In this document: piece by piece, positions 1-9,409 of the stretch
How the letters are laid out: each line of letters opens with the position of its first letter
Numbering within the stretch: position 1 is the first letter of the stretch
UHGV virus genome: UHGV-0216968
Length of the DNA: 9,409 nucleotides
Direction: 5' to 3' (one strand)
Source: a virus
Notes under the pieces: model-generated
Told to the model about the DNA's origin: nothing
Seen by the model: only the letters and a program-made list of their open reading frames with translations
Databases searched by the model: none
Program-made: the position numbers and the translations under genes

Positions 1-120
1 AACAATAACGGTAAATACCGCACTTACAACTTACGTGGTGAAAGAGTGAAAGATGAAAAACCACAGTTAAGTTTGTTATTGCAAGTGCTGACAGACGAGA
101 AGCGTTTTATCGCTAACTGA
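1..120 (+). CDS. 3' end of flanking chromosomal gene (partial, last 39 codons)
   Basis: Frame 1 is open from the window edge to TGA at 118-120 (...LTDEKRFIAN*). A perfect 10-bp inverted repeat (113-122 / 130-139) overlaps the stop. Product cannot be identified from 39 residues. Confidence 0.35.
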   Translation, partial: NNNGKYRTYNLRGERVKDEKPQLSLLLQVLTDEKRFIAN

Positions 121-152
121 TTAATTATAAATCAGTTAGCAAAATATCTTAC

Positions 153-180
153 TTGCAATCGGTGTGGAAAACGGTAGTAT
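153..180 (+). promoter_or_regulatory. sigma70-like promoter for the tRNA
   Basis: TTGCAA (153-158), 16-bp spacer, TAGTAT (175-180), about 14 nt upstream of the tRNA 5' end. Confidence 0.4.
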
Positions 181-194
181 TAGCAGCCACGAGT

Positions 195-271
195 CGGCAC
201 GTAGCGCAGCCTGGTAGCGCACCGTCATGGGGTGTCGGGGGTCGGAGGTTCAAATCCTCTCGTGCCGACCA
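195..271 (+). tRNA. proL: tRNA-Pro (anticodon GGG)
   Basis: 77-nt cloverleaf: acceptor stem CGGCACG/CGTGCCG, D arm GCGC-AGCCTGGTA-GCGC, anticodon loop ATGGGGT, T arm GGAGG-TTCAAAT-CCTCT, encoded 3' CCA. Matches enterobacterial tRNA-Pro2 as I recall it. Confidence 0.85.
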
Positions 272-306
272 AATTGAATATCGGACAGCATCGGTAACCT
301 ATTGAA

Positions 307-339
307 AGCCCGTTAATTTACTGATTAACGGGCTTTTTT
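307..339 (+). terminator. rho-independent terminator after tRNA-Pro
   Basis: Perfect 11-bp stem AGCCCGTTAAT (307-317) / ATTAACGGGCT (324-334) with a 6-nt loop, followed by a T6 run ending at 339. Confidence 0.7.
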
Positions 340-394
340 GTTGTTTTCAGTCGCCGGATTGAATCGGTAAGATAGGGTTATAACCGGATTTTTT

Positions 395-463
395 AGCTAC
401 ACGTTTAGCTATACGGTCCAGCGTGTAGCTAAAGCCGTATAGCTACGACCAGGCATATAGCTA
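395..463. repeat. five copies of the palindromic hexamer TAGCTA upstream of int
   Basis: TAGCTA at 395, 406, 426, 440 and 458. The copies are arranged as interleaved inverted repeats (TAGCTACACG / CGTGTAGCTA and TAGCTATACGG / CCGTATAGCTA), ending about 18 bp before the int start codon. Confidence 0.6.
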
Positions 464-480
464 CCGATGGGTAAAAAAAC

Positions 481-1722
481 ATGGCACGAAAAACCACCCC
501 ACTAACCATTACGGAGATCAAAAACGCACGACCAGGGGAAAAGGAATACACCCTGCAGGATGGCGGAGGATTATTTCTTCTGGTGAAGCCCTCCGGATCA
601 AAAATATGGCGTTTTACGTACTACCGCCCGGCAGATAAAAAACGGACTATTATCAGCCTTGGATCGCTGAATGATGTTTCCCTGTCTGATGCCAGAGAGC
701 GACGGAATGAATACAGGTCACTAATAGCAAAGGGAACTGACCCACAGGACCATGAACGCCGGAAACGTGAAGCAGAGAGCCGGAAAAAGGGCAACACGTT
801 CGAAAAAGTTGCCTCGGACTGGTACGAGATGAAAAAAGGCCAGAATCTGGCTTACAACACGATTAAGGATATCTGGCGATCCCTGGAAAAATACGTATTC
901 CCGTACATCGGAAACACGCCAATAGATACCCTCACCGCTCGCCGCTTTGTTGAGATACTCACCCCCATTAAAGCACGCGGCAACCTGGAAACTCTGAAAC
1001 GCGTTTTGCAGCGCATCAATGAAGTGATGGATTTTGCCGCCAACAGTGGGCTGATTGACATCAACACCGCCGCGAACGTCCGCAAGGCATTCCCCTCACC
1101 CACCAAAAAGCACATGCCAACCATCCGACCGGAACAGCTACCGCAGCTAATGCACGATTTATCGGTCGCCAGCATAGAACGGCAAACCAGATTGCTGATT
1201 GAGTGGCAACTGCTGACCGTAGCACGCCCAGCCGAAGCAGCCGCCGCACGCTGGGAAGAAATAGATCTCGATGCCGAAACCTGGACGATTCCAGCCGGAC
1301 GCATGAAGATGCGCCGTGACCATGTGATCCCCCTTTGCGGTCAGGCTATGGCTGTACTGGAAACCATGAAGCCAATCAGCGCACACAGGGAACACGTTTT
1401 TCCCAGCCTTAAAAATCCGATGCTGCCAATGAGCAGCCAGACCGCTAACGCTGCATTACGCCGGATGGGTTACGCTGGTGTGCTGGTGTCTCACGGATTA
1501 CGCGCCATATTCAGCACAGCAGCGAACGAGGAAGGATTCGAACCGGACGTAATCGAGGCCGCACTCGCACACGTGGACACGAACGAGGTAAGGCGGGCAT
1601 ATAACCGAAGTAACTACCTGGAAAAGCGCGTGGTGCTTATGCGCTGGTGGGGTGAATTTGTGGAGGCTGCAGCTACCGGAGTGACCATAGCCAGCGGTAA
1701 AAGGGGTATCCGTGCCGTGTAG
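481..1722 (+). CDS. int: P4-family tyrosine integrase, 413 aa
   Basis: ATG at 481 preceded by an A-rich leader. The N-terminal region (LQDGGGLFLLVKPSGSKIWRFTYYR) is typical of the arm-binding domain of P4-like integrases. The C-terminal catalytic region carries RRDHVIPL, HGLRAIFST and RRAYNRSNY (putative catalytic Tyr). It lies immediately downstream of a tRNA gene. Confidence 0.93.
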   Translation: MARKTTPLTITEIKNARPGEKEYTLQDGGGLFLLVKPSGSKIWRFTYYRPADKKRTIISLGSLNDVSLSDARERRNEYRSLIAKGTDPQDHERRKREAESRKKGNTFEKVASDWYEMKKGQNLAYNTIKDIWRSLEKYVFPYIGNTPIDTLTARRFVEILTPIKARGNLETLKRVLQRINEVMDFAANSGLIDINTAANVRKAFPSPTKKHMPTIRPEQLPQLMHDLSVASIERQTRLLIEWQLLTVARPAEAAAARWEEIDLDAETWTIPAGRMKMRRDHVIPLCGQAMAVLETMKPISAHREHVFPSLKNPMLPMSSQTANAALRRMGYAGVLVSHGLRAIFSTAANEEGFEPDVIEAALAHVDTNEVRRAYNRSNYLEKRVVLMRWWGEFVEAAATGVTIASGKRGIRAV

Positions 1723-1820
1723 CTGTACAAAAAGCCAGTAAAAGCGATGCAAACCATGCCAAACCATCGTATAATTGCCACAAATTTAACGACAAGGCCG
1801 GAGTATATGAAAATTCTATT

Positions 1821-2051
1821 ATGCAAAATACCACCGCCTACGGCGAAGGGCTGCAACTGGCGTTAATGGCAAATCGTGAATTCTGGTCAACATACGATCC
1901 GGAAGACAAATCAACAGCCCCCACAAAACACGAGGTAGTCAGTTTTTTGCGCTCGCGTGGTGCATCGAAAAATCTGGCTGAAAGCATCGACAAGGTGCTG
2001 AGGCCCACCAGCCTTAAATGCGGTGGGCGACCTAAGAAGTGGAAACGGTAA
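1821..2051 (+). CDS. hypothetical small protein, 76 aa, basic C-terminal tail (GGRPKKWKR)
   Basis: ORF with ATG at 1821. A TATAAT box lies upstream at 1770-1775 and a terminator hairpin immediately follows the stop. No clear Shine-Dalgarno and no recognisable family. Confidence 0.35.
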   Translation: MQNTTAYGEGLQLALMANREFWSTYDPEDKSTAPTKHEVVSFLRSRGASKNLAESIDKVLRPTSLKCGGRPKKWKR

Positions 2052-2056
2052 TCACA

Positions 2057-2086
2057 ATAGCGGCCCTTTGCGGTCGCTATTTTTTT
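2057..2086 (+). terminator. rho-independent terminator
   Basis: Stem ATAGCGGCC (2057-2065) / GGTCGCTAT (2072-2080) with one G-U wobble, then T6 (2081-2086). Confidence 0.6.
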
Positions 2087-2122
2087 GCAGAAAGAAAAGC
2101 GTAATCAATGAGATAAAAAACA

Positions 2123-2156
2123 GTGGGTACCGTTTTAAAACGGTGGGTACTGTTTT
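2123..2156. promoter_or_regulatory. operator-like site upstream of alpA
   Basis: Direct repeat GTGGGTACCGTTTT (2123-2136) and GTGGGTACTGTTTT (2143-2156) enclosing a perfect 16-bp palindrome ACCGTTTTAAAACGGT (2129-2144), about 65 bp upstream of the alpA start. Confidence 0.4.
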
Positions 2157-2221
2157 TCCCGCCCTGCCCTGTTTTACCGTATTTATCACCGGAATACGCC
2201 GGATTAACGAGGTAAAACATA

Positions 2222-2428
2222 GTGGAAACAATCAGAAAAATACTTACCCGTCAGGAAGTAAAAAATATTCTGCGCATCAAGGCAGACAGTTCGCTACAGG
2301 ACATGATCAACGCCGGAAAATTCCCGAAAGGCTTCAAAATCGGTCTGCGTCGTGTTGGCTGGTATGAAGATGAAGTGCTGGCCTGGCTGAAAGAGCGCGA
2401 GGAAGAAGCGCGCGGAACGGCTGCGTAA
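2222..2428 (+). CDS. alpA: AlpA-family (MerR-like HTH) regulator/excisionase-like protein, 68 aa
   Basis: GTG start at 2222 with GAGG at 2208-2211. Translation METIRKILTRQEVKNILRIKADSSLQDMINAGKFPKGFKIGLRRVGWYEDEVLAWL has the characteristic AlpA pattern (R-VGW-E-EV-AWL). Position directly after int is typical for Gram-negative PICI/P4-like islands. Confidence 0.85.
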   Translation: METIRKILTRQEVKNILRIKADSSLQDMINAGKFPKGFKIGLRRVGWYEDEVLAWLKEREEEARGTAA

Positions 2429-2578
2429 TGGTGTGAGGCGTAACGCGATGAACATAACAAAAAGCGCCCCGTTGCCGGAGCGCCCTTGCGAACAATTAAC
2501 CTGCTGCGAAAAAAATGGATCAGTGCAGGGGAATTATATCAACCGTGTGGCGAAGCGCCACAATTGCCGGATAACGGG

Positions 2579-2607
2579 CAAAACAAAGGCGACCGGGGGC
2601 GGTCGCC
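2579..2607 (-). terminator. rho-independent terminator on the minus strand
   Basis: Perfect 8-bp inverted repeat GGCGACCG-ggg-CGGTCGCC (2588-2607). On the minus strand it is followed by UUUGUUUUG (plus-strand 2579-2587). Lies about 68 bp downstream of the minus-strand small ORF. Confidence 0.45.
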
Positions 2608-2674
2608 AATGGATATACACTAAACTTGAACGCATCACCAACAATGCCACATTTGCGGCTGGTGGGCAATGTGA

Positions 2675-2854
2675 TCAGTCAGATTTGGTTCGTTCCAAGG
2701 TTTGCAACGAGAGCTTTTTCCTGTGCTCTTTAAGGAATTTCTCAAGAGCAAACGAACAAGGTGCGAATCTTTCTGATTCATGTTCATGCGCTATATTTTT
2801 GCGTCGTCTCTTACGAGTTGGCGATGGTGTTTTGGTTGATTCTGTGTCGCTCAT
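2675..2854 (-). CDS. hypothetical small basic protein, 59 aa (MSDTESTKTPSPTRKRRRKNIAHEHESERFAPCSFALEKFLKEHRKKLSLQTLERTKSD)
   Basis: Hand-translated minus-strand ORF, below the size cut-off of the supplied ORF track. ATG at 2854-2852 with AGGA 7 nt upstream, TGA at 2677-2675. Sits 57 bp downstream of the RHH gene on the same strand and before a minus-strand terminator. No family recognised. Confidence 0.3.
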   Translation of the reverse strand: MSDTESTKTPSPTRKRRRKNIAHEHESERFAPCSFALEKFLKEHRKKLSLQTLERTKSD

Positions 2855-2911
2855 GGTGCTGTCCTGTAAAGCAATGCGCCTGCGTTCCTCAAACTATGGC
2901 GCTGATAGTGG

Positions 2912-3217
2912 CTATTCCTGCTCTTTGACCTTGCGTCGCTGGAGTTCTTCACGCGCGACGGTGACGAGTTGCCCGATCTCCTCGGCGGCTTTGACTCCGA
3001 TTTTTTCCACCTGCGCTAGGGCATCGAGCGAAGAAACCAGGAGGTTTTCTCCGCTTCCTTCTGCCTGGCGGCGGGCGATTTCACCGCGCATGGCGGTTAC
3101 TATGAATCCGGCGTTGCTTTCACCGTCCAGTTTTACGGATTCCATGCCTTCAATAACATCATGCGGGATCCGAGCTGTCAGTGATTGTGATTTTGCGTTT
3201 TTTGAACCTGTAGCCAT
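2912..3217 (-). CDS. ribbon-helix-helix-type DNA-binding protein, candidate island regulator, 101 aa
   Basis: ATG at 3217-3215 with GAGAGG about 7 nt upstream. The ORF-track start at 3232 is a TTG that contains this Shine-Dalgarno. N-terminal SLTARIPHDVIEGMESVKL fits the strand-helix pattern of Arc/CopG/MetJ RHH domains. Transcribed divergently from the downstream operon. Confidence 0.6.
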   Translation of the reverse strand: MATGSKNAKSQSLTARIPHDVIEGMESVKLDGESNAGFIVTAMRGEIARRQAEGSGENLLVSSLDALAQVEKIGVKAAEEIGQLVTVAREELQRRKVKEQE

Positions 3218-3238
3218 CTGTAATCCTCTCAATGAAAG

Positions 3239-3315
3239 TGTAAGACAATATACACATAAAAAGTCTTACATAAAAGCATTGACATGTAAGCCACCTATAA
3301 ATAAAGTTACTTACA
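3239..3315. promoter_or_regulatory. divergent promoter/operator region
   Basis: Rightward promoter TTGACA (3279-3284), 17 bp, TAAAGT (3302-3307). Leftward -10 candidate TATATT on the minus strand (3247-3252). Four copies of TGTAAG/CTTACA (3239-3244, 3265-3270, 3285-3290, 3310-3315) including the inverted repeat TGTAAGAC (3239-3246) / GTCTTACA (3263-3270). Hairpin CACCTTG-ttaatg-CAAGGTG at 3314-3333 in the rightward leader. Confidence 0.45.
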
Positions 3316-3413
3316 CCTTGTTAATGCAAGGTGCAGAAACGACGAAACCCCGCACTGTAGGAGCAGTAACGGGGCTTCTAACCACCAACGATAGCAAGAT
3401 TATCGAGGTAGCT

Positions 3414-3620
3414 ATGTTAAATCATACCACACACCCGCAAGGGCGGGACTCGCACAACCTGAATAAATACATCTGGCGTTTTATCGCCCTGAGCACGGCA
3501 CAACCGCGCGTGATTCACATCGTGGCCACCAGCGAACAGGAAGCCCGTCAACAATCACCGGCTGGCTGCGTGATGGTATTCGCCGCCCGTATTCGTCAGG
3601 AGGTGCACCATGTGCAATAA
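3414..3620 (+). CDS. hypothetical small protein, 68 aa
   Basis: ATG at 3414 with GAGG at 3405-3408. It is the C-terminal part of the implausible 395-aa track ORF. First gene after the rightward promoter and its stop overlaps the next start. Product unknown. Confidence 0.4.
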   Translation: MLNHTTHPQGRDSHNLNKYIWRFIALSTAQPRVIHIVATSEQEARQQSPAGCVMVFAARIRQEVHHVQ

Positions 3621-3846
3621 CACCTGTCCGGACGCAGCCGCCGAAGCTATCAAAACACTGATTGATGCGCTGATTGATATTTCTGTTATCGCGGACAGGG
3701 CGCATAAGCACGCTACCAGTGAAACAGAATATGCCGGGGCTTTCGTTCCTCACTCACTGGCTGTTATGCAATTTAGTGCTGATATGGCGCTGAATGAGGC
3801 AGGCAAAATTCTTACCGCAGATATTCAGGGGGCGCACCATGCATGA
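3610..3846 (+). CDS. hypothetical protein, 78 aa
   Basis: ATG at 3610 preceded by AGGAGG (3597-3602). Start overlaps the upstream stop (ATGTGCAATAA), indicating translational coupling. Confidence 0.5.
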   Translation: MCNNTCPDAAAEAIKTLIDALIDISVIADRAHKHATSETEYAGAFVPHSLAVMQFSADMALNEAGKILTADIQGAHHA

Positions 3847-4066
3847 TGACCGTTATTTTAAATCAATGAGCCATGCAGAAAATGCGCTGACTAACAGTGA
3901 ATGCTTGCGGCAAATATTGCTTATCTGGCTTGATGGTTTAAGTGATGCGCCGGAAGATGAACGTGAATCTAATCTTGCTGGTGCGTTTATTTCATTACTC
4001 GACACAGTAATCGTCGAATTAAATAAAGCGATCGAAATTCACGATAAAAAAATAAACGCGGAATAA
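3839..4066 (+). CDS. hypothetical protein, 75 aa
   Basis: ATG at 3839 with AGGGGG at 3825-3830, overlapping the upstream stop (ATGCATGA). The track ORF starts at an in-frame ATG at 3794 that has no Shine-Dalgarno and a 53-nt overlap. Confidence 0.45.
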   Translation: MHDDRYFKSMSHAENALTNSECLRQILLIWLDGLSDAPEDERESNLAGAFISLLDTVIVELNKAIEIHDKKINAE

Positions 4067-4071
4067 AAACC

Positions 4072-4371
4072 ATGAAACAGAAAATTTCTGGCTTTACTGC
4101 CAGCGGCCTCCCTCGGCCTGAAATCTGCCCCGGCGATATTTACCGGGATAAATACGGCAGCACGGTAATGATTAAAGGTGTTGCCGGACGGTGCGTTACT
4201 TACCGCCGTGAAGGTTATGAATATGACTGCGTGATGCCTGTTTATCAGTTCCGGCGTGATTTTTCTCTGGTACAGAACGCAACACGCGGTAAGCCCACCA
4301 GTTGGGAAAAAGCACGGGAAAATATTAAGAAAATAAAAAGCATGCTCAGCGCATCCAGAGGTAAAAAATGA
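4072..4371 (+). CDS. hypothetical protein, 99 aa
   Basis: ATG at 4072. Its stop overlaps the start of the replication gene (ATGA at 4368-4371). Basic C-terminus. No recognisable family. Confidence 0.5.
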   Translation: MKQKISGFTASGLPRPEICPGDIYRDKYGSTVMIKGVAGRCVTYRREGYEYDCVMPVYQFRRDFSLVQNATRGKPTSWEKARENIKKIKSMLSASRGKK

Positions 4372-5774
4372 AACTGGCACCGAACGTAAAACTGTTACCG
4401 AAAGATAAACACACTGAGGCGGTTATTTTTGCGGGTGATAATGCTCACTCCTTTGCAGAACATTACATGATTGCACAGGCCAAAAAAGCAGGCGATCCCA
4501 TCCCTCCGGTTTACCTGGGCCGTTATCAGTTAAGCGAACTGGACAATTTACAGATTGTTGATGAAGGACGATACAGAGCAAAGGTCATACGCGCCGGAAA
4601 CCTGGACGATATGCAGATGCTGACCATTGCCACCAAACTGGCGATCGCAGGTGTCCGGGAAGCGCGGTTACTTTCAGAGAATTTCGAACTACTGGAAGAC
4701 TGGAGCGAGCAACTACCGCGCCTTAAAGAAACCTGGGAACGTGGGGAAAGCCTGGTCATGAATGGTGGAAAGCGAAAAATCACACTTCCCATCTCATGGG
4801 GTTCTGAGGGATTCGACGCGCAGCAAAGCTACGTAATTAAGGGGCTTATTCCGGCTGAATCATTATGCAGCACCTACGGGGCCAGCGGCTCTTATAAATC
4901 GTTCCTGGCTATTTCCTGGTCGTGCCATGTTGCCACAGGTATGGCATGGGGAGGCCGCAGGGTCAGTAAGGGCGCGGTTATCTATATAGCTGGTGAAGGC
5001 AGCATGGGCGTAAAACGCCGCGTTAAGGCGTGGGAGATAACCCACGACAAGGTGGTTACAGATTTGTGCATCATTAACGCGCCTGTTTTCCCTGCATCGC
5101 CTGACTATGTGGAGCAGGTTATCAGAACTGCCGGACTTGTTAAGAGCAGAACGGGCGAAAATGTGCGGCTGATTGTGATAGACACGCTGGCCCGTTGCTT
5201 TGGTGGGAATGATGAAAATGATTCCCGTGATATGGGCGCATTTATCCAGGGGTGTGACGCGATAAAGCAGGCCACAGGGGCCACGGTGCTGGTGGTTCAC
5301 CATTCCGGCAAGGATGAAACAAAGGGGGCGCGTGGTTCCAGCGCATTCCGTGCCGCACTGGATGCAGAGTACCGAATCAGCCGGGAAAATTCAGACGTTA
5401 CAGCACTGGTGGCGGCGTGTACGAAGATGAAGGACGCAGAGGAGCCAAAAGAAAGCGCATACGACCTTAAAAGCGTGGAGGTGTTTACCGATACAGATGG
5501 CGAAGAGATTGTGTCCATGGTGGTGATTGACGTTCCCCGCGCCCCTGCTGAACTGGAACGCATCGAGGAGGCCGGGAACAAGACGGAAAATCACACGGCT
5601 TTATGGGGTTGTATCCGGTCACGTATACAGCATGGTGATAAATGCACGATCCCGCTGCTACGTGATGACATGAAAAAGCTGGGATATGACACAAAACACC
5701 TTAAACGATGGTTAGCCAAACTGGAAAAAGACGGCGTGATTTGCGTCGATGGGGATGATGTTCACCCACTGTAA
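4368..5774 (+). CDS. replication protein: RecA-superfamily RepA/DnaB-like ATPase, 468 aa
   Basis: ATG at 4368 with AGAGG at 4357-4361. Contains a P-loop-like YGASGSYKS, Walker B-like RLIVIDTL and a VLVVHHSGKD motif characteristic of RepA-type replicative helicases. The C-terminal ~60 aa look like a small DNA-binding domain. Iterons follow immediately downstream. Confidence 0.85.
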   Translation: MKLAPNVKLLPKDKHTEAVIFAGDNAHSFAEHYMIAQAKKAGDPIPPVYLGRYQLSELDNLQIVDEGRYRAKVIRAGNLDDMQMLTIATKLAIAGVREARLLSENFELLEDWSEQLPRLKETWERGESLVMNGGKRKITLPISWGSEGFDAQQSYVIKGLIPAESLCSTYGASGSYKSFLAISWSCHVATGMAWGGRRVSKGAVIYIAGEGSMGVKRRVKAWEITHDKVVTDLCIINAPVFPASPDYVEQVIRTAGLVKSRTGENVRLIVIDTLARCFGGNDENDSRDMGAFIQGCDAIKQATGATVLVVHHSGKDETKGARGSSAFRAALDAEYRISRENSDVTALVAACTKMKDAEEPKESAYDLKSVEVFTDTDGEEIVSMVVIDVPRAPAELERIEEAGNKTENHTALWGCIRSRIQHGDKCTIPLLRDDMKKLGYDTKHLKRWLAKLEKDGVICVDGDDVHPL

Positions 5775-5973
5775 AAAGTGGGCGTTAAAAGTGGGAATAG
5801 TGGGTAATTTAACTGGAATTTAACAAAATCGCCCACTTTCCCACATGTATACATCCCAAAAAGTGGGCACTAAAAAAATTCTTATGAAACAGTACGATAT
5901 AAAACCACAAAATCCCAGGTGGGACGAAGTGGGAAACCATGAAAAGTGGGTAGAAAAAGTGGGCACAGGTGGG
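5765..5973. repeat. iteron cluster, putative origin of replication
   Basis: At least 12 copies of GTGGG (consensus about AAGTGGG): plus-strand at 5778, 5791, 5800, 5863, 5919, 5929, 5946, 5959 and 5969, inverted at 5765-5769, 5832-5836 and 5840-5844. They flank an AT-rich stretch at about 5868-5915. Confidence 0.6.
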
Positions 5974-5976
5974 CGC

Positions 5977-6228
5977 ATGACCAGAAAAACCAGAGATAAG
6001 ACAGCACCAAAATATCGCGCATTAGACATGACAGAGCACGCCTTAAAGGTGGCAATCAGAACGATAGACCGCCACGCCGGAGAAGGATACGCGAAAGCAC
6101 ATCCCGAACTGATAAGCGCATTCATGACCACGACGGCGGCAAATTTTGCCACGCTGACAGAGCGGGAGATTGCCGAAGCGGAACAGGTAACAACAATCAA
6201 CGTTAAAACCGGAGAGGTGGAATCATGA
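5977..6228 (+). CDS. hypothetical protein, 83 aa
   Basis: ATG at 5977 preferred over the track start at 5845, because 5845-5976 is occupied by the iterons. Stop overlaps the SSB start (ATGA at 6225-6228). Confidence 0.4.
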   Translation: MTRKTRDKTAPKYRALDMTEHALKVAIRTIDRHAGEGYAKAHPELISAFMTTTAANFATLTEREIAEAEQVTTINVKTGEVES

Positions 6229-6647
6229 CAGCACAGATAGCGGCTTACGGGCGGCTGGTGGCTGACCCGCAGTTAAAGACCACCAGCAAAGGGACACAAA
6301 TGGCGATGGCGAGTATGGCGGTTCCCCTGCCGTGCAGCCAGGCAGATGACGGAACGGCGACGATGTGGTTATCTGTCCTGGCGTTTGGCAGACAGGCCGA
6401 CGCACTGGCAAAACACCACAAAGGCGAACTCCTGAGCGTGGCGGGTAACATGCAGGTGAGCCAGTGGACAGGCCAGAACGGCGAAACGCGGCAGGGCTGG
6501 CAGGTTATCGCAGACAGTGTAATCAGTGCCAGAACGGCGCGACCGGGCGGCAAAAAAGGTCAACAGGGCCAGGCCACTGACGCACTGAACAGGGCAAAAC
6601 AACAGTCAGGGAATGATGATCCGTACAGGGATGACATACCGTTTTAA
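6225..6647 (+). CDS. ssb: single-stranded DNA-binding protein, 140 aa
   Basis: GGAGAGGTGG (6211-6220) precedes the ATG at 6225. OB-fold-like N-terminal region (AYGRLVADPQLKTTSKG..., WLSVLAFGRQADAL...). Gly/Gln-rich linker and a C-terminal acidic tail DDPYRDDIPF, ending in the DDIPF-type motif that is the hallmark of bacterial and phage SSBs. Confidence 0.8.
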   Translation: MTAQIAAYGRLVADPQLKTTSKGTQMAMASMAVPLPCSQADDGTATMWLSVLAFGRQADALAKHHKGELLSVAGNMQVSQWTGQNGETRQGWQVIADSVISARTARPGGKKGQQGQATDALNRAKQQSGNDDPYRDDIPF

Positions 6648-6655
6648 GCAACGAG

Positions 6656-6687
6656 TGACAGAAGCCGGAGCAATCCGGCTTCTGTCA
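6656..6687 (+). other. very stable hairpin, possible terminator or attenuator between replication and capsid modules
   Basis: Perfect 14-bp stem TGACAGAAGCCGGA (6656-6669) / TCCGGCTTCTGTCA (6674-6687) with loop GCAA, 9 nt after the SSB stop. No U-tract follows. A second imperfect hairpin at 6717-6734 is preceded by A8 (6709-6716), so it is terminator-like on the minus strand. Confidence 0.4.
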
Positions 6688-6828
6688 GTTGAGTCCGTCA
6701 CACCACGCAAAAAAAAGGCCGGAATGTTCCGACCCCTTCATCACCAAAGAGAATAATTTATGTCTTTGAACTTGTAACGCTGCACAGAATGACACGTAAC
6801 GCCGGATAAATAAACGAAGATTGAAACT

Positions 6829-6858
6829 TTGCACACTATTGCATAGCAATGCATAAAG
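6829..6858. promoter_or_regulatory. phased TTGCA(C/T) repeats upstream of the capsid gene, candidate late promoter/activator site
   Basis: TTGCAC (6829-6834), TTGCAT (6839-6844) and ATGCAT (6849-6854) at exact 10-bp spacing, including the inverted repeat TGCAT-agca-ATGCA (6840-6853). Located about 65 bp upstream of the capsid gene start in an AT-rich intergenic region. Confidence 0.3.
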
Positions 6859-6919
6859 ATGCCGAACAAGGCTGATGATAAGATTAACGCGACACTTTTA
6901 CTAAGTATTAAGAGGTTGT

Positions 6920-7960
6920 ATGAGTGATTTATATTCGCCAGCTATGTTAATACAGGTTGTTAATGCCGAAGATATTCAATGGCAGATTAATTCTTTATTT
7001 ATAAACCTTTTTTTTAAGCGAGTCGTTACATTTGAGACGCGGGATATTGCGCTTGATATTATTGACGATCCAGACATCCCGATGGCTGCATTTTGTTCCC
7101 CTATGGTTGGTAGCAAAGTCTCACGCGATGAAGGCTACGAATCGAAAGTAATTCGTCCTGGCTACATGAAGCCAAAAAGTAGTATCGATCCAAATAAAAT
7201 AGCCGTTCGTCAACCAGGCGTATCACCGGAACAATTCAATGCATATTCATCACGCAGTTTCAAAATAAAGCGAGCGTTAGTAAGACAAGCGCAGGCAATT
7301 CGTGCGCGTATTGAGTGGCTTGCTGTTCAGGCGGTTACAACGGGGAAAAATATCATTGAAGGCGATGGAATTGAACGTTATGAACTGGACTGGAATATAA
7401 AACCACAAAATATTATCACGCAGTCCGGCGGTACGGAGTGGAGCGGTAGAGATTTATCAACATTTGATCCAAACGATGACATCGAAGAGTACGCAGAAAT
7501 CAGCGAAGGTACTACAAATATCATCGTAATGGGCCGCAACGTATGGAAAAAATACCGCGCCTTTAAAGCAGTAAAAGATTGCCTTGATACTCGACGGGGA
7601 TCTAATTCCGTTCTTGAAACGGCCCTGAAAAATCTTGGGGATTCTGTAAGCTTCAAGGGTTACGTTGGCGATGTTGCTATTGTGGTATATAGCGGACGTT
7701 ATACCGACGAGGACGGAACTGAAAGATATTTCCTTGATCCTGATTTGATGGTGCTTGGCAACACATCATTACAGGGCATCGTTGCCTACGGTGGCATTCA
7801 GGATCCTGAGTTAATCAGAATGGGGCTTACTAAAGCCGAACTTGCGCCGAAAAATTACATCGTACCAGGTGATCCGGCTATTGAGTACGTACAAACGCAC
7901 TCTGCACCACAGCCAATACCGGCCCGCATCAATCGTTTTGTTACCGTTCGCATTGGTTAA
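6920..7960 (+). CDS. major capsid protein, lambda gpE family, 346 aa
   Basis: AGAGG at 6911-6915 precedes the ATG. Blocks shared with lambda gpE as I recall it: NIITQSGGTEWSGRD, FDPNDDIEEYA, NIIVMG, FKAVKDCLDTRRGSNSVLETA, GDVAIVVYSG, MVLGNT, GDPA. Length is close to lambda E (341 aa). Confidence 0.92.
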   Translation: MSDLYSPAMLIQVVNAEDIQWQINSLFINLFFKRVVTFETRDIALDIIDDPDIPMAAFCSPMVGSKVSRDEGYESKVIRPGYMKPKSSIDPNKIAVRQPGVSPEQFNAYSSRSFKIKRALVRQAQAIRARIEWLAVQAVTTGKNIIEGDGIERYELDWNIKPQNIITQSGGTEWSGRDLSTFDPNDDIEEYAEISEGTTNIIVMGRNVWKKYRAFKAVKDCLDTRRGSNSVLETALKNLGDSVSFKGYVGDVAIVVYSGRYTDEDGTERYFLDPDLMVLGNTSLQGIVAYGGIQDPELIRMGLTKAELAPKNYIVPGDPAIEYVQTHSAPQPIPARINRFVTVRIG

Positions 7961-7969
7961 GGGGGAGCA

Positions 7970-8311
7970 ATGGCTACTCATTACACTGAACTCATGGCTG
8001 GCACTGAAGCACTGGTTACTACGTTGGGGATATTTTCAGCTAATAAAGGGGTAATTCCTGCATTTACGCCACTGATGCAAGAAGATGCAACTGGTGCACT
8101 GGTGGTATGGGATGGAACGAGCGCAGGCAAAGCTGTTTATGTTTCCGCTGTACAAATCGATACAGCGACAAAAACGCAGGCTCAGGTTTATAAAACCGGC
8201 GTCTTAAATGTTGATGCTCTGAACTGGCCTGAATCTGTAACACAACTATCAGCAAAAGTTGCTGCGTTTGTTGGCTCAGGTATTTCTGTTCAGCCGCTGG
8301 CACGTGTGTGA
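7970..8311 (+). CDS. head decoration protein, lambda gpD family, 113 aa
   Basis: Strong Shine-Dalgarno AAGGGGGAG before the ATG at 7970. Matches lambda gpD blocks: THY, TPLM, VVWDGT, YKTG...WPE, AAF.G.GIS. Size is close to lambda D (110 aa). Confidence 0.85.
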   Translation: MATHYTELMAGTEALVTTLGIFSANKGVIPAFTPLMQEDATGALVVWDGTSAGKAVYVSAVQIDTATKTQAQVYKTGVLNVDALNWPESVTQLSAKVAAFVGSGISVQPLARV

Positions 8312-8320
8312 GGTACGAGA

Positions 8321-8665
8321 ATGATTGAAAGAGATAGTCAGCTACGAGAGCTATTAGATATCGATGATAAAATGCGCTTAAGCGAGCGTCTTGTCGATAT
8401 GGATCAGGTAGTGGAGCTTACAACCCTTAGCCGTCGCACATTGCTAAACCTTGAGGCTCGCGGAGAGTTCCCCGAACGCGTACAGGTTACGAAAGGCCGC
8501 AAGGCATGGTATTTAAGCGAAGTTGTTGCGTGGATTAACAACATTCCGCGCGCATCAAATTATTGCCTTGTTCCCACCCCCGAAAAACCTGATGCGGCGT
8601 TATGCCTCAAGATTGAACGCGCCAGGCGTAATGCCCTGAAAGGGCGCAATAAGTTGATTGGTTGA
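8321..8665 (+). CDS. second AlpA/excisionase-like HTH protein, 114 aa
   Basis: GAGGT at 8311-8315 precedes the ATG. Central region VVELTTLSRRTLLNLEARGEFPERVQVTKGRKAWYLSEVVAWI is a MerR/AlpA-type HTH. Stop lies 26 bp before the cosQ-like sequence. Confidence 0.7.
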   Translation: MIERDSQLRELLDIDDKMRLSERLVDMDQVVELTTLSRRTLLNLEARGEFPERVQVTKGRKAWYLSEVVAWINNIPRASNYCLVPTPEKPDAALCLKIERARRNALKGRNKLIG

Positions 8666-8691
8666 TGAAATTAGGGCCCGTTCTGGCTGGC

Positions 8692-8756
8692 GGGTCCTTT
8701 CCGGCGATCCGGCAGGCTACGGGGCGGCGACCTCGCGGGTTTTCGCTATTTATGAG
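8692..8756 (+). other. lambda-type cohesive end site (cosQ-like, cosN, proximal cosB)
   Basis: GGGCGGCGACCT at 8722-8733 equals the lambda 12-nt cohesive end. Upstream CGGGTCCTTTCCGGCGATCCGGCAGGCTACG matches the lambda right end with 3 substitutions. Downstream CGCGGGTTTTCGCTATTTATGA matches lambda left-end nt 13-34. Comparison is from memory of the lambda sequence. Confidence 0.8.
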
Positions 8757-8866
8757 CCTTTTTCGGGTGCTGGTGGTGGTTTTGTTGTTCGCTCTATCTC
8801 TATGAATAAAAAGGAAAAGATAAAGCCAATACACCAACCTGAAACATTACTTAAGTGGGGATATTG

Positions 8867-9409
8867 ATGAAATCGCACCTGATGAACAAAAAAAACATGG
8901 CGCAAAGCTGCCGTGTAAGTGCGACAGCGTTCGACAAGTGGGGAGTGACTCCCGTTGAACGTAAAGGCCGCGAGGCGTTTTATGATGTTGCCAGCGTAAT
9001 AGACAATCGGGTTAGCAATGCAATTAACCAGATTACAGACGACAAAGGCGAGATTGATGATGATGAACTCCTACGAGTCAGGATCAGATTGCTGACAGCA
9101 CAGGCAGAGGCGCAGGAGCTTAAAAACGAGCGCGAACGCGGCGACGTTATTGATACAGCGTTTTGTATATACGTGCTTTCAAAATTGGCGAGTCAGATTT
9201 CTTCAATCATGGACAGCCTGCCGCTTGCCATGACAAGGAAGTTTCCCGACATGAAGCCGTCTATGCTGGATGGACTGAAAAAAGAAGTTATCAGAGCCTG
9301 TAACGCATGCGCAAAACTTGACGAAAACATACCGCTGATGCTGTCCGATTATCTGATGGAAACTGCCGGAAACGTACCGGATAAGTTGCAGCCGAATAAA
9401 GATAAGTAA
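8867..9409 (+). CDS. terminase small subunit, lambda Nu1 family, 180 aa
   Basis: ATG at 8867; alternative starts are GTG 8855 and ATG 8882. The N-terminus (MNKKNMAQSCRVSATAFDKWG...FYDVASVIDNR) parallels the Nu1 winged HTH (MEVNKKQLADIFGASIRTIQNWQ...LYDSAAVIKWY). The C-terminal half is strongly Nu1-like (RLLTAQAEAQELKNERERGDVIDTAFCIYVLSKLASQISSIMDSLPLAMTRKFPDMK). Stop falls at the window end. Confidence 0.88.
   Translation: MKSHLMNKKNMAQSCRVSATAFDKWGVTPVERKGREAFYDVASVIDNRVSNAINQITDDKGEIDDDELLRVRIRLLTAQAEAQELKNERERGDVIDTAFCIYVLSKLASQISSIMDSLPLAMTRKFPDMKPSMLDGLKKEVIRACNACAKLDENIPLMLSDYLMETAGNVPDKLQPNKDK

What the first reader, a model, noticed from the sequence alone, without database searches (positions are those of the whole stretch)
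395..463. Five TAGCTA palindromic hexamers between the att region and int
The copies are clustered within 70 bp and arranged as interleaved inverted repeats just upstream of the int start. They are candidate integrase arm-type sites, excisionase/AlpA sites, or an int operator. A CCGGATT motif also recurs nearby (354-360, 384-390) and again at 2199-2205.
Basis: seen in the sequence. Interest (0 to 1): 0.35.

Follow-up and report, generated by a model that had tools for sequence, protein, structure and literature searches.

The report
Integrase arm sites of a satellite island
The five TAGCTA motifs are real and are most likely docking sites for the island's own integrase, laid out as in the classic satellite phage P4, so this is an ordinary though cleanly resolved part of the island's integration machinery.

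Summary
TAGCTA occurs at 394, 406, 426, 440 and 458, and no cluster like it appeared in 5000 shuffles. The hexamer is only the middle of an asymmetric 12-bp unit, TTTAG(C/T)TAYACG. Two units lie head to tail (392-415) and three are inverted (422-433, 436-447, 454-465).

The window is the left end of a ~10.6 kb PICI-type phage satellite at tRNA-Pro(GGG). Crossover falls in or beside CTCGTG (259-264), so the cluster is the int-proximal (P') arm of attP/attL, not a region "between att and int".

Evidence that these are integrase arm-type sites:
- In 11 related islands, a co-oriented doublet of the same unit lies at the attR end. In the 10 measured, its centre is exactly 78 bp from the core.
- The P' doublet lies at +142/143, or at +153 in two loci.
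- Phage P4's annotated "attP arm sequence repeats" have the same layout (75/134 bp, plus an inverted copy at the int start).
- The unit changes class together with the Int arm-binding domain. Residues 1-95 fall to 53-57% identity while the rest stays at 72-85%, and attB is unchanged.

The inverted copies probably also act as an int auto-operator, as in P4. The CCGGATT motifs belong to a separate set of boxes phased 10 bp apart, which are candidate AlpA/Vis sites. This is a new member of a known kind, of low to moderate interest.

The parts
195..271 (+). tRNA-Pro(GGG) gene (proL locus, between yejM and yejO in E. coli). Its 3' end is the attB/attL core region.
   Evidence: ARAGORN, Rfam tRNA, RefSeq annotation of the related locus L001.
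259..264 (.). CTCGTG, the identity block that contains or adjoins the strand-exchange region. Island DNA begins here.
   Evidence: In L002 an island with an identical left end is inserted in rclA. The only sequence shared by both junctions and the target is CTCGTG. Degenerate tRNA 3'-end copies lie at attR in L001 and L003-L005.
279..297 (+). Box cluster 1: ATCGGA and ATCGGTAA, with CGG at 282 and 292, 10 bp apart. Candidate AlpA/Vis (recombination directionality factor) boxes.
   Evidence: Read from the sequence and repeat family D2. Relatives carry equivalent phased boxes here, e.g. CACCGGATATCACCGGAAAGCACCGGATAAG in L003. Binding is inferred only.
304..343 (+). Island-encoded stem-loop plus T-run that supplies a terminator after the tRNA. 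The loop region resembles an IHF site with one mismatch.
   Evidence: Terminator scan, 15-pair stem at 304-337. A hairpin is conserved at this place in all 13 aligned loci. The IHF resemblance was read by eye; the exact-consensus scan found no site in 250-480.
351..390 (+). Box cluster 2: GCCGGATT (354-360), ATCGGTAA, a degenerate AGGGTT, and ACCGGATT (384-390), with CGG at 355, 365, (375) and 385, in 10-bp phase. Candidate AlpA/Vis boxes that abut the first arm unit.
   Evidence: The block ...CGG...CCGTTTACAGCCGGAWTTTTT is conserved across arm-site classes. P4 has CCGA-10-CCGT-10-CCGGA at the same place.
392..403 (+). Arm-type unit P'1, TTTAGCTACACG.
   Evidence: It forms a doublet with P'2, and that doublet is repeated at attR in related islands.
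404..415 (+). Arm-type unit P'2, TTTAGCTATACG, contiguous with P'1. The doublet centre lies 142 bp from the core centre.
422..433 (-). Arm-type unit P'3, inverted (TTTAGCTACACG on the minus strand).
   Evidence: An inverted copy is conserved at this position in all proL-type relatives.
436..447 (-). Arm-type unit P'4, inverted (CGTAGCTATACG on the minus strand).
   Evidence: Conserved in relatives.
454..465 (-). Arm-type unit P'5, inverted and the most degenerate (GGTAGCTATATG on the minus strand), 15 bp upstream of the int ATG. It is specific to this island lineage.
   Evidence: It is absent from L003-L007, while other lineages have 1-4 inverted copies that reach or overlap the int start codon.
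481..1722 (+). int: a P4-type tyrosine integrase. Arm-binding domain at residues 8-94, central domain at 107-203, catalytic domain at 215-379.
   Evidence: Pfam Arm-DNA-bind_3, Phage_int_M and Phage_integrase. 33% identity to P4 Int, E=3e-80. The N-terminal domain matches the solved arm-type binding domains 3JU0 and 3JTZ.
2189..2205 (+). CCGGAAT and CCGGATT, 10 bp apart, immediately upstream of the alpA ribosome-binding site. Candidate AlpA autoregulatory boxes of the same type as at attL.
   Evidence: The pair is conserved in L001, L003, L012, L014 and L016, and P4 vis has CCGGA/TCCGG in the same place.
2222..2428 (+). alpA, the homologue of P4 Vis and the presumed recombination directionality factor and island activator.
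   Evidence: Pfam Phage_AlpA. 30% identity to P4 Vis, E=6e-9. P4 Vis is itself a Phage_AlpA member.

Best explanation
The five TAGCTA-containing 12-bp units are the arm-type binding sites of the int-proximal (P') arm of the island's attachment site. They are read by the N-terminal arm-binding domain of the island's P4-type integrase. In the excised circle, attP runs in this order: a doublet of the same unit (P arm, centre -78), an IHF-like site, the core (CTCGTG region in the tRNA-Pro 3' end), two clusters of 10-bp-phased CCGGA-type boxes separated by a terminator hairpin, the P' doublet (centre +142), a 6-bp spacer, three inverted units, and the int start. Int monomers would bridge arm units and core sites to build the integrative and excisive complexes, as in lambda and P4 (inferred). 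The inverted units next to the int start probably also let Int repress its own gene, as shown for P4 Int (inferred by analogy). AlpA, the Vis homologue, probably binds the phased CCGGA boxes to bend attL and drive excision (inferred). Shown here: the sequence anatomy, the mirrored doublet on the other arm, the invariant spacing, and the covariation with the Int arm domain. Not shown: any binding, the position of the int promoter, and the attR of the window's own island, which lies outside the window.
For: 1. The cluster is far beyond chance.
2. The extended unit occurs only at the two island ends in 25-32 kb loci, apart from one or two stray hits per locus.
3. A co-oriented doublet of the unit lies at the attR end of every related island whose end was captured, 11 loci in all.
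4. The P doublet centre is exactly 78 bp from the centre of CTCGTG in 10 of 10 loci. The P' doublet is at +142/143 in eight loci and at +153 in two, about one helical turn further.
5. The unit changes in concert on both arms between lineages: TAGCTA, TAGTTA, GGGACTAG.
6. Int residues 1-95 are 67-78% identical to the window's Int in TAGYTA-class islands but only 53-57% in GGGACTAG-class islands. Residues 96-205 (81-85%) and 206-413 (72-85%) hold up much better, and attB is the same. AlpA shows no such class-specific drop: 71% for L013 against 66% for L008.
7. Int carries Arm-DNA-bind_3 and matches the solved arm-binding domains 3JU0 and 3JTZ.
8. The P4 GenBank record annotates 12-bp 'attP arm sequence repeat' features with the same layout: a doublet ~75 bp on one side of the core, a doublet ~134 bp on the int side, and an inverted copy over the int start.
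9. HE-PICIs have a doubled motif 81 bp upstream and 132 bp downstream of the attP centre (PMC10111431).
10. Twelve-bp doublets upstream of int occur in 53 of 79 family loci against 38 of 349 control segments.
11. P4 Int and PAI-I536 IntI repress their own promoters (PMC7286903).
Against: - There is no binding or genetic data for this island.
- The window itself holds only one arm, so the mirror copy is shown in relatives (90% identical L001, and L002 with an identical left end), not in the source genome.
- No sigma-70-like int promoter was found, so the autorepression step has no mapped target.
- The fifth unit is degenerate and lineage-specific.
- The inverted arrangement could also fold as a hairpin.
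- In EcCICFT073, AlpA did not affect int expression (PMC6092414), so P4-style regulation cannot be assumed in detail.
Confidence: 0.85

Rival explanations
1. The units are bound by AlpA, the island's Vis/Xis-like factor, rather than by Int, and serve as excisionase or activator sites.
For: AlpA is encoded 0.5 kb downstream of int. The authors who found the analogous doubled motif in HE-PICIs left AlpA open as a possible binder (PMC10111431).
Against: The unit class tracks the Int arm domain, not AlpA. No unit occurs near alpA or any other promoter in the window. A distinct, better-fitting set of 10-bp-phased CCGGA boxes is shared by attL and the alpA leader. Directionality-factor sites are typically direct repeats one helical turn apart (PMC7498355 abstract), whereas these units are contiguous 12-mers plus inverted copies on both arms. 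P4's equivalent repeats are annotated as arm repeats.
Confidence: 0.06
2. The cluster is mainly a transcriptional operator for int, or an RNA/DNA hairpin in its leader, and has no role in recombination.
For: The units sit 15-90 bp upstream of the int ATG. In relatives and in P4 the last inverted copy overlaps the start codon. Positions 385-480 fold at -30.6 kcal/mol, z = -3.0.
Against: The same doublet sits about 10 kb away at the other island end, with no gene to regulate and no inverted partner, at an invariant 78 bp from the core. The number and spacing of inverted copies vary between lineages (1-4 copies, gaps of 4-20 bp). That fits protein sites better than a conserved helix. An operator role is compatible with the best explanation rather than exclusive of it.
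Confidence: 0.06
3. The repeats are iterons of a replication origin, or binding sites for a host protein.
For: Short tandem and inverted repeats are typical of origins, and P4 has ori and crr repeats close to attP.
Against: The units are absent from the replication module, the RepA-helicase region at 4368-5774 and its flanks. They co-vary with Int while the replication genes differ freely between islands that carry the same unit (RepA helicase, primase or DUF927). A host-factor site would not switch class among islands in the same host and at the same attB.
Confidence: 0.02

Closest known systems
Satellite phage P4 attP (arm sequence repeats, Int, Vis; Pierson & Kahn 1987, as annotated in NC_001609)
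   Same: Same integrase domain architecture, 33% identity. int is transcribed away from a tRNA-embedded core. Contiguous 12-bp doublets lie on both arms, co-oriented (P4 75/134 bp from the core centre, here 78/142). There is at least one inverted copy at the int start. CCGGA-type phased boxes lie between the core and the P' doublet and upstream of vis/alpA. The leader 12-mer ATTAACGAGGTA is identical upstream of vis and alpA.
   Different: The unit sequence differs (ATTGGGGGCATA in P4, TTTAGCTAYACG here). There are three inverted copies here against one in P4. attB is proL rather than leuX. The element is a PICI-type satellite with lambda E/D-like capsid genes and a Nu1-like TerS, not a P4-type one. 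P4 has a further annotated repeat inside int; the look-alike at this int's stop codon does not co-vary and was rejected.
Doubled motif of helper-embedded PICIs (tgTGTATTGCantgTGTATTGCa; Mageeney et al. 2023, PMC10111431)
   Same: A PICI with a related integrase clade. A tandem doubled motif occurs once on each arm, co-oriented, at fixed distances (81 +/- 2 and 132 +/- 2 bp there; 78 and 142 bp here).
   Different: The motif sequence differs, and that paper reported its motif as absent from other PICIs. This island adds an inverted set right after the P' doublet. The binder was left open there; here covariation points to the Int arm domain.
Bacteriophage lambda attP (P1, P2 / P'1-P'3 arm sites, Xis and IHF sites)
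   Same: The same logic: a heterobivalent integrase, two arm sites on one arm and three or more on the other, an IHF site between arm and core, and directionality-factor sites between core and arm (textbook knowledge; role of the arm-binding domain as summarised in PMC8138268).
   Different: The arm-binding domain subfamily differs (DUF4102/Arm-DNA-bind_3). int points away from att, so the P' arm overlaps the int control region. The site sequences are unrelated.
Integrase autoregulation at attL (P4 Int/Vis; KplE1 IntS/TorI; PAI I536 IntI)
   Same: The int promoter region overlaps attL, so Int and the directionality factor can repress int (PMC7286903).
   Different: Not tested for this island. 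In the PICI EcCICFT073, AlpA did not change int expression (PMC6092414).

Membership tests
P4-type (IntSXT subgroup, P4 cluster) integrase attP with arm-type repeats | The integrase has an N-terminal DUF4102/Arm-DNA-bind_3 arm-binding domain plus core-binding and catalytic domains. | tested here: met
   Pfam PF13356 (E=7e-24), PF22022 and PF00589. PDB 3JU0 E=1e-20 and 3JTZ E=5e-13. 33% identity to P4 Int.
P4-type (IntSXT subgroup, P4 cluster) integrase attP with arm-type repeats | The same short repeat is present on both arms of attP, i.e. near attL and near attR of the integrated element. | tested here: met
   An attR-side doublet of the matching unit was found in L001-L005, L007, L011-L014 and L016. 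The window's own attR lies outside the window, so this rests on close relatives (L002 has an identical left end).
P4-type (IntSXT subgroup, P4 cluster) integrase attP with arm-type repeats | The repeats lie at fixed distances from the crossover core. | tested here: met
   78 bp in 10 of 10 loci. 142/143 bp in 8 and 153 bp in 2. P4: 75 and 134 bp.
P4-type (IntSXT subgroup, P4 cluster) integrase attP with arm-type repeats | The repeat sequence is specified by the arm-binding domain (covariation). | tested here: met
   Arm-domain identity drops to 53-57% in GGGACTAG-class islands, while the central domain stays at 81-85% and the catalytic domain at 72-85%. L016 against L017 shows the same pattern.
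P4-type (IntSXT subgroup, P4 cluster) integrase attP with arm-type repeats | Int physically binds the repeats, and they are required for recombination. | not testable with these tools
   Needs gel shift or footprinting, and att mutagenesis.
Recombination directionality factor (Xis/Vis/AlpA) binding sites | Direct repeats spaced about one helical turn apart, between the core and the arm sites on one arm, often also at a promoter the factor regulates. | tested here: not met
   This result is for the TAGCTA units: contiguous 12-mers plus inverted copies, on both arms, none at alpA. The separate CCGGA-type boxes do meet this description, but binding is untested.
HE-PICI doubled motif (PMC10111431) | The sequence tgTGTATTGCantgTGTATTGCa occurs once on each arm. 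| tested here: not met
   The geometry matches but the unit sequence is unrelated. It is the same kind of site, not the same motif family.
Phage-inducible chromosomal island (Gram-negative PICI) | int then alpA at the left end, unidirectional genes, a replication module, packaging-hijack genes including terS, ~10 kb, and its own att site. | tested here: met
   Gene content. RefSeq annotation of relatives and island lengths of 5.4-11.5 kb. Induction by a helper phage was not tested.

The most novel reading that the evidence does not exclude
Satellites that compete for the same tRNA-Pro site have repeatedly swapped the integrase arm-binding domain together with its arm repeats. At least three classes (TAGYTA, GGGACTAG, GGCATA) sit on otherwise 63-93% identical core-binding and catalytic domains and use the same attB core. 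This modular swap could act as an orthogonality device that stops co-resident or tandem islands from assembling each other's intasomes, so each island keeps private control of its own excision. It would also provide natural, exchangeable arm-domain and arm-site pairs for engineering.
Probability: 0.25. Interest if true: 0.55.

Novelty: new member of a known kind. Interest (0 to 1): 0.28.

Why it matters
The finding gives a base-resolution map of the attachment site of a widespread E. coli phage satellite at proL: the core, two arm doublets, IHF-like sites, candidate AlpA boxes and a candidate int operator. Published PICI descriptions read here do not provide such a map. PMC6092414 does not mention arm sites, and PMC10111431 describes a different motif for one clade.

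The map is practically useful for three things:
- delimiting islands precisely;
- designing minimal attP cassettes or PICI-based delivery vehicles;
- choosing mutations that lock an island in or out.

The comparative result, that arm domain and arm repeat switch together while core specificity stays fixed, is a clean natural illustration of the modular, heterobivalent design of these integrases. It does not change the understanding of how they work.

Tried and rejected
- **int promoter.** The consensus scan of 100-2500 found no sigma-70-like promoter. Inspection by eye found only poor -10/-35 candidates inside the units. A TTGACC hexamer conserved in many relatives is not present in the window. 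The promoter remains unplaced.
- **Sixth unit at the int stop codon.** The sequence at 1716-1727 (TACAGCTACACG on the minus strand) looked like P4's intragenic repeat. I rejected it because TAGTTA-class L003/L004 keep GTGTAGCT while TAGCTA-class L001 has GTGTAACT, the opposite of covariation. It is explained by the Val-stop codons.
- **Sixth TAGCTA at 3409.** It lacks the extended unit and is taken as chance.
- **Structured RNA.** Rfam found nothing but the tRNA. A hairpin is predicted but is an expected by-product of inverted protein sites.
- **IHF sites.** An exact-consensus scan found sites only in the P arm of L001 and L002. The window's P' arm has only a one-mismatch match in the terminator loop.
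- **Literature.** The primary P4 paper on Int/Vis repression of int (doi 10.1099/vir.0.81875-0) is not held, so those facts come from a citing paper and from memory. A full-text search for the unit sequences found no relevant paper.
- **AlpA-box covariation.** In L005/L007 the boxes and the alpA leader both differ from the window, but no clear rule emerged. The assignment of the boxes to AlpA therefore stays an inference.

Full report
**1. Observation**

TAGCTA occurs at 394, 406, 426, 440 and 458, and only once more in the 9409-base window, at 3409. Shuffles of the window expect 1.35 copies, and none of 200 reached 6. A cluster of five within 70 bp never appeared in 5000 dinucleotide-preserving shuffles; the largest cluster was three. 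Shuffling only the intergenic stretch 272-480 gave at most two copies.

The interleaved inverted repeats are exact: 392-403 with 422-433, and 406-416 with 435-445.

**2. What the repeated unit is**

Extending the hexamers gives a 12-bp unit, TTTAG(C/T)TAYACG.
- Units 1 and 2 (392-403, 404-415) are contiguous and point towards int.
- After a 6-bp spacer, units 3, 4 and 5 (422-433, 436-447, 454-465) are inverted.
- Unit 5 is the most degenerate.

Islands at the same site whose integrase is 83% identical carry TTTAGTTATACG in the same layout. The palindromy of TAGCTA is therefore incidental, and the unit is asymmetric.

**3. Context**

- Positions 195-271 are tRNA-Pro(GGG).
- In E. coli genomes the window matches the left end of an island between yejM/proL and yejO.
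- The island encodes:
  - a P4-type integrase (481-1722);
  - AlpA (2222-2428);
  - a RepA-type helicase;
  - lambda E-like and D-like capsid proteins;
  - a second AlpA-domain protein;
  - a Nu1-like small terminase.
- This is the gene set of a Gram-negative phage-inducible chromosomal island (PICI).

In strain ETEC1738, an island whose left end (window 272-700) is 100% identical sits in rclA instead. Its two junctions share only CTCGTG with the target. That places crossover in or next to window 259-264, inside the tRNA 3' end. Everything to the right, including the terminator hairpin at 304-337 and the TAGCTA cluster, is island DNA. The cluster is therefore part of attL, as the P' arm of attP.

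**4.

Yes. In L001 (90% identical overall), a 26-nt copy of units 1+2 lies at the far end of the island, upstream of a degenerate copy of the tRNA 3' end. The same holds in L002, L003, L004, L005, L007, L011, L012, L013, L014 and L016. That is every related island whose right end was inside the fetched DNA.

- The attR-side doublet is co-oriented with the P' doublet.
- Its centre is exactly 78 bp from the centre of CTCGTG in 10 of 10 measured loci.
- The P' doublet centre is at +142 or +143 in eight loci and at +153 in two, about one helical turn more.
- An exact IHF consensus lies between the P-arm doublet and the core in L001 and L002. L003-L005 have one-mismatch versions at the same place (read by eye).

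**5. Who reads the units?**

Int has an Arm-DNA-bind_3 domain at residues 8-94. That domain matches the solved arm-type binding domains of the HAI7 and HPI island integrases (3JU0, 3JTZ).

Eighty loci from other species were fetched with Int as the query. Among the closer relatives (L007-L029), 20 of 23 show the same layout upstream of int: a 12-bp doublet followed by one to four inverted copies that reach or overlap the int start. L018, L021 and L027 do not show a clean doublet. The unit falls into classes:
- TAG(C/T)TATACG;
- TTTGGGACTAGA;
- TTTAGGCATAYR;
- AATTGGTACACG;
- further classes in more distant relatives.

The class change is concerted on both arms and tracks the arm-binding domain.

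| Compared with the window's Int | Residues 1-95 | Residues 96-205 | Residues 206-413 |
|---|---|---|---|
| TAGYTA-class islands with intact int | 67-78% | 63-93% | 79-89% |
| L008 / L009 (TAGYTA class) | 69 / 71% | 85 / 85% | 85 / 83% |
| GGGACTAG-class L013-L015 | 53-57% | 81-85% | 72-85% |

All of these islands use the same attB. L016 and L017 are equally distant in the body of the protein, yet their arm-domain identity is 67% (same class) against 51% (different class).

AlpA shows no such class effect: 71% identity for L013 against 66% for L008. This is the main argument that Int, not AlpA, reads the units.

**6. Comparison with what is known**

The GenBank record of satellite phage P4 annotates 12-bp "attP arm sequence repeat" features:
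- a contiguous doublet about 75 bp from the centre of the annotated core;
- a co-oriented doublet about 134 bp away on the int side;
- an inverted copy over the int start codon;
- one further copy inside int.

This is the architecture found here, with a different unit (ATTGGGGGCATA).

A 2023 study of helper-embedded PICIs found a doubled motif 81 +/- 2 bp upstream and 132 +/- 2 bp downstream of the attP centre. It proposed the integrase arm domains or AlpA as binders (PMC10111431). The geometry is the same and the motif is different.

A simple scan found 12-bp doublets within 180 bp upstream of int in 53 of 79 family loci across Proteobacteria, against 38 of 349 control segments. With an inverted copy downstream, the figures were 25 of 79 against 5 of 349.

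The TAGCTA cluster is thus a new sequence variant of an old and widespread design.

**7. Likely mechanism**

*Shown:* the anatomy, the mirror copy, the spacing and the covariation.

*Inferred:*
- Int monomers bind arm units with the N-terminal domain and core sites with the rest of the protein. They bridge the arms to the core across IHF-induced bends, as in lambda and P4.
- The inverted units lie 15-60 bp from the int ATG, and in several relatives and in P4 they overlap it. They probably let Int shut off its own gene. This has been reported for P4 Int and for the P4-like IntI of PAI I536 (PMC7286903).
- I could not place the int promoter, so this step is the weakest.

**8. The CCGGATT remark**

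These motifs are part of a second repeat system.
- Between the core and the P' doublet, CGG-centred boxes lie in 10-bp phase.
- Cluster 1 is at 282 and 292.
- Cluster 2 is at 355, 365, a degenerate 375, and 385.
- The terminator hairpin separates the two clusters.

Relatives have equivalent phased boxes at the same places whatever their arm class. P4 has CCGA-10-CCGT-10-CCGGA abutting its P' doublet.

A pair of CCGGA boxes 10 bp apart also sits just upstream of the alpA ribosome-binding site, at 2189 and 2199. The pair is conserved in L001, L003, L012, L014 and L016. P4 vis has CCGGA and TCCGG in its leader, followed by the same ATTAACGAGGTA 12-mer.

Other points bear on who binds these boxes:
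- AlpA and Vis are homologues.
- Directionality-factor sites are typically direct repeats one helical turn apart (PMC7498355 abstract).
- From memory, P4 Vis binds two boxes between int and the core (Cali et al. 2004; paper not held).
- In EcCICFT073, AlpA activates its own gene and drives int-dependent excision (PMC6092414).

I therefore read these boxes as candidate AlpA sites, with a probability of about 0.5. This is separate from the main claim.

**9. Rivals**

- **AlpA binding to the TAGCTA units.** Disfavoured by the covariation, by the absence of units near alpA, and by the existence of the better-fitting phased boxes.
- **A pure operator or leader hairpin** (predicted -30.6 kcal/mol, z = -3.0). 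This cannot explain the distant, partnerless doublet at a fixed distance from the core.
- **Origin iterons or host-factor sites.** These do not fit the distribution or the class switching.
- **The unit-like sequence at the int stop codon.** It fails the covariation test and reflects coding.

**10. Verdict**

The feature is a new member of a known kind, the arm-type sites of a P4-type attP in a PICI satellite. The attachment site is now mapped in detail.

The mildly novel by-product is the coupled swapping of arm domain and arm repeat among satellites that share one tRNA target. That swapping could serve to keep co-resident islands from cross-reacting; this idea is untested.

Noticed in passing
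L002 13985-13990 and 24736-24741 (NZ_CP122768, E. coli ETEC1738): An island whose left end (window 272-700) is 100% identical is inserted inside rclA instead of proL. Only CTCGTG is shared between the target and the island ends. This is a secondary-site integration that disrupts the reactive-chlorine resistance gene and pins down the crossover region.
   Followed up: partly
window 279-297, 351-390 and 2189-2205: CGG-centred boxes (ATCGGA, ATCGGTAA, GCCGGATT, ACCGGATT, CCGGAAT) lie in strict 10-bp phase, in two clusters in attL and as a pair just upstream of the alpA ribosome-binding site. They are conserved in relatives and resemble P4's attP and vis leader. They are candidate AlpA/Vis boxes.
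   Followed up: partly
window 2123-2150: GTGGGTAC is repeated 20 bp apart (2123-2130, 2143-2150) around the perfect palindrome ACCGTTTTAAAACGGT (2129-2144), about 75 bp upstream of alpA. It is also present in L001 and L003. It may be the operator through which a helper phage switches on alpA.
   Followed up: no
window 2205-2216 and L006 (P4) about 9035-9046, minus strand: The 12-mer ATTAACGAGGTA, which includes the ribosome-binding site, is identical upstream of the island's alpA and of P4 vis, although the proteins are only 30% identical.
   Followed up: no
window 304-343: The island carries its own strong terminator hairpin between the core and the arm sites, replacing the native terminator of the tRNA. 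A hairpin is kept at this position in all 13 aligned loci, and its loop resembles an IHF site.
   Followed up: partly
L001 18745-18772, L002 24621-24648, L003 24628-24655 (attR side, just upstream of the P-arm doublet): A block AAATTGTAYAYTTTTKCAGCAAA is conserved immediately upstream of the attR-side doublet in L001-L005, the five loci whose attR flank was printed this far upstream. Its function is unknown. It could be a promoter that reads across attP towards int in the excised circle, or a further protein site.
   Followed up: no
L013, L014, L015, L017 compared with window 481-765: The integrase arm-binding domain and the arm repeat class switch together (TAGYTA, GGGACTAG, GGCATA), while the rest of Int and the proL target stay the same. 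This is modular exchange among satellites that compete for one site.
   Followed up: partly
window 6920-8311 and 8321-9409: The satellite encodes lambda E-like major capsid and D-like decoration proteins, a second AlpA-domain protein (8321-8665), and a Nu1-like small terminase that runs off the window end.
   Followed up: no
L001 13917-13933 and 15359-15375: An exact 17-nt direct repeat, ATATAAAACCACAAAAT, has one copy downstream of the helicase gene and one inside the capsid gene of the related island. Its meaning is unknown.
   Followed up: no
L001 8482-8499 and 9842-9859: The first 18 nt of int after the A of its start codon (TGGCACGAAAAACCACCC) recur at 89% identity at the start of the small ORF downstream of int in L001. 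This may be a remnant of a second int 5' end. The window's ORF at 1821-2051 starts differently.
   Followed up: no
L030-L086, upstream of int: Distant family members in Pseudomonas, Xanthomonas, Zoogloea, Desulfovibrio, Rhodobacterales and others also have 12-bp doublets 20-70 bp upstream of int, for example TGGGGGTAT, CAGTACATC and GGGGGCAAC.
   Followed up: partly

What the first reader, a model, noticed from the sequence alone, without database searches (positions are those of the whole stretch)
2123..2156. Composite direct repeat and palindrome upstream of alpA sharing the iteron core
GTGGGTAC(C/T)GTTTT occurs twice, 20 bp apart, overlapping a perfect 16-bp palindrome. It is positioned to control alpA transcription and contains the same GTGGG core as the origin iterons.
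Basis: seen in the sequence. Interest (0 to 1): 0.4.

Follow-up and report, generated by a model that had tools for sequence, protein, structure and literature searches.

The report
Tandem dyad operators upstream of alpA
The repeat is real. It is a pair of adjacent 20-bp protein-binding sites in front of alpA, the master-switch gene of an E. coli phage satellite, and its resemblance to the replication-origin repeats is a coincidence.

Summary
GTGGGTAC(C/T)GTTTT lies at 2123-2136 and 2143-2156, and a perfect 16-bp palindrome lies at 2129-2144.

The true unit is 20 bp: AAAACNGT-N4-ACNGTTTT, present twice in tandem (2117-2136 and 2137-2156). That makes four half-sites.

The window is an E. coli phage-inducible chromosomal island at tRNA-Pro. 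The element sits between the terminator of an orphan gene (orf76) and alpA.

Across 58 related islands:
- The 8-bp arms are conserved, although synonymous sites of the flanking genes are saturated.
- The 4-bp spacers that create "GTGGG" vary freely (GGGT, GAGT, GGAT, GTAT, GACT, TCTA, TGGT, and others).
- GTGGG in the element does not track the origin type. Islands with an identical element carry GTGAACAG, GGTAGA or GTGAGG iterons.

The Rep/iteron link is therefore refuted.

A 15-nt stretch of fixed length but divergent sequence separates the element from an invariant core block, TTTACCGTATTT. This block holds a likely -10 and has no -35. The two dyads would be centred near -41 and -61.

The most likely reading is tandem activator sites of the alpA promoter. 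The protein that binds them is unknown. Candidates are AlpA, a helper-phage inducer, orf76 or a host factor.

This is an undescribed motif of an ordinary kind.

The parts
2117..2136 (.). Distal dyad (unit 1): AAAACAGT-GGGT-ACCGTTTT. The half-sites are 2117-2124 and 2129-2136; the variable spacer is 2125-2128.
   Evidence: The arms are nearly invariant in relatives. The spacer has 7 variants. The central N of each ACNGT varies. Unit 1 is degenerate in L112 and L115 and deleted in L090 and L105.
2137..2156 (.). Promoter-proximal dyad (unit 2): AAAACGGT-GGGT-ACTGTTTT. The half-sites are 2137-2144 and 2149-2156; the variable spacer is 2145-2148.
   Evidence: Both arms are invariant in all 15 distinct operator strings. 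The spacer has 6 variants.
2129..2144 (.). Perfect 16-bp palindrome ACCGTTTTAAAACGGT, formed by the junction of half-sites 2 and 3.
   Evidence: In relatives it reads ACCGTTTAAAAACGGT or ACCGTTTAAAACGGT (15 bp), so perfect symmetry is not conserved.
2158..2172 (+). Spacer of fixed length (15 nt) and divergent sequence between the operator and the core promoter block.
   Evidence: It is 15 nt in all 19 distinct regulatory regions, with 11 different sequences.
2173..2184 (+). Invariant block TTTACCGTATTT containing the likeliest -10 hexamer, TACCGT (2175-2180). The inferred transcription start is about 2187-2188. There is no -35 match.
   Evidence: The block is invariant in alignment A3. The consensus scan finds no sigma-70 promoter here. 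The -10 and TSS are inference only.
2189..2202 (+). CCGG-N6-CCGG element. It may be a 5'-UTR hairpin or a further protein site.
   Evidence: It is conserved in operator-bearing islands and in distant AlpA-clade islands that lack the dyads. It forms a hairpin in the predicted fold.
2222..2428 (+). alpA (68 aa, GTG start; Shine-Dalgarno GAGGT at 2209-2213), the regulated gene.
   Evidence: Pfam Phage_AlpA, E=4.5e-8. PHROG 'excisionase and transcriptional regulator'. Relatives have ATG at the same position.
2056..2088 (+). Intrinsic terminator of orf76 (10-bp stem plus T7). It insulates the operator from upstream transcription.
   Evidence: A terminator sits at the equivalent position, with a different sequence, in most related islands aligned; L005 carries an insertion there.
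1821..2051 (+). orf76, an orphan gene found only in E. coli, always linked to the operator. It is a candidate binder with weak support.

Best explanation
The element is a pair of adjacent, dyad-symmetric protein-binding sites with consensus AAAACNGT-N4-ACNGTTT(T), 19-20 bp centre to centre. Together they form the upstream regulatory module of PalpA. This promoter drives alpA, the master activator gene of an E. coli phage-inducible chromosomal island (PICI/cf-PICI type) integrated at tRNA-Pro.

Each 20-bp unit would bind one dimer, or two oppositely oriented monomers. Binding would be through the conserved 8-bp arms. The 4-bp centre is not read, which is why it drifts and happens to spell GTGGG in this island.

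The core promoter downstream has a weak -10 (TACCGT) and no -35. The dyads are centred at about -41 and -61 from the inferred start. The sites therefore most likely work as class-II/class-I-type activator sites that recruit RNA polymerase.

This would be the cis-target for the two inputs known experimentally for PICI alpA promoters: AlpA positive autoregulation and/or the still unidentified helper-phage inducer.

Shown here: the anatomy, the conservation pattern, the fixed spacing, and independence from Rep/ori.

Inferred: the transcription start, activation rather than repression, and the identity of the binder. My rough split for the binder is AlpA about 0.35, helper-phage protein about 0.25, orf76 about 0.15, host factor about 0.15.
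For: Anatomy:
- Two 20-bp dyads, 2 matches against 0.15 expected.

Phylogenetic footprint:
- Among 15 distinct operator strings, all 8 spacer columns vary.
- Only 2 of 28 specified arm columns vary (hypergeometric p about 1.5e-6, my calculation).
- Synonymous sites of the flanking genes are saturated between the same lineages: dS is about 1 for alpA and above 2.6 for orf76.
- The rest of the intergenic region is diverged.

Geometry:
- The distance to the invariant block TTTACCGTATTT is exactly 15 nt in all 19 distinct regions, despite 11 different spacer sequences.

Promoter:
- No sigma-70 consensus promoter is detected in the region. This fits an activator-dependent promoter.

Specificity:
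- The tandem pattern occurs in 49 IMG/VR contigs, all 7-14 kb satellites with the motif about 1.65 kb from the int end.
- About 374 of 5426 complete E. coli genomes carry the region.
- The dyad occurs nowhere else in the island.

Literature:
- In EcCICFT073 and EcCIMP1 the alpA promoter is silent without a helper phage.
- It is activated by AlpA and, independently, by helper-phage induction. The phage inducer is unidentified (PMC6092414, PMC11773190).
Against: - No transcription start is mapped, so the -41/-61 positions rest on my choice of TACCGT as the -10.
- No binder is identified.
- AlpA relatives with almost the same recognition helix (FQDMINAG in L116-L120 against LQDMINAG here) have no such dyads upstream. 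This argues against AlpA as the binder.
- Excisionase-type wHTH proteins such as AlpA more often bind direct repeats.
- No INPHARED phage carries the joined dyads.
- Single-dyad hits in IMG/VR look like chance or coding sequence, so there is no positive evidence for a phage regulator that uses this motif.
- The experimentally studied PICI, EcCICFT073, has a different alpA allele and a different upstream architecture. Its data transfer only by analogy.
- A site overlapping the -35 region is equally well placed for repression.
Confidence: 0.6

Rival explanations
1. Repressor operator. The tandem dyads overlap the -35 region of PalpA. An island-encoded repressor would occupy them and keep the island silent, with the helper phage inducing by counteracting it, as in SaPI Stl. 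The best candidate is the lineage-restricted Orf76, encoded immediately upstream with its own -10 and terminator.
For: - orf76 is present in every operator-bearing locus and absent from every AlpA-relative locus that lacks the operator.
- It is a real gene under purifying selection, with dN/dS 0.07-0.17.
- It has a perfect TATAAT upstream (sequence print) and a strong terminator, so it looks like a stand-alone, constitutively expressed cassette.
- Its conserved C-terminal GGRPKKW(K)R tail resembles an AT-hook, and the half-sites carry A4/T4 tracts.
- Two adjacent dyads 20 bp apart are typical of cooperative repressor operators.
Against: - The core promoter has no -35 and a poor -10, so it should need activation rather than repression.
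- The Orf76 model is a three-helix bundle with no significant match to any solved DNA-binding fold (best Foldseek E=3). It has no Pfam or PHROG family.
- The co-occurrence comes from one lineage, so it is not phylogenetically independent.
- In related PICIs a PalpA reporter is off without any island repressor (PMC6092414).
Confidence: 0.2
2. The GTGGGTAC repeats are Rep-binding sites related to the origin iterons, and they couple replication protein levels to alpA transcription.
For: AGTGGGTA at 2122-2129 matches two ori iterons (5799-5806 and 5945-5952) over 8 nt. GTGGG is the iteron core, present 12 times at 5765-5975.
Against: - GTGGG falls in the unconserved spacer.
- It is lost in near-identical islands.
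- It is independent of ori type in 58 islands.
- An identical element occurs with a primase-type Rep and a GTGAACAG ori containing no GTGGG.
- GTGGG occurs at the background rate outside the ori.
Confidence: 0.03
3. Nucleic-acid structure rather than protein site. The four arms would fold into a long hairpin (A1:A4, A2:A3) that acts as a terminator, attenuator or 5'-UTR element on read-through or alpA transcripts, or would form a DNA cruciform.
For: - The terminator scan flags 2128-2145.
- RNA folding pairs 2116-2157 into one long hairpin.
- 97.8% of cells can pair across relatives.
Against: - There are no compensatory changes. The few arm changes that occur break pairs.
- The stem is A/U-rich, with 3 G-C pairs of 7, and the T-run is displaced.
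- The folding z-score is only -1.77.
- There is no Rfam match.
- A strong terminator immediately upstream (2056-2081) and the likely promoter downstream leave the element untranscribed.
- The fixed 15-nt distance to the core promoter is a DNA-level constraint.
Confidence: 0.07

Closest known systems
PalpA of Gram-negative PICIs (EcCICFT073, EcCIMP1): the alpA promoter activated by AlpA itself and by helper-phage induction
   Same: The genetic position is the same: the int-alpA module of a PICI, immediately upstream of alpA. The island architecture is the same (int, alpA, YlcI/YnfO, Icd-like, DUF4222, Rep plus ori, SSB, capsid, terS). The promoter is expected to be silent unless activated.
   Different: The alpA allele and the cis-elements differ. 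EcCICFT073 has six 10-bp-phased ACAAC repeats and no ACNGT dyads. No binding site has been defined in the papers I could read. The regulation of this lineage has not been tested.
Tandem cooperative operators of temperate-phage repressors, such as lambda OR1-OR2 with CI at OR2 activating PRM from about -42
   Same: There are two adjacent dyad-symmetric sites about two helical turns apart. The promoter-proximal site abuts or overlaps the -35 region. The half-sites are conserved and the centre is tolerant of change.
   Different: The sequences are unrelated. The units are 20 bp with an 8-4-8 layout and share a junction, rather than 17-bp sites separated by spacers. No CI-like protein is encoded in the window. 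Binding and cooperativity are untested.
Helper-responsive promoters of satellite P4 (PLL and Psid, activated by P2 Cox or by Ogr/delta through a TGT-N12-ACA dyad at about -55)
   Same: The logic is the same. A satellite keeps its master or late promoter dependent on a DNA-binding activator, and its cis-site lies upstream of a promoter with a poor -35.
   Different: The motif, its spacing and its position differ. Here the order is ACA...TGT rather than TGT-N12-ACA. The satellite family is different. No helper protein is known to act here.
Origin iterons of the same island ((A/G)AGTGGG, 12 copies, 5765-5975)
   Same: They share the pentamer GTGGG, and up to 8 nt (AGTGGGTA) with two of the iterons.
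   Different: There is no conservation and no co-variation with Rep/ori type. The pentamer lies in the unread spacer.
Pseudomonas aeruginosa AlpA, a Q-like antiterminator that binds the element GGGACG between -35 and -10
   Same: The name is the same.
   Different: In the P. aeruginosa protein the DNA-binding helix-turn-helix is C-terminal (contact residues R128-H142), and an N-terminal segment forms a ring in the RNA exit channel (PMC9371919). The island AlpA has only 68 aa, so it has no room for such an N-terminal segment. The binding element is unrelated.

Membership tests
Rep-binding iterons (origin-type repeats) | Sequence match to the ori iterons beyond chance | tested here: not met
   Only the pentamer GTGGG is shared consistently. 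It occurs 19 times outside the ori, at the rate expected from base composition.
Rep-binding iterons (origin-type repeats) | Co-variation of the repeat with the Rep/ori type across related elements | tested here: not met
   In 58 islands the GTGGG count in the element (0, 1 or 2) is independent of the four iteron types. Identical elements occur with a GTGAACAG, GGTAGA or GTGAGG ori.
Rep-binding iterons (origin-type repeats) | Conservation of the iteron core in orthologous sites | tested here: not met
   The core lies in the 4-bp spacer, which has 7 variants in unit 1 and 6 in unit 2.
Rep-binding iterons (origin-type repeats) | Binding by the island's Rep protein | not testable with these tools
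   This needs EMSA or footprinting with the protein encoded at 4368-5774.
Dyad-symmetric operator or activator site for a dimeric DNA-binding protein | Inverted half-sites at fixed spacing, more than chance would give | tested here: met
   AAAACRGT-N4-ACYGTTTT occurs twice against 0.15 expected, with 0 of 200 shuffles reaching 2. See also I10 and D12.
Dyad-symmetric operator or activator site for a dimeric DNA-binding protein | Half-sites conserved while the centre and non-contacted positions drift | tested here: met
   8 of 8 spacer columns are variable against 2 of 28 arm columns. Flanking synonymous sites are saturated.
Dyad-symmetric operator or activator site for a dimeric DNA-binding protein | Fixed phasing relative to the core promoter | tested here: met
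   The spacer is 15 nt in all 19 distinct regions, with 11 different sequences.
Dyad-symmetric operator or activator site for a dimeric DNA-binding protein | Position at or overlapping the promoter (-35 region; about -41.5 for class II activation) | tested here: inconclusive
   The position depends on an inferred -10 (TACCGT 2175-2180) and an inferred TSS (2187-2188). No experimental TSS is available.
Dyad-symmetric operator or activator site for a dimeric DNA-binding protein | A cognate protein that binds it | not testable with these tools
   The candidates are AlpA, a helper-phage factor, Orf76 and a host TF. The Orf76 fold gave no DNA-binding match.
PICI alpA promoter (AlpA-autoactivated, helper-induced) | Location immediately upstream of alpA in the int-alpA module of a PICI | tested here: met
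   The islands are at tRNA-Pro and carry int, alpA, Rep/ori, capsid and terS.
PICI alpA promoter (AlpA-autoactivated, helper-induced) | Activation by AlpA and by helper-phage induction | not testable with these tools
   This was shown only for EcCICFT073 and EcCIMP1 (PMC6092414, PMC11773190).
PICI alpA promoter (AlpA-autoactivated, helper-induced) | Sequence similarity to the characterised EcCICFT073 PalpA region | tested here: not met
   EcCICFT073 (L062:35160-35526) has 10-bp ACAAC repeats and no dyads.
Intrinsic terminator or structured RNA | G+C-rich stem directly followed by a U-run; covariation; a known family | tested here: not met
   The stem has 3 G-C pairs of 7 and the T-run is displaced. 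There are 0 compensatory pairs. Rfam gives no match. The folding z-score is -1.77.
P2/P4 Ogr/delta-type late promoter site | TGT-N12-ACA dyad centred near -55 | tested here: not met
   Read directly from the sequence: ACA (2120-2122) comes before TGT (2151-2153) on both strands, and there is no TGT-N12-ACA.

The most novel reading that the evidence does not exclude
The 40-bp tandem dyad may be a lineage-specific, exchangeable 'sensor module'. It would be the docking site through which this PICI lineage detects its helper phage. The detection could be direct, by binding the phage's unidentified inducer protein. Or it could go through the lineage-restricted orphan protein Orf76.

Supporting pattern: other AlpA-clade islands carry completely different helically phased repeats or palindromes in front of alpA, in several cases ahead of a similar core promoter and CCGG-N6-CCGG element. 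This suggests that helper specificity of Gram-negative PICIs is set by swapping upstream modules. If so, the 40-bp element could serve as bait to identify the long-sought inducer.
Probability: 0.25. Interest if true: 0.6.

Novelty: new member of a known kind. Interest (0 to 1): 0.35.

Why it matters
alpA is the master switch of Gram-negative phage-inducible chromosomal islands. The published work I could read shows that its promoter responds to AlpA and to an unidentified helper-phage factor, but it defines no cis-element.

This analysis gives a precise, conserved 40-bp candidate target for one common E. coli lineage, found in about 7% of complete genomes. It says which bases should matter (the arms) and which should not (the spacers, including GTGGG).

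That makes reporter mutagenesis and DNA-affinity capture of the binder straightforward. It also removes a misleading link to replication control.

In itself it is an ordinary bacterial operator-type element.

Tried and rejected
1. Iteron/Rep link. I tested it by comparing operator spacers with ori iterons in 58 islands. There is no association.

2. YlcI/YnfO ('RHH') as the binder. An identical protein occurs with a different PalpA in EcCICFT073. Rejected as a specific binder.

3. Integrase arm sites. attL and attR carry TAGCTA-type repeats, not the dyad. Rejected.

4. AlpA acting as RDF on the same motif at attR. An ATAACGG/ATAACAG/ATAACGG cluster exists in window-type islands. It is not conserved in the L002-type and L003-type attR arms. 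Inconclusive, and I do not rely on it.

5. A helper-phage operator with the same motif.
- BLAST of the 56-bp region against 50,697 phage genomes gave only chance-level hits.
Apart from the satellites, its hits were scattered low-GC metagenomic contigs and one recurrent coding sequence.
- Two CFT073 lambdoid prophages have no dyad.
- Overall there was no support, and the test was weak.

6. Orf76 function. There is no Pfam or PHROG family and only 15 clusters, almost all named from E. coli. The AF2 model (pLDDT 79) has no significant PDB match. An apparent similarity to the C-termini of about 250-aa proteins encoded between int and alpA in other lineages was not supported by BLASTP, and those proteins have no Pfam domains.

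7. The genome-contig scan with an AlpA alignment returned only 4 loci, which limited the cross-species comparison.

8. Known RNA families. None apart from the tRNA.

9. Sigma-54 and LexA-box readings of the sequence were checked by eye and do not fit.

Full report
**Observation**

The two copies of GTGGGTAC(C/T)GTTTT are at 2123-2136 and 2143-2156. The perfect palindrome ACCGTTTTAAAACGGT is at 2129-2144. There are no other exact copies in the window.

The repeat is wider than reported. The repeat finder returns a 20-nt tandem repeat, 2117-2136 and 2137-2156, at 90% identity, and a 21-nt inverted repeat with no gap between the arms. Each unit reads AAAAC(A/G)GT-GGGT-AC(C/T)GTTTT: two 8-bp inverted arms around a 4-bp centre. 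The element is therefore four alternating half-sites.

The dyad pattern matches twice here and nowhere else in the window even with three mismatches. Expectation is 0.15, and no shuffle reached 2.

**Context**

The window is a phage-inducible chromosomal island of the capsid-encoding type, integrated at tRNA-Pro(GGG) (195-271), next to yejM in E. coli genomes. Its genes are:
- P4-type integrase, 481-1722;
- a 76-aa orphan gene, orf76, 1821-2051;
- a strong intrinsic terminator, 2056-2081;
- alpA, 2222-2428 (Pfam Phage_AlpA);
- leftward YlcI/YnfO-like genes;
- DUF4222;
- a RepA-like AAA_25 helicase, 4368-5774;
- an iteron-rich ori, 5765-5975;
- SSB, major capsid, decoration protein, a second AlpA-like regulator and terS.

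The element lies in the 170-bp gap between the orf76 terminator and alpA.

**Comparative evidence**

The intergenic region matches 374 of 5426 complete E. coli genomes. An exact scan of IMG/VR for the tandem pattern found 49 contigs, all 7-14 kb satellites. Together with seven E. coli loci, this gives 58 islands carrying the tandem element.

Conservation of arms and spacers:
- Unit 2 arms (AAAACGGT and ACTGTTTTT) are invariant.
- Unit 1 arms are nearly invariant.
- The central N of ACNGT varies (A/G/T and C/A).
- All eight spacer positions vary. Unit 1 shows GGGT, GAGT, GGAT, GTAT, GACT, TCTA and TATA. Unit 2 shows GGGT, GGGA, GAGT, GACT, AGGT and TGGT.
- With 8 of 8 spacer columns variable against 2 of 28 arm columns, the hypergeometric probability is about 1.5e-6 (my calculation).

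Divergence around the element:
- Synonymous sites of alpA and orf76 are saturated between the window-type and L002-type lineages (dS about 1 and above 2.6).
- The rest of the intergenic DNA is diverged.
- The arms are therefore under strong constraint.

Natural variants also exist. One 20-bp unit is deleted in L090 and L105. The distal unit is degenerate in L112 and L115. The promoter-proximal unit is always intact.

**The iteron idea**

GTGGG is the last two bases of an arm plus the first three spacer bases. It disappears in near-identical islands (GTGAG, GTGGA, GTTGG, GTAGG).

I classified the ori of each island by its iterons: AAGTGGG, AAGTGAGG, GTGAACAG or GGTAGA. There is no association with GTGGG in the element:
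- Of 12 islands with two GTGGG in the element, 3 have a GTGGG-type ori.
- Of 14 islands with a GTGGG-type ori, 5 have no GTGGG in the element.
- L001 has an identical element, a primase-type Rep, and an ori with no GTGGG.
- In the window, GTGGG occurs 19 times outside the ori, at the rate expected from composition.

The link to Rep is refuted as far as sequence can refute it.

**Promoter geometry**

Downstream of the element comes a 15-nt stretch whose length is invariant in 19 distinct regulatory regions, although it has 11 different sequences. Next comes an invariant block, TTTACCGTATTT (2173-2184). After that come CCGG-N6-CCGG (2189-2202), the Shine-Dalgarno sequence and alpA.

The consensus scan finds no sigma-70 promoter in the region. 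Within the invariant block, TACCGT (2175-2180) has the TAnnnT signature of a -10. No -35 match lies 16-18 bp upstream.

With a start at 2187-2188, the dyad centres fall at about -41 and -61. These are the positions used by class II and class I activators. This step is inference.

It fits published work on other PICIs. There the alpA promoter is off by itself, is activated by AlpA, and is independently activated by helper-phage induction. The phage factor is unknown (PMC6092414; PMC11773190).

**Who binds**

- Rep is excluded, as shown above.
- The YlcI/YnfO protein is identical in L001 and in EcCICFT073, whose alpA upstream region is completely different: 10-bp-phased ACAAC repeats.
- The integrase arm sites at attL and attR are TAGCTA-type repeats.
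- AlpA is the obvious candidate because of its autoregulation. But AlpA relatives with nearly the same recognition helix (L116-L120) lack the dyads and carry other repeats or palindromes. Several of them share the core promoter and CCGG-N6-CCGG with this lineage.
- An ATAACGG cluster in the attR arm of window-type islands resembles the half-site, but it is not conserved in other operator-bearing lineages.
- orf76 co-occurs perfectly with the element and is under purifying selection. However, it is an orphan found only in E. coli, and its predicted three-helix fold matches no solved DNA-binding protein.
- No phage genome in INPHARED contains the joined dyads. Single dyads in IMG/VR look like chance or coding sequence.

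The binder is unresolved.

**Structure alternatives**

If transcribed, the element would fold into a long hairpin. However:
- there are no compensatory changes, and the few arm changes break pairs;
- the stem is A/U-rich;
- there is no Rfam match;
- the terminator upstream and the probable promoter downstream leave it untranscribed.

**Verdict**

This is a genuine, conserved and previously undescribed cis-element of an ordinary kind: tandem dyad operators controlling the alpA promoter of one E. coli PICI lineage. It is most likely an activator site.

Its main value is practical. It defines which bases to mutate, and it gives a 40-bp bait for finding the factor that switches these satellites on.

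Noticed in passing
window 2189-2202 (also L116-L123, L125 and L040): A CCGG-N6-CCGG element lies between the likely -10 and the Shine-Dalgarno sequence of alpA. It is conserved in distant AlpA-clade islands whose upstream repeats are unrelated. L040 carries a 10-bp duplication that gives three CCGG. It could be a 5'-terminal mRNA hairpin or the AlpA site itself.
   Followed up: partly
window 1821-2051 (orf76): This is an orphan 76-aa gene found only in E. coli, with dN/dS 0.07-0.17. It has its own TATAAT (about 1767-1772) and terminator, and a conserved AT-hook-like tail, GGRPKKW(K)R. It is always present with the operator and absent from AlpA-relative loci that lack it. The AF2 model is a three-helix bundle with no PDB match.
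   Followed up: partly
L062:35188-35252 (EcCICFT073), L008:4780-4860, L114, L120 and L125 upstream of alpA: Each AlpA-clade lineage has its own helically phased repeats or palindrome upstream of alpA. Examples are 10-bp ACAAC repeats, 3 x 22-bp repeats, AAAACTTCCA x4-5, TTACCAAAGT x6, and CAGGAAAAC-N6-GTTTTCCTG. This suggests modular exchange of the upstream regulatory module.
   Followed up: partly
window 394-470; L063:2520-2545: TAGCTA-type repeats (TTAGCTACACG, TTAGCTATACGG and others) flank the 17-bp att core (CTCTCGTGCCGACCAAA) at both attL and attR. They are probably integrase arm-type sites. In L002-type and L003-type islands they read TAGTTATACG.
   Followed up: partly
L063:2456-2482 and the L051 right end: Three direct heptamers, ATAACGG/ATAACAG/ATAACGG, lie about 120-140 bp from the attR core. 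They resemble the operator half-site (AAAACRG) and could be RDF sites. They are not conserved in the Nissle-type or L003-type attR arms.
   Followed up: partly
window 5765-5975, and the ori regions of L001-L007: The ori has 12 (A/G)AGTGGG iterons in both orientations, immediately after the rep stop codon and running into the next ORF. Islands with identical int-orf76-alpA modules carry four different Rep/iteron types, so replication modules are shuffled.
   Followed up: yes
L090 and L105 (IMG/VR contigs): In these natural variants exactly one 20-bp unit has been lost, presumably by recombination between the tandem units. In L105 the alpA reading frame appears truncated.
   Followed up: no
L002-type loci, 354 bp upstream of the operator (for example L002:5648): A single half-site, AAAACCGT, sits immediately upstream of the TATAAT of the putative orf76 promoter (GTAAAACCGTCGTATAAT). 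In the window the equivalent sequence is degenerate (CAAACCATCGTATAAT, about 1755-1772).
   Followed up: no
window 2460-2487 and 2588-2607 (minus strand): Two terminator-like hairpins on the minus strand lie just downstream of alpA. They would stop the leftward YlcI/YnfO-type genes (2675-2854 and 2912-3232) from reading into alpA. The 395-aa plus-strand ORF 2433-3620 overlaps these genes and is probably spurious.
   Followed up: no
window 2104-2116: A conserved AATCA-N-A-N-AT box lies directly upstream of unit 1. It reads AATCAATGAGATA here and AATCATCAATATA in the L002-type. It does not fit the IHF consensus well, and its function is unknown.
   Followed up: no

What the first reader, a model, noticed from the sequence alone, without database searches (positions are those of the whole stretch)
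2579..3340. Divergently transcribed RHH gene plus small basic ORF with operator-like repeats: candidate repressor switch
A minus-strand two-gene unit (RHH protein at 2912-3217, a 59-aa basic ORF at 2675-2854 with a good Shine-Dalgarno, then a minus-strand terminator at 2579-2607) faces the rightward operon across about 200 bp. That intergenic region contains overlapping promoters and four TGTAAG/CTTACA hexamers. The layout resembles a repressor/operator switch. This is notable because Gram-negative islands with the int-alpA layout are generally described as being controlled by AlpA activation rather than by a master repressor.
Basis: partly seen in the sequence, partly recalled or inferred. 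Interest (0 to 1): 0.55.

Follow-up and report, generated by a model that had tools for sequence, protein, structure and literature searches.

The report
Candidate repressor switch in phage satellite
A small DNA-binding protein gene and four matching repeats sit between the two halves of an E. coli phage-satellite island, and comparison with about 100 related islands indicates they form a repressor/operator switch in a class of islands for which no repressor has been described.

Summary
The window is an EcCICFT073-type phage-inducible chromosomal island (PICI).

- **Protein:** the minus-strand 101-aa gene (2912-3217) is a YlcI/YnfO-family protein. It has a predicted ribbon-helix-helix (RHH) N-terminal domain and a long C-terminal helix.
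- **Repeats:** the four TGTAAG/CTTACA hexamers are the cores of four 8-9-bp sub-sites. They lie over a strong rightward promoter (P_R) and a weaker leftward one (P_L).
- **Cross-locus evidence:** in 103 of 104 related loci, four sub-sites occupy the same offsets. Their sequence changes one-to-one with residues 12-15 of the predicted DNA-reading strand.
- **What does not track the repeats:** the protein's C-terminus, the leader, the icd-like gene, AlpA, the integrase and the replicase all reassort independently.
- **Cassette:** the N-terminal domain plus operators (3080-3330) behaves as an exchangeable specificity cassette.
- **Small ORF:** the 59-aa ORF is a real gene (dN/dS 0.15-0.4) but is absent outside E. 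coli-type islands.
- **Literature:** the published AlpA reporter constructs stopped short of this module, so they never tested it.

Best reading: an autoregulated RHH repressor of the replication operon. This is a known kind of switch in a context where a repressor was called "unclear". Binding and repression are inferred, not shown.

The parts
2912..3217 (-). YlcI/YnfO-family gene, 101 aa. It has an RHH-type N-terminal domain (residues ~9-54) and a long C-terminal helix (59-100).
3080..3330 (.). Exchangeable specificity cassette: codons ~1-46 of the RHH gene plus all four sub-sites and both promoters.
   Evidence: Identity to L017 is ~50% here, against 92-95% at 2920-3079 and 100% from 3600. 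The strand motif and the operator core pair 1:1.
3238..3246 (+). Sub-site 1, GTGTAAGAC. It lies over the predicted start of the leftward transcript.
   Evidence: The same offset (~+21 from the ATG) is occupied in 103/104 loci.
3263..3270 (-). Sub-site 2, GTCTTACA (TGTAAGAC on the minus strand). It lies in the P_L spacer and touches the P_L -35.
3285..3292 (+). Sub-site 3, TGTAAGCC. It directly abuts the P_R -35, inside the spacer.
3308..3316 (-). Sub-site 4, TACTTACAC (GTGTAAGTA on the minus strand). It begins directly after the P_R -10 and covers the predicted +1.
3279..3307 (+). P_R: TTGACA, 17 nt, TAAAGT. It is the promoter of the icd-like->DUF4222->replicase->SSB operon.
   Evidence: 10 of 12. 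There is no other + strand promoter or terminator up to 6900.
3247..3274 (-). P_L candidate: -35 TTTATG (3274-3269), 16 nt, -10 TATATT (3252-3247). The -10 sits in a block, (C)A(N)TATACACA, that is constant across operator classes.
2675..2854 (-). Second gene of the leftward unit: a 59-aa basic protein with the invariant core E..ERFAPC.F.LEKFLKE.
   Evidence: Intact in 68/96 loci at the same offset. dN/dS 0.15-0.4. phrog_21027 E=5e-15. Alignment A3.
2578..2607 (-). Intrinsic terminator of the leftward unit.
2460..2487 (-). Second minus-strand terminator, 32 nt from the alpA stop codon.
3344..3384 (+). Conserved leader hairpin (3344-3378) followed by the invariant UCUAACCA. Function unknown.
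   Evidence: Covariation: 5 of 13 pairs change on both sides, and 0/500 shuffles reach the observed score. No Rfam match.
3414..3620 (+). Icd-like gene, the first gene of the rightward operon.
   Evidence: NCBIfam NF033153 E=5.6e-20.
2222..2428 (+). alpA, convergent on the leftward unit.
   Evidence: Pfam PF05930. Convergent in 81/82 loci.

Best explanation
The 101-aa gene encodes a sequence-specific ribbon-helix-helix repressor.

**Proposed mechanism**
- Dimers of its N-terminal domain each read one of four 8-9-bp sub-sites, spaced about 24 bp apart in the 196-bp divergent region.
- Two sub-sites flank the -10 of P_R: one in the spacer next to the -35 and one over +1. Two more lie over the protein's own P_L.
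- Occupancy would therefore shut off the icd-like->replicase->SSB operon and autoregulate the repressor.
- The long C-terminal helix probably joins dimers into a higher-order complex, as in Mnt.
- Residues 12-15 of the strand, together with the operators, form a cassette that is swapped as a unit between islands and sets the specificity.
- The 59-aa gene is a co-transcribed accessory partner that is not essential to the switch.

**What is shown and what is inferred**
- Shown: the anatomy, the family assignment, the co-variation and the selection on the small ORF.
- Inferred: DNA binding, repression, oligomeric state, and how AlpA overrides the switch.
For: - **Operators:** four sub-sites lie at offsets ~21/46/67/91 in 103 of 104 loci. 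Their sequences are class-specific and pair 1:1 with the strand motif.
- **Variability:** residues 12-15 are the most variable stretch of the protein (1.99 bits) and sit between invariant S10, R16 and P18.
- **Dissociation from other genes:** one C-terminal class occurs with 5 operator classes, leader classes with up to 3, and first-gene classes with up to 4. L017 has an Int 100% and an AlpA 97% identical to the window's but different operators. L018 has L017's operators with an unrelated AlpA and Int.
- **Replicase:** identical operators occur with an AAA_25 replicase (window) and a DUF927 replicase (STEC379).
- **Cassette boundaries:** 3080-3330.
- **Operon:** P_R is the only evident promoter of the replication operon.
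Against: - There is no direct evidence of binding or repression.
- Pfam gives no hit for the window protein itself, and Foldseek finds nothing.
- The strand is not called as a strand in the monomer model.
- The operators and the N-terminal codons are physically adjacent, so simple linkage would also keep them together.
- AlpA over-expression alone induces the prototype island, so the repressor cannot be an insurmountable lock.
- The prototype EcCICFT073 carries a 59-aa version lacking the C-terminal helix.
- The sub-site spacing of ~24 bp (about 2.3 turns) is unlike the 11-bp spacing of Arc/Mnt half-sites.
Confidence: 0.65

Rival explanations
1. The protein does bind the repeats, but it is only a local autoregulator or buffer. 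For example, it might keep basal icd-like expression low or insulate against read-through. The on/off decision of the island would rest entirely with AlpA.
For: - AlpA is required for induction and transfer, and is sufficient to induce excision and replication, in EcCICFT073.
- The prototype's gene is truncated to the RHH domain, yet that island is still quiescent and inducible.
Against: - P_R is a near-consensus promoter and the only one seen for the replication operon.
- The sub-sites flank its -10 and cover +1.
- The AlpA reporter constructs never included this region, so AlpA acting alone has not been shown for P_R.
Confidence: 0.2
2. The two-gene leftward unit is a type II toxin-antitoxin pair, with an RHH antitoxin and a small basic toxin, that stabilises the island. 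The repeats would be its autoregulatory operator.
For: - The best structural matches are RHH antitoxins.
- The gene order is antitoxin-like first, followed by a small partner.
- The operator lies over the unit's own promoter.
Against: - The partner is only 59 aa and has no Pfam or PADLOC match.
- It has its own SD after a 57-nt gap.
- It is missing in 28 of 96 loci, including every non-E. coli genus, while the RHH gene and operators persist.
- Two of the four sub-sites sit on P_R, not on the unit's own promoter.
Confidence: 0.08
3. The repeats are read by some other factor, such as AlpA, the integrase, Icd-like, replicase iterons or a host protein, and the RHH gene is merely adjacent to them.
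For: - Adjacency alone would produce co-inheritance.
- PHROGs labels Icd-like proteins 'transcriptional repressor'.
Against: - AlpA, Int, Icd-like, the leader and the replicase type all reassort against the operator class.
- The PHROG label probably traces to the P4 cI ORF annotation, although the window's Icd-like protein is only weakly similar to that ORF (E=0.061).
- A host factor would not explain class-specific repeat sequences.
Confidence: 0.05
4. The repeats are a chance cluster.
For: A cluster of four copies of some hexamer within 80 bp occurs in ~5% of shuffles.
Against: The same four-site layout, with different sequences, recurs in 103 of 104 loci from at least eight genera.
Confidence: 0.01

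Closest known systems
Mnt and Arc repressors of the phage P22 immI region
   Same: - These are small RHH repressors acting at divergent promoters.
- Mnt pairs an RHH domain with a C-terminal helical oligomerisation domain and regulates its own promoter while repressing the opposing one (own knowledge; sequences verified against 1arq and 1mnt).
- The strand and helix A align in register with Arc.
   Different: - Sequence similarity is marginal (E=0.0077 to Arc, 0.12 to Mnt).
- There are four sub-sites ~24 bp apart here, in place of two half-sites ~11 bp apart.
- Sub-site orientation differs between alleles (-> <- -> <- or -> -> <- <-).
Omega repressor of plasmid pSM19035 (RHH binding 7-bp heptads)
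   Same: One RHH dimer binds per short asymmetric repeat, and the repeats can be direct or inverted, as the allele-dependent orientation here suggests (own knowledge).
   Different: Omega heptads are contiguous, whereas here the sub-sites are ~24 bp apart. No sequence relationship was tested.
Stl/Rpr master repressors of Gram-positive PICIs (SaPIs)
   Same: The gene has the same position in the island map: divergent from the replication operon and controlling it.
   Different: - Stl/Rpr genes are transcribed in the same direction as int, whereas this gene runs opposite to int.
- To my knowledge Stl/Rpr are not RHH proteins, and they are relieved by helper-phage protein binding.
- No inducer is known here, and AlpA is an extra layer.
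YlcI (DLP12) and YnfO (Qin) of E. coli K-12; NCBIfam NF041551 / Pfam DUF3950
   Same: They belong to the same N-terminal domain family. K-12 ylcI also lies divergent from a neighbouring operon, nohD.
   Different: - The K-12 proteins are short and uncharacterised.
- The window protein has an extra 45-residue C-terminal helix.
- The window protein does not reach Pfam DUF3950 at E<=0.1.
P4 CI / P1 c4 RNA immunity next to icd
   Same: The genomic setting is the same: an icd-like gene behind a structured leader in a satellite early operon.
   Different: - The window has no C4, isrK or c4-a1b1 match, while P4 has all three.
- Here a protein/operator module occupies the control region.
RHH antitoxins of type II TA systems (Rv0298, TacA1, MazE6/7)
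   Same: These are the best structural matches for the N-terminal domain, and the architecture is an RHH domain plus a C-terminal extension.
   Different: No recognisable toxin is present, the partner gene is dispensable across genera, and the operators sit on a foreign promoter.

Membership tests
YlcI/YnfO family (NCBIfam NF041551) | Score above the curated cut-off of the family HMM | tested here: met
   71.4 bits against a cut-off of 30; E=4.7e-20; residues 9-50.
Ribbon-helix-helix superfamily | N-terminal strand followed by two helices, with a G-x-S/T/N turn before helix 2 | tested here: met
   - The AF2 model is extended to residue 18, then H19-28 and H35-54.
- G32-E-S-N35 precedes helix 2.
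Ribbon-helix-helix superfamily | Significant match to a curated RHH sequence profile | tested here: inconclusive
   - No Pfam hit for the window protein at E<=0.1.
- hhalign to Arc E=0.0077.
- Only 1-2 remote members each hit RHH_1, RHH_5, CopG_antitoxin, TacA1 or PSK_trans_fac, at E 1e-3 to 5e-3.
Ribbon-helix-helix superfamily | Dimer with an intersubunit two-stranded sheet inserted in the major groove | not testable with these tools
   Only monomer prediction is available, and the strand is not called by DSSP in the monomer.
Arc/Mnt family | Sequence-level homology to Arc or Mnt | tested here: not met
   Arc and Mnt were not found by phmmer or hmmsearch against the PDB. hhalign gives E=0.0077 (Arc) and 0.12 (Mnt).
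Repressor/operator pair | Operator sequence co-varies with the DNA-reading residues and with nothing else | tested here: met
   The pairing is 1:1 over 13 strand motifs in 103 loci, while the C-terminus, leader, icd-like gene, AlpA, Int and replicase all reassort.
Repressor/operator pair | Protein binds the sites and lowers transcription | not testable with these tools
   This needs EMSA or footprinting and reporter assays.
Type II toxin-antitoxin system | Adjacent gene of a recognisable toxin family, obligately co-inherited | tested here: not met
   There is no Pfam, NCBIfam or PADLOC match for the 59-aa protein, and it is absent in 28/96 loci.
P4/P1-type RNA immunity (C4/CI RNA with targets) | Match to Rfam C4, c4-a1b1 or isrK | tested here: not met
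   The window has none at E<=1, and the leader has none at E<=10. The positive control P4 gives C4 at 74.9 bits, isrK at 60.8 and c4-a1b1 at 44.1.
Gram-negative PICI (EcCICFT073 type) | int, alpA, a replication module and phage-packaging genes, with no lysis or tail genes, at a specific attachment site | tested here: met
   - The window has tRNA-Pro, int, alpA, an AAA_25 replicase, SSB, gpE- and gpD-like capsid proteins and Nu1.
- Its layout is syntenic with the island in CFT073.
- The window ends before the right end of the island.

The most novel reading that the evidence does not exclude
YlcI-like RHH proteins are the missing immunity repressors of Gram-negative PICIs. Their swappable strand-plus-operator cassettes would define immunity groups among co-resident satellites. 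AlpA would induce an island not by activating P_R but by driving convergent, terminator-resistant transcription from P_alpA across the repressor gene. That would silence the repressor and read into the replication operon.
Probability: 0.2. Interest if true: 0.8.

Novelty: new member of a known kind. Interest (0 to 1): 0.6.

Why it matters
- **An open question becomes testable.** Since 2018 Gram-negative PICIs have been described as lacking a known master repressor and as being switched on by AlpA. How they stay silent, and what AlpA acts on, is still open. This module is present in about a third of complete E. coli genomes in some form and in several other genera. It offers a concrete, testable repressor and operator, and the natural allelic series amounts to a ready-made specificity-swap experiment.
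- **A gap in the published work.** The published AlpA reporters stopped just short of this region.
- **Practical uses.** PICIs are being engineered as delivery vehicles, so a defined set of orthogonal repressor/operator pairs would be useful. It would also give a function to the uncharacterised YlcI/YnfO (DUF3950) family.

Tried and rejected
- **Pfam** on both target proteins: no hit.
- **PDB sequence searches** with the protein and with the family profile: no RHH hit. The only result was a marginal helix-hairpin-helix match to Hef.
- **Foldseek** against the PDB and viral structures: nothing significant. AFDB was not available.
- **tblastn** of the N-terminal domain against 50,697 phage genomes: no match.
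- **PADLOC:** nothing for either protein.
- **Rfam:** no C4/CI-type RNA, so P4-type RNA immunity is rejected for this island.
- **Extra operator copies** elsewhere in the window, for example near alpA or the late genes: none beyond chance.
- **Iteron (origin) reading of the repeats:** rejected, because identical repeats occur with different replicase families.
rejected by L017 and L018.
- **Terminator asymmetry as a test of AlpA read-through:** inconclusive, at 76 against 22.
- **Literature:** eight full-text searches found no paper characterising YlcI/YnfO or an RHH repressor in a satellite. Subscription-only papers could have been missed.

Full report
**Context.** The window is the left two-thirds of a phage satellite of the EcCICFT073 type.
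- It contains tRNA-Pro (195-268), an integrase (481-1722), alpA (2222-2428) and the minus-strand unit in question.
- A rightward operon follows: an icd-like gene (3414-3620), small ORFs, DUF4222, an AAA_25 replicase (4368-5774) and SSB.
- After that come lambda gpE- and gpD-like capsid genes, a second alpA-like gene and a Nu1-like small terminase.
- The 1.3 kb around the finding is 99.2% identical to an island next to yejM/tRNA-Pro in E. coli STEC379. It is about 81% identical to the corresponding part of the prototype island in CFT073. Some part of it matches 1744 of 5426 complete E. coli genomes.

**Observation check.**
- The 101-aa ORF runs 3217->2912 with a strong Shine-Dalgarno. The 59-aa ORF runs 2854->2675 with AGGA 7 nt upstream and a net charge of about +6.
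- A minus-strand terminator lies at 2607-2588 followed by a T-run, and a second one lies at 2487-2460.
- The intergenic region is 196 bp, and the four hexamers are at 3239, 3265, 3285 and 3310.
- P_R is TTGACA-17-TAAAGT (3279-3307).
- The leftward promoter is weaker: TTTATG-16-TATATT (3274-3247). It is back-to-back with P_R, not overlapping it.
- Taken alone, four copies of a hexamer within 80 bp is only marginal, since 14 of 300 shuffles reach it. The arms do extend to 8-9 bp (GTGTAAGAC / GTCTTACA).

**The protein.**
- Pfam is silent, but NCBIfam places residues 9-50 in the YlcI/YnfO family at 71.4 bits against a cut-off of 30. No paper in the library characterises that family.
- An AF2 model (pLDDT 81.6) shows an extended segment up to residue 18, helices at 19-28 and 35-54, and then one long helix at 59-100.
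- The family profile aligns with Arc in the correct register (K...R-x-P-x-D/E-V) at E=0.0077. It aligns with Mnt over the strand only.
- A search of 1.84 billion representatives finds only 74 clusters, many of them 52-66-aa proteins matching the N-terminal domain alone. A few of these weakly hit Pfam RHH families.
- I conclude the fold is RHH. Membership of the Arc/Mnt sequence family is not shown.

**The repeats are operators of this protein.** This is the central result.
- I collected 104 loci: the window, CFT073, 13 genomes of other genera, 9 E. coli contigs and 80 viral contigs.
- In 103 of them, four sub-sites lie about 21, 46, 67 and 91 nt from the start codon. A TTGACN -35 sits at about 60, and a constant TATACACA block lies between the first two sites.
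- The sub-site sequence is class-specific and pairs one-to-one with residues 10-18 of the protein:

| Strand motif | Sub-site core |
|---|---|
| SQSLTARIP | TGTAAGAC |
| SQLTTVRVP | GTGTGTTTC |
| S(K/T/R)QISIRIP | TGTGATTCA |
| SQQLNARFP | TGGTATTCA |
| SQMTTIRVP | TGTATATCAC |
| SQ(L/V/I/M)KN(I/V)R(I/V/F)P | GTGTGTA or GTGTGCA, with the middle two sites inverted |
| SQALKARVP (CFT073) | GTGGGCCACAC |

- Residues 12-15 are the most variable stretch of the protein (1.99 bits) and lie between invariant S10, R16 and P18. In the Arc register, positions 12, 14 and 16 are the base-contacting ones (own knowledge of Arc).
- Other features reassort. One C-terminal class occurs with five operator classes, leader classes with up to three, and first-gene classes with up to four.
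- L017 has an integrase 100% and an AlpA 97% identical to the window's, yet different operators and an N-terminus only 52% identical. L018 has L017's protein and operators with an unrelated AlpA and integrase.
- Identical operators occur with AAA_25 and DUF927 replicases.
- Against L017, identity is 92-95% at 2920-3079, about 50% at 3080-3330, 82% over the leader hairpin and 100% from 3600.
- The diverged block contains only the N-terminal domain and the operators.
- Adjacency alone could explain co-inheritance. It cannot explain why four copies change in concert within each class, which calls for a class-specific reader.

**Logic of the switch.**
- Sub-site 3 abuts the P_R -35 inside the spacer, and sub-site 4 begins directly after the P_R -10 and covers +1.
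- Sub-site 1 covers the predicted P_L +1, and sub-site 2 lies in the P_L spacer and touches its -35.
- No other plus-strand promoter or terminator appears before 6900, so P_R should drive the replication operon.
- Occupancy would repress both promoters. This is an inference.

**The small ORF.**
- An intact homologue starts 58 nt after the stop codon in 68 of 96 loci.
- dN/dS is 0.15-0.4 at dS up to and above 1.
- The core E..ERFAPC.F.LEKFLKE is invariant.
- Some loci carry 75-84-aa variants that share the FALE(K/D)F motif. Islands from other genera have none.
- The AF2 model is low-confidence and consists of two helices.
- It is a real but dispensable gene of unknown role.

**Relation to AlpA.**
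- The 2018 paper states that a global repressor in Gram-negative PICIs is unclear and that AlpA is an activator. It reports that AlpA is required for induction and transfer, and that over-expressing it alone induces excision and replication.
- I mapped that paper's reporter primers onto CFT073. Every construct ends at or before position 7189 of L002, upstream of the small ORF (7232-7405), the RHH gene (7463-7642) and P_R. The module was therefore never tested.
- Those data do show AlpA-dependent rightward transcription at least 486 bp past alpA.
- alpA is convergent on the leftward unit in 81 of 82 loci. The window has no plus-strand terminator between alpA and the unit.
- Read-through that silences the repressor is an attractive hypothesis. 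The terminator asymmetry across loci (76 against 22) does not settle it.

**Leader RNA.**
- A hairpin at 3344-3378, followed by the invariant UCUAACCA, is conserved with covariation. Five of 13 pairs change on both sides, 0 of 500 shuffles reach the observed score, and the slid controls collapse.
- It is not a terminator and matches no Rfam family.
- P4, used as a positive control, gives C4, isrK and c4-a1b1. This island therefore lacks P4-type RNA immunity, and the hairpin is unexplained.

**Verdict.** Mechanistically it is an ordinary kind of device, an autoregulated RHH repressor at divergent promoters. The protein family is uncharacterised, and the setting is one where no repressor has been described. 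The comparative data amount to a natural specificity-swap series. Binding, repression, stoichiometry and the link to AlpA remain to be shown.

Noticed in passing
window 3344-3384: A conserved leader hairpin followed by the invariant UCUAACCA lies between P_R and the icd-like start. It has clear covariation, no U-tract and no Rfam match. It occupies the position that the c4/CI RNAs hold in P1 and P4 but has a different architecture.
   Followed up: partly
window 3389-3408: A second small hairpin (CGAUA-N7-UAUCG) abuts the icd-like Shine-Dalgarno. Other alleles place the SD in the loop of an equivalent hairpin.
   Followed up: no
window 394-464: Five copies of the palindromic hexamer TAGCTA lie within about 70 bp, just upstream of the integrase start codon (481). 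They may be arm-type or directionality-factor sites.
   Followed up: no
L002 7463-7642 (CFT073): The prototype island EcCICFT073 carries a 59-aa version of the RHH protein. It looks like an in-frame loss of residues ~52-93, the whole C-terminal helix. Its right-hand sub-sites are direct repeats of GTGGGCCACACC.
   Followed up: partly
window 2918-3043 (residues 59-100): The family profile gives a marginal match (E=0.006) to the helix-hairpin-helix domain of Hef, centred on the invariant I73-G74. AF2, by contrast, models one continuous helix with high confidence.
   Followed up: no
window 3414-3620: The PHROGs label 'transcriptional repressor' for Icd-like proteins probably comes from the P4 'cI gene product' ORF. 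To my knowledge the real P4 immunity factor is the CI RNA. The window protein is only weakly similar to that ORF (E=0.061), so the label should not be taken as evidence of function.
   Followed up: partly
window 8321-8665: A second AlpA-family gene sits immediately upstream of the Nu1-like small terminase gene. It may regulate the packaging genes.
   Followed up: no
window 2056-2081: A strong plus-strand terminator lies between the 76-aa ORF that follows int and alpA. alpA therefore has its own promoter region at 2082-2221, although no sigma-70 consensus was detected there.
   Followed up: no
L021, L041, L044 (58 nt after the RHH gene stop): Alternative 75-84-aa proteins occupy the small-ORF position. 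They share only the (E/K)KFALEDF motif and a basic C-terminus with the window's 59-aa protein.
   Followed up: partly
L011 and L012 (Xenorhabdus vietnamensis, one contig); L044 and L045 (one IMG genome): Two copies of the module with the same or nearly the same operator class occur in one genome. Co-resident islands of one specificity class are therefore not excluded.
   Followed up: no
L106 6252-6446 (E. coli K-12 DLP12): The family namesake ylcI lies divergent from nohD, the Nu1 homologue, across a 388-bp gap. The short phage-borne members may therefore regulate packaging genes.
   Followed up: no

What the first reader, a model, noticed from the sequence alone, without database searches (positions are those of the whole stretch)
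3414..4371. Operon of four small, translationally coupled ORFs of unknown function feeding into the replication gene
Four consecutive ORFs of 68-99 aa have overlapping stop/start codons (ATGTGCAATAA, ATGCATGA, ATGA) and good Shine-Dalgarno sequences, so they are likely real and co-expressed with rep. Small early genes at this position in satellites often encode helper-sensing, helper-interference or host-takeover functions. I recognise none of them.
Basis: inference. Interest (0 to 1): 0.45.

Follow-up and report, generated by a model that had tools for sequence, protein, structure and literature searches.

The report
Satellite early operon: Kil/Icd to RgdR
The four small genes are real and form the conserved start of the replication operon of an E. 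coli phage satellite; two belong to known families (the Icd/Kil cell-division inhibitor and the RgdR regulator), so this is a member of a known system, not a new one.

Summary
Observation confirmed. ORF1 3414-3620, ORF2 3610-3846, ORF3 3839-4066 and ORF4 4072-4371 tile the + strand, with 11-, 8- and 4-nt overlaps and one 5-nt gap, and run into a RepA-type helicase gene. All four show dN/dS below 1. The Icd-first, DUF4222-last layout recurs in 59 related loci, and parts of the region match 1868 of 5426 E. coli genomes.

Two of the four are recognisable. ORF1 is an Icd/Kil-family protein, related to P1 Icd and the C-terminus of P4 Eta. ORF4 is an RgdR-family DUF4222 protein, 69% identical to the copy I take to be in O157 island OI-51.

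ORF2 and ORF3 are acidic, found only in Escherichia, and belong to a shuffling cassette of one to five small ORFs. Their function remains unknown.

The layout parallels the phage P4 left operon (vis, eta/kil, epsilon, orf151, cnr, alpha). ORF1's frame stays open for 341 codons upstream, to just past alpA. It crosses a promoter-like site and runs antisense through a YlcI/YnfO gene, like P4 eta with kil nested inside it. Unlike P4, there is no CI/C4 RNA.

Verdict: a new member of a known kind, of modest interest. The stop-free frame antisense to ylcI is the most interesting side observation.

The parts
2222..2428 (+). alpA (AlpA/Vis-family regulator), the gene just upstream of the long frame that ends in ORF1
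   Evidence: Pfam Phage_AlpA 4.5e-08. P4 ORF88 (vis) hits the same family. AlpA activates the EcCICFT073 cycle (PMC6092414).
2433..3620 (+). Eta-like stop-free frame of 395 codons. Candidate starts are GTG 2433, or ATG 2448 with GAGG 9 nt upstream. ORF1 is its last 68 codons.
   Evidence: One search lists this ORF. The frame has 0 stops from 2433 to 3413, against 21 and 19 in the other two frames; 2000 shuffles gave a mean of 13.3 and a minimum of 3. The same holds in about 29 non-redundant related loci. No Pfam domain was found. In the + frame, dN/dS is 0.69 and 0.81 in the segments not overlapped by minus-strand ORFs.
2912..3232 (-). YlcI/YnfO-family gene, divergent from the ORF1 promoter and antisense to the Eta-like frame. 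Candidate repressor (inference).
   Evidence: NCBIfam YlcI_YnfO_N 5.5e-20 and phrog_6522 1.5e-57. It is annotated in RefSeq homologues. In 53 of 56 loci its phase places its third codon positions on those of the + frame. Repeats in the intergenic region change with the YlcI allele.
3279..3307 (+). Sigma-70 promoter-like site, TTGACA-17-TAAAGT, inside the Eta-like frame and 107 nt upstream of ORF1
   Evidence: It is the only promoter-like hit between 2400 and 6300. The -35 and -10 positions keep promoter-like hexamers in diverged alleles. This is a consensus match only; no transcription start was mapped.
3314..3409 (+). Structured leader with three hairpins (3314-3333, 3344-3378, 3384-3409). 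The third contains the ORF1 Shine-Dalgarno site.
   Evidence: RNA fold gives -33.7 kcal/mol, z = -3.6, with 0 of 200 shuffles folding as well. The middle hairpin occurs in 16 sequence variants that all fold the same way, with changes on both sides of both stems. No Rfam family matches.
3414..3620 (+). ORF1: Icd/Kil-family small protein, 68 aa, pI 10.0, first cistron of the operon
3610..3846 (+). ORF2: acidic 78-aa protein (pI 5.0), here called family B, part of the variable cassette
   Evidence: phrog_5146 and phrog_2512, both of unknown function. 209 clusters of homologues; all those named are Escherichia. No hit in Pfam, PADLOC, PDB or the phage genome collection. dN/dS 0.19-0.51. It is fused to neighbouring families in some loci.
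3839..4066 (+). ORF3: acidic 75-aa protein (pI 4.6, GC 38%), here called family D, always the ORF just before DUF4222 when present
   Evidence: phrog_2196, unknown function. Only 8 close clusters. The diverged D2 and D3 alleles align with it. dN/dS 0.22-0.63. No PDB match. The only match in the phage collection is the 16.5-kb satellite-like record vB_KppS-Ant.
4072..4371 (+). ORF4: RgdR-family DUF4222 protein, 99 aa, pI 10.0, with PGD instead of RGD at residues 20-22
4368..5774 (+). rep: RepA-type helicase, the gene the operon feeds into
   Evidence: Pfam AAA_25 7.4e-43 and phrog_2850 8e-186. RefSeq names the homologue 'helicase RepA family protein'.

Best explanation
The stretch is the promoter-proximal half of the early, replication operon of an Escherichia PICI-type phage satellite. 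The satellite sits next to tRNA-Pro(GGG). Its layout parallels the phage P4 left operon: vis(alpA), eta/kil, epsilon, orf151, cnr, alpha.

Shown here:
- ORF1 is an Icd/Kil-family protein with its own conserved Shine-Dalgarno site.
- A promoter-like site lies 107 nt upstream of ORF1.
- ORF1's frame is also open all the way back to alpA.
- Each cistron's stop overlaps or abuts the next start, up to the replicase gene.
- ORF4 is an RgdR-family protein with a small barrel of the Tudor/KOW kind and a basic helix.
- ORF2 and ORF3 are two members of a cassette of small acidic proteins that shuffles between elements independently of the replicase type.

Inferred:
- In the quiescent island, the divergent YlcI/YnfO protein keeps the internal promoter low.
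- When a helper phage switches on alpA, ribosomes translate the stop-free frame from alpA into ORF1. In P4, translation of eta in this way protects the transcript from premature termination.
- Ribosomes are then handed from ORF1 to ORF2, ORF3, ORF4 and rep, so replicase synthesis depends on translation of ORF1. P1 shows the same dependence: the P1 record annotates icd as apparently required for ant expression.
- ORF1 arrests host division or growth.
- ORF4 acts as a nucleic-acid- or RNA-polymerase-binding cofactor of island transcription or replication. Its published effects on LEE and motility would then be cross-talk.
- ORF2 and ORF3 are accessory effectors aimed at the helper or the host.
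For: Gene reality and coupling.

Icd/Kil identity of ORF1. The P1 record annotates icd as overlapping ant1 and 'apparently required for expression of ant'.

Eta-like frame:
- The frame has 0 stops between alpA and ORF1 over intervals of 514 to 2219 nt in about 29 non-redundant loci (a few have one stop), against 10-49 stops in the other two frames.
- P4 eta likewise starts within the 3' end of vis and ends in an Icd-like domain.
- PMC10111431 (section 20) summarises Forti et al. [quoted passage not shown]
- In the + frame, dN/dS is 0.69-0.81 in the non-overlapped segments against 0.35 in the Icd part. The upstream frame therefore looks translated but not constrained as a protein.

RgdR identity and fold of ORF4; PMC3378721.

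Conserved architecture: Icd first and DUF4222 last, in the same orientation, with 1-5 small ORFs between, in 59 of 59 loci that hold both.

Variable cassette: the window's pattern (family B then family D) occurs with all three replicase classes.

Satellite specificity: none of the four ORFs matches any of 50,697 phage records except the satellite-like vB_KppS-Ant.

Growth arrest: a six-gene prophage locus in ECOR61 with an N-terminally extended Icd-like gene and a DNA primase causes cell death or growth arrest when a phage gene is expressed, and needs the Icd-like gene (bioRxiv 10.1101/2023.04.06.535777).
Against: - No expression data were available. The promoter is only a consensus match, and no transcription start, Rho dependence or translation of the long frame was measured.
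- The P4-type immunity RNAs (Rfam C4 and isrK) are absent, although the models do detect them in P4 and in six related elements. The termination that the long frame would have to overcome is therefore not identified here.
- ORF2, ORF3 and ORF4 show no sequence relation to P4 epsilon or Cnr. ORF4 alone was compared with Cnr, ORF2 and ORF3 alone with epsilon, and orf151 with none of them. The parallel with P4 is positional only.
- ORF1 and P4 Eta align only weakly as a pair (E 0.066).
- The related loci were collected through a conserved leader 14-mer and are not phylogenetically independent.
- YlcI as a repressor rests on gene position and on repeats that change with its allele. It has no Pfam or PDB support.
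Confidence: 0.62

Rival explanations
1. The operon is mainly a phage-triggered growth-arrest (abortive infection or superinfection exclusion) module. A helper or invading phage protein switches it on, ORF1 (Icd-like) is the toxic effector, and the other small proteins and the replicase are needed for full toxicity.
For: Silas et al. (bioRxiv 10.1101/2023.04.06.535777) describe a six-gene prophage locus in ECOR61. [quoted passage not shown] It stops growth when phage orf24 is expressed, and removing the Icd-like gene abolishes the effect. The gene content matches this architecture. AlpA-driven runaway replication of EcCICFT073 also reduces viability (PMC6092414).
Against: No PADLOC defence model matches any of the proteins. 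I could not show that the ECOR61 locus is the same element type. The arrangement is equally what a satellite needs for its own induction and replication, so growth arrest may be a by-product. This rival does not exclude the best explanation.
Confidence: 0.3
2. ORF2, ORF3 and ORF4 are replication accessory factors for the downstream replicase, such as copy-number control or origin or loader functions, like Cnr just upstream of alpha in P4.
For: ORF4 always lies directly upstream of the replicase, with an ATGA overlap in 44 of 55 operons. P4 cnr holds a similar position: it ends 14 nt upstream of alpha. That Cnr regulates P4 replication through alpha is from my own knowledge. Purified RgdR binds DNA without sequence specificity (PMC3378721).
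Against: ORF4 is not related to Cnr: Cnr is DUF5375, BLASTP gives E 0.62 and hhalign gives probability 0.1%. The same DUF4222 family, and the same B-then-D cassette, are coupled to three different replicase classes of about 470, 580-610 and 710 aa. That argues against a partner-specific cofactor. vB_KppS-Ant has the Icd-like and D-like ORFs and a primase but no DUF4222.
Confidence: 0.2
3. ORF4 (RgdR) is virulence cargo: a regulator carried for the host's benefit to control type III secretion and motility. On this view the other small ORFs are unrelated fillers.
For: RgdR from OI-51 activates LEE1, raises type III secretion, represses motility and aids colonisation of sheep (PMC3378721; PMC10877973).
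Against: The family occurs in strains without LEE, including UPEC and commensals (PMC3378721). It has a fixed position, coupled to the replicase, in every related island examined. This copy has PGD rather than RGD at residues 20-22, and residue 20 affects activity; the CGD variant from the commensal ED1a was inactive on type III secretion (PMC3378721).
Confidence: 0.12
4. Some or all of the four ORFs are chance open frames, or only spacers for coupling whose protein products do not matter.
For: ORF2 and ORF3 have no known domain and a narrow taxonomic range. The cassette turns over quickly. The frame upstream of ORF1 shows that a stop-free but unconstrained frame does exist in this element.
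Against: dN/dS is below 1 for all four. Each belongs to a family with many alleles. Shuffles almost never give this tiling. Fusions between neighbouring cassette ORFs keep both protein sequences.
Confidence: 0.04

Closest known systems
Phage P4 left operon: vis (ORF88/AlpA family), eta with nested kil, epsilon, orf151, cnr, alpha
   Same: - An AlpA-family gene is followed by a long frame that ends in an Icd-like domain.
- A promoter lies inside that frame, and the short form is nested in the same frame (PMC10111431 for P4; here).
- Several small cistrons with 8-nt stop/start overlaps follow, and the operon ends with the replicase.
- Both elements are satellites of temperate phages.
   Different: - No CI/C4 or isrK (seqA) RNA is present (against the positive control), and there is no Ash domain.
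- The long frame is 395 rather than 214 codons, and it runs antisense through a YlcI/YnfO gene, a second small minus-strand ORF and their terminators.
- The downstream small proteins are unrelated to epsilon and Cnr.
- The replicase is a RepA-type helicase, not the alpha primase-helicase.
Phage P1 immI operon: c4, icd, ant1/ant2
   Same: ORF1 is homologous to P1 Icd, and both match NF033153. In both, the Icd gene is the first cistron and its stop overlaps the start of the next gene. The P1 record annotates icd as apparently required for ant expression.
   Different: P1 controls icd translation with the C4 antisense RNA; no such RNA was found here. In P1 the downstream gene is an antirepressor, not a cassette plus a replicase. 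P1 is a phage, not a satellite.
Early region of the E. coli PICIs EcCICFT073 and O157 O-island 51 (CP-933C), including RgdR
   Same: The gene order is the same: int, alpA, (YlcI), Icd-like, small ORFs, DUF4222/RgdR, replicase, SSB, lambda-type capsid genes. ORF4 is 69% identical to the copy in the O157 island I take to be OI-51. RgdR is reported in all E. coli PICIs analysed in PMC6092414.
   Different: - The integration site differs: tRNA-Pro next to yejM, not the roxA/pepT region.
- This is the minimal form of the cassette, with only families B and D.
- Residues 20-22 of ORF4 are PGD, not RGD.
ECOR61 prophage-encoded six-gene cell-death locus (Silas et al. 2023 preprint)
   Same: [quoted passage not shown] The Icd-like gene is needed for toxicity.
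   Different: Here the replicase is a helicase type, and no trigger is known.

Membership tests
Icd/Kil family (NCBIfam NF033153 phage_ICD_like) | Match to the 48-residue Icd-like domain above the curated cut-off | tested here: met
   ORF1 scores 71.1 bits against a cut-off of 25, E 5.6e-20. P1 Icd and the P4 Eta C-terminus match the same model.
Icd/Kil family (NCBIfam NF033153 phage_ICD_like) | Direct similarity to the founding member, P1 Icd | tested here: met
   BLASTP gives 37% identity over 43 aa, E 6e-7.
Icd/Kil family (NCBIfam NF033153 phage_ICD_like) | Inhibits host cell division or kills the host when expressed | not testable with these tools
P4-type eta/kil nested-gene control region | A long frame that starts at the 3' end of, or just after, the AlpA/Vis gene and ends in the Kil (Icd-like) part | tested here: met
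   The frame is open from 2391. Candidate starts are GTG 2433 and ATG 2448, and alpA stops at 2428. There are 0 stops in this frame against 21 and 19 in the others. The same holds in about 29 non-redundant loci.
P4-type eta/kil nested-gene control region | A constitutive promoter inside the long frame, upstream of the nested short form | tested here: inconclusive
   TTGACA-17-TAAAGT at 3279-3307 matches 10 of 12 consensus positions. Promoter-like hexamers are kept in diverged alleles. No transcription start was mapped.
P4-type eta/kil nested-gene control region | Immunity RNA (CI, Rfam C4) and its target (seqA, Rfam isrK) inside the frame | tested here: not met
   No C4 or isrK hit at E up to 1 over the whole window, or up to 10 over 3230-3640. 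Both models hit P4 and six related loci at 60-82 bits.
P4-type eta/kil nested-gene control region | Ash/Bro-network domain in the long protein | tested here: not met
   Pfam finds no domain in the 395-aa translation. P4 Eta hits Phage_ASH.
RgdR family (Pfam DUF4222) | DUF4222 domain in a protein of about 99 aa encoded on a prophage-like island | tested here: met
   DUF4222 scores 85.2 bits against a cut-off of 27. ORF4 is 99 aa and 69% identical over its full length to the O157 island copy.
RgdR family (Pfam DUF4222) | RGD tripeptide at residues 20-22, which gave the family its name | tested here: not met
   ORF4 has P20-G21-D22. The O157 copy has RGD. PMC3378721 shows that residue 20 modulates activity, and that the CGD variant of strain ED1a was inactive on type III secretion.
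RgdR family (Pfam DUF4222) | Activates LEE1 and type III secretion and represses motility | not testable with these tools
   This needs reporter and secretion assays.
Gram-negative PICI (phage-inducible chromosomal island) | int, alpA and replicase co-oriented, a few helper-type packaging or capsid genes, no lysis or tail genes, and integration at a specific site | tested here: met
   The genes are int 481-1722, alpA, rep, SSB, capsid E, decoration D and a Nu1-like small terminase. The window lies next to tRNA-Pro, and the same site next to yejM is used in L006 and L007. The window ends inside the terminase gene, so the right end and the total size were not seen.
Gram-negative PICI (phage-inducible chromosomal island) | Induction and transfer by a helper phage | not testable with these tools
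   This needs induction and transduction experiments.
P4 Cnr (Pfam DUF5375) | Sequence membership in DUF5375 | tested here: not met
   P4 ORF106 is DUF5375, whereas ORF4 is DUF4222. BLASTP gives E 0.62 and hhalign gives probability 0.1%.
P4 epsilon (Pfam Derepression, PF25738) | Sequence membership | tested here: not met
   No Pfam hit for ORF2 or ORF3. Against P4 epsilon, hhalign gives a probability of 2.1% for the ORF2 family and 0.3% for the ORF3 family.

The most novel reading that the evidence does not exclude
The stop-free frame between alpA and ORF1 is a translated corridor whose amino-acid sequence does not matter. In this PICI lineage it has been laid antisense over the island's own repressor module: ylcI, a 59-codon ORF and their terminators.

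On this reading, AlpA-driven transcription, protected by ribosomes, would do two things at once. It would silence the repressor by running into it head-on, and it would deliver ribosomes to Kil/Icd, the cassette, RgdR and Rep. This would be a protein-repressor version of the RNA-based P4 eta/CI switch.

ORF2 and ORF3 would then be interchangeable effectors, aimed at the helper or the host, riding on that switch.
Probability: 0.25. Interest if true: 0.6.

Novelty: new member of a known kind. Interest (0 to 1): 0.33.

Why it matters
Parts of this region match a third of the complete E. coli genomes searched (1868 of 5426). It includes RgdR, a regulator that affects type III secretion and colonisation by O157, whose role in the island itself is unknown.

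Placing the four ORFs in the P4 and P1 framework turns "four unknown genes" into specific experiments. That framework has a Kil/Icd leader cistron, a read-through frame from alpA, and ribosome hand-over to the replicase. The experiments would address how Gram-negative PICIs are switched on, a question PMC6092414 left open because no repressor had been identified.

It also offers an explanation for the N-terminally extended Icd-like "proteins" among the database cluster representatives. They may be read-through frames of this kind, not folded domains.

The variable acidic cassette is a reasonable place to look for factors that act between satellite and helper, or between satellite and host.

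Tried and rejected
- Solved structures by sequence: nothing significant for ORF1, ORF4, YlcI or the ORF2 and ORF3 family profiles.
- Defence-system models (PADLOC): no hit; the best was E 0.034.
- Pfam on the other cassette families (A, B2, C, D2, D3, E, F, G): nothing above noise.
- Profile comparisons: no relation between ORF2 and ORF3, between either of them and P4 epsilon, or between ORF4 and P4 Cnr. I therefore dropped the idea that ORF4 is a Cnr homologue and kept only the positional analogy.
- Fold search for ORF4 against viral models: only DUF1653 and unnamed small proteins. The afdb50 library was unavailable.
- A C4/CI-like immunity RNA in the leader: rejected, with a working positive control.
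- The scan of genome contigs with the DUF4222 alignment used exact peptide patterns that were too strict and returned only two loci, so taxonomic breadth outside Escherichia and Shigella was not established.
- RNAalifold on the MAFFT alignment of leaders recovered only part of the middle hairpin, because the inner stem is out of register between variants. I folded each variant on its own instead.
- The long frame as a pure antisense by-product of ylcI: insufficient. About 160 of its codons lie outside the minus-strand ORFs, and the frame stays open through indels and different gene content.
- Forti et al. 1999 (PMC94026) is not held in the library, so I cite it through PMC10111431.
Full report
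**Context.** The window is a phage satellite of the Gram-negative PICI type.
- tRNA-Pro(GGG) lies at 195-271.
- Then come a tyrosine integrase (481-1722), a small ORF and alpA (2222-2428).
- A YlcI/YnfO-family gene lies on the minus strand (2912-3232).
- On the plus strand follow the four ORFs of the finding, a RepA-type AAA_25 helicase (4368-5774), a phrog_1231 ORF and SSB.
- The late genes are lambda-type: capsid protein E, decoration protein D, a second AlpA-family gene and a Nu1-like small terminase.
- RefSeq E. coli genomes carry related islands at the same site, downstream of yejM and tRNA-Pro, and at other sites such as roxA/pepT.

ORF1 is 3414-3620 (68 aa), ORF2 3610-3846 (78 aa), ORF3 3839-4066 (75 aa) and ORF4 4072-4371 (99 aa).
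- The overlaps ATGTGCAATAA, ATGCATGA and ATGA are exactly as quoted. ORF3 and ORF4 are separated by 5 nt and do not overlap.
- ORF1, ORF2, ORF3 and rep have good Shine-Dalgarno sites 5-6 nt upstream. ORF4 has only a weak one, so it probably depends on re-initiation after ORF3 (read; inference).
- The four ORFs cover 99.5% of the stretch. Only 0.05% of 2000 dinucleotide shuffles reach 90% coverage.
- No + strand terminator-like site lies inside the stretch.
- Pairwise dN/dS against eight annotated E. coli loci is 0.13-0.63 for all four ORFs. They are protein-coding genes under purifying selection.

**Distribution and architecture.**
- Megablast finds parts of 3233-4400 in 1868 of 5426 complete E. 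coli genomes, but only 10 genomes match over at least 80% of it. The region is mosaic.
- I examined 59 loci that contain both an Icd-like and a DUF4222 hit: 8 RefSeq regions, 2 species genomes and IMG/VR contigs. The IMG/VR contigs were retrieved with a conserved 14-mer from the leader.
- In all 59, the two genes are co-oriented, with Icd first and DUF4222 last. They are 218-1257 nt apart, and the gap holds one to five tightly packed small ORFs.
- Among 55 distinct operons, the Icd stop overlaps the next start by 4, 8 or 11 nt in 54.
- The DUF4222 stop overlaps the replicase start as ATGA in 44. The replicase falls into three size classes: about 470 aa (RepA helicase), 580-610 aa (DNA primase family) and 710 aa (DUF927).
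- None of the four proteins matches any of 50,697 deposited phage genomes. The one exception is vB_KppS-Ant, a 16.5-kb "induced prophage" with the same layout, which is evidently a satellite. The module belongs to satellites, not to helper phages.

**ORF1.**
- It matches NCBIfam phage_ICD_like (E 5.6e-20) and aligns with P1 Icd (37% over 43 aa, E 6e-7).
- In P1, icd is the first cistron of the immI operon and overlaps ant1. The record annotates it as an inhibitor of cell division that is apparently required for ant expression.
- The same domain closes the P4 eta ORF: residues 161-208 of 214, E 1.4e-20. [quoted passage not shown] ORF1 is therefore a member of the Icd/Kil family.
- The AlphaFold2 model has a strand-strand-helix-strand core at pLDDT about 90. 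It has no informative structural neighbour.
- An alignment of short family members shows that the N-terminus (M-x-N-H-T-T-H-P-Q-G-R) is conserved from the ATG at 3414. The C-terminal E-V-x-H motif is the Shine-Dalgarno site and start codon of the next gene read in ORF1's frame. The coupling signal is conserved across the family.

**ORF1 is nested in a longer frame.**
- Its frame is open for 341 codons upstream, back to position 2391. The first candidate starts are GTG 2433 and ATG 2448, the latter with GAGG 9 nt upstream. alpA stops at 2428.
- Between 2433 and 3413 this frame has no stop codon, against 21 and 19 in the other two frames. Shuffles gave a mean of 13.3 stops and never fewer than 3.
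- Among 56 non-redundant upstream regions, about 29 have zero stops (a few have one) in this frame across the whole interval from alpA to icd, against 10-49 in the other frames. The interval ranges from 514 to 2219 nt. In nine of them only the alpA stop codon separates the two frames.
- In five loci a different frame is the open one, and it ends just before icd.
- A full HMMER search gives the same picture: many Icd-like cluster representatives are "proteins" of 200-644 aa with the domain at the extreme C-terminus. Their N-terminal parts are rich in Cys, Ser and Arg, and have no Pfam domain except, in some, Ash.
- In the window the frame runs antisense through ylcI, a 59-codon minus-strand ORF (2675-2854), two minus-strand terminator-like hairpins (2460-2487 and 2588-2607) and the divergent promoter region.
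- ylcI lies in the phase that puts its third codon positions on those of the + frame in 53 of 56 loci. The three exceptions are loci where the open frame is not fused to icd.
- In the + frame, dN/dS is 0.31-0.36 where it overlaps the minus-strand ORFs and 0.35 in the Icd part. It is 0.69 and 0.81 in the two non-overlapped segments. That is close to neutral at the amino-acid level, yet the frame has no stops.
- This is the arrangement described for P4. PMC10111431 (section 20) summarises Forti et al. [quoted passage not shown]
- The window also has a promoter-like site inside the frame, TTGACA-17-TAAAGT at 3279-3307. It is the only hit between 2400 and 6300, and promoter-like hexamers are retained in diverged alleles.
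- The difference from P4 is the immunity module. Rfam C4 (CI RNA) and isrK (seqA) are absent here. They are found in P4 and in six related elements that carry an Ash domain and a second Icd copy. The window has the divergent YlcI/YnfO gene instead.
- Inverted and direct repeats flank the -35 and -10 hexamers: GTAAGAC/GTCTTAC in the window, GTGTTYAACAC in L002, GTGGGCCACAC in L008 and GTATATCAC in L010. They change with the YlcI allele. I read them as operators of a YlcI-type repressor. This is inference; YlcI has no Pfam or PDB support.

**Leader.** From the predicted start near 3314 to the ATG, the RNA folds into three hairpins (-33.7 kcal/mol, z = -3.6).
- The middle hairpin occurs in 16 sequence variants that all fold alike, with changes on both sides of both stems. 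Examples are CCCCG/CGGGG against CCCGG/CCGGG, and ACUG/CAGU against AGUG/CACU or GGUG/CACC.
- It is followed by a conserved tail, GGGCUUCUAACCA. All but a handful of the loci were retrieved through a 14-mer within this tail, so its conservation is largely by construction; it is independently seen only in the eight RefSeq loci found by megablast and two species genomes.
- The third hairpin contains the ORF1 Shine-Dalgarno site. The function of the leader is unknown.

**ORF4.**
- It is a Pfam DUF4222 protein and is 69% identical over all 99 residues to the copy in an O157:H7 island. That island lies between roxA and pepT and carries a PerC-family gene, so I take it to be OI-51 (CP-933C).
- The DUF4222 protein of OI-51 is RgdR (ECs1581). 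It activates LEE1 and type III secretion, represses motility and binds DNA without sequence specificity. Its orthologues occur in strains without LEE (PMC3378721, PMC10877973). [quoted passage not shown]
- The window copy has PGD, not RGD, at residues 20-22.
- AlphaFold2 (49 sequences, mean pLDDT 76, core about 90) predicts a five-strand barrel (residues 23-68) followed by a basic C-terminal helix (77-96).
- This places the fold but does not show function. Binding to RNA polymerase or nucleic acid is a lead only.
- The same family is coupled to three replicase classes, so a replicase-specific role is unlikely. It has no relation to P4 Cnr, which holds a similar position just upstream of the replicase gene.

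**ORF2 and ORF3.**
- Both are acidic (pI 5.0 and 4.6).
- They have only PHROG families of unknown function and Escherichia-only relatives in a search of 5.8 billion proteins: 209 and 8 clusters.
- They have no Pfam, PADLOC or PDB match and no profile relation to each other or to P4 epsilon.
- Across loci, the space between Icd and DUF4222 holds combinations of at least seven families, which I call A, B, C, D, E, F and G. ORF2 belongs to B and ORF3 to D.
- Neighbouring families are sometimes fused in frame (A+B, B+C, F+A). Family D is always the one next to DUF4222 when present.
- The window's pattern, B then D, is the most common multi-ORF pattern (8 of 59 loci). It occurs with all three replicase classes.
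- The N-terminus of ORF3 (MHDDRYF) resembles the start of family C, and the rest is family D. This suggests a deletion that removed C (inference).
- Fast turnover, independent assortment and acidity fit accessory effectors aimed at the helper or host better than core replication factors. No function was established.

**Mechanism and verdict.** The best-supported reading is a P4- and P1-style coupled operon.
- Kil/Icd is the leader cistron. It can be reached from an internal promoter or by ribosomes reading through from alpA.
- Ribosomes are then handed through a variable cassette and RgdR into the replicase.
- Growth arrest by the Icd-like protein, and by runaway replication, is consistent with the ECOR61 locus of Silas et al. 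and with the toxicity of AlpA-driven EcCICFT073 replication (PMC6092414).
- Transcription starts, translation of the long frame, dependence on Rho, toxicity of ORF1 and the roles of ORF2, ORF3 and ORF4 are all untested here.

The finding is a new member of a known kind. The most interesting feature lies just outside the given coordinates: the eta-like stop-free frame laid antisense over a protein-repressor module.

**Caveats.**
- The related loci are not phylogenetically independent, and many were selected through a leader motif.
- The dN/dS values are pairwise Nei-Gojobori estimates on short genes.
- Both AlphaFold2 models rest on shallow alignments.

Noticed in passing
window 2433-3620 (+): A 395-codon stop-free frame runs from just after alpA to the end of ORF1, antisense to ylcI, a 59-codon ORF and two terminator-like hairpins. 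It has 0 stops against 21 and 19 in the other frames. The same feature appears in most related loci, and it may account for the Icd-like cluster representatives annotated at 200-644 aa. I read it as the counterpart of P4 eta with kil nested inside.
   Followed up: yes
window 3235-3319: Repeats (TGTAAGAC/GTCTTACA, CTTACAT/ATGTAAG, CTTACACCTT) flank the -35 and -10 hexamers of the internal promoter. Other YlcI alleles have different repeats at the same places: L002 GTGTTYAACAC, L008 GTGGGCCACAC, L010 GTATATCAC. These are possibly operators of a YlcI/YnfO-type repressor, which would be a candidate for the repressor of Gram-negative PICIs that had not been identified.
   Followed up: partly
window 3344-3378, with tail 3372-3385: A leader hairpin occurs in 16 sequence variants that all keep both stems through changes on both sides. 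It is followed by the conserved tail GGGCTTCTAACCAC (its conservation in most loci is by construction, since they were retrieved through it). No Rfam family matches and the function is unknown. The tail loosely resembles a boxA-like element; that is from my own recollection and was not tested.
   Followed up: partly
window 2460-2487, 2588-2607 and 2675-2854 (all minus strand): Two terminator-like hairpins and a 59-codon basic ORF lie downstream of ylcI on the minus strand. The ORF region shows codon-periodic constraint (dN/dS 0.36 in the frame that shares its third positions), and RefSeq annotates a small minus-strand gene at the corresponding place in L007 and L008. ylcI and this ORF may form a two-gene minus-strand unit.
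   Followed up: partly
window 3839-4066: ORF3 has 38% G+C, against 47-55% for ORF1, ORF2 and ORF4. Its first residues look like the start of cassette family C joined to a family D body. This suggests recent acquisition or a deletion joint.
   Followed up: no
L002 6298-6762, L009 4456-4920, L007 4379-4816: Neighbouring cassette ORFs are fused in frame in some islands: families B+C in L002 and L009, A+B in L007, and F+A elsewhere. This hints that the small proteins act together, or at least tolerate being tethered.
   Followed up: partly
window 4350-4375 and homologues: The joint between DUF4222 and the replicase, GGGG(T/C)AA(A/G)AAATGAAA, encodes ...RGKK* on one side and MK... on the other. It is nearly identical in front of three different replicase classes, so it is a likely recombination joint for module exchange.
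   Followed up: partly
L041, L023, L082, L098, L113, L120: Related elements carry a composite region: an Icd-like N-terminal part, then isrK and C4 RNA genes, an Ash domain and a second Icd-like domain, all in one open frame. The family therefore has both an RNA-immunity version and a YlcI version of this region.
   Followed up: partly
L010 443-2086 and 3783-4148: This island sits inside a prophage major capsid gene, the helper-embedded PICI configuration of PMC10111431. Its annotated Icd-like protein (121 aa) looks like a tandem duplication of the Icd domain.
   Followed up: no
window 8321-8665: A second AlpA-family gene (Pfam Phage_AlpA 8.7e-08) lies between the decoration-protein gene and the Nu1-like small terminase gene. 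It may regulate the late or packaging module.
   Followed up: no
window 195-271 and 302-399: tRNA-Pro(GGG) lies directly upstream of the integrase. The same site next to yejM is occupied in L006 and L007 by islands with different cassettes and replicases, so several island variants share this attachment site.
   Followed up: partly

What the first reader, a model, noticed from the sequence alone, without database searches (positions are those of the whole stretch)
5765..5973. Iteron-type origin between the helicase gene and the SSB operon
At least twelve GTGGG-containing repeats in both orientations flank an AT-rich segment immediately 3' of the RepA-like gene and partly overlap its last codons. 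This is the arrangement of replication initiator followed by iterons and a DNA-unwinding element seen in PICI and plasmid origins. The same GTGGG core also occurs twice in the palindrome upstream of alpA (2123-2156), hinting at cross-talk between replication and regulation.
Basis: seen in the sequence. Interest (0 to 1): 0.5.

Follow-up and report, generated by a model that had tools for sequence, protein, structure and literature searches.

The report
Replication origin of a phage satellite island
The repeat cluster is real and is almost certainly the replication origin of a small phage-parasitic island of E. coli, a known type of origin, bound by the DNA-reading tail of the helicase encoded just upstream.

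Summary
Twelve GTGGG words lie in 5765-5973, against about 0.4 expected. Eleven fill the 202-nt gap between the RepA-type helicase gene (4368-5774) and a small gene-SSB operon (5977-). The consensus is AAAAGTGGGMR.

The layout is three direct copies, a head-to-head pair around a TA-rich palindrome, a 51-nt AT-rich stretch, then five direct copies.

Relatives in E. coli and in about 70 other Enterobacterales loci keep this layout but change the core in concert: GTGGG, GTGAG, GTGGGGG or TGCGGC. The class follows the last 68 residues of Rep, a predicted winged helix. It does not follow the helicase body or the neighbouring genes. His444 goes with GTGGG and Asn with GTGAG.

Sister islands with a different initiator carry different repeats at the same spot. 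In the prototype island EcCICFT073 that spot is an experimentally proven origin.

So this is a PICI-type iteron origin, a new member of a known kind. No experiment was done here.

Two details fail. The copy inside the rep codons does not co-vary, so it is not an iteron. The GTGGG pair upstream of alpA varies independently of Rep, so the proposed replication-regulation cross-talk is unsupported.

The parts
4368..5774 (+). rep: 468-aa initiator-helicase. It has an N-domain (aa 1-~130), an RSF1010 RepA-like SF4/RecA-fold helicase core (aa ~146-320) and a C-terminal winged helix (aa ~401-468).
5568..5771 (+). Part of rep encoding the C-terminal winged-helix domain (aa 401-468). The predicted recognition helix is aa 445-454, preceded by K443-H444.
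5765..5769 (-). GTGGG word inside the last rep codons (His-Pro-Leu). It is not an iteron.
   Evidence: It stays CCCAC in L007 and L009, whose iterons are all GTGAG, and is absent from L004, L005 and L008.
5774..5806 (+). Left array of three direct iterons, with cores at 5778, 5791 and 5800.
   Evidence: The positions are conserved and the core changes in concert in 10 E. coli loci.
5804..5831 (.). First AT-rich spacer (75% A+T).
   Evidence: A spacer is present at this position in relatives.
5830..5848 (-). Two inverted iterons (cores CCCAC at 5832 and 5840). They face iteron 6 across the central palindrome.
   Evidence: (I1, I4, I9).
5845..5854 (.). Central TA-rich palindrome ATGTATACAT between the head-to-head iterons. 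It is a conserved non-iteron element.
   Evidence: TGTATA is invariant in 10 E. coli loci. It lies at a fixed offset (53-68 nt after the stop codon) in 22 of the 23 loci that have the word, among 71 scanned; the one exception is at 106 nt. TATATA-like variants occupy the position in several representative loci of the other iteron classes. It is also present in the Klebsiella element.
5859..5869 (+). Iteron 6 (core at 5863), the direct copy facing the inverted pair.
5868..5918 (.). Main AT-rich segment (71% A+T), the likely DNA-unwinding element.
   Evidence: The 40-mer at 5871 is among the six least stable in the window. An AT-rich block is conserved in relatives.
5915..5975 (+). Right array of five direct iterons (cores at 5919, 5929, 5946, 5959, 5969). 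The last one (AGGTGGG, 5967-5973) also serves as the Shine-Dalgarno sequence of the next gene.
   Evidence: direct reading of the sequence.
5977..6228 (+). 83-aa gene of unknown function, the first gene downstream of the ori. It is conserved whatever the initiator type.
   Evidence: PHROG 1231. It is 75% identical to the gene following the EcCICFT073 ori and 86-96% identical across iteron classes.
6225..6647 (+). Single-stranded-DNA-binding protein gene.
   Evidence: Pfam SSB, E 1.6e-15.

Best explanation
The region 5775-5976 is the vegetative replication origin of a roughly 10-kb phage-inducible chromosomal island (PICI) integrated beside tRNA-Pro. Eleven short iterons (consensus AAAAGTGGGMR) are the binding sites for the C-terminal winged-helix domain of the Rep protein encoded immediately upstream. 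Rep is an RSF1010 RepA-like (SF4, RecA-fold) hexameric helicase that carries its own origin-recognition domain. Once the island is induced and Rep is made, Rep molecules occupy the left array, the head-to-head pair around the TA-rich palindrome, and the right array. The AT-rich DNA between them melts and the helicase loads itself there without a separate loader. Priming and synthesis are then taken over by host enzymes, helped by the island's own SSB. What is shown here: the repeats exist, they are hugely enriched, their layout is conserved across genera, their sequence co-varies with the Rep winged helix, and the site is syntenic with a proven ori. What is inferred: physical binding, melting at the AT-rich segment, self-loading, and host-dependent priming.
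For: (1) Enrichment is extreme: 11 copies in 202 nt against 0.42 expected. (2) Ten E. coli loci align column by column. 'AAAAGTG-G' is invariant at the iteron positions, while core position 4 is G at essentially all sites in some loci and A at essentially all sites in others. (3) Iteron class follows the last 68 aa of Rep and nothing else. In L004, Rep 1-400 is only 73% identical to the window, but the recognition segment TKHLKRWLAK is identical and the iteron words are identical (GTGGGC/A/T, 5/4/2). In L008, Rep 1-400 is 99% identical, the segment reads VKNMRRWLAK and the iterons are GTGAG. The DUF4222 protein and the downstream 83-aa protein do not track the class. (4) L091 (MKHFRRWLYK, GTGGGG) and L007/L009 (MKNFRRWLYK, GTGAGG) differ by one residue and one base. 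(5) Across 71 loci from other genera, KNF goes with GTGAG (21 loci, mean 8.3 copies), KHF with GTGGG (8 loci, 7.4), KKF with GTGGGGG (35 loci) and RKSF with TGCGGC (6 loci, 7.3). (6) Predictions made before looking: two KH proteins gave 10 and 8 GTGGG against 1 GTGAG each; two KN proteins gave GTGAG majorities, but mixed. (7) The C-domain is confidently predicted as a winged helix, with residue 444 at the N-terminus of the recognition helix. (8) Module swap: islands with the same flanking genes but a P4-alpha-like primase carry 9 TGTTCACC repeats at the same spot, and these are P4's annotated ori type 1 repeats. EcCICFT073 carries 11 GGTAGA repeats there. (9) That EcCICFT073 rep-ori segment drives Rep- and ori-dependent plasmid maintenance (PMC6092414, Fig 2b text). 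The same paper describes Gram-negative PICI origins as two iteron sets flanking an AT-rich region 3' of rep. (10) SaPI Reps use a C-terminal winged helix to read 6-12 penta- or hexanucleotide iterons placed just after rep, around an AT-rich centre (PMC9371898). (11) A homologous rep with iterons sits on a 16,971-bp circular Klebsiella record deposited as a plasmid, which carries integrase, capsid and terminase genes. (12) There is no DnaA box or IHF consensus in the region, which fits a self-contained initiator.
Against: No experiment was done: binding, melting and replication are all inferred. The co-variation is partly phylogenetically non-independent, for example all 21 KNF loci are Xenorhabdus or close to it; E. 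coli does provide a second, separate KN/GTGAG set. The two blind KN cases had mixed GTGAG/GTGGG arrays, so the one-residue, one-base rule is a tendency and not a strict code. A few homologues (L073, L086, L089, L090) show no obvious repeats downstream. The full-length Rep model is poor in the helicase core and in the linker (pLDDT 66). No primase is identifiable in this island, so the priming step is unexplained.
Confidence: 0.85

Rival explanations
1. The repeats are mainly a transcriptional operator or promoter array for the downstream 83-aa gene-SSB operon. They would be bound by Rep or another regulator to control late gene expression, and would have no origin function.
For: The last iteron overlaps the Shine-Dalgarno sequence and lies 4 nt from the ATG at 5977. 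There is no terminator on the + strand between rep and the operon, so Rep bound here could modulate read-through or translation. Iteron-binding initiators of plasmids commonly autoregulate (general knowledge).
Against: No sigma-70-like promoter is found in 5600-6300. The repeats follow the initiator and not the downstream genes: the same 83-aa gene and SSB follow TGTTCACC repeats in L003 and GGTAGA repeats in CFT073. The GTG[G/A]G arrays persist where the downstream genes differ (L008, L009, L092, L094). The syntenic CFT073 region is a proven ori. A regulatory side-role is not excluded and is compatible with the main explanation.
Confidence: 0.07
2. The repeats are shared binding sites that couple replication to alpA regulation, because the same GTGGG core occurs upstream of alpA.
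For: GTGGGTAC occurs twice, 20 nt apart, at 2123 and 2143 just upstream of alpA. AGTGGGTA also occurs in iterons 3 and 9.
Against: In L002 the Rep C-domain is 100% identical and the iterons are GTGGG, yet the alpA-upstream element reads GTGAGTAC at both copies. L003 has the same GTGAGTAC element with an unrelated initiator and TGTTCACC iterons. L001 has the same Rep and ori with a different int-alpA module that lacks the element. The element therefore travels with the int-alpA module. It also lacks the AAAA 5' flank of the iterons.
Confidence: 0.03
3. The cluster is a packaging (cos/pac) site, an integrase arm-site array, or a chance low-complexity patch.
For: Short repeats in both orientations also occur at cos and att sites.
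Against: Chance is excluded. The integrase and att lie 4-5 kb away beside tRNA-Pro. The repeats swap with the initiator and co-vary with its winged helix, which no packaging or integration model predicts. The terminase small-subunit gene lies at 8855 onwards. By analogy with lambda-type systems a cos site would be expected near it, but none was mapped here.
Confidence: 0.02

Closest known systems
Replication origins of Gram-negative PICIs, prototype EcCICFT073 (Fillol-Salom et al. 2018, ISME J, PMC6092414)
   Same: The island family and gene order are the same: int, alpA, icd-like, DUF4222, initiator, ori, small gene (75% identical), SSB, lambda-E-like capsid, decoration protein. The ori lies in the same intergenic gap, with two iteron sets around AT-rich DNA. 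The N-terminal ~130 aa of the two initiators are 45% identical.
   Different: The CFT073 initiator is a 584-aa 'DNA primase family protein' and not a RepA-type helicase. Apart from the N-domain the two proteins are unrelated. Its iterons are GGTAGAYA, not AAAAGTGGG. Function was tested for CFT073 only.
SaPI Rep/ori system of Staphylococcus aureus (Ubeda et al.; Qiao et al. 2022, PMC9371898)
   Same: A self-loading helicase-initiator carries a C-terminal winged helix. That domain reads 6-12 penta- or hexanucleotide iterons placed immediately after the rep ORF, half on each side of an AT-rich centre, with opposed orientations.
   Different: SaPI Reps are AAA+ (SF3/MCM-like) motors with 3'-5' polarity. 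The motor here is a RecA-fold SF4 RepA/DnaB-like core. There is no sequence relationship and the host lineage is different.
Satellite phage P4 alpha protein with ori/crr
   Same: One polypeptide combines helicase and C-terminal origin recognition. Short iterons in both orientations lie just 3' of the gene (crr at 4291-4590 after alpha at 4636-6969). A sister island (L003) uses exactly the P4 octamer TGTTCACC at the position of the window's ori.
   Different: P4 alpha has a primase domain, annotated 'DNA primase'. From general knowledge it has an SF3-type helicase and needs two separated cis sites, ori and crr. The window's Rep has no primase domain, and its iterons form one compact 200-nt unit.
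IncQ plasmid RSF1010 replicon (RepA helicase, RepB primase, RepC initiator)
   Different: From general knowledge, in RSF1010 origin recognition is done by a separate protein (RepC) on 20-22-bp iterons and priming by RepB at the ssi sites. Here recognition is fused to the helicase, the iteron cores are 5 nt, and no RepB or RepC homologue was found among the island's ORFs.
Classical iteron plasmids (pPS10, R6K, RK2, F; Rep_3-type initiators)
   Same: The logic is the same: repeated initiator-binding sites beside an AT-rich unwinding element, read by winged-helix domains.
   Different: There is no Rep_3 family initiator and no DnaA box. The cores are about 11 nt overall with irregular 8-17-nt spacing, rather than 17-22-bp iterons in helical phase. 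The initiator is itself the helicase.

Membership tests
PICI-type replication origin | Lies immediately 3' of the island's replication initiator gene | tested here: met
   The rep stop codon is at 5772-5774 and the first iteron core at 5778.
PICI-type replication origin | Two sets of short iterons in both orientations | tested here: met
   There are 6 copies left and 5 right of the main AT-rich block, 9 on the + strand and 2 on the - strand.
PICI-type replication origin | AT-rich, easily melted region between the iteron sets | tested here: met
   5868-5918 is 71% A+T, and the 40-mer at 5871 is among the six least stable in the window.
PICI-type replication origin | Iterons are specific to the cognate Rep (C-terminal DNA-binding domain) | tested here: met
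   Tested by co-variation only. The class follows the last 68 aa of Rep in 14 close loci and 71 distant ones, and the repeats are swapped together with the initiator. Binding itself was not measured.
PICI-type replication origin | Host element is a PICI (integrase, alpA, rightward operon, about 10 kb, own att site, helper-related packaging genes) | tested here: met
   The gene order is the same as in EcCICFT073. Inducibility by a helper phage was not tested.
PICI-type replication origin | Supports Rep-dependent autonomous replication | not testable with these tools
   This needs cloning in a conditional vector, as was done for EcCICFT073 (PMC6092414). The only hint is a homologous rep-ori on a circular 17-kb Klebsiella record.
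Classical iteron plasmid origin (Rep_3 type) | Initiator of the Rep_3/RepA-pi-TrfA family with tandem winged helices | tested here: not met
   Pfam finds only AAA_25 in Rep. The model shows a single winged helix fused to a helicase.
Classical iteron plasmid origin (Rep_3 type) | DnaA box(es) next to the iterons | tested here: not met
   No TTATNCACA match with up to one mismatch in 5700-6000.
Classical iteron plasmid origin (Rep_3 type) | Iterons of 17-22 bp in regular helical phase | tested here: not met
   The core is 5 nt within a consensus of about 11 nt. Spacings are 13, 9, 32, 8, 23, 56, 10, 17, 13 and 10 nt.
IncQ (RSF1010) replicon | RepA-type hexameric helicase | tested here: met
IncQ (RSF1010) replicon | Separate RepC initiator and RepB primase | tested here: not met
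   No such domains were found in any island ORF. Origin recognition is fused to the helicase.
P4 alpha/ori-crr replicon | TGTTCACC type 1 iterons and a primase-helicase alpha protein | tested here: not met
   The window's array is GTGGG-based and Rep has no primase domain. The sister island L003 does meet both features.

The most novel reading that the evidence does not exclude
The RepA-helicase replicons of enterobacterial PICIs may form a natural specificity series, in which one or two residues at the start of the winged-helix recognition helix set which iteron core is read. Window position 444 would be the main one: His for GTGGG, Asn for GTGAG; Lys-Lys-Phe for GTGGGGG; Arg-Lys-Ser-Phe for TGCGGC. 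The C-domain and the ori would then be exchanged together as a cassette between otherwise near-identical helicases, as in L008 against the window. A second, class-independent element, the TA-rich palindrome between the head-to-head iterons, would mark the true site of helicase double-hexamer assembly or first melting. If this is right, a single H444N change plus G-to-A changes in the iterons should re-target the replicon.
Probability: 0.45. Interest if true: 0.45.

Novelty: new member of a known kind. Interest (0 to 1): 0.3.

Why it matters
The result places the origin of this island precisely. It also shows that one family of E. coli satellites uses at least three interchangeable initiator-origin cassettes at the same locus: a RepA helicase with GTGGG-type iterons, a P4-alpha-like primase with TGTTCACC, and the CFT073 type with GGTAGA.

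For people who engineer PICIs as delivery vehicles, or who study satellite-helper conflicts, the exact iteron map and the predicted recognition residue give a direct handle on copy-number control and replicon specificity.

It does not change how such origins are understood. The arrangement was described for Gram-negative PICIs in 2018 and for SaPIs before that.

Tried and rejected
- DnaA-box and IHF-site scans found nothing in or beside the region.
- The sigma-70 promoter scan of 5600-6300 found nothing. The only terminator-like hit is weak and on the minus strand.
- Rfam found only the tRNA-Pro.
- The ori has no match in the phage collection.
- A literature search for the P4 octamer returned only primer sequences. 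The P4 GenBank annotation was used instead.
- The 127-aa ORF at 5845-6228, which would read through the right iteron array, was rejected. It is an in-frame upstream extension of the annotated 83-aa gene, and 1-nt indels in L006-L010 break the extension.
- The att sequence published for yejM-site PICIs (TTTGTAGTTATACG) is not in the window.
- Iteron diversification does not look driven by incompatibility between co-resident islands. Several Xenorhabdus genomes carry two replicons of the same GTGAG class.

Full report
**What the window is.** The window starts with a tRNA-Pro(GGG) gene at 195-271. The genes that follow are:
- an integrase (481-1722)
- an AlpA-type regulator (2222-2428)
- an Icd-like segment
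- a DUF4222 gene (4072-4371)
- a 468-aa 'helicase RepA family' gene (4368-5774)
- a 202-nt gap
- an 83-aa gene (5977-6228)
- SSB (6225-6647)
- a lambda-E-like major capsid gene (6920-7960)
- a gpD-like decoration gene (7970-8311)
- a second AlpA-like gene (8321-8665)
- a Nu1-like small terminase gene (8855 onwards)

Near-identical islands of about 10 kb sit between yejM/tRNA-Pro and yejO in E. coli genomes. The prototype Gram-negative PICI, EcCICFT073, has the same gene order. The window is therefore an E. coli-type phage-inducible chromosomal island.

**The observation.** GTGGG occurs 31 times in the window, against a shuffle mean of 16.3. Twelve of these fall in 5765-5973.
- Eleven lie in the 202-nt intergenic stretch, where the outside rate predicts 0.42 (P about 1e-12). 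No other 202-nt window holds more than four.
- Aligned on the core, the copies give the consensus AAAAGTGGGMR.
- The layout is: three direct copies (cores at 5778, 5791, 5800); a 75% A+T spacer; two inverted copies (5832, 5840); the perfect palindrome ATGTATACAT (5845-5854); one direct copy (5863); a 51-nt stretch of 71% A+T (5868-5918); then five direct copies (5919, 5929, 5946, 5959, 5969).
- The 40-mer starting at 5871 is among the six least stable in the window.
- The last iteron, AGGTGGG, doubles as the ribosome-binding site of the 5977 gene.

**Comparative anatomy in E. coli.** The ori region has homologues in 648 of 5426 complete E. coli genomes, down to about 70% identity. I took ten loci and aligned them.
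- The iteron positions are conserved column by column.
- 'AAAAGTG-G' is invariant, while the fourth core base is G at almost every position in some loci and A at almost every position in others.
- The base after the core also shifts as a block: GTGGGC/A in the window, L001, L002 and L004; GTGGGG in L005 and L006; GTGAGG in L007, L009 and L010; GTGAGT/A/C in L008.
- Such concerted change at eleven separate sites is what is expected of sites read by one co-evolving protein.
- The GTGGG inside the rep codons (5765) does not take part. L007 and L009 keep CCCAC there although their iterons are GTGAG, so it is coding sequence and not an iteron.

**Which protein reads them.** I compared four proteins or segments across 14 loci: DUF4222, Rep residues 1-400, the last 68 Rep residues, and the downstream 83-aa protein. 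Only the Rep C-terminus tracks the iteron class.
- L004: Rep 1-400 is only 73% identical to the window, but the segment TKHLKRWLAK is identical and the iteron word counts are the same.
- L008: Rep 1-400 is 99% identical, the segment reads VKNMRRWLAK, and the iterons are GTGAG. The C-domain and the ori have therefore been exchanged together.
- L091 (MKHFRRWLYK, GTGGGG) and L007/L009 (MKNFRRWLYK, GTGAGG) differ by one residue and one base.

**Wider sample.** A scan of one genome per species returned 80 loci with Rep homologues of 49-63% identity. They come from Xenorhabdus, Pantoea, Serratia, Pectobacterium, Morganella, Citrobacter, Kluyvera and others. In nearly all of them the 260 nt after the stop codon carry a multi-copy short word, and the word follows the residues preceding the conserved R-W-L:

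| Residues before R-W-L | Iteron word | Loci | Mean copies |
|---|---|---|---|
| K-N-F | GTGAG | 21 | 8.3 (0.1 GTGGG) |
| K-H-F | GTGGG | 8 | 7.4 |
| K-K-F | GTGGGGG | 35 | 4.2 |
| R-K-S-F | TGCGGC | 6 | 7.3 |

The layout is the same in each class, including a TA-rich element between the head-to-head iterons.

I then made four predictions from protein sequence alone. The two K-H proteins had 10 and 8 GTGGG against one GTGAG each. The two K-N proteins had GTGAG majorities, but mixed arrays (4:3 and 5:2). The rule is therefore a strong tendency and not a strict code. Part of the correlation is also phylogenetically non-independent.

**Module swaps and the proven homologue.** Islands with the same integrase, alpA, DUF4222, 83-aa gene, SSB and capsid genes can carry a P4-alpha-like primase in place of the RepA helicase. 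In these, the gap after the initiator holds nine copies of TGTTCACC in two sets around AT-rich DNA. That octamer is annotated in the P4 genome as the 'ori type 1 repeat', and P4's crr likewise lies just 3' of alpha.

EcCICFT073 has a third initiator, and eleven of the locus's twelve GGTAGA words fall in the same gap. Its next gene is 75% identical to the window's 5977 gene. Fillol-Salom et al. (PMC6092414) showed that the EcCICFT073 rep-ori segment maintains a temperature-sensitive plasmid, and that this requires both rep and ori. They describe Gram-negative PICI origins as two iteron sets flanking an AT-rich region 3' of rep.

SaPI Reps work the same way, with a C-terminal winged helix and 6-12 short iterons (PMC9371898). 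Finally, a homologous rep with AAGTGCGGCA iterons lies on a 16,971-bp circular Klebsiella record deposited as a plasmid. That record is otherwise a capsid-forming satellite.

**Mechanism proposed.**
1. After induction, Rep is expressed from the rightward operon.
2. Its winged helices bind the eleven iterons.
3. The opposed copies around the TA palindrome, together with the flanking arrays, bring several Rep molecules around the AT-rich DNA.
4. The DNA melts and the SF4 helicase rings load without a loader.
5. SSB from the island coats the single strands, and host primase and polymerase take over.

Steps 2-5 are inferred from the homologous systems. No DnaA box or IHF site is present, which fits a host-initiator-independent start. 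How priming happens is open, because this replicon type has no recognisable primase.

**The alpA-upstream element.** GTGGGTACYGTTTT is repeated at 2123 and 2143 within a near-palindrome. L002 has an identical Rep C-domain and GTGGG iterons, yet both copies there read GTGAGTAC. The same is true in L003, which has an unrelated initiator. L001 has the same Rep and ori and lacks the element. It belongs to the int-alpA module, so the cross-talk idea is not supported.

**Verdict.** The finding is real and its main interpretation is right. This is a PICI-type iteron origin with its cognate helicase-initiator, a new member of a known kind. The modest added value is threefold: the precise iteron map, the evidence that specificity resides in a swappable C-terminal winged helix with a candidate residue-base contact, and a conserved class-independent central element.

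Noticed in passing
window 2119-2156 (compare L002 and L003 8140-8180): The alpA-upstream element ACAGTGGGTACCGTTTTAAAACGGTGGGTACTGT contains a 20-nt-spaced direct repeat inside a near-palindrome. In sister islands both copies read GTGAGTAC instead of GTGGGTAC. This is a concerted two-site change, which suggests an operator for an unidentified regulator of the int-alpA module. It follows a clear intrinsic terminator at 2056-2086.
   Followed up: partly
window 4368-4760 (Rep aa 1-~130): The N-terminal domain of the RepA-type Rep is 45% identical to the N-terminus of the otherwise unrelated EcCICFT073 Pri-Rep ('DNA primase family protein'). The same domain is thus fused to two different replication motors. 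It is confidently modelled as an alpha/beta fold (pLDDT 80-93) but has no informative structural match. Its function is unknown.
   Followed up: partly
window 5845-5854 and the equivalent position in L004-L010, L031-L085, L091-L095: A TA-rich palindrome (TGTATACA, TGTATATA or TATATA-like) always sits between the head-to-head iteron pair, whatever the iteron class or genus. It could be a class-independent site for melting, helicase assembly or a host factor.
   Followed up: partly
window 6920-9409; L002 12884-15769: The island encodes a lambda-E-like major capsid protein, a gpD-like decoration protein and a Nu1-like small terminase. The complete ~10-kb sister island has no annotated portal, protease or large terminase. 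EcCICFT073 also has annotated capsid and decoration genes, although the 2018 paper says it lacks capsid morphogenesis genes. The role of these genes was not examined.
   Followed up: no
L003 12438-12724; L096 6997-7284: The same island backbone carries at least three alternative initiator-origin cassettes: RepA helicase with GTGGG-type iterons, P4-alpha-like primase with TGTTCACC, and the CFT073 type with GGTAGAYA. All are inserted between DUF4222 and the 83-aa gene.
   Followed up: yes
L095 (CP018459.1, Klebsiella pneumoniae, 16,971 bp, circular): A record deposited as a plasmid is in fact a satellite-like element with integrase, capsid, terminase, tape-measure and head-tail adaptor genes. 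It carries a Rep homologue and AAGTGCGGCA iterons. It may be an excised, replicating island captured by the assembly.
   Followed up: partly
window 5759-5766: A single copy of the P4 type 1 octamer TGTTCACC lies in the last rep codons (Val-His-Pro). An 8-mer is expected about 0.3 times in this window, so it is most likely coincidence.
   Followed up: no
window 2433-3620: The 395-aa ORF listed here is probably not one gene. Only its last ~50-90 residues match Icd-like or repressor families. Sister islands annotate short YlcI/YnfO genes on the opposite strand plus a ~68-aa Icd-like gene in this stretch.
   Followed up: no

What the first reader, a model, noticed from the sequence alone, without database searches (positions are those of the whole stretch)
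6656..6734. Module boundary marked by a perfect 14-bp hairpin and an oppositely oriented terminator-like hairpin
A very stable hairpin without a U-tract directly follows ssb, and a second hairpin preceded by A8 would act as a terminator for minus-strand transcripts. Together they may insulate the replication operon from the capsid operon, or act as a regulated attenuator that needs an antiterminator or activator to be read through.
Basis: seen in the sequence. Interest (0 to 1): 0.35.

Follow-up and report, generated by a model that had tools for sequence, protein, structure and literature searches.

The report
Back-to-back terminator hairpins between satellite modules
The two hairpins are real and sit where the replication genes and capsid genes of an E. 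coli-type phage satellite are joined, but they look like two ordinary terminator hairpins facing each other (the first now missing its U-tract), not a regulated switch.

Summary
Both hairpins exist exactly as described. Hairpin 1 (6656-6687) is a perfect 14-bp stem with a GCAA loop, 8 nt after the ssb stop. It is the longest perfect inverted repeat in the window, and no shuffle comes near it. Hairpin 2 (6709-6734) read on the minus strand is a canonical intrinsic terminator: a 7-bp stem including one U·G pair, then U8.

The element is a Gram-negative phage-inducible chromosomal island (PICI) by gene content. In about 80% of the related copies I collected, the hairpin-1 position carries a standard rightward terminator (GCCGGA-GNAA-UCCGGC plus U6-7). 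The window's version differs by two substitutions, at 6682 and 6684. These fall exactly on the two non-Watson-Crick positions, perfecting the palindrome and breaking the U-tract. It is therefore probably a leaky terminator or a 3'-end protector.

Hairpin 2 travels with the capsid module. Relatives down to 74% capsid identity, with or without ssb upstream, keep an A-tract plus GC hairpin at the same place and polarity.

Sequence similarity among E. coli genomes breaks at the ssb stop or inside hairpin 1, so this is a true module junction.

A conserved, separate capsid promoter lies downstream, so the attenuator idea is not supported. The source of leftward transcription is unproven.

The parts
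6225..6647 (+). ssb gene, the last gene of the replication zone. Stop codon TAA at 6645-6647.
   Evidence: ORF. Pfam SSB match at 1.6e-15. Annotated as single-stranded DNA-binding protein in E. coli relatives.
6656..6687 (+). Hairpin 1 (T1). Perfect 14-bp stem with a GCAA tetraloop. The GC core GCCGGA/UCCGGC lies at 6664-6669 and 6674-6679. It is orthologous to the rightward intrinsic terminator of ssb in related islands, but the U-tract is lost here.
   Evidence: structure, energy, shuffles. (relatives). All wobble pairs among the variants are G·U on the plus strand.
6682..6684 (+). The two derived substitutions, 6682 T>C and 6684 A>G. They convert the ancestral UUUUAUCA into UUCUGUCA. Each turns a non-Watson-Crick position (G·U, C·A) into a Watson-Crick pair.
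   Evidence: The window clade differs from all other copies of this capsid module at only 5 sites right of 6681, and two of them are these. Searches show that the lowest 4 stem pairs are fully formed only in the window type.
6688..6708 (+). Spacer of 21 nt between the hairpins (GTTGAGTCCGTCACACCACGC), with more C than G. It belongs to the capsid module and is present behind a different ssb allele too.
   Evidence: L229, L187, L189; negative GC skew across 6650-6799.
6709..6734 (-). Hairpin 2 (T2), a leftward intrinsic terminator. On the minus strand it reads stem GGUCGGA (6734-6728), loop ACAU, stem UCCGGCC (6723-6717), then U8 (6716-6709).
   Evidence: Conserved position and polarity in capsid-module relatives. 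Consensus fold of 10 distant minus-strand sequences recovers only this hairpin, with 2 compensatory pairs and a U·G in 4 sequences.
6735..6868 (-). Region that a leftward transcript ending at T2 would cover. This is inferred only: the 5' end is unknown, with candidate starts near 6745, 6815 and 6868. There is no conserved ORF.
   Evidence: no conserved minus-strand ORF. (promoter-like hits on the minus strand, none better than shuffles).
6829..6862 (+). Four direct repeats at 10-bp spacing: TTGC (6829), TTGC (6839), ATGC (6849), ATGC (6859). Probably an activator-binding array of the capsid promoter.
   Evidence: the only tandem occurrence on this strand in the window. Conserved with the capsid gene in all relatives, whatever the replicase.
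6876..6884 (+). Extended -10 element TGATAAGAT of the predicted capsid-operon promoter. Close relatives have TGATAAAAT and distant ones TGATAGCAT or TGATACCAT.
   Evidence: Alignment conservation. It has no -35 match and does not stand out in the promoter scans, so it is inferred to depend on an activator.
6920..7960 (+). Major capsid protein gene (lambda gpE family), the first gene of the late zone. Shine-Dalgarno AAGAGG at 6910-6915.
   Evidence: Phage_cap_E, 2.3e-41. It is followed by a gpD-like decoration gene, an AlpA-like HTH gene and a Nu1-like gene.

Best explanation
The window is a Gram-negative PICI-type phage satellite. Positions 6656-6734 are the seam between its replication zone and its late (capsid) zone. 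Two independent RNA hairpins of the intrinsic-terminator type face each other there.

T1 (plus strand) belongs to the ssb module. In most related islands it is a standard Rho-independent terminator that ends the rightward early/replication transcript. In this lineage two adjacent substitutions (6682, 6684), both complementary to the opposite arm, made the stem a perfect 14 bp and interrupted the U-tract. This looks like a quasipalindrome correction by template switching, or selection for a longer stem.

I infer that this copy terminates poorly. It would mainly act as a very stable 3' stem that protects ssb mRNA after termination or processing further downstream. Rho acting in the untranslated, C-rich spacer is one possible source of such 3' ends.

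T2 (minus strand) belongs to the capsid module. It stops leftward transcription coming out of the AT-rich capsid regulatory region before that transcription can enter ssb and the replication origin (iterons at 5773-5970).

The capsid operon starts from its own activator-type promoter at about 6829-6884, so neither hairpin needs to be read through.

Shown: the structures, their conservation and polarity, the homology breakpoints, and the derived state of T1. Inferred: termination efficiencies, the origin of the leftward RNA, and the promoter.
For: Identity of the element:
- tRNA-Pro next to an integrase; AlpA; an Icd-like domain; DUF4222; an AAA_25 replicase.
- Iterons flanking an AT-rich stretch at 5773-5970.
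- ssb, then gpE-like capsid, gpD-like decoration, AlpA-like and Nu1-like genes.
- This matches the gene order described for EcCICFT073-type PICIs (PMC6092414, PMC10111431).

T1:
- I collected 97 T1-bearing instances in 32 variants. Of these, 76 instances (27 variants) have at least 6 T in the 8 nt after the GC core. Sixteen have TTTTATCA. Only 5 (one variant, the window type) have TTCTGTCA.
- Loops are mostly GNRA. One lineage has the compensatory stem GCCGGG/CCCGGC.
- Every wobble pair is G·U on the plus strand, which would be a mismatch on the minus strand.
- TTTTATCA occurs with four different left arms, including a different ssb allele, so it is the ancestral state.
- The window clade has 5 private substitutions right of 6681, and two of them hit exactly the two imperfect stem positions.

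T2:
- An A5-10 tract plus a GC hairpin lies 165-240 nt upstream of the capsid ATG. This holds in the 97-100%, 84% and 74-82% identity groups, with different stem sequences and with or without ssb upstream.
- Two further late-zone types have the same convergent T1/T2 pair.
- Stability is -10.3 kcal/mol plus U8 on the minus strand, against -6.6 kcal/mol and no U-run on the plus strand.
- Compensatory pairs and minus-strand U·G pairs are seen in distant relatives.

Boundary: in a 60-row spread sample of 1605 matching genomes, 14 alignments end at 6681 and 15 at 6646-6650. Only 30 genomes continue into the capsid side.
Against: - There are no transcript data. Termination at T1 and T2 is predicted, not measured.
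- No leftward promoter can be demonstrated. Position-weight scans of the minus strand give hits no better than dinucleotide shuffles, in the window and in most relatives.
- No conserved minus-strand ORF exists. What T2 terminates is therefore unknown.
- Formal covariation in T1 is nil (0 pairs changed on both sides). Its RNA-level reading rests on the U-tract, the GNRA loops and the wobble polarity.
- The variant counts come from loci fetched by two capped searches (80 loci each), so the proportions are approximate.
- A stable hairpin with two proximal U residues could still terminate partially.
Confidence: 0.7

Rival explanations
1. T2 is the terminator of a discrete small RNA gene of about 90-160 nt. 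This RNA would be transcribed leftward from the capsid regulatory region, divergent from the capsid promoter, and would regulate late genes or helper genes. This refines the best explanation rather than contradicting it.
For: - T2 has a U8 tail. Hfq-binding sRNA terminators are reported to carry 7 or more T (abstract of PMC5558911).
- T2 is conserved across five late-zone lineages although no leftward protein gene exists.
- In late-zone types X and Y a conserved block reads on the minus strand as TTGACT/TTGAGT-N17-AATTAT, placed 70-90 nt from T2.
- In the distant capsid group a hairpin with three different but complementary stems (GTTATTT/AAATAAC, CTGTCGC/GCGACAG, CTGTTAC/GTAACAG) exposes CCUCC on the minus strand.
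Against: - Promoter scores do not exceed shuffles: the best case is 16 of 200, and the window gives 96 of 200.
- The window lineage has replaced the conserved TTTATACA block that supplies the best -10 candidate in other groups.
- The consensus fold finds only the terminator.
- No Rfam family matches.
- No target was identified.
Confidence: 0.22
2. One reading: the hairpins form a regulated attenuator. Capsid genes would be expressed only when an antiterminator, for example a helper-phage Q- or N-type factor, lets the early transcript read through.
For: - T1 orthologues are genuine terminators between the early genes and the capsid genes.
- Helpers of such islands are lambdoid phages that encode antiterminators (PMC6092414, and the discussion in PMC10111431).
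Against: - This copy has no U-tract, so there is little to antiterminate.
- The commonest sister lineage has no rightward terminator after ssb.
- Distant relatives keep T2 and the promoter block with no ssb or early operon upstream.
- A conserved promoter-like block lies downstream of both hairpins.
- T2 has the wrong polarity to stop rightward transcription.
Confidence: 0.08
3. Hairpin 1 acts at the DNA level. It would be a palindromic protein-binding site or a cruciform that serves as a recombination hotspot for module exchange, rather than an RNA element.
For: - Homology breakpoints cluster inside it.
- Different ssb alleles and different late zones are joined at it.
- It is a perfect palindrome in this copy.
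Against: - Only the GC core plus a T-run is conserved. The lower stem is unpaired in 22-23 of 24 variants.
- Wobble pairs are tolerated only in the plus-strand RNA sense.
- GNRA loops and a T6-7 run are RNA terminator features.
- Short shared sequence at a terminator is enough to explain the breakpoints without any special protein.
Confidence: 0.08
4. The lengthened hairpin 1 is an RNase III-type retroregulation site, like lambda sib/tI. Read-through transcripts would form the long stem, be cleaved, and ssb mRNA would be degraded.
For: - The stem is long for a terminator: 14 bp here, and up to 18 bp with one G·U in the closest E. coli copy L001.
- It forms fully only if transcription passes 6687.
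Against: - Fourteen base pairs is shorter than typical RNase III substrates of about two helical turns (my own knowledge).
- The long stem is private to one small clade, so it is not a conserved device.
Confidence: 0.04

Closest known systems
Rho-independent (intrinsic) transcription terminators of E. coli, arranged as a convergent pair
   Same: T2 has every sequence feature: a GC-rich 7-bp stem, a 4-nt loop and U8. T1 occupies the position of, and is homologous to, canonical terminators (GC stem, GNRA loop, U6-7) in related islands.
   Different: T1 in this window has lost the U-tract and gained 6 extra stem pairs, so it fails a defining feature. T2 has no known transcript upstream of it. The two are separate one-way hairpins, not a single bidirectional terminator flanked by an A-tract and a U-tract.
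Gram-negative PICIs of the EcCICFT073 type (Fillol-Salom et al. 2018, PMC6092414; four-zone organisation in PMC10111431)
   Same: Integrase next to a tRNA, AlpA, a replicase followed by an iteron origin, unidirectional genes, and a late zone with a lambda-E-like capsid gene, a D-like decoration gene and a Nu1/TerS-related gene.
   Different: The replicase here is an AAA_25 protein rather than the primase family protein of the closest E. coli copies. I did not compare directly with EcCICFT073 itself. Helper dependence is untested. The papers I read do not describe the ssb-capsid spacer, its terminators or its promoter.
Quasipalindrome-templated mutation (intramolecular template switching that perfects imperfect inverted repeats; my own knowledge of the Ripley and Lovett work)
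   Same: There is an imperfect ancestral inverted repeat. Two substitutions 2 nt apart each become complementary to the opposite arm.
   Different: This is inferred from comparing natural variants, not observed as a mutational event. Selection for a more stable stem would give the same pattern.
Lambda CII-dependent promoters (TTGC-N6-TTGC; my own knowledge)
   Same: The neighbouring capsid promoter region carries TTGC-N6-TTGC direct repeats and lacks a -35 consensus.
   Different: Three to four repeats lie at about -62 to -32, roughly half a helical turn out of register with my recollection of lambda pRE. No CII-family gene was found on the island. This is a resemblance only.

Membership tests
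Intrinsic terminator - hairpin 1 (plus strand) | GC-rich stem-loop immediately downstream of a gene on the same strand | tested here: met
   A 14-bp stem containing 8 G-C pairs, 8 nt after the ssb stop, at -26.2 kcal/mol.
Intrinsic terminator - hairpin 1 (plus strand) | Run of U (about 5 or more in 8) directly after the stem | tested here: not met
   GUUGAGUC follows the full stem (3 U in 8). UUCUGUCA follows the GC core (4 U in 8, interrupted). Relatives have UUUUUUGU or UUUUUUAU.
Intrinsic terminator - hairpin 1 (plus strand) | Orthologous position is a terminator in related sequences | tested here: met
   Of 97 instances, 76 (27 of 32 variants) have at least 6 T in 8 after the core. Wobble pairs are G·U on the plus strand only.
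Intrinsic terminator - hairpin 2 (minus strand) | GC-rich stem-loop followed by a U-run on the transcribed strand | tested here: met
   GGUCGGA-ACAU-UCCGGCC followed by U8, at -10.3 kcal/mol.
Intrinsic terminator - hairpin 2 (minus strand) | Conserved with the same polarity in relatives | tested here: met
   An A5-10 tract precedes a GC hairpin in the 84% and most of the 74-82% capsid groups and in late-zone types X and Y. Two sequences (L009, L011) have only A2-3. There are two compensatory pairs and minus-strand U·G pairs.
Intrinsic terminator - hairpin 2 (minus strand) | A transcription unit that runs into it | tested here: inconclusive
   There is no conserved minus-strand ORF. Promoter-like hits are no better than shuffles.
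Bidirectional terminator (one hairpin flanked by an A-tract and a U-tract) | A-run 5' and U-run 3' of the same stem | tested here: not met
   T1 has neither. T2 has A8 on the 5' side but CCUUCAUC on the 3' side on the plus strand.
Gram-negative PICI | Integrase plus AlpA, a replicase with an adjacent iteron origin, unidirectional genes, and no tail or lysis genes | tested here: met
   for the window. The whole island is about 10 kb in the closest E. coli copy and has no tail or lysis genes.
Gram-negative PICI | Induction, packaging and transfer by a helper phage | not testable with these tools
   Only the Nu1-like and capsid-like genes hint at a lambdoid helper.
Hfq-type small RNA (for the region ending at hairpin 2) | Own promoter, a terminator with 7 or more U, and a conserved single-stranded seed | tested here: inconclusive
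   U8 is met. The promoter is not significant. A CU-rich motif is present but no target was found. No Rfam match.
Quasipalindrome correction | Clustered substitutions that all increase complementarity to the opposite arm of an ancestral imperfect repeat | tested here: met
   6682 T>C and 6684 A>G are the only changes in the arm, and each repairs a non-Watson-Crick position. By my rough estimate, the chance of both happening among 5 private substitutions in about 240 nt is near 1e-4.

The most novel reading that the evidence does not exclude
Hairpin 2 could be the 3' end of a previously undescribed small RNA gene that sits at the replication/late junction of Gram-negative PICIs. It would be transcribed leftward from the same TTGC-repeat region that drives the capsid operon. 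An activator bound there would then flip the region from making the small RNA to making capsid mRNA. In several lineages this RNA would expose a CCUCC-type (anti-Shine-Dalgarno-like) loop and could hold late genes, of the island or of its helper, in check.
Probability: 0.2. Interest if true: 0.6.

Novelty: new member of a known kind. Interest (0 to 1): 0.27.

Why it matters
It gives a concrete transcription map for a part of Gram-negative PICIs that the papers I read leave undescribed. The early/replication unit ends at ssb. The late capsid unit has its own activator-type promoter. A leftward terminator guards the seam.

It also shows that module exchange between these satellites happens within a few bases of a shared terminator hairpin. 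That is useful for anyone delimiting or engineering PICI modules.

The window's perfect palindrome is a neat natural example of how an imperfect terminator stem can be "corrected" at the expense of its U-tract. None of this changes how terminators are understood.

Tried and rejected
1. Known RNA families. Rfam found nothing in the window except the tRNA and a sub-threshold match of hairpin 1 to the CsrC terminator stem (15.5 bits against a cut-off of 61). It found nothing relevant in ten related loci.

2. A small protein gene ending before hairpin 2. The window's 42-aa minus-strand ORF (6741-6869) has no counterpart in the other groups, so I rejected it.

3. The TTGC repeats as replication-origin iterons. 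I rejected this. The origin is at 5773-5970, with AAAAAGTGGGC iterons around an AT-rich core. The TTGC repeats follow the capsid gene, not the replicase type.

4. A leftward sigma-70 promoter. Hand-read candidates looked attractive: TATCAT at 6880-6875, TGCAATAGT in the repeats, and TTGACT-N17-AATTAT in types X and Y. A position-weight scan with dinucleotide shuffles showed that none is significant.

5. Consensus RNA structure of the putative leftward RNA. My own RNAalifold run gave nothing because the hairpin was clipped. The tool run found only hairpin 2.

6. Formal covariation in hairpin 1. There are no double-sided changes in the MAFFT alignment. The one compensatory lineage (GCCGGG/CCCGGC) is mis-registered by a loop-length difference.

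7. Locating EcCICFT073 in the CFT073 chromosome by coordinates. Two 45-49 kb fetches returned only the lambdoid prophage at icd and flanking genes.

8. Matching the Nu1-like protein to solved Rpp structures by sequence. No PDB hit.

9. Literature. I found no paper describing terminators, small RNAs or transcript maps for this spacer.

Full report
**What is in the sequence**

Hairpin 1 has arms at 6656-6669 and 6674-6687. It is 14 of 14 complementary, with a GCAA loop. It begins 8 nt after the TAA stop (6645-6647) of a 140-aa SSB-family gene.

Hairpin 1 is the longest perfect inverted repeat in the window. Its predicted energy is -26.2 kcal/mol. In 200 shuffles the longest perfect repeat was 6-11 bp. 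The 121-nt region is about five standard deviations more stable than shuffles on either strand.

Hairpin 2 is A8 (6709-6716) followed by GGCCGGA-ATGT-TCCGACC (6717-6734).
- Read on the minus strand it is GGUCGGA-ACAU-UCCGGCC-U8, at -10.3 kcal/mol.
- On the plus strand the stem carries a C·A mismatch (-6.6 kcal/mol) and no U-run follows.

The simple terminator scan did not list hairpin 2. I attribute this to its rule of extending stems through G·T pairs into the T-run, but I did not test that.

**What the element is**

The window carries, in order:
- tRNA-Pro(GGG), then a tyrosine integrase
- an AlpA gene
- an Icd-like domain and a DUF4222 gene
- an AAA_25 replicase
- iterons (AAAAAGTGGGC) around an AT-rich core at 5773-5970
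- a small ORF and ssb
- a lambda-gpE-like capsid gene, a gpD-like decoration gene, a second AlpA-like gene and a Nu1-like gene

The closest E. coli copies are islands of about 10 kb with no tail or lysis genes.

This is the organisation described for Gram-negative phage-inducible chromosomal islands such as EcCICFT073. That island also carries a capsid and a head-decoration homologue. The organisation matches the four zones (integration, dynamic, replication, late) of Mageeney et al. (PMC6092414, PMC10111431). I did not manage to fetch EcCICFT073 itself, so the assignment rests on gene content.

**The seam is real**

A megablast of 6200-7000 against 5426 complete E. coli genomes hits 1605 genomes, but only 30 over the full length. 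In a 60-row sample spread down the ranking:
- 14 alignments end at window 6681, inside the 3' arm of hairpin 1
- 15 end at 6646-6650, the ssb stop

The downstream part (6688-7100) occurs in only 31 genomes.

Behind the same ssb end, other genomes carry a ClpP-capsid fusion module or a ProQ/FinO gene. Conversely, the same capsid module sits behind a different ssb allele, again joined at hairpin 1 (L229, L187, L189). The closest copies of the ssb-capsid junction have a different replicase from the window.

**Hairpin 1 is a decayed copy of a standard terminator**

I anchored on the ssb 3' end and collected 97 instances of the hairpin in 32 sequence variants.

| U-tract after the GC core | Instances | Variants |
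|---|---|---|
| At least 6 T in 8 (e.g. GAAGCCGGA-GCAA-UCCGGC-UUUUUUGU) | 76 | 27 |
| TTTTATCA | 16 | 4 |
| TTCTGTCA (window type) | 5 | 1 |

Other points:
- Loops are mostly GNRA (GCAA, GAAA, GUAA).
- One lineage has the compensatory stem GCCGGG/CCCGGC.
- On a 24-variant alignment the upper ten pairs are kept. The lowest four pairs are fully formed only in the window type. Every wobble is G·U in the plus-strand sense, for example G6·U29 in 22 of 24. The plus-strand RNA is therefore the relevant molecule.

TTTTATCA occurs with four different left arms, so it is the ancestral left end of this capsid module. Right of 6681, the window clade (window, L001, L007, L106) differs from all other copies at only five sites. 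Two of these, 6682 T>C and 6684 A>G, are precisely the G·U and C·A positions of the ancestral stem.

By a rough calculation the chance of that is about 1e-4. The pattern is what quasipalindrome template switching produces (my own knowledge), although selection for a longer stem would look the same.

The consequence is a stem of -26 kcal/mol instead of about -15 kcal/mol, and a U-tract cut to UUCUGUCA. I therefore expect weak termination and a role as a 3'-end protector. The C-rich, untranslated spacer that follows (negative GC skew) could support Rho-dependent ends that are trimmed back to the stem. That step is inference.

**Hairpin 2 belongs to the capsid module and points left**

I gathered 142 loci encoding relatives of the capsid protein, which gave 80 distinct upstream regions.

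- The commonest group (84% identical capsid) has no hairpin 1. It has a single hairpin 15-20 nt after the ssb stop: A5-8, then (AU)GCCGGAAAA-loop-UUUUCCGGC(AU), then GCUACAU. This shares AAAAAAGGCCGGAA with the window's hairpin 2.
- Groups at 74-82% identity (Kluyvera, Cedecea, Kosakonia, Superficieibacter and metagenomes) have no ssb upstream. Each still has a GC hairpin 165-212 nt before the capsid ATG. The stems differ (GCGGGC, GGCGGGC, GACGGG, GCAGCC, ACGGGCC). Most are preceded by A5-8, and none is followed by a T-run. L009 and L011 have only A2-3.
- Two further late-zone types (X: L019, L036; Y: L029, L049, L059) show the same arrangement: a canonical T1, then A7-8 plus a GC hairpin.

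RNAalifold on ten distant minus-strand sequences recovers only this hairpin. It has two compensatory pairs and a U·G in four sequences. In the window the internal U·G likewise works only on the minus strand. The polarity is therefore conserved and selected.

**What runs into hairpin 2 is not established**

No minus-strand ORF is conserved, and Rfam finds nothing.

By eye there are attractive leftward promoter candidates:
- TTGACT/TTGAGT-N17-AATTAT in types X and Y
- TGnAATAAT or TAAAAT next to the TTGC repeats in the other groups
- TATCAT at 6880-6875 in the window

None scores better than dinucleotide shuffles of these AT-rich spacers. The best is 16 of 200 shuffles at least as good, and the window gives 96 of 200.

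A discrete small RNA therefore remains a minority reading (about 0.2). The safer statement is that hairpin 2 stops leftward transcription, from a divergent or spurious promoter, that arises in the AT-rich capsid regulatory region (31-39% GC). It does so before that transcription enters ssb and the origin.

**The capsid operon has its own start**

All capsid-module relatives share three elements in front of the capsid gene:
- three or four TTGC(A/C) repeats at 10-bp spacing (window 6829, 6839, 6849, 6859)
- an extended -10: TGATAAGAT at 6876-6884 here, TGATAAAAT in close relatives, TGATAGCAT or TGATACCAT in distant ones
- a GAGG ribosome-binding site

This holds whatever lies upstream. There is no -35 match, so an activator is implied, and its identity is unknown. 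The TTGC-N6-TTGC unit recalls lambda CII sites, but the register differs, so I treat this as a lead only.

Together with the lack of a U-tract in hairpin 1, and the absence of any rightward terminator in the 84% group, this argues against the attenuator reading.

**Verdict**

The feature is ordinary in kind: two facing terminator-type hairpins at a mosaic junction. It has two modestly interesting twists. One is a terminator whose palindrome was perfected at the cost of its U-tract. The other is a conserved leftward terminator with no known transcript.

Noticed in passing
window 5773-5970: Probable replication origin. AAAAAGTGGGC-type iterons lie at 5773, 5786, 5858, 5942 and 5955, around an AT-rich stretch (35% GC at 5800-5899). 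It starts directly after the AAA_25 replicase gene and overlaps the start of ORF 5845-6228.
   Followed up: partly
window 6829-6884: The capsid promoter region has TTGC-N6-TTGC-N6-ATGC-N6-ATGC direct repeats and an extended -10. The motif resembles lambda CII recognition sites (my own knowledge). The window has G at 6882 (TAAGAT) where all close relatives have A (TAAAAT), which is a weaker -10.
   Followed up: partly
window 2117-2156: Two tandem 20-nt units (AAAACAGTGGGTACCGTTTT and AAAACGGTGGGTACTGTTTT), each internally palindromic, lie about 65 nt upstream of the AlpA gene (2222-2428). They are a likely operator or activator site of the alpA promoter.
   Followed up: no
window 392-464: Short tandem repeats (TTTAGCTACACG/TTTAGCTATACG at 392-415; AGCCGTATAGCTAC/AGGCATATAGCTAC at 433-464) lie between the tRNA-Pro terminator and the integrase start. 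They are possible arm-type or regulatory sites.
   Followed up: no
window 4368-5774 versus L001, L006, L007: The window's replicase is a 468-aa AAA_25 protein. The closest E. coli copies, which share the same ssb-capsid junction, carry a primase-family protein of about 600 aa. This is a second mosaic junction, upstream of ssb.
   Followed up: no
window 2433-3620: The 395-aa GTG-start ORF matches an Icd-like domain only at residues 346-389. Relatives annotate a short Icd-like gene and a minus-strand YlcI/YnfO-family gene in this region. The long ORF is therefore probably not a real gene.
   Followed up: no
L002 (E. coli O157:H7 F3113), locus 1478-14030: A related island is inserted inside a prophage terminase large-subunit gene. 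This is the helper-embedded PICI configuration described in PMC10111431.
   Followed up: no
L008, L009, L011, L214, L217, L222, L227 (about 130-160 nt upstream of the capsid ATG); L019, L036: Between hairpin 2 and the TTGC repeats lies a short hairpin with stems that differ but stay complementary. Its loop reads GGAGG(AA) on the plus strand and CCUCC on the minus strand. An IHF-like TATCAG-N4-TTA motif follows it. The window lineage lacks the hairpin and keeps only AAAGAGAA.
   Followed up: partly
L019, L036, L029, L059 (about 200-240 nt after the ssb stop): In late-zone types X and Y the late promoter looks constitutive (TTGCAA-N16-TAAAAT or TATAAT). A 30-nt palindrome follows immediately (for example ATCATGACTGGATGAACATCCAGTTATGAT), and then a 68-aa gene whose product I judged ribbon-helix-helix-like by eye only. 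This is a probable operator-repressor pair.
   Followed up: no

What the first reader, a model, noticed from the sequence alone, without database searches (positions are those of the whole stretch)
6829..6858. Helically phased TTGCA(C/T) repeats in front of the capsid gene
Three TGCA(C/T) motifs at exact 10-bp spacing, with an embedded inverted repeat, lie in the AT-rich region upstream of the E-like gene and downstream of the post-SSB hairpin. The layout suggests an activator-dependent late promoter, possibly a target of one of the two AlpA-like proteins.
Basis: seen in the sequence. Interest (0 to 1): 0.4.

Follow-up and report, generated by a model that had tools for sequence, protein, structure and literature searches.

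The report
Phased operator array at satellite capsid promoter
Three to four TTGCA(C/T) boxes, one per DNA turn, sit at a fixed distance upstream of a weak promoter for the capsid genes of an E. coli phage satellite, and most likely form the landing pad for a second AlpA-like regulator encoded in the same gene block.

Summary
TTGCAC (6829), TTGCAT (6839) and ATGCAT (6849) lie exactly 10 bp apart, followed by a degenerate fourth unit, ATGCCG (6859). About 0.03 such arrays are expected by chance.

The window is an E. coli PICI-type phage satellite. In 13 diverged relatives from several genera, the hexamers stay 81-88% identical. The 4-bp spacers are 49% identical and the flanks 31-37%.

In 15 lineages the units start about 51, 41 and 31 bp (±1-2) before a conserved extended -10 (TGnTAnnAT; here 6876-6884). 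No -35 hexamer is present. This is the layout of an activator-dependent promoter.

The array travels with the capsid, decoration and AlpA2 genes, not with the integrase/AlpA1 module. AlpA1 is only 25-62% identical among islands that share the array, whereas AlpA2 is 76-100%. Satellites without AlpA2 lack the array. AlpA2 is an excisionase/BldC-type winged helix, a family that binds direct repeats head to tail.

The best reading is an AlpA2-bound late promoter. Neither binding nor activation has been shown. The embedded inverted repeat is a by-product of the palindromic TGCA core. Lambda CII, CytR, sigma-54 and Q-type readings fail on geometry.

The parts
6656..6687 (+). Post-ssb hairpin: a 14-bp perfect stem with a 4-nt loop and no U-tract after it
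   Evidence: minimum free energy -38.4 kcal/mol for 6645-6745, z = -5.85. Because there is no T-run it is at best a weak terminator on the + strand, so some read-through from the replication operon is possible (inference).
6709..6734 (-). Hairpin GGCCGGAA/TTCCGACC with an A8 run on the + strand. On the - strand it reads as a stem followed by U8, which looks like a terminator.
   Evidence: On the + strand the stem has a C-A mismatch and no T-run.
6829..6834 (+). Array unit 1, TTGCAC. It starts 50 bp before the -10 hexamer.
6839..6844 (+). Array unit 2, TTGCAT. It starts 40 bp before the -10 hexamer. A TTGCAY-like unit fills this position (±2 bp) in 14 of the 16 lineages compared.
6849..6854 (+). 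Array unit 3, ATGCAT. It starts 30 bp before the -10 hexamer, with an inferred centre near -39.5. A TTGCAY-like unit fills this position (±1-2 bp) in 15 of the 16 lineages.
6859..6864 (+). Array unit 4, ATGCCG. It is degenerate and starts 20 bp before the -10 hexamer. The 84%-identity E. coli group has TCGCAT or TTGCAT here. The Kluyvera-type group has no unit here.
6876..6884 (+). Extended -10 element, TG-A-TAAGAT. TGnTAnnAT is conserved in all lineages. Where the TG is lost the hexamer improves (TAATAGAAT versus TGATAGCAT).
   Evidence: At 16-18 bp spacing there is no -35-like hexamer (AAAGAT, AAGATG, AGATGC). The tool's sigma-70 scan, which requires a -35, finds nothing here.
6890..6892 (+). 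Predicted transcription start. This is inferred from the -10 and has not been mapped.
   Evidence: Inference from the standard 6-8 nt distance from a -10 hexamer to +1.
6910..6915 (+). Shine-Dalgarno sequence AAGAGG of the capsid gene
6920..7960 (+). Lambda-E-like major capsid protein gene, the first gene of the block
   Evidence: PF03864, E = 2e-41; phrog_29.
7970..8311 (+). Lambda-D-like head decoration gene
   Evidence: phrog_49; PF02924.
8321..8665 (+). AlpA2, a 114-aa AlpA-family winged-helix protein with extra N- and C-terminal helices. It is the proposed binder of the array.
   Evidence: PF05930, 32.4 bits against a cut-off of 21; PDB 8C3T, E = 9e-17; model; fold matches to excisionases and BldC. 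Co-occurrence with the array.
8690..8767 (+). cos-like segment, 92-97% identical to lambdoid phages
8867..9409 (+). Nu1/TerS-like (Rpp-type) gene, the last gene of the block inside the window
   Evidence: (PF07471) and the annotation of the identical gene in L001.
2222..2428 (+). AlpA1, the canonical 68-aa PICI AlpA. It was considered as the binder and judged unlikely.
   Evidence: PF05930. Its own upstream region carries GTGGGTAC twice (2123 and 2143) and no TTGCAY. It is exchanged between islands that share the array.

Best explanation
The array 6829-6864 is a head-to-tail operator of three strong units and one weak unit of consensus (A)TTGCAY, spaced one DNA turn apart. It lies directly upstream of a weak, -35-less, extended -10 promoter (TG 6876-6877, TAAGAT 6879-6884). 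That promoter drives the satellite's late block: capsid, decoration, alpA2, cos and the Nu1-like rpp gene.

The most likely binder is AlpA2 (8321-8665), which the block itself encodes. Several monomers would sit side by side on one face of the helix, as Xis, RdfS and BldC do. The promoter-proximal monomer would be centred near -40 and would recruit or stabilise RNA polymerase at a promoter that is weak on its own.

Because alpA2 lies inside the operon, the circuit would be a positive-feedback late switch. It would be primed by read-through from the AlpA1-activated early/replication operon through the U-less hairpin at 6656-6687.

Shown: the array, its conservation, its fixed phase and distance to the conserved -10, its linkage to alpA2, and the fold class of AlpA2.

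Inferred: the transcription start, binding by AlpA2, activation rather than repression, and the priming route.
For: 1. The array is non-random: 0.03 matches are expected by chance.

2. It is a phylogenetic footprint. In 13 diverged lineages (E. coli groups, Kluyvera, Kosakonia, Superficieibacter, Cedecea and metagenomes), mean pairwise identity is 0.81-0.88 in the three hexamers, 0.49 in the spacers and 0.31-0.37 in the flanks.

3. TTGCAY-like units start about 41 and 31 bp before the -10 hexamer, within 1-2 bp, in 14 and 15 of the 16 lineages compared; most also have one at about 51. All 16 keep TGnTAnnAT 34-52 nt before the ATG.

4. Array length changes only by whole 10-bp units. L131 has one unit fewer and L126 has four full units.

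5. There is no -35, and the -10 is never consensus (TAAGAT, TAGCAT, TACCAT, TAACAT). When the TG is lost the hexamer improves.

6. 132 of 133 sufficiently long loci whose capsid protein is at least 73% identical carry AlpA2 after the decoration gene. The single exception has an IS element inserted there.

7. EcCICFT073-type islands (capsid 55-56% identical) have neither AlpA2 nor the array. They carry a near-consensus TTGCAC-N16-TATAAT promoter instead.

8. Islands sharing the array have AlpA1 proteins only 25-62% identical and sit at four different integration sites, while AlpA2 is 76-100% identical.

9. L297 lacks the Nu1-like gene but keeps both the array and AlpA2.

10. In the divergent AlpA2 clade (44-49% identical: Serratia L008 and L456), the layout is kept but the unit sequence changes. 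Five and four phased units respectively (at about -60 to -20, and -60 to -30) precede an extended -10, and the units read TTAGAC, TTAGTG, TTGTAC, TTGTGC or TTGGGT.

11. AlpA2 belongs to PF05930. Its closest solved structures are the GIsul2 excisionase 8C3T, RdfS, DNA-bound BldC and Pukovnik Xis. BldC and lambda Xis bind direct repeats head to tail with one DNA turn per monomer (PMC11963761).

12. The PICI AlpA of EcCICFT073 has been shown by reporter fusions to be an activator (PMC6092414).
Against: - No binding, transcription-start or expression data exist. The -10 and therefore all promoter-relative positions are inferred.
- An extended -10 can work without an activator, so the same geometry could serve a repressor. 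In the window's own group the fourth unit overlaps the -35 region.
- Co-inheritance of the array and alpA2 could simply reflect physical linkage within one 2-kb module.
- Co-variation between AlpA2 clade and unit sequence rests on only about four independent lineages. L172 (AlpA2 47-49% identical) still has TTGCAC and TTATAC units. Scandinavium and Buttiauxella keep only two phased TTATAC units.
- A regulator encoded inside the operon it activates needs a separate priming route, and that route is hypothetical.
- The core TTGC-N6-TTGC is also the lambda CII consensus, and TTGCA is the CytR half-site core.
Confidence: 0.5

Rival explanations
1. The binder is the same (AlpA2 or another element-encoded protein) but the sign is opposite. 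The extended -10 promoter is constitutively active, and the array is an auto-repressor operator that caps capsid and Rpp expression.
For: Extended -10 promoters need no -35 (established knowledge). In the window's group and the 84% group, a fourth unit reaches 20-21 bp before the -10 hexamer, where sigma region 4 would sit. RdfS, a structural neighbour, represses its own promoter (PMC11963761).
Against: - In the Kluyvera-type lineages the array ends upstream of the -35 region, with the last unit 31 bp before the hexamer. That position suits activation better than occlusion.
- The -10 is kept sub-optimal in every lineage.
- The AlpA2-less sister islands have a consensus promoter instead.
- Negative autoregulation would cancel the rise in gene dosage when the island replicates, which is the opposite of what a packaging module needs.
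Confidence: 0.15
2. The array is read by a helper-phage protein. The obvious candidate is lambdoid CII, whose site is TTGC-N6-TTGC. The satellite's late block would then switch on when the helper expresses its early genes.
For: Units 1 and 2 read TTGC-ACACTA-TTGC, an exact CII consensus, and relatives have two or three overlapping copies. CII sites flank the -35 of promoters that lack a good -35 (PMC4651098; PMC2629481). The cos segment shows that the helper is lambdoid.
Against: - The geometry does not fit. In lambda PRE the TTGC tetrads start 27 and 17 bp before the -10 hexamer AAGTAT. Here the conserved units start 51, 41 and 31 bp before it, and no -10-like hexamer lies 17 bp after the last strong unit.
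- Positions 5 and 6 of the hexamer (A, then Y) are as conserved as TTGC. CII does not require them.
- Distal or alternative units are TTATAC or TTGTAC, which break the tetrad.
- The array is absent from AlpA2-less islands of the same family, which carry the same Nu1-like packaging gene and, as published for EcCICFT073, use lambdoid helpers.
- No similar array was found in phage records by BLAST of the window.
Confidence: 0.08
3. The canonical master regulator AlpA1 (2222-2428) binds the array, so the capsid block is simply one more AlpA1-activated operon.
For: AlpA of EcCICFT073 activates PICI genes and its own promoter (PMC6092414). AlpA1 has the same fold family.
Against: - Islands with identical or near-identical arrays carry AlpA1 proteins that are only 25-62% identical.
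- The AlpA1 upstream region in the window has GTGGGTAC twice and no TTGCAY.
- L001, with a different AlpA1, has GACACAA and GAACAAC-type repeats there instead.
Confidence: 0.08
4. A host factor binds the array. CytR is the candidate, since its half-site is GTTGCATT with core TTGCA, and it accepts direct repeats on one face of the helix.
For: The core is the same and same-face spacing is allowed (PMC3454398). Some relatives have an exact GTTGCATT as the promoter-proximal unit.
Against: - CytR acts with flanking CRP sites. No CRP-like site better than chance flanks the array: only matches with 3 mismatches, 27 found against 32 expected.
- A CytR dimer needs two half-sites, not three or four in strict phase.
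- The unit sequence changes with the AlpA2 clade in Serratia and L456, although CytR-binding sites are reported as well conserved between orthologous genes across Enterobacterales.
- The array is restricted to AlpA2-bearing islands.
Confidence: 0.04
5. The array has no transcriptional role. It could be origin iterons, a packaging or partition site, or a neutral tandem repeat.
For: TTGCAY repeats with a 10-bp period are common in unrelated viral contigs, so such repeats can arise in many contexts.
Against: - The hexamers are conserved while the spacers drift, which is not what a young slippage repeat looks like.
- Position and phase are fixed relative to the -10 and the ATG.
- In Serratia the GGTGGGACA iterons, the presumed replication origin, are a separate element about 200 bp upstream of the array.
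- cos is elsewhere, at 8690-8767.
Confidence: 0.05

Closest known systems
Lambda Xis, BldC and RdfS type winged-helix proteins on phased direct repeats (Xis X1-X1.5-X2 filament; BldC on smeA-ssfA)
   Same: All use small MerR-like or excisionase winged-helix proteins and head-to-tail sites with one monomer per DNA turn. AlpA2's wHTH core superposes on BldC-DNA (6AMA), RdfS (8DGL) and Pukovnik Xis (4J2N). BldC and RdfS also regulate promoters.
   Different: Binding of AlpA2 to this array has not been shown. AlpA2 has an extra N-terminal helix (residues 2-20) and an extra C-terminal helix (92-107). Here the units are sharply defined hexamers, whereas Xis, BldC and RdfS rely largely on indirect readout of AT-rich DNA.
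AlpA of the E. coli satellite EcCICFT073 (master activator of Gram-negative PICIs)
   Same: It belongs to the same Pfam family (PF05930), the same type of element and the same host. It has been shown to activate PICI promoters, including its own (PMC6092414).
   Different: That protein corresponds to AlpA1, which sits next to int. AlpA2 is a distinct subfamily: 25% identical to the window's AlpA1, 114-127 aa, and located in the late block. EcCICFT073-type islands have no AlpA2 and no array. One paper states that typical E. coli PICIs encode only one AlpA (PMC11773190).
P2 Cox boxes at the P4 late promoter PLL, and P4 Vis (recalled from my own knowledge, not checked here)
   Same: A multifunctional excisionase-type winged-helix protein binds several direct repeats at roughly helical spacing and switches on a satellite's late promoter.
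   Different: Cox is supplied by the helper phage, and its boxes are 9-bp TTAAAGNCA-type. Here the candidate protein is encoded by the satellite itself, inside the regulated operon.
Lambda CII-dependent promoters (PRE, PI, PaQ)
   Same: They share the TTGC-N6-TTGC direct repeat, a promoter without a usable -35, and a lambdoid context.
   Different: CII tetrads start 27 and 17 bp before the -10 hexamer and straddle the -35. Here the units start 51, 41 and 31 bp before it. Here a full hexamer is conserved and there are three or four units.
GIsul2 excisionase (PDB 8C3T)
   Same: It is the closest solved relative of AlpA2: hmmsearch E = 9e-17, 44% identity and 1.0 A rmsd over 52 residues.
   Different: It is an excisionase of an integrative element, and no role at a capsid promoter is known. 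No paper on it was found in the library.

Membership tests
Activator-dependent sigma-70 promoter (class II-like, extended -10) | A -10 hexamer with the key T, A and final T, preceded by TGn | tested here: met
   TG-A-TAAGAT at 6876-6884. TGnTAnnAT is conserved in 16 lineages.
Activator-dependent sigma-70 promoter (class II-like, extended -10) | No functional -35 hexamer at 16-18 bp spacing | tested here: met
   The hexamers at that spacing are AAAGAT, AAGATG and AGATGC. The sigma-70 scan finds no site there.
Activator-dependent sigma-70 promoter (class II-like, extended -10) | An activator site centred near -41.5, with further sites at integral helical turns upstream | tested here: inconclusive
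   The unit centres fall near -39.5, -49.5 and -59.5 if +1 is about 6891. The transcription start is inferred, not mapped.
Activator-dependent sigma-70 promoter (class II-like, extended -10) | Transcription depends on the activator | not testable with these tools
   This needs reporter fusions or RNA mapping.
Xis/BldC/AlpA-type winged-helix operator array | Two or more sites in direct (head-to-tail) orientation at about one helical turn | tested here: met
   There are three or four TTGCAY units at exactly 10 bp. The orientation is set by the conserved flanks (TT before and Y after the TGCA core) in all relatives.
Xis/BldC/AlpA-type winged-helix operator array | A cognate small wHTH protein of that fold is encoded with the site | tested here: met
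   AlpA2 matches PF05930. Its fold matches 8C3T, 8DGL, 6AMA and 4J2N. It co-occurs with the array in 132 of 133 loci.
Xis/BldC/AlpA-type winged-helix operator array | Demonstrated cooperative binding of the protein to the repeats | not testable with these tools
   This needs EMSA, footprinting or ChIP.
Lambda CII-dependent promoter | A TTGC-N6-TTGC direct repeat | tested here: met
   TTGCACACTATTGC at 6829-6842.
Lambda CII-dependent promoter | The repeats straddle the -35 region, with tetrads starting about 27 and 17 bp before the -10 hexamer | tested here: not met
   Lambda PRE measures 27 and 17 bp. Here the conserved units start 51, 41 and 31 bp before the hexamer.
CytR/CRP operator cassette | CytR half-sites (GTTGCATT, core TTGCA) flanked by CRP sites | tested here: not met
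   The core is present, but no CRP-like site above chance flanks it. The motif definition comes from PMC3454398.
Sigma-54 promoter | TGGCAC-N5-TTGCW, with GG and GC exactly 10 bp apart in the -24/-12 register | tested here: not met
   The array has no match with up to 2 mismatches. The GC-to-GC distance is 10 bp rather than 11, and there is no GG.
Q-dependent late promoter (lambdoid PR'-type) | A Q-binding element between -35 and -10 of a strong constitutive promoter, followed by a pause site and a terminator | tested here: not met
   The 21Q site is TGAGCA twice, 8 bp apart, between -35 and -10. Here the repeats are upstream, the promoter is weak, and the 35-nt leader contains no hairpin or terminator.
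Phage-inducible chromosomal island of Gram-negative bacteria (the element as a whole) | An int - alpA - primase/replication - late module order in about 10 kb, with a helper-type cos and an Rpp/TerS-like gene, integrated at a specific site | tested here: met
   Copies of the same island lie next to tRNA-Pro in E. coli genomes. Induction by a helper phage was not tested.

The most novel reading that the evidence does not exclude
The array may be a helper-sensing switch rather than, or in addition to, an AlpA2 site. Its overlapping TTGC-N6-TTGC repeats would be bound by the lambdoid helper's CII protein. The satellite would then wire its capsid and packaging-redirection genes directly to the helper's early lysis-lysogeny regulator, and AlpA2 would lock the state in by positive feedback.
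Probability: 0.07. Interest if true: 0.7.

Novelty: new member of a known kind. Interest (0 to 1): 0.42.

Why it matters
How Gram-negative phage satellites (PICIs) time the expression of their late, helper-interfering genes is not described in the papers I could find. Those genes encode the capsid homologue, the decoration protein and the Rpp packaging redirector. Published work centres on a single master activator, AlpA, next to int.

The present analysis defines a large lineage of these islands that has a separate late promoter with a conserved, helically phased operator and a dedicated second AlpA-family protein. The array-bearing region is found in about 365 of 5,426 complete E. coli genomes (30 of the window's type and 335 of the 84% type). 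The lineage also occurs in Kluyvera, Kosakonia, Cedecea, Serratia and other genera.

This gives a concrete and cheap experimental handle: a 90-bp fragment and one 114-aa protein. With it one could test a two-tier regulatory cascade in satellites. It would also supply a compact, orthogonal activator-operator pair for PICI-based delivery vectors.

The contrast with EcCICFT073-type islands shows that sister satellites solved the same regulatory problem in two different ways. Those islands have a consensus promoter followed by a leader hairpin and T-run, and no AlpA2.

Tried and rejected
- **Sigma-54 promoter.** The TTGCAC...TTGCAT pair resembles the -24/-12 elements, but the spacing is one base short and there is no GG.
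- **Second site in the decoration gene.** There is a second exact TTGCAT-N4-TTGCAT on the minus strand at 8075-8090. It encodes the conserved LMQEDAT peptide and is not kept in the Kluyvera-type group, so it is best read as coincidence.
- **Pseudomonas aeruginosa 'AlpA' antiterminator.** It is an unrelated, Q-like protein with a single GGGACG site between -35 and -10. Only the name is shared.
- **21Q-type Q-binding element.** The sequence (TGAGCA), the spacing (8 bp) and the position are all different.
- **CytR.** The core is shared, but there are no CRP sites.
- **Lambda CII.** The consensus is shared, but the geometry is wrong.
- **Rpp/Nu1-like protein as binder.** L297 lacks that gene yet keeps the array.
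- **General link between AlpA-like genes and TTGCAY arrays in viral contigs.** The pattern scan hit its 120-locus limit. Of those 120 loci, only the five that carry this AlpA2 block have an AlpA2 gene within 2.5 kb of the array.
- **Widening the AlpA2 sample.**
  - The third protein search found only 2 proteins.
  - Two further viral-contig scans returned only the close E. coli groups.
  - The genome-contig scan gave only 4 loci.
- **L141 and L142.** Their AlpA2-like protein is 36-40% identical. They have a different operator type (TCACCACTG in direct and inverted copies), so they say nothing about the array.
- **Rfam.** The window contains no known RNA family except the tRNA.

Full report
**What the window is.** The 9.4-kb window is a phage satellite of the Gram-negative PICI type, integrated next to a tRNA-Pro(GGG) gene at 195-271. 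Its genes run in this order:
- a tyrosine integrase, 481-1722;
- a 68-aa AlpA-family protein, AlpA1, 2222-2428;
- small ORFs and a DUF4222 protein;
- an AAA_25 replicative helicase, 4368-5774;
- SSB, 6225-6647;
- a lambda-E-like major capsid protein, 6920-7960, and a lambda-D-like decoration protein, 7970-8311;
- a second AlpA-family protein of 114 aa, AlpA2, 8321-8665;
- a Nu1/TerS-like gene, 8867-9409.

Window 8690-8767 is 92-97% identical to lambdoid phages and is most likely the satellite's cos site. The same right-hand half occurs at 96% identity in E. coli Z1323CEC0007, where the integrase, AlpA1 and primase are different and the chromosomal site is different.

**Checking the observation.** The sequence reads cTTTGCACACTATTGCATAGCAATGCATAAAGATGCCGAAC. 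TGCAC, TGCAT and TGCAT start at 6830, 6840 and 6850. As hexamers the units are TTGCAC, TTGCAT and ATGCAT, followed by an in-phase degenerate ATGCCG at 6859.
- The three-unit pattern occurs once in the window. With up to one mismatch, 0.03 matches are expected by chance.
- The hairpin after ssb is real and very stable.
- The embedded inverted repeat (TGCAT-AGCA-ATGCA) exists, but it is a consequence of the self-complementary TGCA core. Relatives do not keep it.

**Comparative evidence.** Using the capsid protein as a probe I collected about 170 related loci from genomes, viral contigs and metagenomes.
- A plain MAFFT alignment with Kluyvera, Superficieibacter, Cedecea and Kosakonia (capsid 77-80% identical) already showed an intergenic region diverged beyond recognition. 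The exceptions were a run of 10-bp-spaced TTGCAY boxes and a short block nearer the start codon.
- That second block is TGnTAnnAT, an extended -10. It reads TGATAAGAT here and TGATAGCAT, TGATACCAT, TGTTAACAT, TGGTAAAAT or TGCTAGCAT elsewhere. Where the TG is lost (TAATAGAAT) the hexamer improves to 5 of 6 matches.
- Anchoring 16 lineages on this hexamer places TTGCAY-like units at -41 and -31 from the hexamer start, within 1-2 bp, in 14 and 15 of them respectively. Most also have a unit at -51.
- The window's own group occupies -50, -40, -30 and a weak -20.
- Unit number changes only in whole 10-bp steps. L131 has one unit fewer and L126 has four perfect units.
- Across 13 lineages, mean pairwise identity is 0.87, 0.88 and 0.81 in the three hexamers, 0.49 in the spacers and 0.31-0.37 in the flanks.
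- No -35-like hexamer is present.
- If the hexamer occupies -12 to -7, the unit centres fall near -40, -50 and -60. That is the geometry of a promoter that depends on an upstream-bound activator.
- Many relatives also carry a clear terminator (a hairpin followed by a T-run) between the replication genes and this region. This argues that the capsid block has its own promoter.

**Who binds?** Five lines of evidence bear on this.

1. *Co-occurrence.* Every sufficiently long locus with a capsid protein at least 73% identical has an AlpA2 gene after the decoration gene (132 of 133). The exception carries an IS element at that spot. EcCICFT073-type islands (capsid 55-56% identical) have no AlpA2 and no array. 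They have a near-consensus promoter, TTGCAC-N16-TATAAT, followed by a hairpin and a T-run in the leader.

2. *Modularity.* Complete islands in E. coli that share the array sit at four different sites: tRNA-Pro, abgR-smrA, cspD-clpS, and inside prophage portal or capsid genes. Their AlpA1 proteins are only 25-62% identical, whereas AlpA2 is 76-100% identical. The window's AlpA1 promoter region contains GTGGGTAC twice and no TTGCAY. One island (L297) lacks the Nu1-like gene yet keeps both the array and AlpA2, which argues against the Rpp protein as binder.

3. *Co-variation.*
   - In the divergent AlpA2 clade of Serratia and L456 (44-49% identical), the layout is kept. Five and four phased units respectively (at about -60 to -20, and -60 to -30) lie before an extended -10.
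   - There the units read TTAGAC, TTAGTG, TTGTAC, TTGTGC or TTGGGT.
   - Scandinavium and Buttiauxella (56-57% identical) have TTATAC twice.
   - The sample is small and L172 is a partial counter-example.

4. *Protein class.*
   - AlpA2 matches PF05930.
   - Its closest solved relative is the GIsul2 excisionase 8C3T.
   - The predicted wHTH core (mean pLDDT 77.5 for the whole model) also superposes on RdfS, DNA-bound BldC and a mycobacteriophage Xis.
   - For BldC and lambda Xis, head-to-tail filaments with one monomer per DNA turn on direct repeats are documented (PMC11963761).
   - AlpA2 adds an N-terminal and a C-terminal helix that AlpA1 lacks. In RdfS an N-terminal helix mediates filament contacts, but whether it does so here is speculation.

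5. *Precedent.* The AlpA of EcCICFT073 is an experimentally shown activator (PMC6092414).

**Most likely mechanism.**
- Helper induction turns on AlpA1 and the early/replication operon. This step is published for related islands.
- Some transcription passes the U-less hairpin at 6656-6687 and makes a little AlpA2 (inferred).
- AlpA2 then assembles on the three or four phased boxes and activates the weak extended -10 promoter (inferred).
- The result would be a self-reinforcing burst of capsid homologue, decoration protein, AlpA2 and Rpp at the time the island replicates.

I put this reading at about 0.5. That the array is a protein-binding operator of the capsid-block promoter I consider much more likely, at about 0.85.

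**Rivals.**
- *Auto-repressor.* A repressor reading of the same site cannot be excluded from sequence alone.
- *Lambda CII.* This is the most interesting alternative, because TTGC-N6-TTGC is its exact consensus and the helper is lambdoid.
  - In lambda PRE the tetrads start 27 and 17 bp before the -10 hexamer. Here they start 51, 41 and 31 bp before it.
  - Here the fifth and sixth positions are as conserved as the tetrad.
  - TTATAC and TTGTAC units break the tetrad.
- *CytR.* It shares the TTGCA core, but no CRP sites flank the array.
- *Sigma-54 and Q-type architectures.* Both fail on spacing and position.
- *Origin iterons.* In the Serratia relative these are a separate element.

**Comparison with what is known, and novelty.** The kind is known: small excisionase/MerR-like winged-helix proteins on helically phased direct repeats that control a promoter. 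Examples are BldC, RdfS, Xis and, from memory, P2 Cox at the P4 late promoter.

What I did not find described is this particular pair, or the idea that a large PICI lineage has a dedicated late regulator. I looked in the PICI papers available. One of them states that typical E. coli PICIs encode only one AlpA. I therefore file the finding as a new member of a known kind, of moderate interest. It is testable with a 90-bp fragment and one small protein.

Noticed in passing
window 8690-8767: A 66-78-bp stretch is 92-97% identical to many lambdoid E. coli phages (for example 2H10, phiSTEC1575-Stx2k and the PhiR series). It lies between alpA2 and the Nu1-like gene and is probably the satellite's cos site copied from its helpers.
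   Followed up: partly
L006 3690-3795 (EcCICFT073-type islands; also L007, L145-L167): Sister islands without AlpA2 carry a conserved near-consensus promoter, TTGCAC-N16-TATAAT, that contains the inverted repeat TTGCA-N5-TGCAA. A perfect leader hairpin (AACTGGATG..CATCCAGTT) and a T-run follow it, ahead of a 68-aa ORF and the capsid gene. A strong promoter followed by a leader terminator hints at antitermination control, perhaps by the helper's Q protein.
   Followed up: partly
window 2123-2150; L001 3485-3545 and 3760-3790: Upstream of AlpA1 the window has GTGGGTAC twice, 20 bp apart, flanking the palindrome CCGTTTTAAAACGG. The island with a different AlpA1 (L001) instead has about six GAACAAC-like repeats with a 10-11-bp period, plus GACACAA twice. 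Each AlpA1 type seems to have its own phased repeat set.
   Followed up: no
window 6029-9389 versus L001; L293-L297: The late block is a mobile module. The same capsid-decoration-alpA2 unit is combined with at least four different integrase/AlpA1/primase modules and integration sites. Two of these islands are embedded inside prophage portal or capsid genes (L296 and L297).
   Followed up: yes
L297 10512-12228: In one helper-embedded island the Nu1-like gene is replaced by HEPN and DUF262 genes on the opposite strand. This may be a defence cassette.
   Followed up: no
window 6709-6734, minus strand: A hairpin followed by U8 on the minus strand looks like a terminator for leftward transcription, yet no leftward gene or promoter was recognised to its right.
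   Followed up: partly
window 8075-8090, minus strand: A second exact TTGCAT-N4-TTGCAT lies inside the decoration gene. It encodes the conserved peptide LMQEDAT and is not kept in more distant relatives, so it is probably coincidental.
   Followed up: yes
L173-L292 (IMG/VR contigs), e.g. L189, L208, L220, L269: TTGCAY arrays with a 10-bp period are frequent in unrelated viral contigs with GC from 0.26 to 0.73. Several end 18-30 bp before a TATAAT-like -10. No AlpA2-like gene lies near them. No control motif was scanned, so whether TTGCAY is over-represented is unknown.
   Followed up: partly
window 6772-6786 and 6821-6835: A 15-nt imperfect direct repeat (TTGTAACGCTGCACA and TTGAAACTTTGCACA, 49 bp apart) places another CTGCAC upstream of the array, one base out of phase. 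It was seen only in the window's own group.
   Followed up: no
window 2433-3620: Only the last 90 residues or so of this 395-aa mechanical ORF match a phage 'transcriptional repressor' family (phrog_6196). Parts of the upstream region match L001 around its minus-strand YlcI/YnfO gene. The real gene structure there differs from the ORF list.
   Followed up: no
L089 about 4380-4900: The only array-bearing locus without AlpA2 carries an IS3-family insertion at the alpA2 position.
   Followed up: yes

What the first reader, a model, noticed from the sequence alone, without database searches (positions are those of the whole stretch)
6920..9409. tRNA-integrated satellite-type island carries its own lambda-like capsid shell and packaging genes in a non-lambda order
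A P4-type int, alpA, RepA-like helicase, iteron origin and SSB (the hallmarks of a phage satellite/PICI) are followed by homologues of lambda E (major capsid), D (decoration) and Nu1 (small terminase) plus a cos site. The order here is E-D-HTH-cos-Nu1. In lambda the order is cos-Nu1-A-W-B-C-Nu3-D-E, so E and D sit upstream of cos and are inverted relative to each other. No portal, protease or scaffold gene lies between them. A satellite that supplies only the shell proteins and the packaging-specificity subunit while borrowing portal, protease, large terminase and tail from a lambdoid helper would be an unusual hijacking strategy, possibly a way to build smaller capsids. Alternatively, this is the start of a complete capsid module that continues beyond the window.
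Basis: partly seen in the sequence, partly recalled or inferred. Interest (0 to 1): 0.85.

Follow-up and report, generated by a model that had tools for sequence, protein, structure and literature searches.

The report
Classical E. coli phage satellite (PICI)
The region is the packaging end of a well-known kind of small phage parasite (a phage-inducible chromosomal island) that rides lambda-like phages; its capsid-like, decoration-like and small-terminase-like genes and its cos site are all real, but this layout is the standard, already catalogued one and not a new hijacking strategy.

Summary
Window 6920-9409 encodes a lambda-E-family capsid homolog, a D-family decoration homolog, an AlpA-like HTH protein, a cos site (34/34 nt identical to lambda's left end) and a full-length Nu1-family small terminase. 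In near-identical relatives the island ends about 1.1 kb past the window, after one 93-aa ORF and attR. It has no portal, protease, scaffold or TerL, so it is neither a capsid-forming PICI nor a prophage. It is a classical Gram-negative PICI at proL/yejM. The order int, alpA, rep, capsid homolog, terS is the published core PICI layout. EcCICFT073 (c1499/c1500) and the reference island EcCIATCC25922 (TerS 81% identical) have the same order. [quoted passage not shown] What is less explored is that this subtype carries a full-length TerS where EcCICFT073 has Rpp. That TerS has an N15-like DNA-binding domain and a satellite-specific C-terminal half. Some copies sit inside prophages whose own Nu1/A are 99% lambda. 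All four module genes are under purifying selection. Novelty is low. Two residual questions are the role of E/D and whether this TerS bypasses the helper's TerS.

The parts
195..273 (+). tRNA-Pro(GGG) proL (195-271) with the attL core (about 253-273)
   Evidence: ARAGORN and Rfam. K-12 positions 2270-2290 are duplicated at both island ends in L019, L001 and L008.
481..1722 (+). P4-family tyrosine integrase
   Evidence: Pfam Phage_integrase, Phage_int_M and Arm-DNA-bind_3; phrog_1.
2222..2428 (+). AlpA regulator/excisionase
   Evidence: Pfam Phage_AlpA, E 4.5e-8.
2912..3232 (-). YlcI/YnfO family gene, in the variable early zone
   Evidence: NCBIfam NF041551, E 5.5e-20.
3339..3620 (+). Icd-like domain at the end of a 395-codon open frame (2433-3620)
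   Evidence: NCBIfam NF033153, E 1.2e-19; ORF list.
4072..4371 (+). DUF4222 protein
   Evidence: Pfam PF13973, E 2e-24.
4368..5774 (+). RepA-type (AAA_25) replicative helicase/initiator
   Evidence: Pfam AAA_25, E 7e-43; phrog_2850; RefSeq name 'helicase RepA family' in L011.
5773..5968 (.). Replication origin with AAAGTGGG iterons in direct and inverted copies
   Evidence: the repeat finder families D1 and D3, inverted pairs I1, I3 and I4. The position immediately 3' of rep matches published PICI origins (PMC6092414).
5977..6228 (+). Conserved 83-aa hypothetical protein
   Evidence: phrog_1231 matches residues 45-127 of the longer ORF. Called as 83 aa in relatives.
6225..6647 (+). Single-strand DNA-binding protein
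   Evidence: Pfam SSB; phrog_44.
6656..6687 (.). Perfect 14-bp inverted repeat after ssb, ahead of the AT-rich spacer 6688-6919 that precedes the late module
   Evidence: the repeat finder pair I2; sequence; GC 0.39-0.44.
6920..7960 (+). Lambda-E-family (HK97-fold) major capsid protein homolog, PICI lineage
   Evidence: Pfam Phage_cap_E 142 bits. Identity: 42% to lambda gpE, 40% to N15 gp8, 55% to c1499. c1499 matches PDB chain 3BQW over all 351 residues at 801 bits. dN/dS 0.095.
7970..8311 (+). Lambda-D/SHP-family head decoration protein homolog
   Evidence: Pfam HDPD 60 bits. Best PDB hit 1TD0, a head decoration protein; lambda gpD chains also hit. 41% identical to gpD. dN/dS 0.053.
8321..8665 (+). 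Second AlpA-like winged-HTH protein (114 aa), function unknown, in an interchangeable slot
   Evidence: Pfam Phage_AlpA; phrog_2790, E 1e-37; PDB 8C3T AlpA family. No hit in 50,697 phage records. Replaced by a homolog of the EcCICFT073 137-aa protein in 28 of 78 related loci. dN/dS 0.135.
8690..8866 (+). cos site: cosQ-side flank 8692-8721, cosN 8722-8733, lambda-identical stretch to 8755, then island-specific cosB 8756-8866
   Evidence: 34/34 match to lambda's left end with 0 of 200 shuffles matching. Left flank 27/30 to lambda's right end. About 92% identity to lambdoid phages over query positions 51-127 only. cosB is 87-88% conserved in other TerS-type islands and unlike lambda, phage 21 or EcCICFT073 cos1.
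8867..9409 (+). Full-length Nu1-family small terminase (180 aa; alternative GTG start at 8855)
   Evidence: Pfam Phage_Nu1 85.7 bits; phrog_57, E 3e-51. 38% identical to lambda Nu1 over residues 6-167 against 3-181; 47.6% to N15 gp1. No similarity to RppA. Per-domain identities. dN/dS 0.174.

Best explanation
The window holds about nine tenths of a classical Gram-negative phage-inducible chromosomal island (PICI). It is integrated at the proL tRNA-Pro gene between yejM/lapC and yejO. Positions 6920-9409 are its late or packaging zone.

Shown by sequence:
- The island has its own integrase, AlpA, helicase/iteron replicon and SSB.
- These are followed by capsid (E-family) and decoration (D-family) homologs, an AlpA-like HTH gene, a cos site and a full-length Nu1-family small terminase.
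- The cos site has cosN and flanks identical or nearly identical to lambda's, but its cosB is island-specific.
- In relatives the element ends about 1.1 kb further on, after one 93-aa ORF. It has no portal, protease, scaffold, TerL, tail or lysis genes.
- Natural neighbours of this module include prophages with essentially lambda's own Nu1, A, B, C, D and E.

Inferred mechanism:
- A lambda-like helper induces AlpA-dependent excision.
- The island replicates into concatemers with a cos site about every 10 kb.
- The island TerS binds the island cosB through its N15-like winged-helix domain.
- Through its Nu1-like central and C-terminal domains it brings the helper's TerL (gpA) to the lambda-identical cosN.
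- Island DNA is then cut and packaged into helper-built heads, probably as multimers. Four units of about 10.4 kb would fill a lambda head.
- This would be the cos-phage counterpart of the SaPI TerS strategy, and an alternative to the Rpp adaptor used by EcCICFT073.

The roles of the E and D homologs remain unknown. They are maintained by selection. By analogy with EcCICFT073 they are not needed for transfer or interference under laboratory conditions.
For: Identity as a PICI:
- Gene content and order match the five-component PICI core of PMC10085698, EcCICFT073 and EcCIATCC25922.

Boundaries:
- The empty K-12 site and the duplicated att core define islands of 9.8-11 kb that end after the 93-aa ORF.
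- The same holds in 74 of 80 IMG/VR loci, and a lambda-A-type TerL never follows this TerS.

cos site.

TerS:
- It aligns with Nu1 through the C-terminal TerL-binding region. Murialdo and Feiss place that region in the last ~40 residues and note that Rpp lacks it.
- The DNA-binding domain is 54% identical to that of N15 gp1. N15's cosB has only an R3 element, and its cosB shares a TTGTTGTT motif with the window's.
- cosB is 87-88% conserved among TerS-type islands.

Helper type:
- Flanking head genes are a median 93-98% identical to lambda's in 24 of 80 loci.
- In L025 the host prophage's Nu1 and A are 99% lambda, while the embedded island's TerS is 100% identical to the window's.

Functional maintenance: dN/dS is 0.05-0.17 for all four module genes.
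Against: - No experiment exists for this TerS-type module. Direct recruitment of gpA is inferred from alignment only.
- The C-terminal half is only 47-49% identical to lambda and N15 TerS, which are 78% identical to each other, and it carries a ~12-aa extension. It may therefore bind something else, or bind the helper's TerS.
- In EcCICFT073 the helper's TerS was essential. The same could be true here.
- The window's own right end was not seen. No locus matches the whole window.
- The cosB motif shared with N15 is short and could be chance.
- dS exceeds 1 for E and HTH, so those dN/dS ratios are approximate.
Confidence: 0.9

Rival explanations
1. The Nu1-like protein does not act as a stand-alone small terminase. 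It acts as an Rpp-like modifier. It would co-assemble with the helper's Nu1 through the conserved central oligomerisation region, retarget the mixed complex to the island cosB and poison packaging of helper DNA. The helper's TerS would then remain essential.
For: - It occupies the same position relative to cos as rppA in EcCICFT073.
- The central region (AQAxAQELKN...TAFC...LS) is the best conserved part against phage TerS.
- In EcCICFT073 the helper's TerS is required and Rpp forms heteromers with it.
- These islands live with helpers that express lambda Nu1.
Against: - It has no detectable sequence similarity to RppA, and no PDB hit to RppC.
- Unlike Rpp it keeps a region aligned to the TerL-binding C-terminus of Nu1.
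- Rpp contacts TerS through the DNA-binding domain and a different dimerisation surface.
Confidence: 0.3
2. The island's E and D proteins, together with the helper's portal, protease and scaffold, would build satellite-specific or chimeric and possibly smaller shells that favour island DNA.
For: - E and D are full-length and under strong purifying selection (dN/dS 0.095 and 0.053).
- They form an old lineage only 34-46% identical to the co-resident helper's lambda-type E and D.
- E-D is present in 74 of 78 related loci.
- Capsid homologs redirect capsid size in SaPIbov5, and this is suspected in PmCI172.
Against: - In EcCICFT073, deleting c1499 or c1500 changed neither transfer nor interference.
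- All packaged DNA was phage-sized with lambda as helper.
- Four related islands keep the TerS but lack E-D.
- There are no structural or virion-composition data for this lineage.
Confidence: 0.15
3. The module is the start of a complete capsid-forming PICI or of an ordinary lambdoid prophage head region that continues beyond the window.
For: - The window ends exactly at the stop codon of the Nu1-like gene, so its own continuation is unseen.
- In lambda, terL follows nu1 directly.
Against: - Every relative examined has a 93-aa ORF and then attR or chromosomal genes after the TerS (L001, L005-L012, L019, L103 and 74 of 80 IMG/VR loci).
- None has a lambda-A-type TerL gene there.
- Where lambda head genes are nearby, they belong to a separate prophage that the island interrupts. 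They are 96-100% lambda, while the island's E and D are 34-46% identical to them.
Confidence: 0.02
4. The E, D and Nu1 homologs are decaying remnants of a captured helper late-gene cluster, or a recently captured backup copy for islands that interrupt the helper's E gene. They would have no function of their own.
For: - PMC10111431 proposes capture of late-gene clusters and a backup role.
- No phenotype was found for c1499 or c1500.
Against: - The reading frames are intact in hundreds of genomes. The identical E protein is indexed in 204 collection blocks, and 264 of 5,426 complete E. coli genomes carry at least 80% of the module.
- dN/dS is 0.05-0.17.
- Identity to the co-resident helper's copies is only 34-46%.
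- No phage TerS exceeds 48% identity.
Confidence: 0.05

Closest known systems
EcCICFT073, the prototype classical E. coli PICI (Fillol-Salom 2018, PMC6092414; 2019, PMC6739421)
   Same: - The backbone matches: integrase, alpA, Icd/YlcI zone, DUF4222, replication gene, ori and SSB.
- The late zone has the same order: capsid homolog (c1499, 55% identical), decoration homolog (c1500), one small gene, a lambda-type cos, a packaging-specificity gene, and a 93-aa ORF before the island end.
- It has lambda-like helpers, and its cosN/cosQ are conserved while cosB is private.
   Different: - The packaging-specificity gene there is RppA (144 aa), which has only a TerS-like DNA-binding domain and no TerL-binding tail. 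Here it is a full-length 180-aa Nu1 homolog with no similarity to RppA.
- The gene before cos is a 137-aa hypothetical there and an AlpA-like HTH protein here.
- It uses a different att site (ycfD-phoQ) and a primase-type replication gene.
- EcCICFT073 has a second, inverted cos.
EcCIATCC25922, and other reference PICIs at the yejM/proL site (Table S1 of PMC6092414)
   Same: - It uses the same tRNA-Pro/yejM attachment site and the same integrase family.
- Its late zone is capsid, decoration, small gene, cos, a 180-aa Nu1-type TerS (81% identical) and a 93-aa ORF.
   Different: - The slot before cos holds the 137-aa protein instead of the AlpA-like HTH protein.
- It has a primase instead of a RepA-type helicase.
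- It has a second inverted cosN after terS.
- It is catalogued but, as far as the searched literature shows, its TerS has not been studied functionally.
Helper-embedded PICIs (11capE type; Tommasini et al. 2023, PMC10111431)
   Same: Locus L006 carries a module 99.6% identical to window 3358-9409. It is inserted in the E gene of a lambda-like prophage. Other relatives sit in B or between W and B.
   Different: - The window's copy is chromosomal, at a tRNA gene, with a different integrase.
- The paper describes 11capE as lacking terS. The islands found here carry a Nu1-family gene.
Capsid-forming PICIs (EcCIEDL933; Alqurainy et al., bioRxiv 2022.09.08.507074)
   Same: They share the integrase/alpA/replication backbone, and they are satellites that encode capsid-related and terminase-related proteins.
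   Different: cf-PICIs encode a full head and packaging set: HK97-type capsid, protease, portal, connectors, HNH, TerS and TerL. They steal only tails. This island has none of portal, protease, connectors or TerL.
pac-type SaPIs with their own TerS (SaPI1/SaPIbov1), and SaPIbov5 with its capsid homolog Ccm
   Same: The logic is the same: a satellite-encoded small terminase redirects the helper's TerL to satellite DNA, and a satellite-encoded homolog of the helper's major capsid protein is present.
   Different: - They are Gram-positive and unrelated in sequence.
- SaPI TerS works in headful (pac) packaging, not cos packaging.
- Ccm demonstrably makes small capsids. No such effect is known for the E. 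coli E homologs.
Phage lambda and N15 terminase small subunits and cos sites
   Same: - It belongs to the Nu1 family over the full length.
- cosN and the next 22 nt are identical to lambda's.
- The DNA-binding domain is closest to N15 gp1 (54%), whose cosB is reduced to an R3 element.
   Different: - No terL gene follows it.
- The C-terminal half is a satellite-specific lineage with a ~12-aa extension. It is 47-49% identical to phage versions, which are 78% identical to each other.
- The cosB sequence is private to the islands.

Membership tests
Classical Gram-negative PICI | Integrase at one end, next to a specific att site | tested here: met
   Integrase at 481-1722. attL core at the 3' end of tRNA-Pro, about 253-273, with a matching attR in relatives.
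Classical Gram-negative PICI | AlpA-type regulator downstream of int, co-oriented with the rest of the island | tested here: met
   alpA at 2222-2428, Pfam Phage_AlpA.
Classical Gram-negative PICI | Own replication module (primase or helicase initiator) followed by an iteron origin | tested here: met
   AAA_25/RepA-type helicase at 4368-5774. AAAGTGGG iterons at 5773-5968.
Classical Gram-negative PICI | Capsid-morphogenesis homolog and small-terminase homolog downstream of the replication module (SatelliteFinder core components iv and v) | tested here: met
   E homolog at 6920-7960 and Nu1 homolog at 8867-9409. Component list in PMC10085698.
Classical Gram-negative PICI | Size of about 8-15 kb with no portal, TerL, tail or lysis genes | tested here: met
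   Relatives with 97-99.6% identical modules are 9.8-11 kb between att cores and carry no such genes. The window itself stops about 1.1 kb short of attR, so this rests on relatives.
Classical Gram-negative PICI | Helper-phage-dependent excision, replication, packaging and high-frequency transfer, with interference against the helper | not testable with these tools
   Needs induction and transfer experiments. The only indirect support is co-residence with, and insertion into, lambda-like prophages.
Capsid-forming PICI (cf-PICI) | Own TerL, portal, prohead protease and head-tail connector genes | tested here: not met
   None are present in the window or downstream in any relative. No lambda A-, B- or C-like genes belonging to the island itself were found in 80 loci.
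Rpp-type cos PICI (EcCICFT073 subfamily) | Encodes an Rpp protein (144-153 aa; TerS-like DNA-binding domain plus its own dimerisation helices; no TerL-binding tail) | tested here: not met
   No alignment to RppA at E <= 100. No PDB sequence hit to RppC even at E <= 10. The protein is 180 aa and aligns with Nu1 to its C-terminus.
Rpp-type cos PICI (EcCICFT073 subfamily) | Lambda-type cosQ/cosN with a non-lambda cosB, placed just upstream of the specificity gene | tested here: met
   The cosB sequence differs from EcCICFT073 cos1.
Lambda Nu1-family small terminase (Pfam PF07471) | Profile match above the curated cutoff and full-length collinearity with Nu1 | tested here: met
   85.7 bits against a cutoff of 30. 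Residues 6-167 align with Nu1 residues 3-181. 47.6% identity to N15 gp1 over 91% of the length.
Lambda Nu1-family small terminase (Pfam PF07471) | Functional partnership with an adjacent TerL (gpA) gene | tested here: not met
   No lambda-A-type terL gene follows it in any of about 95 loci examined. Partnership with a helper TerL in trans is inferred, not tested.
Lambda gpE-family major capsid protein (Pfam PF03864) | Profile match above the cutoff over the whole protein, and homology to solved gpE structures | tested here: met
   142 bits against 22.9, covering residues 14-343. PDB hits: 7VI9 (lambda gpE) at 1e-76 and 3BQW (matches c1499 over 351/351 residues) at 7e-122.
Lambda gpD/SHP head decoration protein (Pfam PF02924) | Profile match above the cutoff, and homology to solved decoration protein structures | tested here: met
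   60.2 bits against 29.1. PDB hits 1TD0 and 1C5E/7VII, both head/capsid decoration proteins.
Lambdoid prophage | Contiguous head, tail, lysis, immunity and replication genes within one att-bounded element | tested here: not met
   The 10-kb element is bounded by att cores and has no such genes. Where lambda genes are adjacent, they are interrupted by the island.
P4-like satellite | sid, psu and delta capsid-size and transactivation genes, and an alpha primase | tested here: not met
   No such families appear among the Pfam, PHROG and NCBIfam hits for the window's ORFs. Shared features are limited to a P4-family integrase, AlpA, an Icd-like domain and a cos site.

The most novel reading that the evidence does not exclude
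This PICI subtype may be a mechanistic intermediate between Rpp-type classical PICIs and capsid-forming PICIs.
- Its full-length TerS would be built from a satellite-specific C-terminal half joined to exchangeable DNA-binding domains, N15-like here and phage-21-like in L015/L016.
- That TerS would recruit lambda gpA directly, making packaging independent of the helper's Nu1.
- Its strongly conserved but deeply diverged E and D proteins would enter or replace the helper's shell, giving chimeric or differently sized heads, with cognate helpers under conditions not yet tested.
Probability: 0.12. Interest if true: 0.6.

Novelty: already known. Interest (0 to 1): 0.22.

Why it matters
As a discovery it matters little. 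The architecture has been published since 2018, it is used as the definition of PICIs by SatelliteFinder, and it occurs in roughly 5% of complete E. coli genomes.

It is useful in two ways:
- It corrects the impression that a satellite carrying 'shell plus packaging-specificity' genes is exceptional.
- It puts two real open questions into focus.

The first question is why these islands keep full-length lambda-E and lambda-D homologs under strong purifying selection when no phenotype has ever been found for them. The second is whether the TerS-type islands package independently of the helper's TerS, unlike the Rpp-type. The modular TerS, with a constant satellite-specific C-terminal half and swappable DNA-binding domains, together with islands embedded in prophages that carry lambda's own terminase, offers a tractable lambda-based system for testing both.

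Tried and rejected
- **Capsid-forming PICI.** This was my first guess. I rejected it once EC43, K-12 and other contexts showed the island ends one small ORF after terS.
- **Exact source of the window.** Look-ups of the exact capsid and integrase proteins gave many contigs, but none matches end to end. The best matches are L006 (99.6% over 3358-9409) and L019/L008 (about 97.6% over the left end). The island is a mosaic.
- **Exact repeat of the tRNA 3' end as attR.** None was found in L012. Comparison with the empty K-12 site solved this. The attR copy is damaged, as PMC10111431 reports for PICIs.
- **Co-variation of the gene before cos with the TerS type.** Rejected. The same TerS type is found with either the HTH gene (44 loci) or the 137-aa gene (28 loci).
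- **PDB sequence search for the Nu1-like protein.** No meaningful hit even at E <= 10. The solved Nu1 and Rpp fragments cover only DNA-binding domains that have diverged here.
- **A phage with the satellite-type TerS C-terminal half next to a terL gene.** None was found in 50,697 phage records (maximum 47.6% identity) or in IMG/VR.
- **A phage-21-like cos next to the L015/L016 TerS variant.** No cosN with two or fewer mismatches lies nearby. I did not pursue this.
- **Promoter and terminator scan of 5700-9409.** Counts were no higher than in shuffles, so it was uninformative.
- **Rfam scan.** Only the tRNA was found.
- **ED1a reference island.** It could not be fetched because it is not in the collection.

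Full report
**1. What is in the window**

The window begins in the 3' end of yejM/lapC (99.6% identical to K-12). A tRNA-Pro(GGG) gene lies at 195-271. A single co-oriented gene array follows:
- a P4-family integrase, 481-1722
- AlpA, 2222-2428
- a variable zone with an antisense YlcI/YnfO gene and an Icd-like domain
- DUF4222, 4072-4371
- an AAA_25/RepA-type helicase, 4368-5774
- AAAGTGGG iterons, 5773-5968
- a small conserved ORF
- SSB, 6225-6647

A perfect 14-bp inverted repeat and an AT-rich 230-bp spacer come next. Then comes the region of the finding.

**2.

| Feature | Coordinates | Evidence |
|---|---|---|
| E-family capsid protein | 6920-7960 | Pfam 142 bits against a cutoff of 22.9; 42% identical to gpE over the full length |
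| D-family decoration protein | 7970-8311 | Pfam 60 bits against 29.1; 41% identical to gpD |
| AlpA-like winged-HTH protein | 8321-8665 | Best PDB hit is an AlpA family protein, 8C3T |
| Nu1-family protein | 8867-9409 | Pfam 85.7 bits against 30; 38% identical to lambda Nu1 from residue 6 to 167, aligned to Nu1 residues 3-181 |

Between the last two genes lies a cos site.
- Positions 8722-8755 are identical to the first 34 nt of lambda, including the 12-nt cohesive end. None of 200 shuffles matched.
- 27 of the 30 nt to the left match lambda's right end.
- Similarity to lambdoid phages stops about 35 nt to the right of the cut. So cosQ and cosN are lambda-like and cosB is not.

E precedes D, the reverse of lambda, and nothing lies between them.

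**3. What lies beyond the window**

The window ends on the stop codon of the Nu1-like gene, so relatives had to answer this.
- The identical capsid protein is indexed in 204 blocks of the assembly collection.
- 264 of 5,426 complete E. coli genomes hold at least 80% of positions 6600-9409.
- The Nu1-like gene is followed by one 93-aa ORF and then by chromosomal genes in EC43 (L001), the ETEC isolate L6_E562 (L011), L007-L010, L012 and L019.
- Comparison with the empty K-12 site shows a 21-bp duplicated core, made of the last 19 nt of proL plus 2 nt. It bounds islands of 9.8-11 kb. The attR copy is damaged.
- A scan of IMG/VR with an alignment of these TerS proteins gave 80 loci. In 74 of them the next gene is the 93-aa ORF. 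In none is it a lambda-A-type TerL.

So the alternative that a complete capsid module continues past the window is refuted. So is my own first guess that this is a capsid-forming PICI.

**4. What it is**

It is a classical Gram-negative PICI. SatelliteFinder defines the PICI core as integrase, alpA-type regulator, primase-replicase, capsid-morphogenesis gene and small terminase, in that order, with no other structural or lysis genes (PMC10085698).

- EcCICFT073 has the same late zone. Its capsid homolog c1499 is 55% identical to the window's, and PDB chain 3BQW matches c1499 over all 351 residues. Then come the decoration homolog c1500, one small gene, cos1, the packaging-specificity gene, a 93-aa ORF and the island end.
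- EcCIATCC25922, a reference PICI listed in 2018 at this same yejM site, has capsid, decoration, a 137-aa gene, cos, a 180-aa TerS that is 81% identical to the window's, and the 93-aa ORF.
- Tommasini et al. report a major capsid gene in 21 of 29 reference Gram-negative PICIs.

**5. The helper**

- 24 of the 80 IMG/VR loci, and L006, are islands inserted into head genes of a prophage. Sites include B, E and between W and B.
- That prophage's B, C, D, E, FI and FII are a median 93-98% identical to lambda's.
- In L025 the prophage's own Nu1 and A are 99% identical to lambda's, while the embedded island's TerS is 100% identical to the window's.
- L006 is 99.6% identical to window 3358-9409.

These are the helper-embedded PICIs of PMC10111431. 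The natural helper therefore carries essentially lambda's terminase and head genes.

**6. What is specific to this subtype**

EcCICFT073 uses RppA (144 aa). RppA shares only a TerS-like DNA-binding domain with Nu1. It lacks a TerL-binding tail and needs the helper's TerS.

The window's protein has no similarity to RppA. It is collinear with Nu1 to its C-terminus. The closest phage protein is N15 gp1 at 47.6%, and no phage record exceeds that.

Per-domain identities:

| Comparison | N-terminal 55 residues | C-terminal half |
|---|---|---|
| Window vs N15 gp1 | 54% | 47% |
| Window vs lambda Nu1 | 34% | 49% |
| N15 gp1 vs lambda Nu1 | 30% | 78% |
| Window vs other island TerS proteins | 24-96% | 64-74% |

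- The 194-aa versions in L015 and L016 are 64% identical to the window in the C-terminal half. Their DNA-binding domain is phage-21-like, 69-73% identical to the CFT073 prophage TerS.
- The island versions also share a ~12-aa C-terminal extension that phage TerS lack.
- The window's cosB is 87-88% conserved in other TerS-type islands.
- That cosB differs from lambda's, phage 21's and EcCICFT073 cos1. It shares a TTGTTGTT element with N15's cosB, which is weak evidence.

The gene before cos is interchangeable. It is the AlpA-like HTH gene in 44 loci and the EcCICFT073-type 137-aa gene in 28. The HTH protein has no match in 50,697 phage records.

**7. Mechanism**

Shown:
- The parts list, the island boundaries and the helper type.
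- All four module genes are under purifying selection. dN/dS against L011 is 0.095 for E, 0.053 for D, 0.135 for HTH and 0.174 for TerS. dS is above 1 for E and HTH, so those ratios are approximate.
- The island's E and D are only 34-46% identical to the co-resident helper's copies. They are an old lineage, not a recent backup copy.

Inferred:
- After helper-triggered, AlpA-dependent excision and replication, the island TerS binds its private cosB.
- It delivers the helper's gpA to the lambda-identical cosN.
- Concatemers are cut and packaged into helper heads, probably as multimers. Four units of about 10.4 kb come to about 42 kb, which is within my recollection of lambda's packaging limits.

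The main rival for this step is an Rpp-like heteromer with the helper's Nu1.

For E and D I can offer no demonstrated role. In EcCICFT073, deleting either gene affected neither transfer nor interference. c1499 could be replaced by a marker with no phenotype. [quoted passage not shown] The small-capsid idea is therefore unsupported, though it is not excluded for other helpers.

**8. Verdict**

- The satellite interpretation is right.
- The claim of an unusual strategy is not right.
- I rate novelty as already known. The same module type is in the 2018 reference set, in SatelliteFinder's definition and in the helper-embedded PICI survey.

Two things remain interesting. One is the uncharacterised full-length, modular TerS in place of Rpp. 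The other is the long-standing lack of a function for the conserved E and D homologs.

**Caveats**

- The window's own right end was not seen.
- No locus matches the whole mosaic window.
- All mechanistic steps for this TerS are inferred from homology and context.

Noticed in passing
window 2433-3620 (+), overlapping 2912-3232 (-): This is a 395-codon stop-free frame. Only its last ~50 codons match a known family (Icd-like, NF033153). It runs antisense across a YlcI/YnfO gene. Gene callers-391-aa proteins here in relatives (L007, L010, L012, L017), and RefSeq annotates partial Icd-like pseudogenes here (L103, L104). An open frame this long is unlikely by chance and is unexplained.
   Followed up: partly
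L019 19590-19610; L001 17857-17877; L008 13930-13950: The attR copy of the proL 3' end is damaged and differs between strains (for example GAATACTCTCGTGCC...). The attL copy keeps an intact tRNA. This matches the attR damage that PMC10111431 reports for PICIs.
   Followed up: partly
L012-L019: The identical 413-aa integrase is linked to at least four different late modules: E-D-HTH-TerS (L012, L019), E-D-141aa-146aa Rpp-like (L018), a 638-aa ClpP-protease/capsid fusion (L013), and ProQ-PerC with a 194-aa Nu1-like protein but no E/D (L015, L016). L014 has the same integrase at a different chromosomal site.
   Followed up: partly
L015 19221-19805; L016 18788-19372: These 194-aa Nu1-like proteins combine a phage-21-like DNA-binding domain (69-73% identical to the CFT073 prophage TerS) with the satellite-type C-terminal half and extension. 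No lambda-type cosN with two or fewer mismatches lies within about 1.7 kb.
   Followed up: partly
L006 2935-3210 and 14127-14890: An island 99.6% identical to window 3358-9409 sits inside the E gene of a lambda-like prophage. It carries an extra Abi_C gene on the opposite strand (13180-13941) before attR. The interrupted prophage E gene also appears frameshifted in its 3' part.
   Followed up: partly
window 8662-8671 and 8864-8873: An exact 10-nt direct repeat, TTGATGAAAT, brackets the cos-containing spacer. One copy spans the stop codon of the HTH gene and the other spans the ATG of terS. It could be chance or a recombination joint for cassette exchange.
   Followed up: no
window 6656-6687: A perfect 14-bp inverted repeat (TGACAGAAGCCGGA/TCCGGCTTCTGTCA, 4-nt loop) lies 9 nt after the ssb stop codon. 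No T-run follows it. It precedes the AT-rich spacer upstream of the capsid gene. It may be a terminator, an RNA-processing site or a protein-binding site separating the replication and late modules.
   Followed up: no
L103 10301-10312 (+) and 11168-11179 (-); L004 7559 (+) and 8298 (-): EcCIATCC25922 and EcCICFT073 each carry a second, inverted cosN after the packaging-specificity gene. The closest relatives of the window (L005-L012, L019) have only the one exact cosN.
   Followed up: partly
window 5845-6228: The 127-aa ORF listed here overlaps the iteron origin. Homology (phrog_1231 matches residues 45-127) and gene calls in relatives indicate that the real gene is the 83-aa version starting at 5977.
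   Followed up: yes
L021 8184-9758; L104 7365-8939: The reference PICIs EcCI11128 and EcCI11368.1 sit at the same yejM site. They have a different late module in the opposite order: a 162-aa small terminase, then a 307-aa 'phage major capsid protein'. The terminase is only 15% identical to the window's.
   Followed up: no

What the first reader, a model, noticed from the sequence alone, without database searches (positions are those of the whole stretch)
8321..8665. Second AlpA-like HTH protein between the decoration gene and cos
The island already has a canonical alpA next to int. This second, longer AlpA/excisionase-type HTH protein sits inside the morphogenesis block and ends 26 bp before cosQ. 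It could be a late-gene activator. It could equally be a cos-binding accessory factor that helps redirect packaging, by analogy with PICI proteins that redirect packaging, although I cannot establish homology to those by eye.
Basis: inference. Interest (0 to 1): 0.55.

Follow-up and report, generated by a model that had tools for sequence, protein, structure and literature searches.

The report
Late-module AlpA-type regulator beside cos
A second small DNA-binding protein in an E. coli phage-satellite island is real and belongs to the AlpA/excisionase family, and it most likely switches on the island's own capsid-gene operon rather than steering DNA packaging, a modest and testable addition to satellite regulation.

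Summary
ORF 8321-8665 (114 aa) is a conserved AlpA-family winged-helix gene. It lies 9 bp after the decoration gene and ends exactly 26 bp before cosQ. The window is a Gram-negative PICI at tRNA-Pro.

The packaging reading is not supported.
- There is no detectable sequence homology to Rpp.
- The same TerS/cosB cassette occurs in 38 islands that lack this gene.
- The gene also occurs in islands with no TerS and a lambda-type cosB.
- Nothing between its stop codon and cosQ is conserved.

The gene is always inherited as capsid - decoration - HTH. Every such module is preceded by a terminator, 3-5 helically phased direct repeats (WTTGCAY/TATACA, 10-11 bp period) and an extended -10 with no -35. 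In 2.9 million viral contigs this array occurs only upstream of these modules. It persists while the int-proximal regulator, the replicase and the TerS all change.

Best explanation, by inference only: a module-specific, self-amplifying late-operon activator that binds the array head-to-tail, as Xis and BldC-type proteins do. This resembles P4 delta in function.

A second excisionase or an antiterminator role remain possible. Novelty and interest are modest.

The parts
6656..6687 (+). Perfect 14-bp-arm hairpin after ssb. With the adjacent minus-strand terminator (about 6709-6735) it separates the replication module from the late module.
   Evidence: I1: 14-nt arms, 100% complementary; sequence. 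Equivalent hairpins lie upstream of the array in all other loci.
6828..6854 (+). Array of three direct repeats at 10-bp period: TTTGCAC (6828-6834), ATTGCAT (6838-6844) and AATGCAT (6848-6854). Proposed operator for the 8321-8665 protein. The units lie at about -63 to -37 relative to the inferred start.
   Evidence: only multi-unit array in the window apart from a 2-unit match at 1747-1762. Conserved across genera. Exclusive to this position in IMG/VR.
6876..6884 (+). Extended -10 element TGATAAGAT (TGnTAnnAT) of the inferred late promoter. There is no recognisable -35.
   Evidence: Read from the sequence. The same TGnTAnnAT or TAnnAT element lies 12-25 nt after the last repeat in all compared loci. 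The consensus scan did not call it, so it is an inference.
6920..7960 (+). Lambda E-like major capsid gene, first gene of the late module.
   Evidence: Pfam Phage_cap_E E=2.3e-41; phrog_29.
7970..8311 (+). Lambda D-like head decoration gene.
   Evidence: Pfam HDPD E=2.6e-16; phrog_49.
8321..8665 (+). The finding: a late-module AlpA-family winged-helix protein of 114 aa. It has an N-terminal helix (2-20), a wHTH (27-73), a conserved WINNIP linker and a basic C-terminal helix (92-107).
8673..8698 (+). 10-bp-stem hairpin whose 3' arm is cosQ, followed by UUUCC. Possibly a weak terminator at the end of the mcp-deco-HTH unit.
   Evidence: In the window it is not better than shuffles (z = -0.87). 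Analogous hairpins or canonical terminators occur in other lineages.
8692..8733 (+). cosQ (8692-8698) to cosN (8722-8733), shared with lambdoid helper phages.
8771..8835 (+). Island-type cosB region: TGGTGGTGGTTTTGTTGTT (8771-8789) and CCAATACACC (8826-8835). It co-varies with the presence of the island TerS, not with the HTH gene.
8867..9409 (+). Full-length Nu1-type terminase small subunit, 38% identical to lambda Nu1 over 180 aa. The listed GTG at 8855 is probably too early.

Best explanation
The 8321-8665 protein is a distinct, extended subfamily of AlpA/Xis-type winged-helix DNA-binding proteins. It is an integral part of a mobile late module of enterobacterial phage-inducible chromosomal islands. 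The module runs: terminator, phased repeat array, extended -10 promoter, capsid gene, decoration gene, this HTH gene, and then cos.

I propose that it is the module's own transcription factor.
- Low read-through or basal transcription makes a little protein.
- The protein binds head-to-tail to the 3-5 helically phased WTTGCAY/TATACA repeats. In the window these are at 6828-6854, about -63 to -37.
- It then recruits RNA polymerase to a promoter that has an extended -10 but no -35. This amplifies expression of the capsid, decoration and HTH genes, and of terS where transcription continues through cos.

Its position next to cos follows from module order: the late module always abuts the cos cassette. 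It does not indicate a role in cos recognition, which the island's own Nu1-type TerS and island-type cosB can account for.

**Shown here:** family membership, fold, strict co-inheritance with the capsid and decoration genes, the existence, conservation and exclusivity of the array, and independence from TerS and cosB.

**Inferred only:** that this protein binds the array, and that the effect is activation.
For: **Family and fold**
- Pfam Phage_AlpA and phrog_2790.
- hhalign probability 85% to the island's AlpA.
- The AF2 model has a confident wHTH.

**Linkage to the capsid and decoration genes**
- capsid(346-347 aa) - HDPD(112-113 aa) - HTH is invariant in every context examined, down to 48% identity.
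- 79 of 80 IMG/VR loci with this capsid clade carry the gene.

**The array**
- 3-5 units at 10-11 bp period, then an extended -10 after 12-25 nt. The offsets differ by about one helical turn. This holds in all ten diverse loci, while the surrounding intergenic DNA is not conserved.
- An IMG/VR-wide pattern scan found 88 arrays. Every one where the sequence continues lies 70-89 bp before this capsid gene. The HTH gene is present wherever the locus is long enough to show it, except in one capsid recombinant.

**Other candidate binders vary while the array stays**
- The int-proximal regulator is AlpA or HTH_17, only 8-25% identical between loci. It has its own, different repeats.
- The replicase is a RepA helicase, a D5 primase or DUF927.
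- TerS is present or absent.

**Contrast and covariation**
- Late modules without this gene (CFT073 type, 78 scored) show no chain of 3 or more phased repeats. They have a sigma70-like promoter instead.
- In the one clade whose recognition helix changes from SRRT to SRQT, the repeat core changes from TRCA to AGAC/GTGC, while phasing and position are kept.
Against: - No binding or expression data exist. The link between the array and the protein is co-inheritance within one vertically transmitted module, which would also arise if a host factor bound the array.
- CFT073-type promoters, which lack this gene, also contain TTGCA-type motifs (TTTGCAAC, and the palindrome ATTGCAT-AAA-ATGCAAT). A shared host or helper factor that recognises TTGCA is therefore not excluded.
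- A regulator encoded last in the operon it activates needs a separate trigger, which I have not identified.
- The generic promoter scan did not call the proposed promoter.
- My generic phased-repeat detector gave chains of 3 in only 5 of 10 loci, because the units are degenerate. 2.4% of shuffles reached 3.
- The covariation rests on a single clade.
- The closest characterised homologue is an excisionase.
Confidence: 0.5

Rival explanations
1. cos-binding or packaging accessory. The protein binds near cosQ, cosN or cosB, or binds TerS, and helps direct terminase to island DNA. This would make it an Rpp-like or IHF-like helper of packaging specificity.
For: - The gene always ends 26-70 bp upstream of cosQ.
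- From memory, in HK97-type cos phages an accessory gene (HNH) next to cos is required for packaging.
Against: - No sequence or profile similarity to RppA (hhalign 0.08%) or Nu1 (1.3%). There is no PDB sequence hit to 6HLK or 6HN7. RppC is no closer than generic MerR proteins.
- Rpp lies downstream of cos, in the terS position. This gene lies upstream of cosQ.
- 38 of 80 CFT073-type islands carry a TerS mostly 80-89% identical to the window's, with the same cosB elements (TGGTGGTGGT, AATACACC), and none has this gene.
- This gene occurs in islands without TerS. In Kluyvera (L006) the cosB of such an island is lambda-type R3/I1.
- The DNA between its stop codon and cosQ is not conserved.
- No phased repeat array lies near cos.
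Confidence: 0.07
2. A second recombination directionality factor (excisionase) of the island, or one used in crosstalk with other integrases.
For: - PHROG annotates the family as 'excisionase and transcriptional regulator'.
- In EcCIMP1 a second AlpA is discussed in connection with excisionase crosstalk (PMC11773190).
- After circularisation the gene lies about 1.3 kb from attP.
Against: - Every island already has an AlpA or HTH_17 gene beside int.
- This gene is never int-linked. It keeps its place after the decoration gene even when the integrase type and integration site change: tRNA-Pro, fis, a prophage capsid gene.
- No repeat array of its candidate site type lies near attL or attR in a full island with flanks (L002).
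- It carries conserved N- and C-terminal extensions that are absent from 57-75-aa excisionases.
Confidence: 0.15
3. A regulator with a different target or mode. One version is a processive antiterminator, like Pseudomonas aeruginosa AlpA, that carries RNA polymerase through the hairpin or terminator in front of cosQ into terS. Another is a regulator of helper-phage genes.
For: - From memory, AlpA-family proteins can be Q-like antiterminators (P. aeruginosa AlpA).
- Hairpins or canonical intrinsic terminators lie between this gene and cosQ in several lineages.
- The protein has a conserved basic C-terminal helix beyond the wHTH.
Against: - The array lies upstream of the -35 position, not between -35 and -10 or at a pause site.
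- Many islands with this gene have no terS downstream to read into.
- No array of this type was found in phage genomes: 0 of 88 IMG/VR matches lay outside the module, and the 50,697 phage records gave only a 25-nt chance-level match (E=0.1) in virulent Klebsiella, Escherichia and Proteus phages, none lambdoid.
- The window's own hairpin is not better than shuffles.
Confidence: 0.15

Closest known systems
AlpA of Gram-negative PICIs (EcCICFT073 AlpA; Pfam PF05930)
   Same: - Same Pfam family and wHTH fold.
- AlpA is a PICI-encoded activator of its own promoter (PMC6092414).
- Arrays of 10-bp-phased direct repeats lie upstream of alpA in CFT073, and a 2-copy repeat lies upstream of alpA in the window.
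   Different: - Only about 22% identical to the window's AlpA.
- 114-127 aa, with an extra N-terminal helix and a conserved C-terminal helix.
- Encoded in the late module after the decoration gene, not beside int.
- Different candidate operator (WTTGCAY, against GTGGGTACYGTTTT).
- The literature states that typical E. coli PICIs encode only one AlpA (PMC11773190).
GIsul2 excisionase (PDB 8C3T) and other Xis/RDF winged-helix proteins (RdfS 8DGL, Pukovnik Xis 4J2N, TorI 1Z4H)
   Same: - From memory, RdfS and lambda-type Xis bind phased direct repeats as oligomers.
   Different: - No linkage to an integrase.
- No candidate sites at att.
- Two extra conserved helices.
- Co-transcribed with capsid genes.
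BldC (PDB 6AMA/6AMK), a MerR/Xis-like developmental regulator
   Same: - From the literature, BldC regulates promoters by cooperative head-to-tail binding to variable numbers of direct repeats. That is the mode proposed here.
   Different: - Unrelated organism.
- 15-20% identity.
- No mobile-element context.
P4 delta (and P2 Ogr), a satellite late-gene activator encoded inside the late operon it activates (sid-delta-psu, next to cos)
   Same: - Functional analogy, from memory: a satellite late operon that encodes capsid-modifying or decoration proteins together with its own positive regulator, transcribed towards cos.
   Different: - Delta and Ogr are zinc-finger proteins that act at a dyad at about -55. 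This protein is a wHTH with no conserved Cys4.
- No homology.
Rpp (RppA/B/C), the PICI protein that redirects helper TerS (PDB 6HLK, 6HN7)
   Same: - A PICI-encoded wHTH protein of the MerR-like fold class, encoded next to cos.
   Different: - No sequence or profile similarity.
- Rpp is 139-154 aa with six helices and lies downstream of cos in the terS position. This protein lies upstream of cosQ.
- This island has its own full-length TerS.
- Each of the two late-module types is found with terS, with rppA or with neither, so the gene's occurrence is independent of the cos cassette.

Membership tests
AlpA family (Pfam PF05930, MerR-like winged helix) | Sequence match above the family's curated threshold | tested here: met
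   32.4 bits against a cut-off of 21, E=8.7e-8, profile positions 2-51 of 51. hhalign probability 85% to the island's AlpA.
AlpA family (Pfam PF05930, MerR-like winged helix) | Winged helix-turn-helix fold (helix-helix-beta hairpin-helix) | tested here: met
   [not shown]
AlpA family (Pfam PF05930, MerR-like winged helix) | Small single-domain protein (about 60-80 aa) encoded next to an integrase | tested here: not met
   114-127 aa with conserved N- and C-terminal helices. The gene lies 6.6 kb from int, after the decoration gene, in all contexts.
Excisionase / recombination directionality factor | Genetic linkage to the cognate integrase and att site | tested here: not met
   A separate AlpA or HTH_17 gene lies beside int in every island. 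This gene keeps its late-module position across three integrase and site types.
Excisionase / recombination directionality factor | Binding sites in an att arm | tested here: inconclusive
   No phased WTTGCAY-type array lies near attL or attR in L002 or in the window. The true recognition sequence is unknown.
Excisionase / recombination directionality factor | Stimulates Int-mediated excision | not testable with these tools
   Needs excision assays with a deletion mutant.
Rpp (redirecting phage packaging) | Homology to RppA/B/C | tested here: not met
   [not shown]
Rpp (redirecting phage packaging) | Encoded downstream of cos in the terS-equivalent position; 139-154 aa | tested here: not met
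   The gene lies upstream of cosQ and is 114-127 aa. The terS position is occupied by a Nu1 homologue.
Rpp (redirecting phage packaging) | Forms a heterocomplex with helper TerS and binds island cos | not testable with these tools
   Needs two-hybrid or pull-down assays and EMSA. Co-occurrence data argue against an obligatory link to any cos cassette.
Terminase small subunit (Nu1) DNA-binding domain | Homology to the Nu1 N-terminal wHTH plus a C-terminal TerL-binding region | tested here: not met
   [not shown]
P4 delta / P2 Ogr late activators | Cys4 zinc-finger activator | tested here: not met
   Only two Cys residues, and they are not conserved in P0093 or P0089. The fold is wHTH. The relation is a functional analogy only.
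AlpA-type processive antiterminator (P. aeruginosa AlpA) | Binding element within the promoter or initially transcribed region, and a terminator that is bypassed | tested here: inconclusive
   The array lies upstream of -35. Hairpins or terminators precede cosQ in several lineages, but the window's is not significant.

The most novel reading that the evidence does not exclude
The capsid - decoration - HTH unit with its phased-repeat promoter is a self-contained, positively autoregulated late switch that moves as a cassette between satellites. It would be built from an excisionase-type fold and would be functionally convergent with P4 delta. In the stronger version, the protein also acts beyond its own promoter. 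It might carry RNA polymerase through the cosQ hairpin or terminator into terS, AlpA-antiterminator style. Or it might time production of satellite-encoded capsid subunits that interfere with, or substitute for, the helper's E and D proteins, which would matter in islands embedded in the helper's capsid gene.
Probability: 0.15. Interest if true: 0.6.

Novelty: new variant of a known kind. Interest (0 to 1): 0.35.

Why it matters
Gram-negative PICIs are currently described with a single AlpA master activator beside int. Their captured capsid and decoration genes have no known function or regulation: deleting them in EcCICFT073 did not change transfer (PMC6092414).

If this protein is a dedicated late-module regulator, about 7.5% of complete E. 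coli genomes (408 of 5426) carry a second, separable regulatory layer in these satellites. Its promoter and operator are defined and easy to test.

It would also add a case of an Xis/AlpA fold used as a promoter-array activator.

For annotation, the result warns against two shortcuts: calling cos-adjacent wHTH genes packaging factors, and calling every AlpA-family hit an excisionase.

Tried and rejected
2. **Phage homologues.** tblastn against 50,697 phage records found none. NCBIfam has no model.
3. **The EcCICFT073 gene in the same slot.** This 137-aa protein is unrelated and has no Pfam hit. The slot before cos is therefore not reserved for one function.
4. **The repeats as replication iterons.** Rejected. 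The window and L002 have identical arrays but unrelated replicases. D5 and DUF927 primase islands also keep the array.
5. **The repeats as sites for the int-proximal AlpA.** Rejected as unlikely. That regulator is replaced by unrelated alleles or by HTH_17 while the array is kept, and it has different repeats at its own promoter.
6. **The repeats as a sigma54 promoter.** Rejected on reading the sequence: there is no GG at -24 and the spacing is wrong.
7. **The repeats as TerS R sites.** Rejected, because they are present in islands without TerS.
8. **A simple regex chain scan for arrays** missed several degenerate arrays. The generic phased-repeat detector gave only partial separation from shuffles. 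The cross-genus alignment is the stronger evidence.
9. **The wider protein family.** The all-against-library HMMER search found only a handful of full-length clusters. The other roughly 950 hits cover the wHTH only.
10. **Rfam.** Nothing was found in the window except tRNA-Pro.

Full report
**What the window is**

The 9.4-kb window is a Gram-negative phage-inducible chromosomal island (PICI) inserted next to tRNA-Pro, between yejM and yejO in related E. coli genomes. Its genes are:

| Coordinates | Gene |
|---|---|
| 481-1722 | int |
| 2222-2428 | alpA |
| 4368-5774 | RepA-type helicase |
| 6225-6647 | ssb |
| 6920-7960 | lambda E-like capsid gene |
| 7970-8311 | lambda D-like decoration gene |
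| 8321-8665 | the ORF in question |
| 8692-8733 | cos |
| 8867-9409 | full-length Nu1-type TerS |

The TerS is 38% identical to lambda Nu1 over 180 aa.

**Checking the observation**

The ORF is real. It is 114 aa with an ATG start and a GAGG ribosome-binding site.
- It passes the Pfam Phage_AlpA threshold at 32.4 bits against 21, over residues 23-72.
- It matches phrog_2790 at E=1.3e-37.
- cosQ (GGGTCCT) is at 8692-8698 and cosN at 8722-8733.
- The cos core is 92-97% identical to lambdoid phages.
- Orthologues share 46-80% identity across at least nine enterobacterial genera. The gene is in 408 of 5426 complete E. coli genomes, annotated only as an 'HTH' or 'AlpA family' regulator.
- Most orthologues are 127 aa. 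The window's allele lacks 13 N-terminal residues.

**The protein itself**

An AlphaFold2 model built on 41 homologues has mean pLDDT 77.8, and 85-90 in the core. It shows an N-terminal helix (2-20), a winged helix-turn-helix (27-73), a Pro-rich linker that starts with an invariant WINNIP motif, and a basic C-terminal helix (92-107).

| Comparison | Result |
|---|---|
| PDB by sequence | only 8C3T, the AlpA-family excisionase of GIsul2, E=4.5e-10 |
| hhalign, island AlpA | 85% probability |
| hhalign, lambda Nu1 | 1.3% |
| hhalign, RppA | 0.08% |

Foldseek gives the same ranking. The protein is therefore an AlpA/Xis-type protein. Its resemblance to Rpp and TerS is only the shared MerR-like fold.

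The full-length family is narrow. In a search of 1.8 billion representatives, only a few clusters cover the N- and C-terminal extensions. The other roughly 950 hits are generic wHTH matches. No phage record encodes a homologue.

**Testing the packaging idea**

In the characterised system, rpp lies downstream of cos in the terS position. Rpp is 139-154 aa, and Rpp-TerS recognises an island-specific cosB (PMC6739421 and PMC9026076). Here the terS position holds a complete Nu1 homologue. The DNA after cosN carries island-type elements: TGGTGGTGGTTTTGTTGTT at 8771-8789 and CCAATACACC at 8826-8835.

Those elements follow TerS, not the HTH gene.
- They are present in the TerS-bearing islands of E. 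coli, Kosakonia and Superficieibacter, and absent from the TerS-less islands.
- The TerS-less Kluyvera island, which still has the HTH gene, carries a lambda-like R3/I1/R2 cosB.
- Among 80 IMG/VR loci with the EcCICFT073-type late module, 38 carry a TerS mostly 80-89% identical to the window's, and most of these have the same cosB elements. Another 19 carry RppA. None has the HTH gene. In this module type an unrelated 137-aa protein sits before cos.
- Among 80 loci with the window's capsid clade, 79 have the HTH gene, and only 45 of those show a TerS homologue within the fetched locus.

The sequence between the HTH stop codon and cosQ is not conserved. No repeat array lies near cos. The cos cassette and this gene are therefore independent units, and proximity alone is the only argument for a packaging role.

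**What does travel with the gene**

In every context examined, the order capsid (346-347 aa) - decoration (112-113 aa) - HTH is kept with gaps of 6-11 bp. This includes the most divergent members at 48-55% identity, and islands at tRNA-Pro, at fis and inside prophage capsid genes.

Upstream of the capsid gene there is always:
- a terminator-like hairpin after the replication genes (window 6656-6687);
- an array of 3-5 direct repeats at 10-11 bp period, with unit WTTGCAY or TATACA;
- after a further 12-25 nt, a TGnTAnnAT or TAnnAT element with no usable -35. The offsets differ by about one helical turn.

In the window the units are TTTGCAC (6828-6834), ATTGCAT (6838-6844) and AATGCAT (6848-6854). 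The extended -10 is TGATAAGAT (6876-6884). The units therefore sit at about -63 to -37, which is the usual place for activator sites.

A pattern scan of 2.9 million IMG/VR contigs for TATACA-N2-3-ATTGCAY-N3-4-TTGCAY returned 88 usable loci. In every one where the sequence continues, the array lies 70-89 bp before this capsid gene. The HTH gene follows wherever the locus is long enough to show it. The single exception is a recombinant between the island capsid gene and a prophage E gene. BLAST of the promoter region against phage genomes finds only a 25-nt chance-level match.

**Who binds the array**

The candidates that can be excluded by comparison are those that vary while the array stays.
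- *The int-proximal regulator.* It is an AlpA in some islands and an HTH_17 protein in others, with 8-25% pairwise identity. It has different repeats at its own promoter: GTGGGTACYGTTTT twice at 2123-2156 in the window, and five 10-bp-phased ACAAC units in CFT073.
- *The replicase.* It is a RepA helicase, a D5-type primase or DUF927. The window and L002 have identical arrays but unrelated replicases. The repeats are therefore not iterons.
- *TerS.* It is optional.

The only DNA-binding protein that is constant with the array is the HTH protein. Its recognition helix (TTLSRRT) is invariant in all clades that keep the TRCA core.

In the one clade where the helix reads SRQT (P0103), the array is still five phased units at the same place. 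The cores have changed to AGAC and GTGC, identically in two independent contigs. That is one covariation event, suggestive only.

From the literature, Xis-type and BldC-type winged-helix proteins bind exactly such phased direct repeats as head-to-tail multimers. RdfS and BldC are among the closest structural matches.

The contrast set fits as well. None of the 78 scored CFT073-type modules, which lack the gene, has a chain of three phased repeats. They have a sigma70-like promoter (TTGCAT/TTGCTC, 16-17 nt, TATAAT) with a 17-bp palindrome, and often a PerC gene upstream.

**Best explanation and its limits**

I conclude that the gene most likely encodes the late module's own transcription factor. 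It would bind the phased array and activate an otherwise weak extended -10 promoter, giving positive feedback on the capsid, decoration and HTH genes.

This arrangement is functionally analogous to P4's sid-delta-psu operon, although there is no homology and no zinc finger.

The binding and the sign of regulation are inferences. The evidence is co-inheritance, exclusion of alternatives, site geometry and fold analogy. Weak points:
- A host factor could bind the array.
- TTGCA-type motifs also occur in the promoters that lack the HTH gene.
- The initial trigger is unidentified.
- My generic repeat detector separated the arrays from shuffles only partly.
- The consensus promoter scan did not call the promoter.

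I put this explanation at about 0.5. The alternatives are a second excisionase at about 0.15, an antiterminator or helper-directed regulator at about 0.15, and a cos or packaging accessory at about 0.07.

**Comparison with what is known**

The protein is a member of the AlpA family by sequence and fold. It fails the family's usual contextual features of small size and an int-adjacent position. It is not an Rpp and not a TerS.

I found no description of a late-zone AlpA paralogue in the searchable literature.
- The PICI gene-content survey assigns Phage_AlpA to the integration zone (PMC10111431).
- A 2025 paper states that typical E. coli PICIs encode only one AlpA (PMC11773190).

I therefore rate it a new variant of a known kind, of modest interest (0.35).

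The decisive experiments are simple: EMSA or footprinting on 6790-6919 against the cos fragment, a P_late reporter with and without the protein, and an in-frame deletion scored separately for late transcription, excision and packaging.

Noticed in passing
window 8673-8698; L005 6340-6385; L006 6340-6380; L004 6350-6400; L007 and L003 (CFT073) just before cosQ: In several lineages, non-homologous sequence upstream of cos is complementary to cosQ (GGGTCCT and its flanks). It forms a hairpin whose 3' arm is cosQ, followed by UUUCC. Cedecea and CFT073 have canonical intrinsic terminators there instead. The window's hairpin is not better than shuffles (z -0.87), but L004, L006, L007 and CFT073 give z -2.4 to -3.0.
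   Followed up: partly
window 8658-8867: A 69-aa ORF, annotated in RefSeq as hypothetical protein WP_001440045.1, spans cosQ, cosN and cosB. It would be cut in packaged DNA, so it is probably a spurious gene call.
   Followed up: no
window 2123-2156; L090 (CFT073) 8195-8245 and 8440-8490: The int-proximal alpA genes have their own upstream direct repeats. The window has GTGGGTACYGTTTT twice, 20 bp apart. CFT073 has five ACAAC-containing units at exactly 10-bp spacing, plus GACACAA repeats. These may be allele-specific AlpA operators.
   Followed up: partly
L289-L368 (IMG/VR) compared with L091-L170: The cos cassette is shuffled independently of the late module. Both the HTH-type and the CFT073-type (orf68 - capsid - decoration - 137-aa protein) late modules are found with a Nu1-type TerS or with nothing downstream; RppA was seen only after the CFT073-type module. 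PerC is present upstream in only about half of the CFT073-type modules.
   Followed up: yes
L004 8275-9066; L007 7990-8787; L086/L173 (11360-12124 in L173): Several islands that carry the HTH module are inserted in a prophage lambda-E-type capsid gene. A capsid fragment (residues about 83-346) and then FI and tail genes follow the island. These are helper-embedded PICIs of the type described in PMC10111431.
   Followed up: partly
L206 4144-5355 (minus strand in locus coordinates): A hybrid capsid gene. The island-type repeat array and capsid N-terminal part are fused to a lambda-E-type C-terminal part, followed by prophage FI, FII, Z, U and V genes. This looks like a recombination product between an island and its helper.
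   Followed up: partly
L003 340-440 (CFT073) and L289-L368: The CFT073-type late promoter has a 17-bp palindrome, ATTGCAT-AAA-ATGCAAT, overlapping a -35-like TTGCAT, 16 nt before a perfect TATAAT. The first gene is a conserved 68-aa ORF with no significant Pfam hit (one sub-threshold match, E=0.078). It may be that module's own regulator, but this was not tested.
   Followed up: no
window 1745-1775: A conserved promoter-like segment lies just after int: ATGCAAACCATGCCAAACCATCGTATAAT, with a tandem AAACCAT repeat abutting a perfect -10. It is also present in L001 and L002, although the downstream ORFs differ.
   Followed up: no
window 8855-8890: The mechanical ORF for terS starts at GTG 8855. 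RefSeq relatives start at the ATG equivalent to 8867. The alignment with lambda Nu1 begins at the Met at 8882 (MNKKN against VNKKQ). The true start is probably 8867 or 8882.
   Followed up: partly
window 4368-5774 compared with L002 8251-10065: The window's closest relatives differ in the replication module: a RepA-family helicase (AAA_25) against a D5-type primase. The flanking int, alpA, ssb and late modules are 97-100% identical at the protein level. This is a clear case of module replacement within the island.
   Followed up: partly
window 2433-3620: The 395-aa ORF listed here is probably not a gene. In relatives, RefSeq annotates a YlcI/YnfO-family gene on the minus strand (window 2912-3232), a small minus-strand ORF and an Icd-like gene in this stretch.
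   Followed up: no
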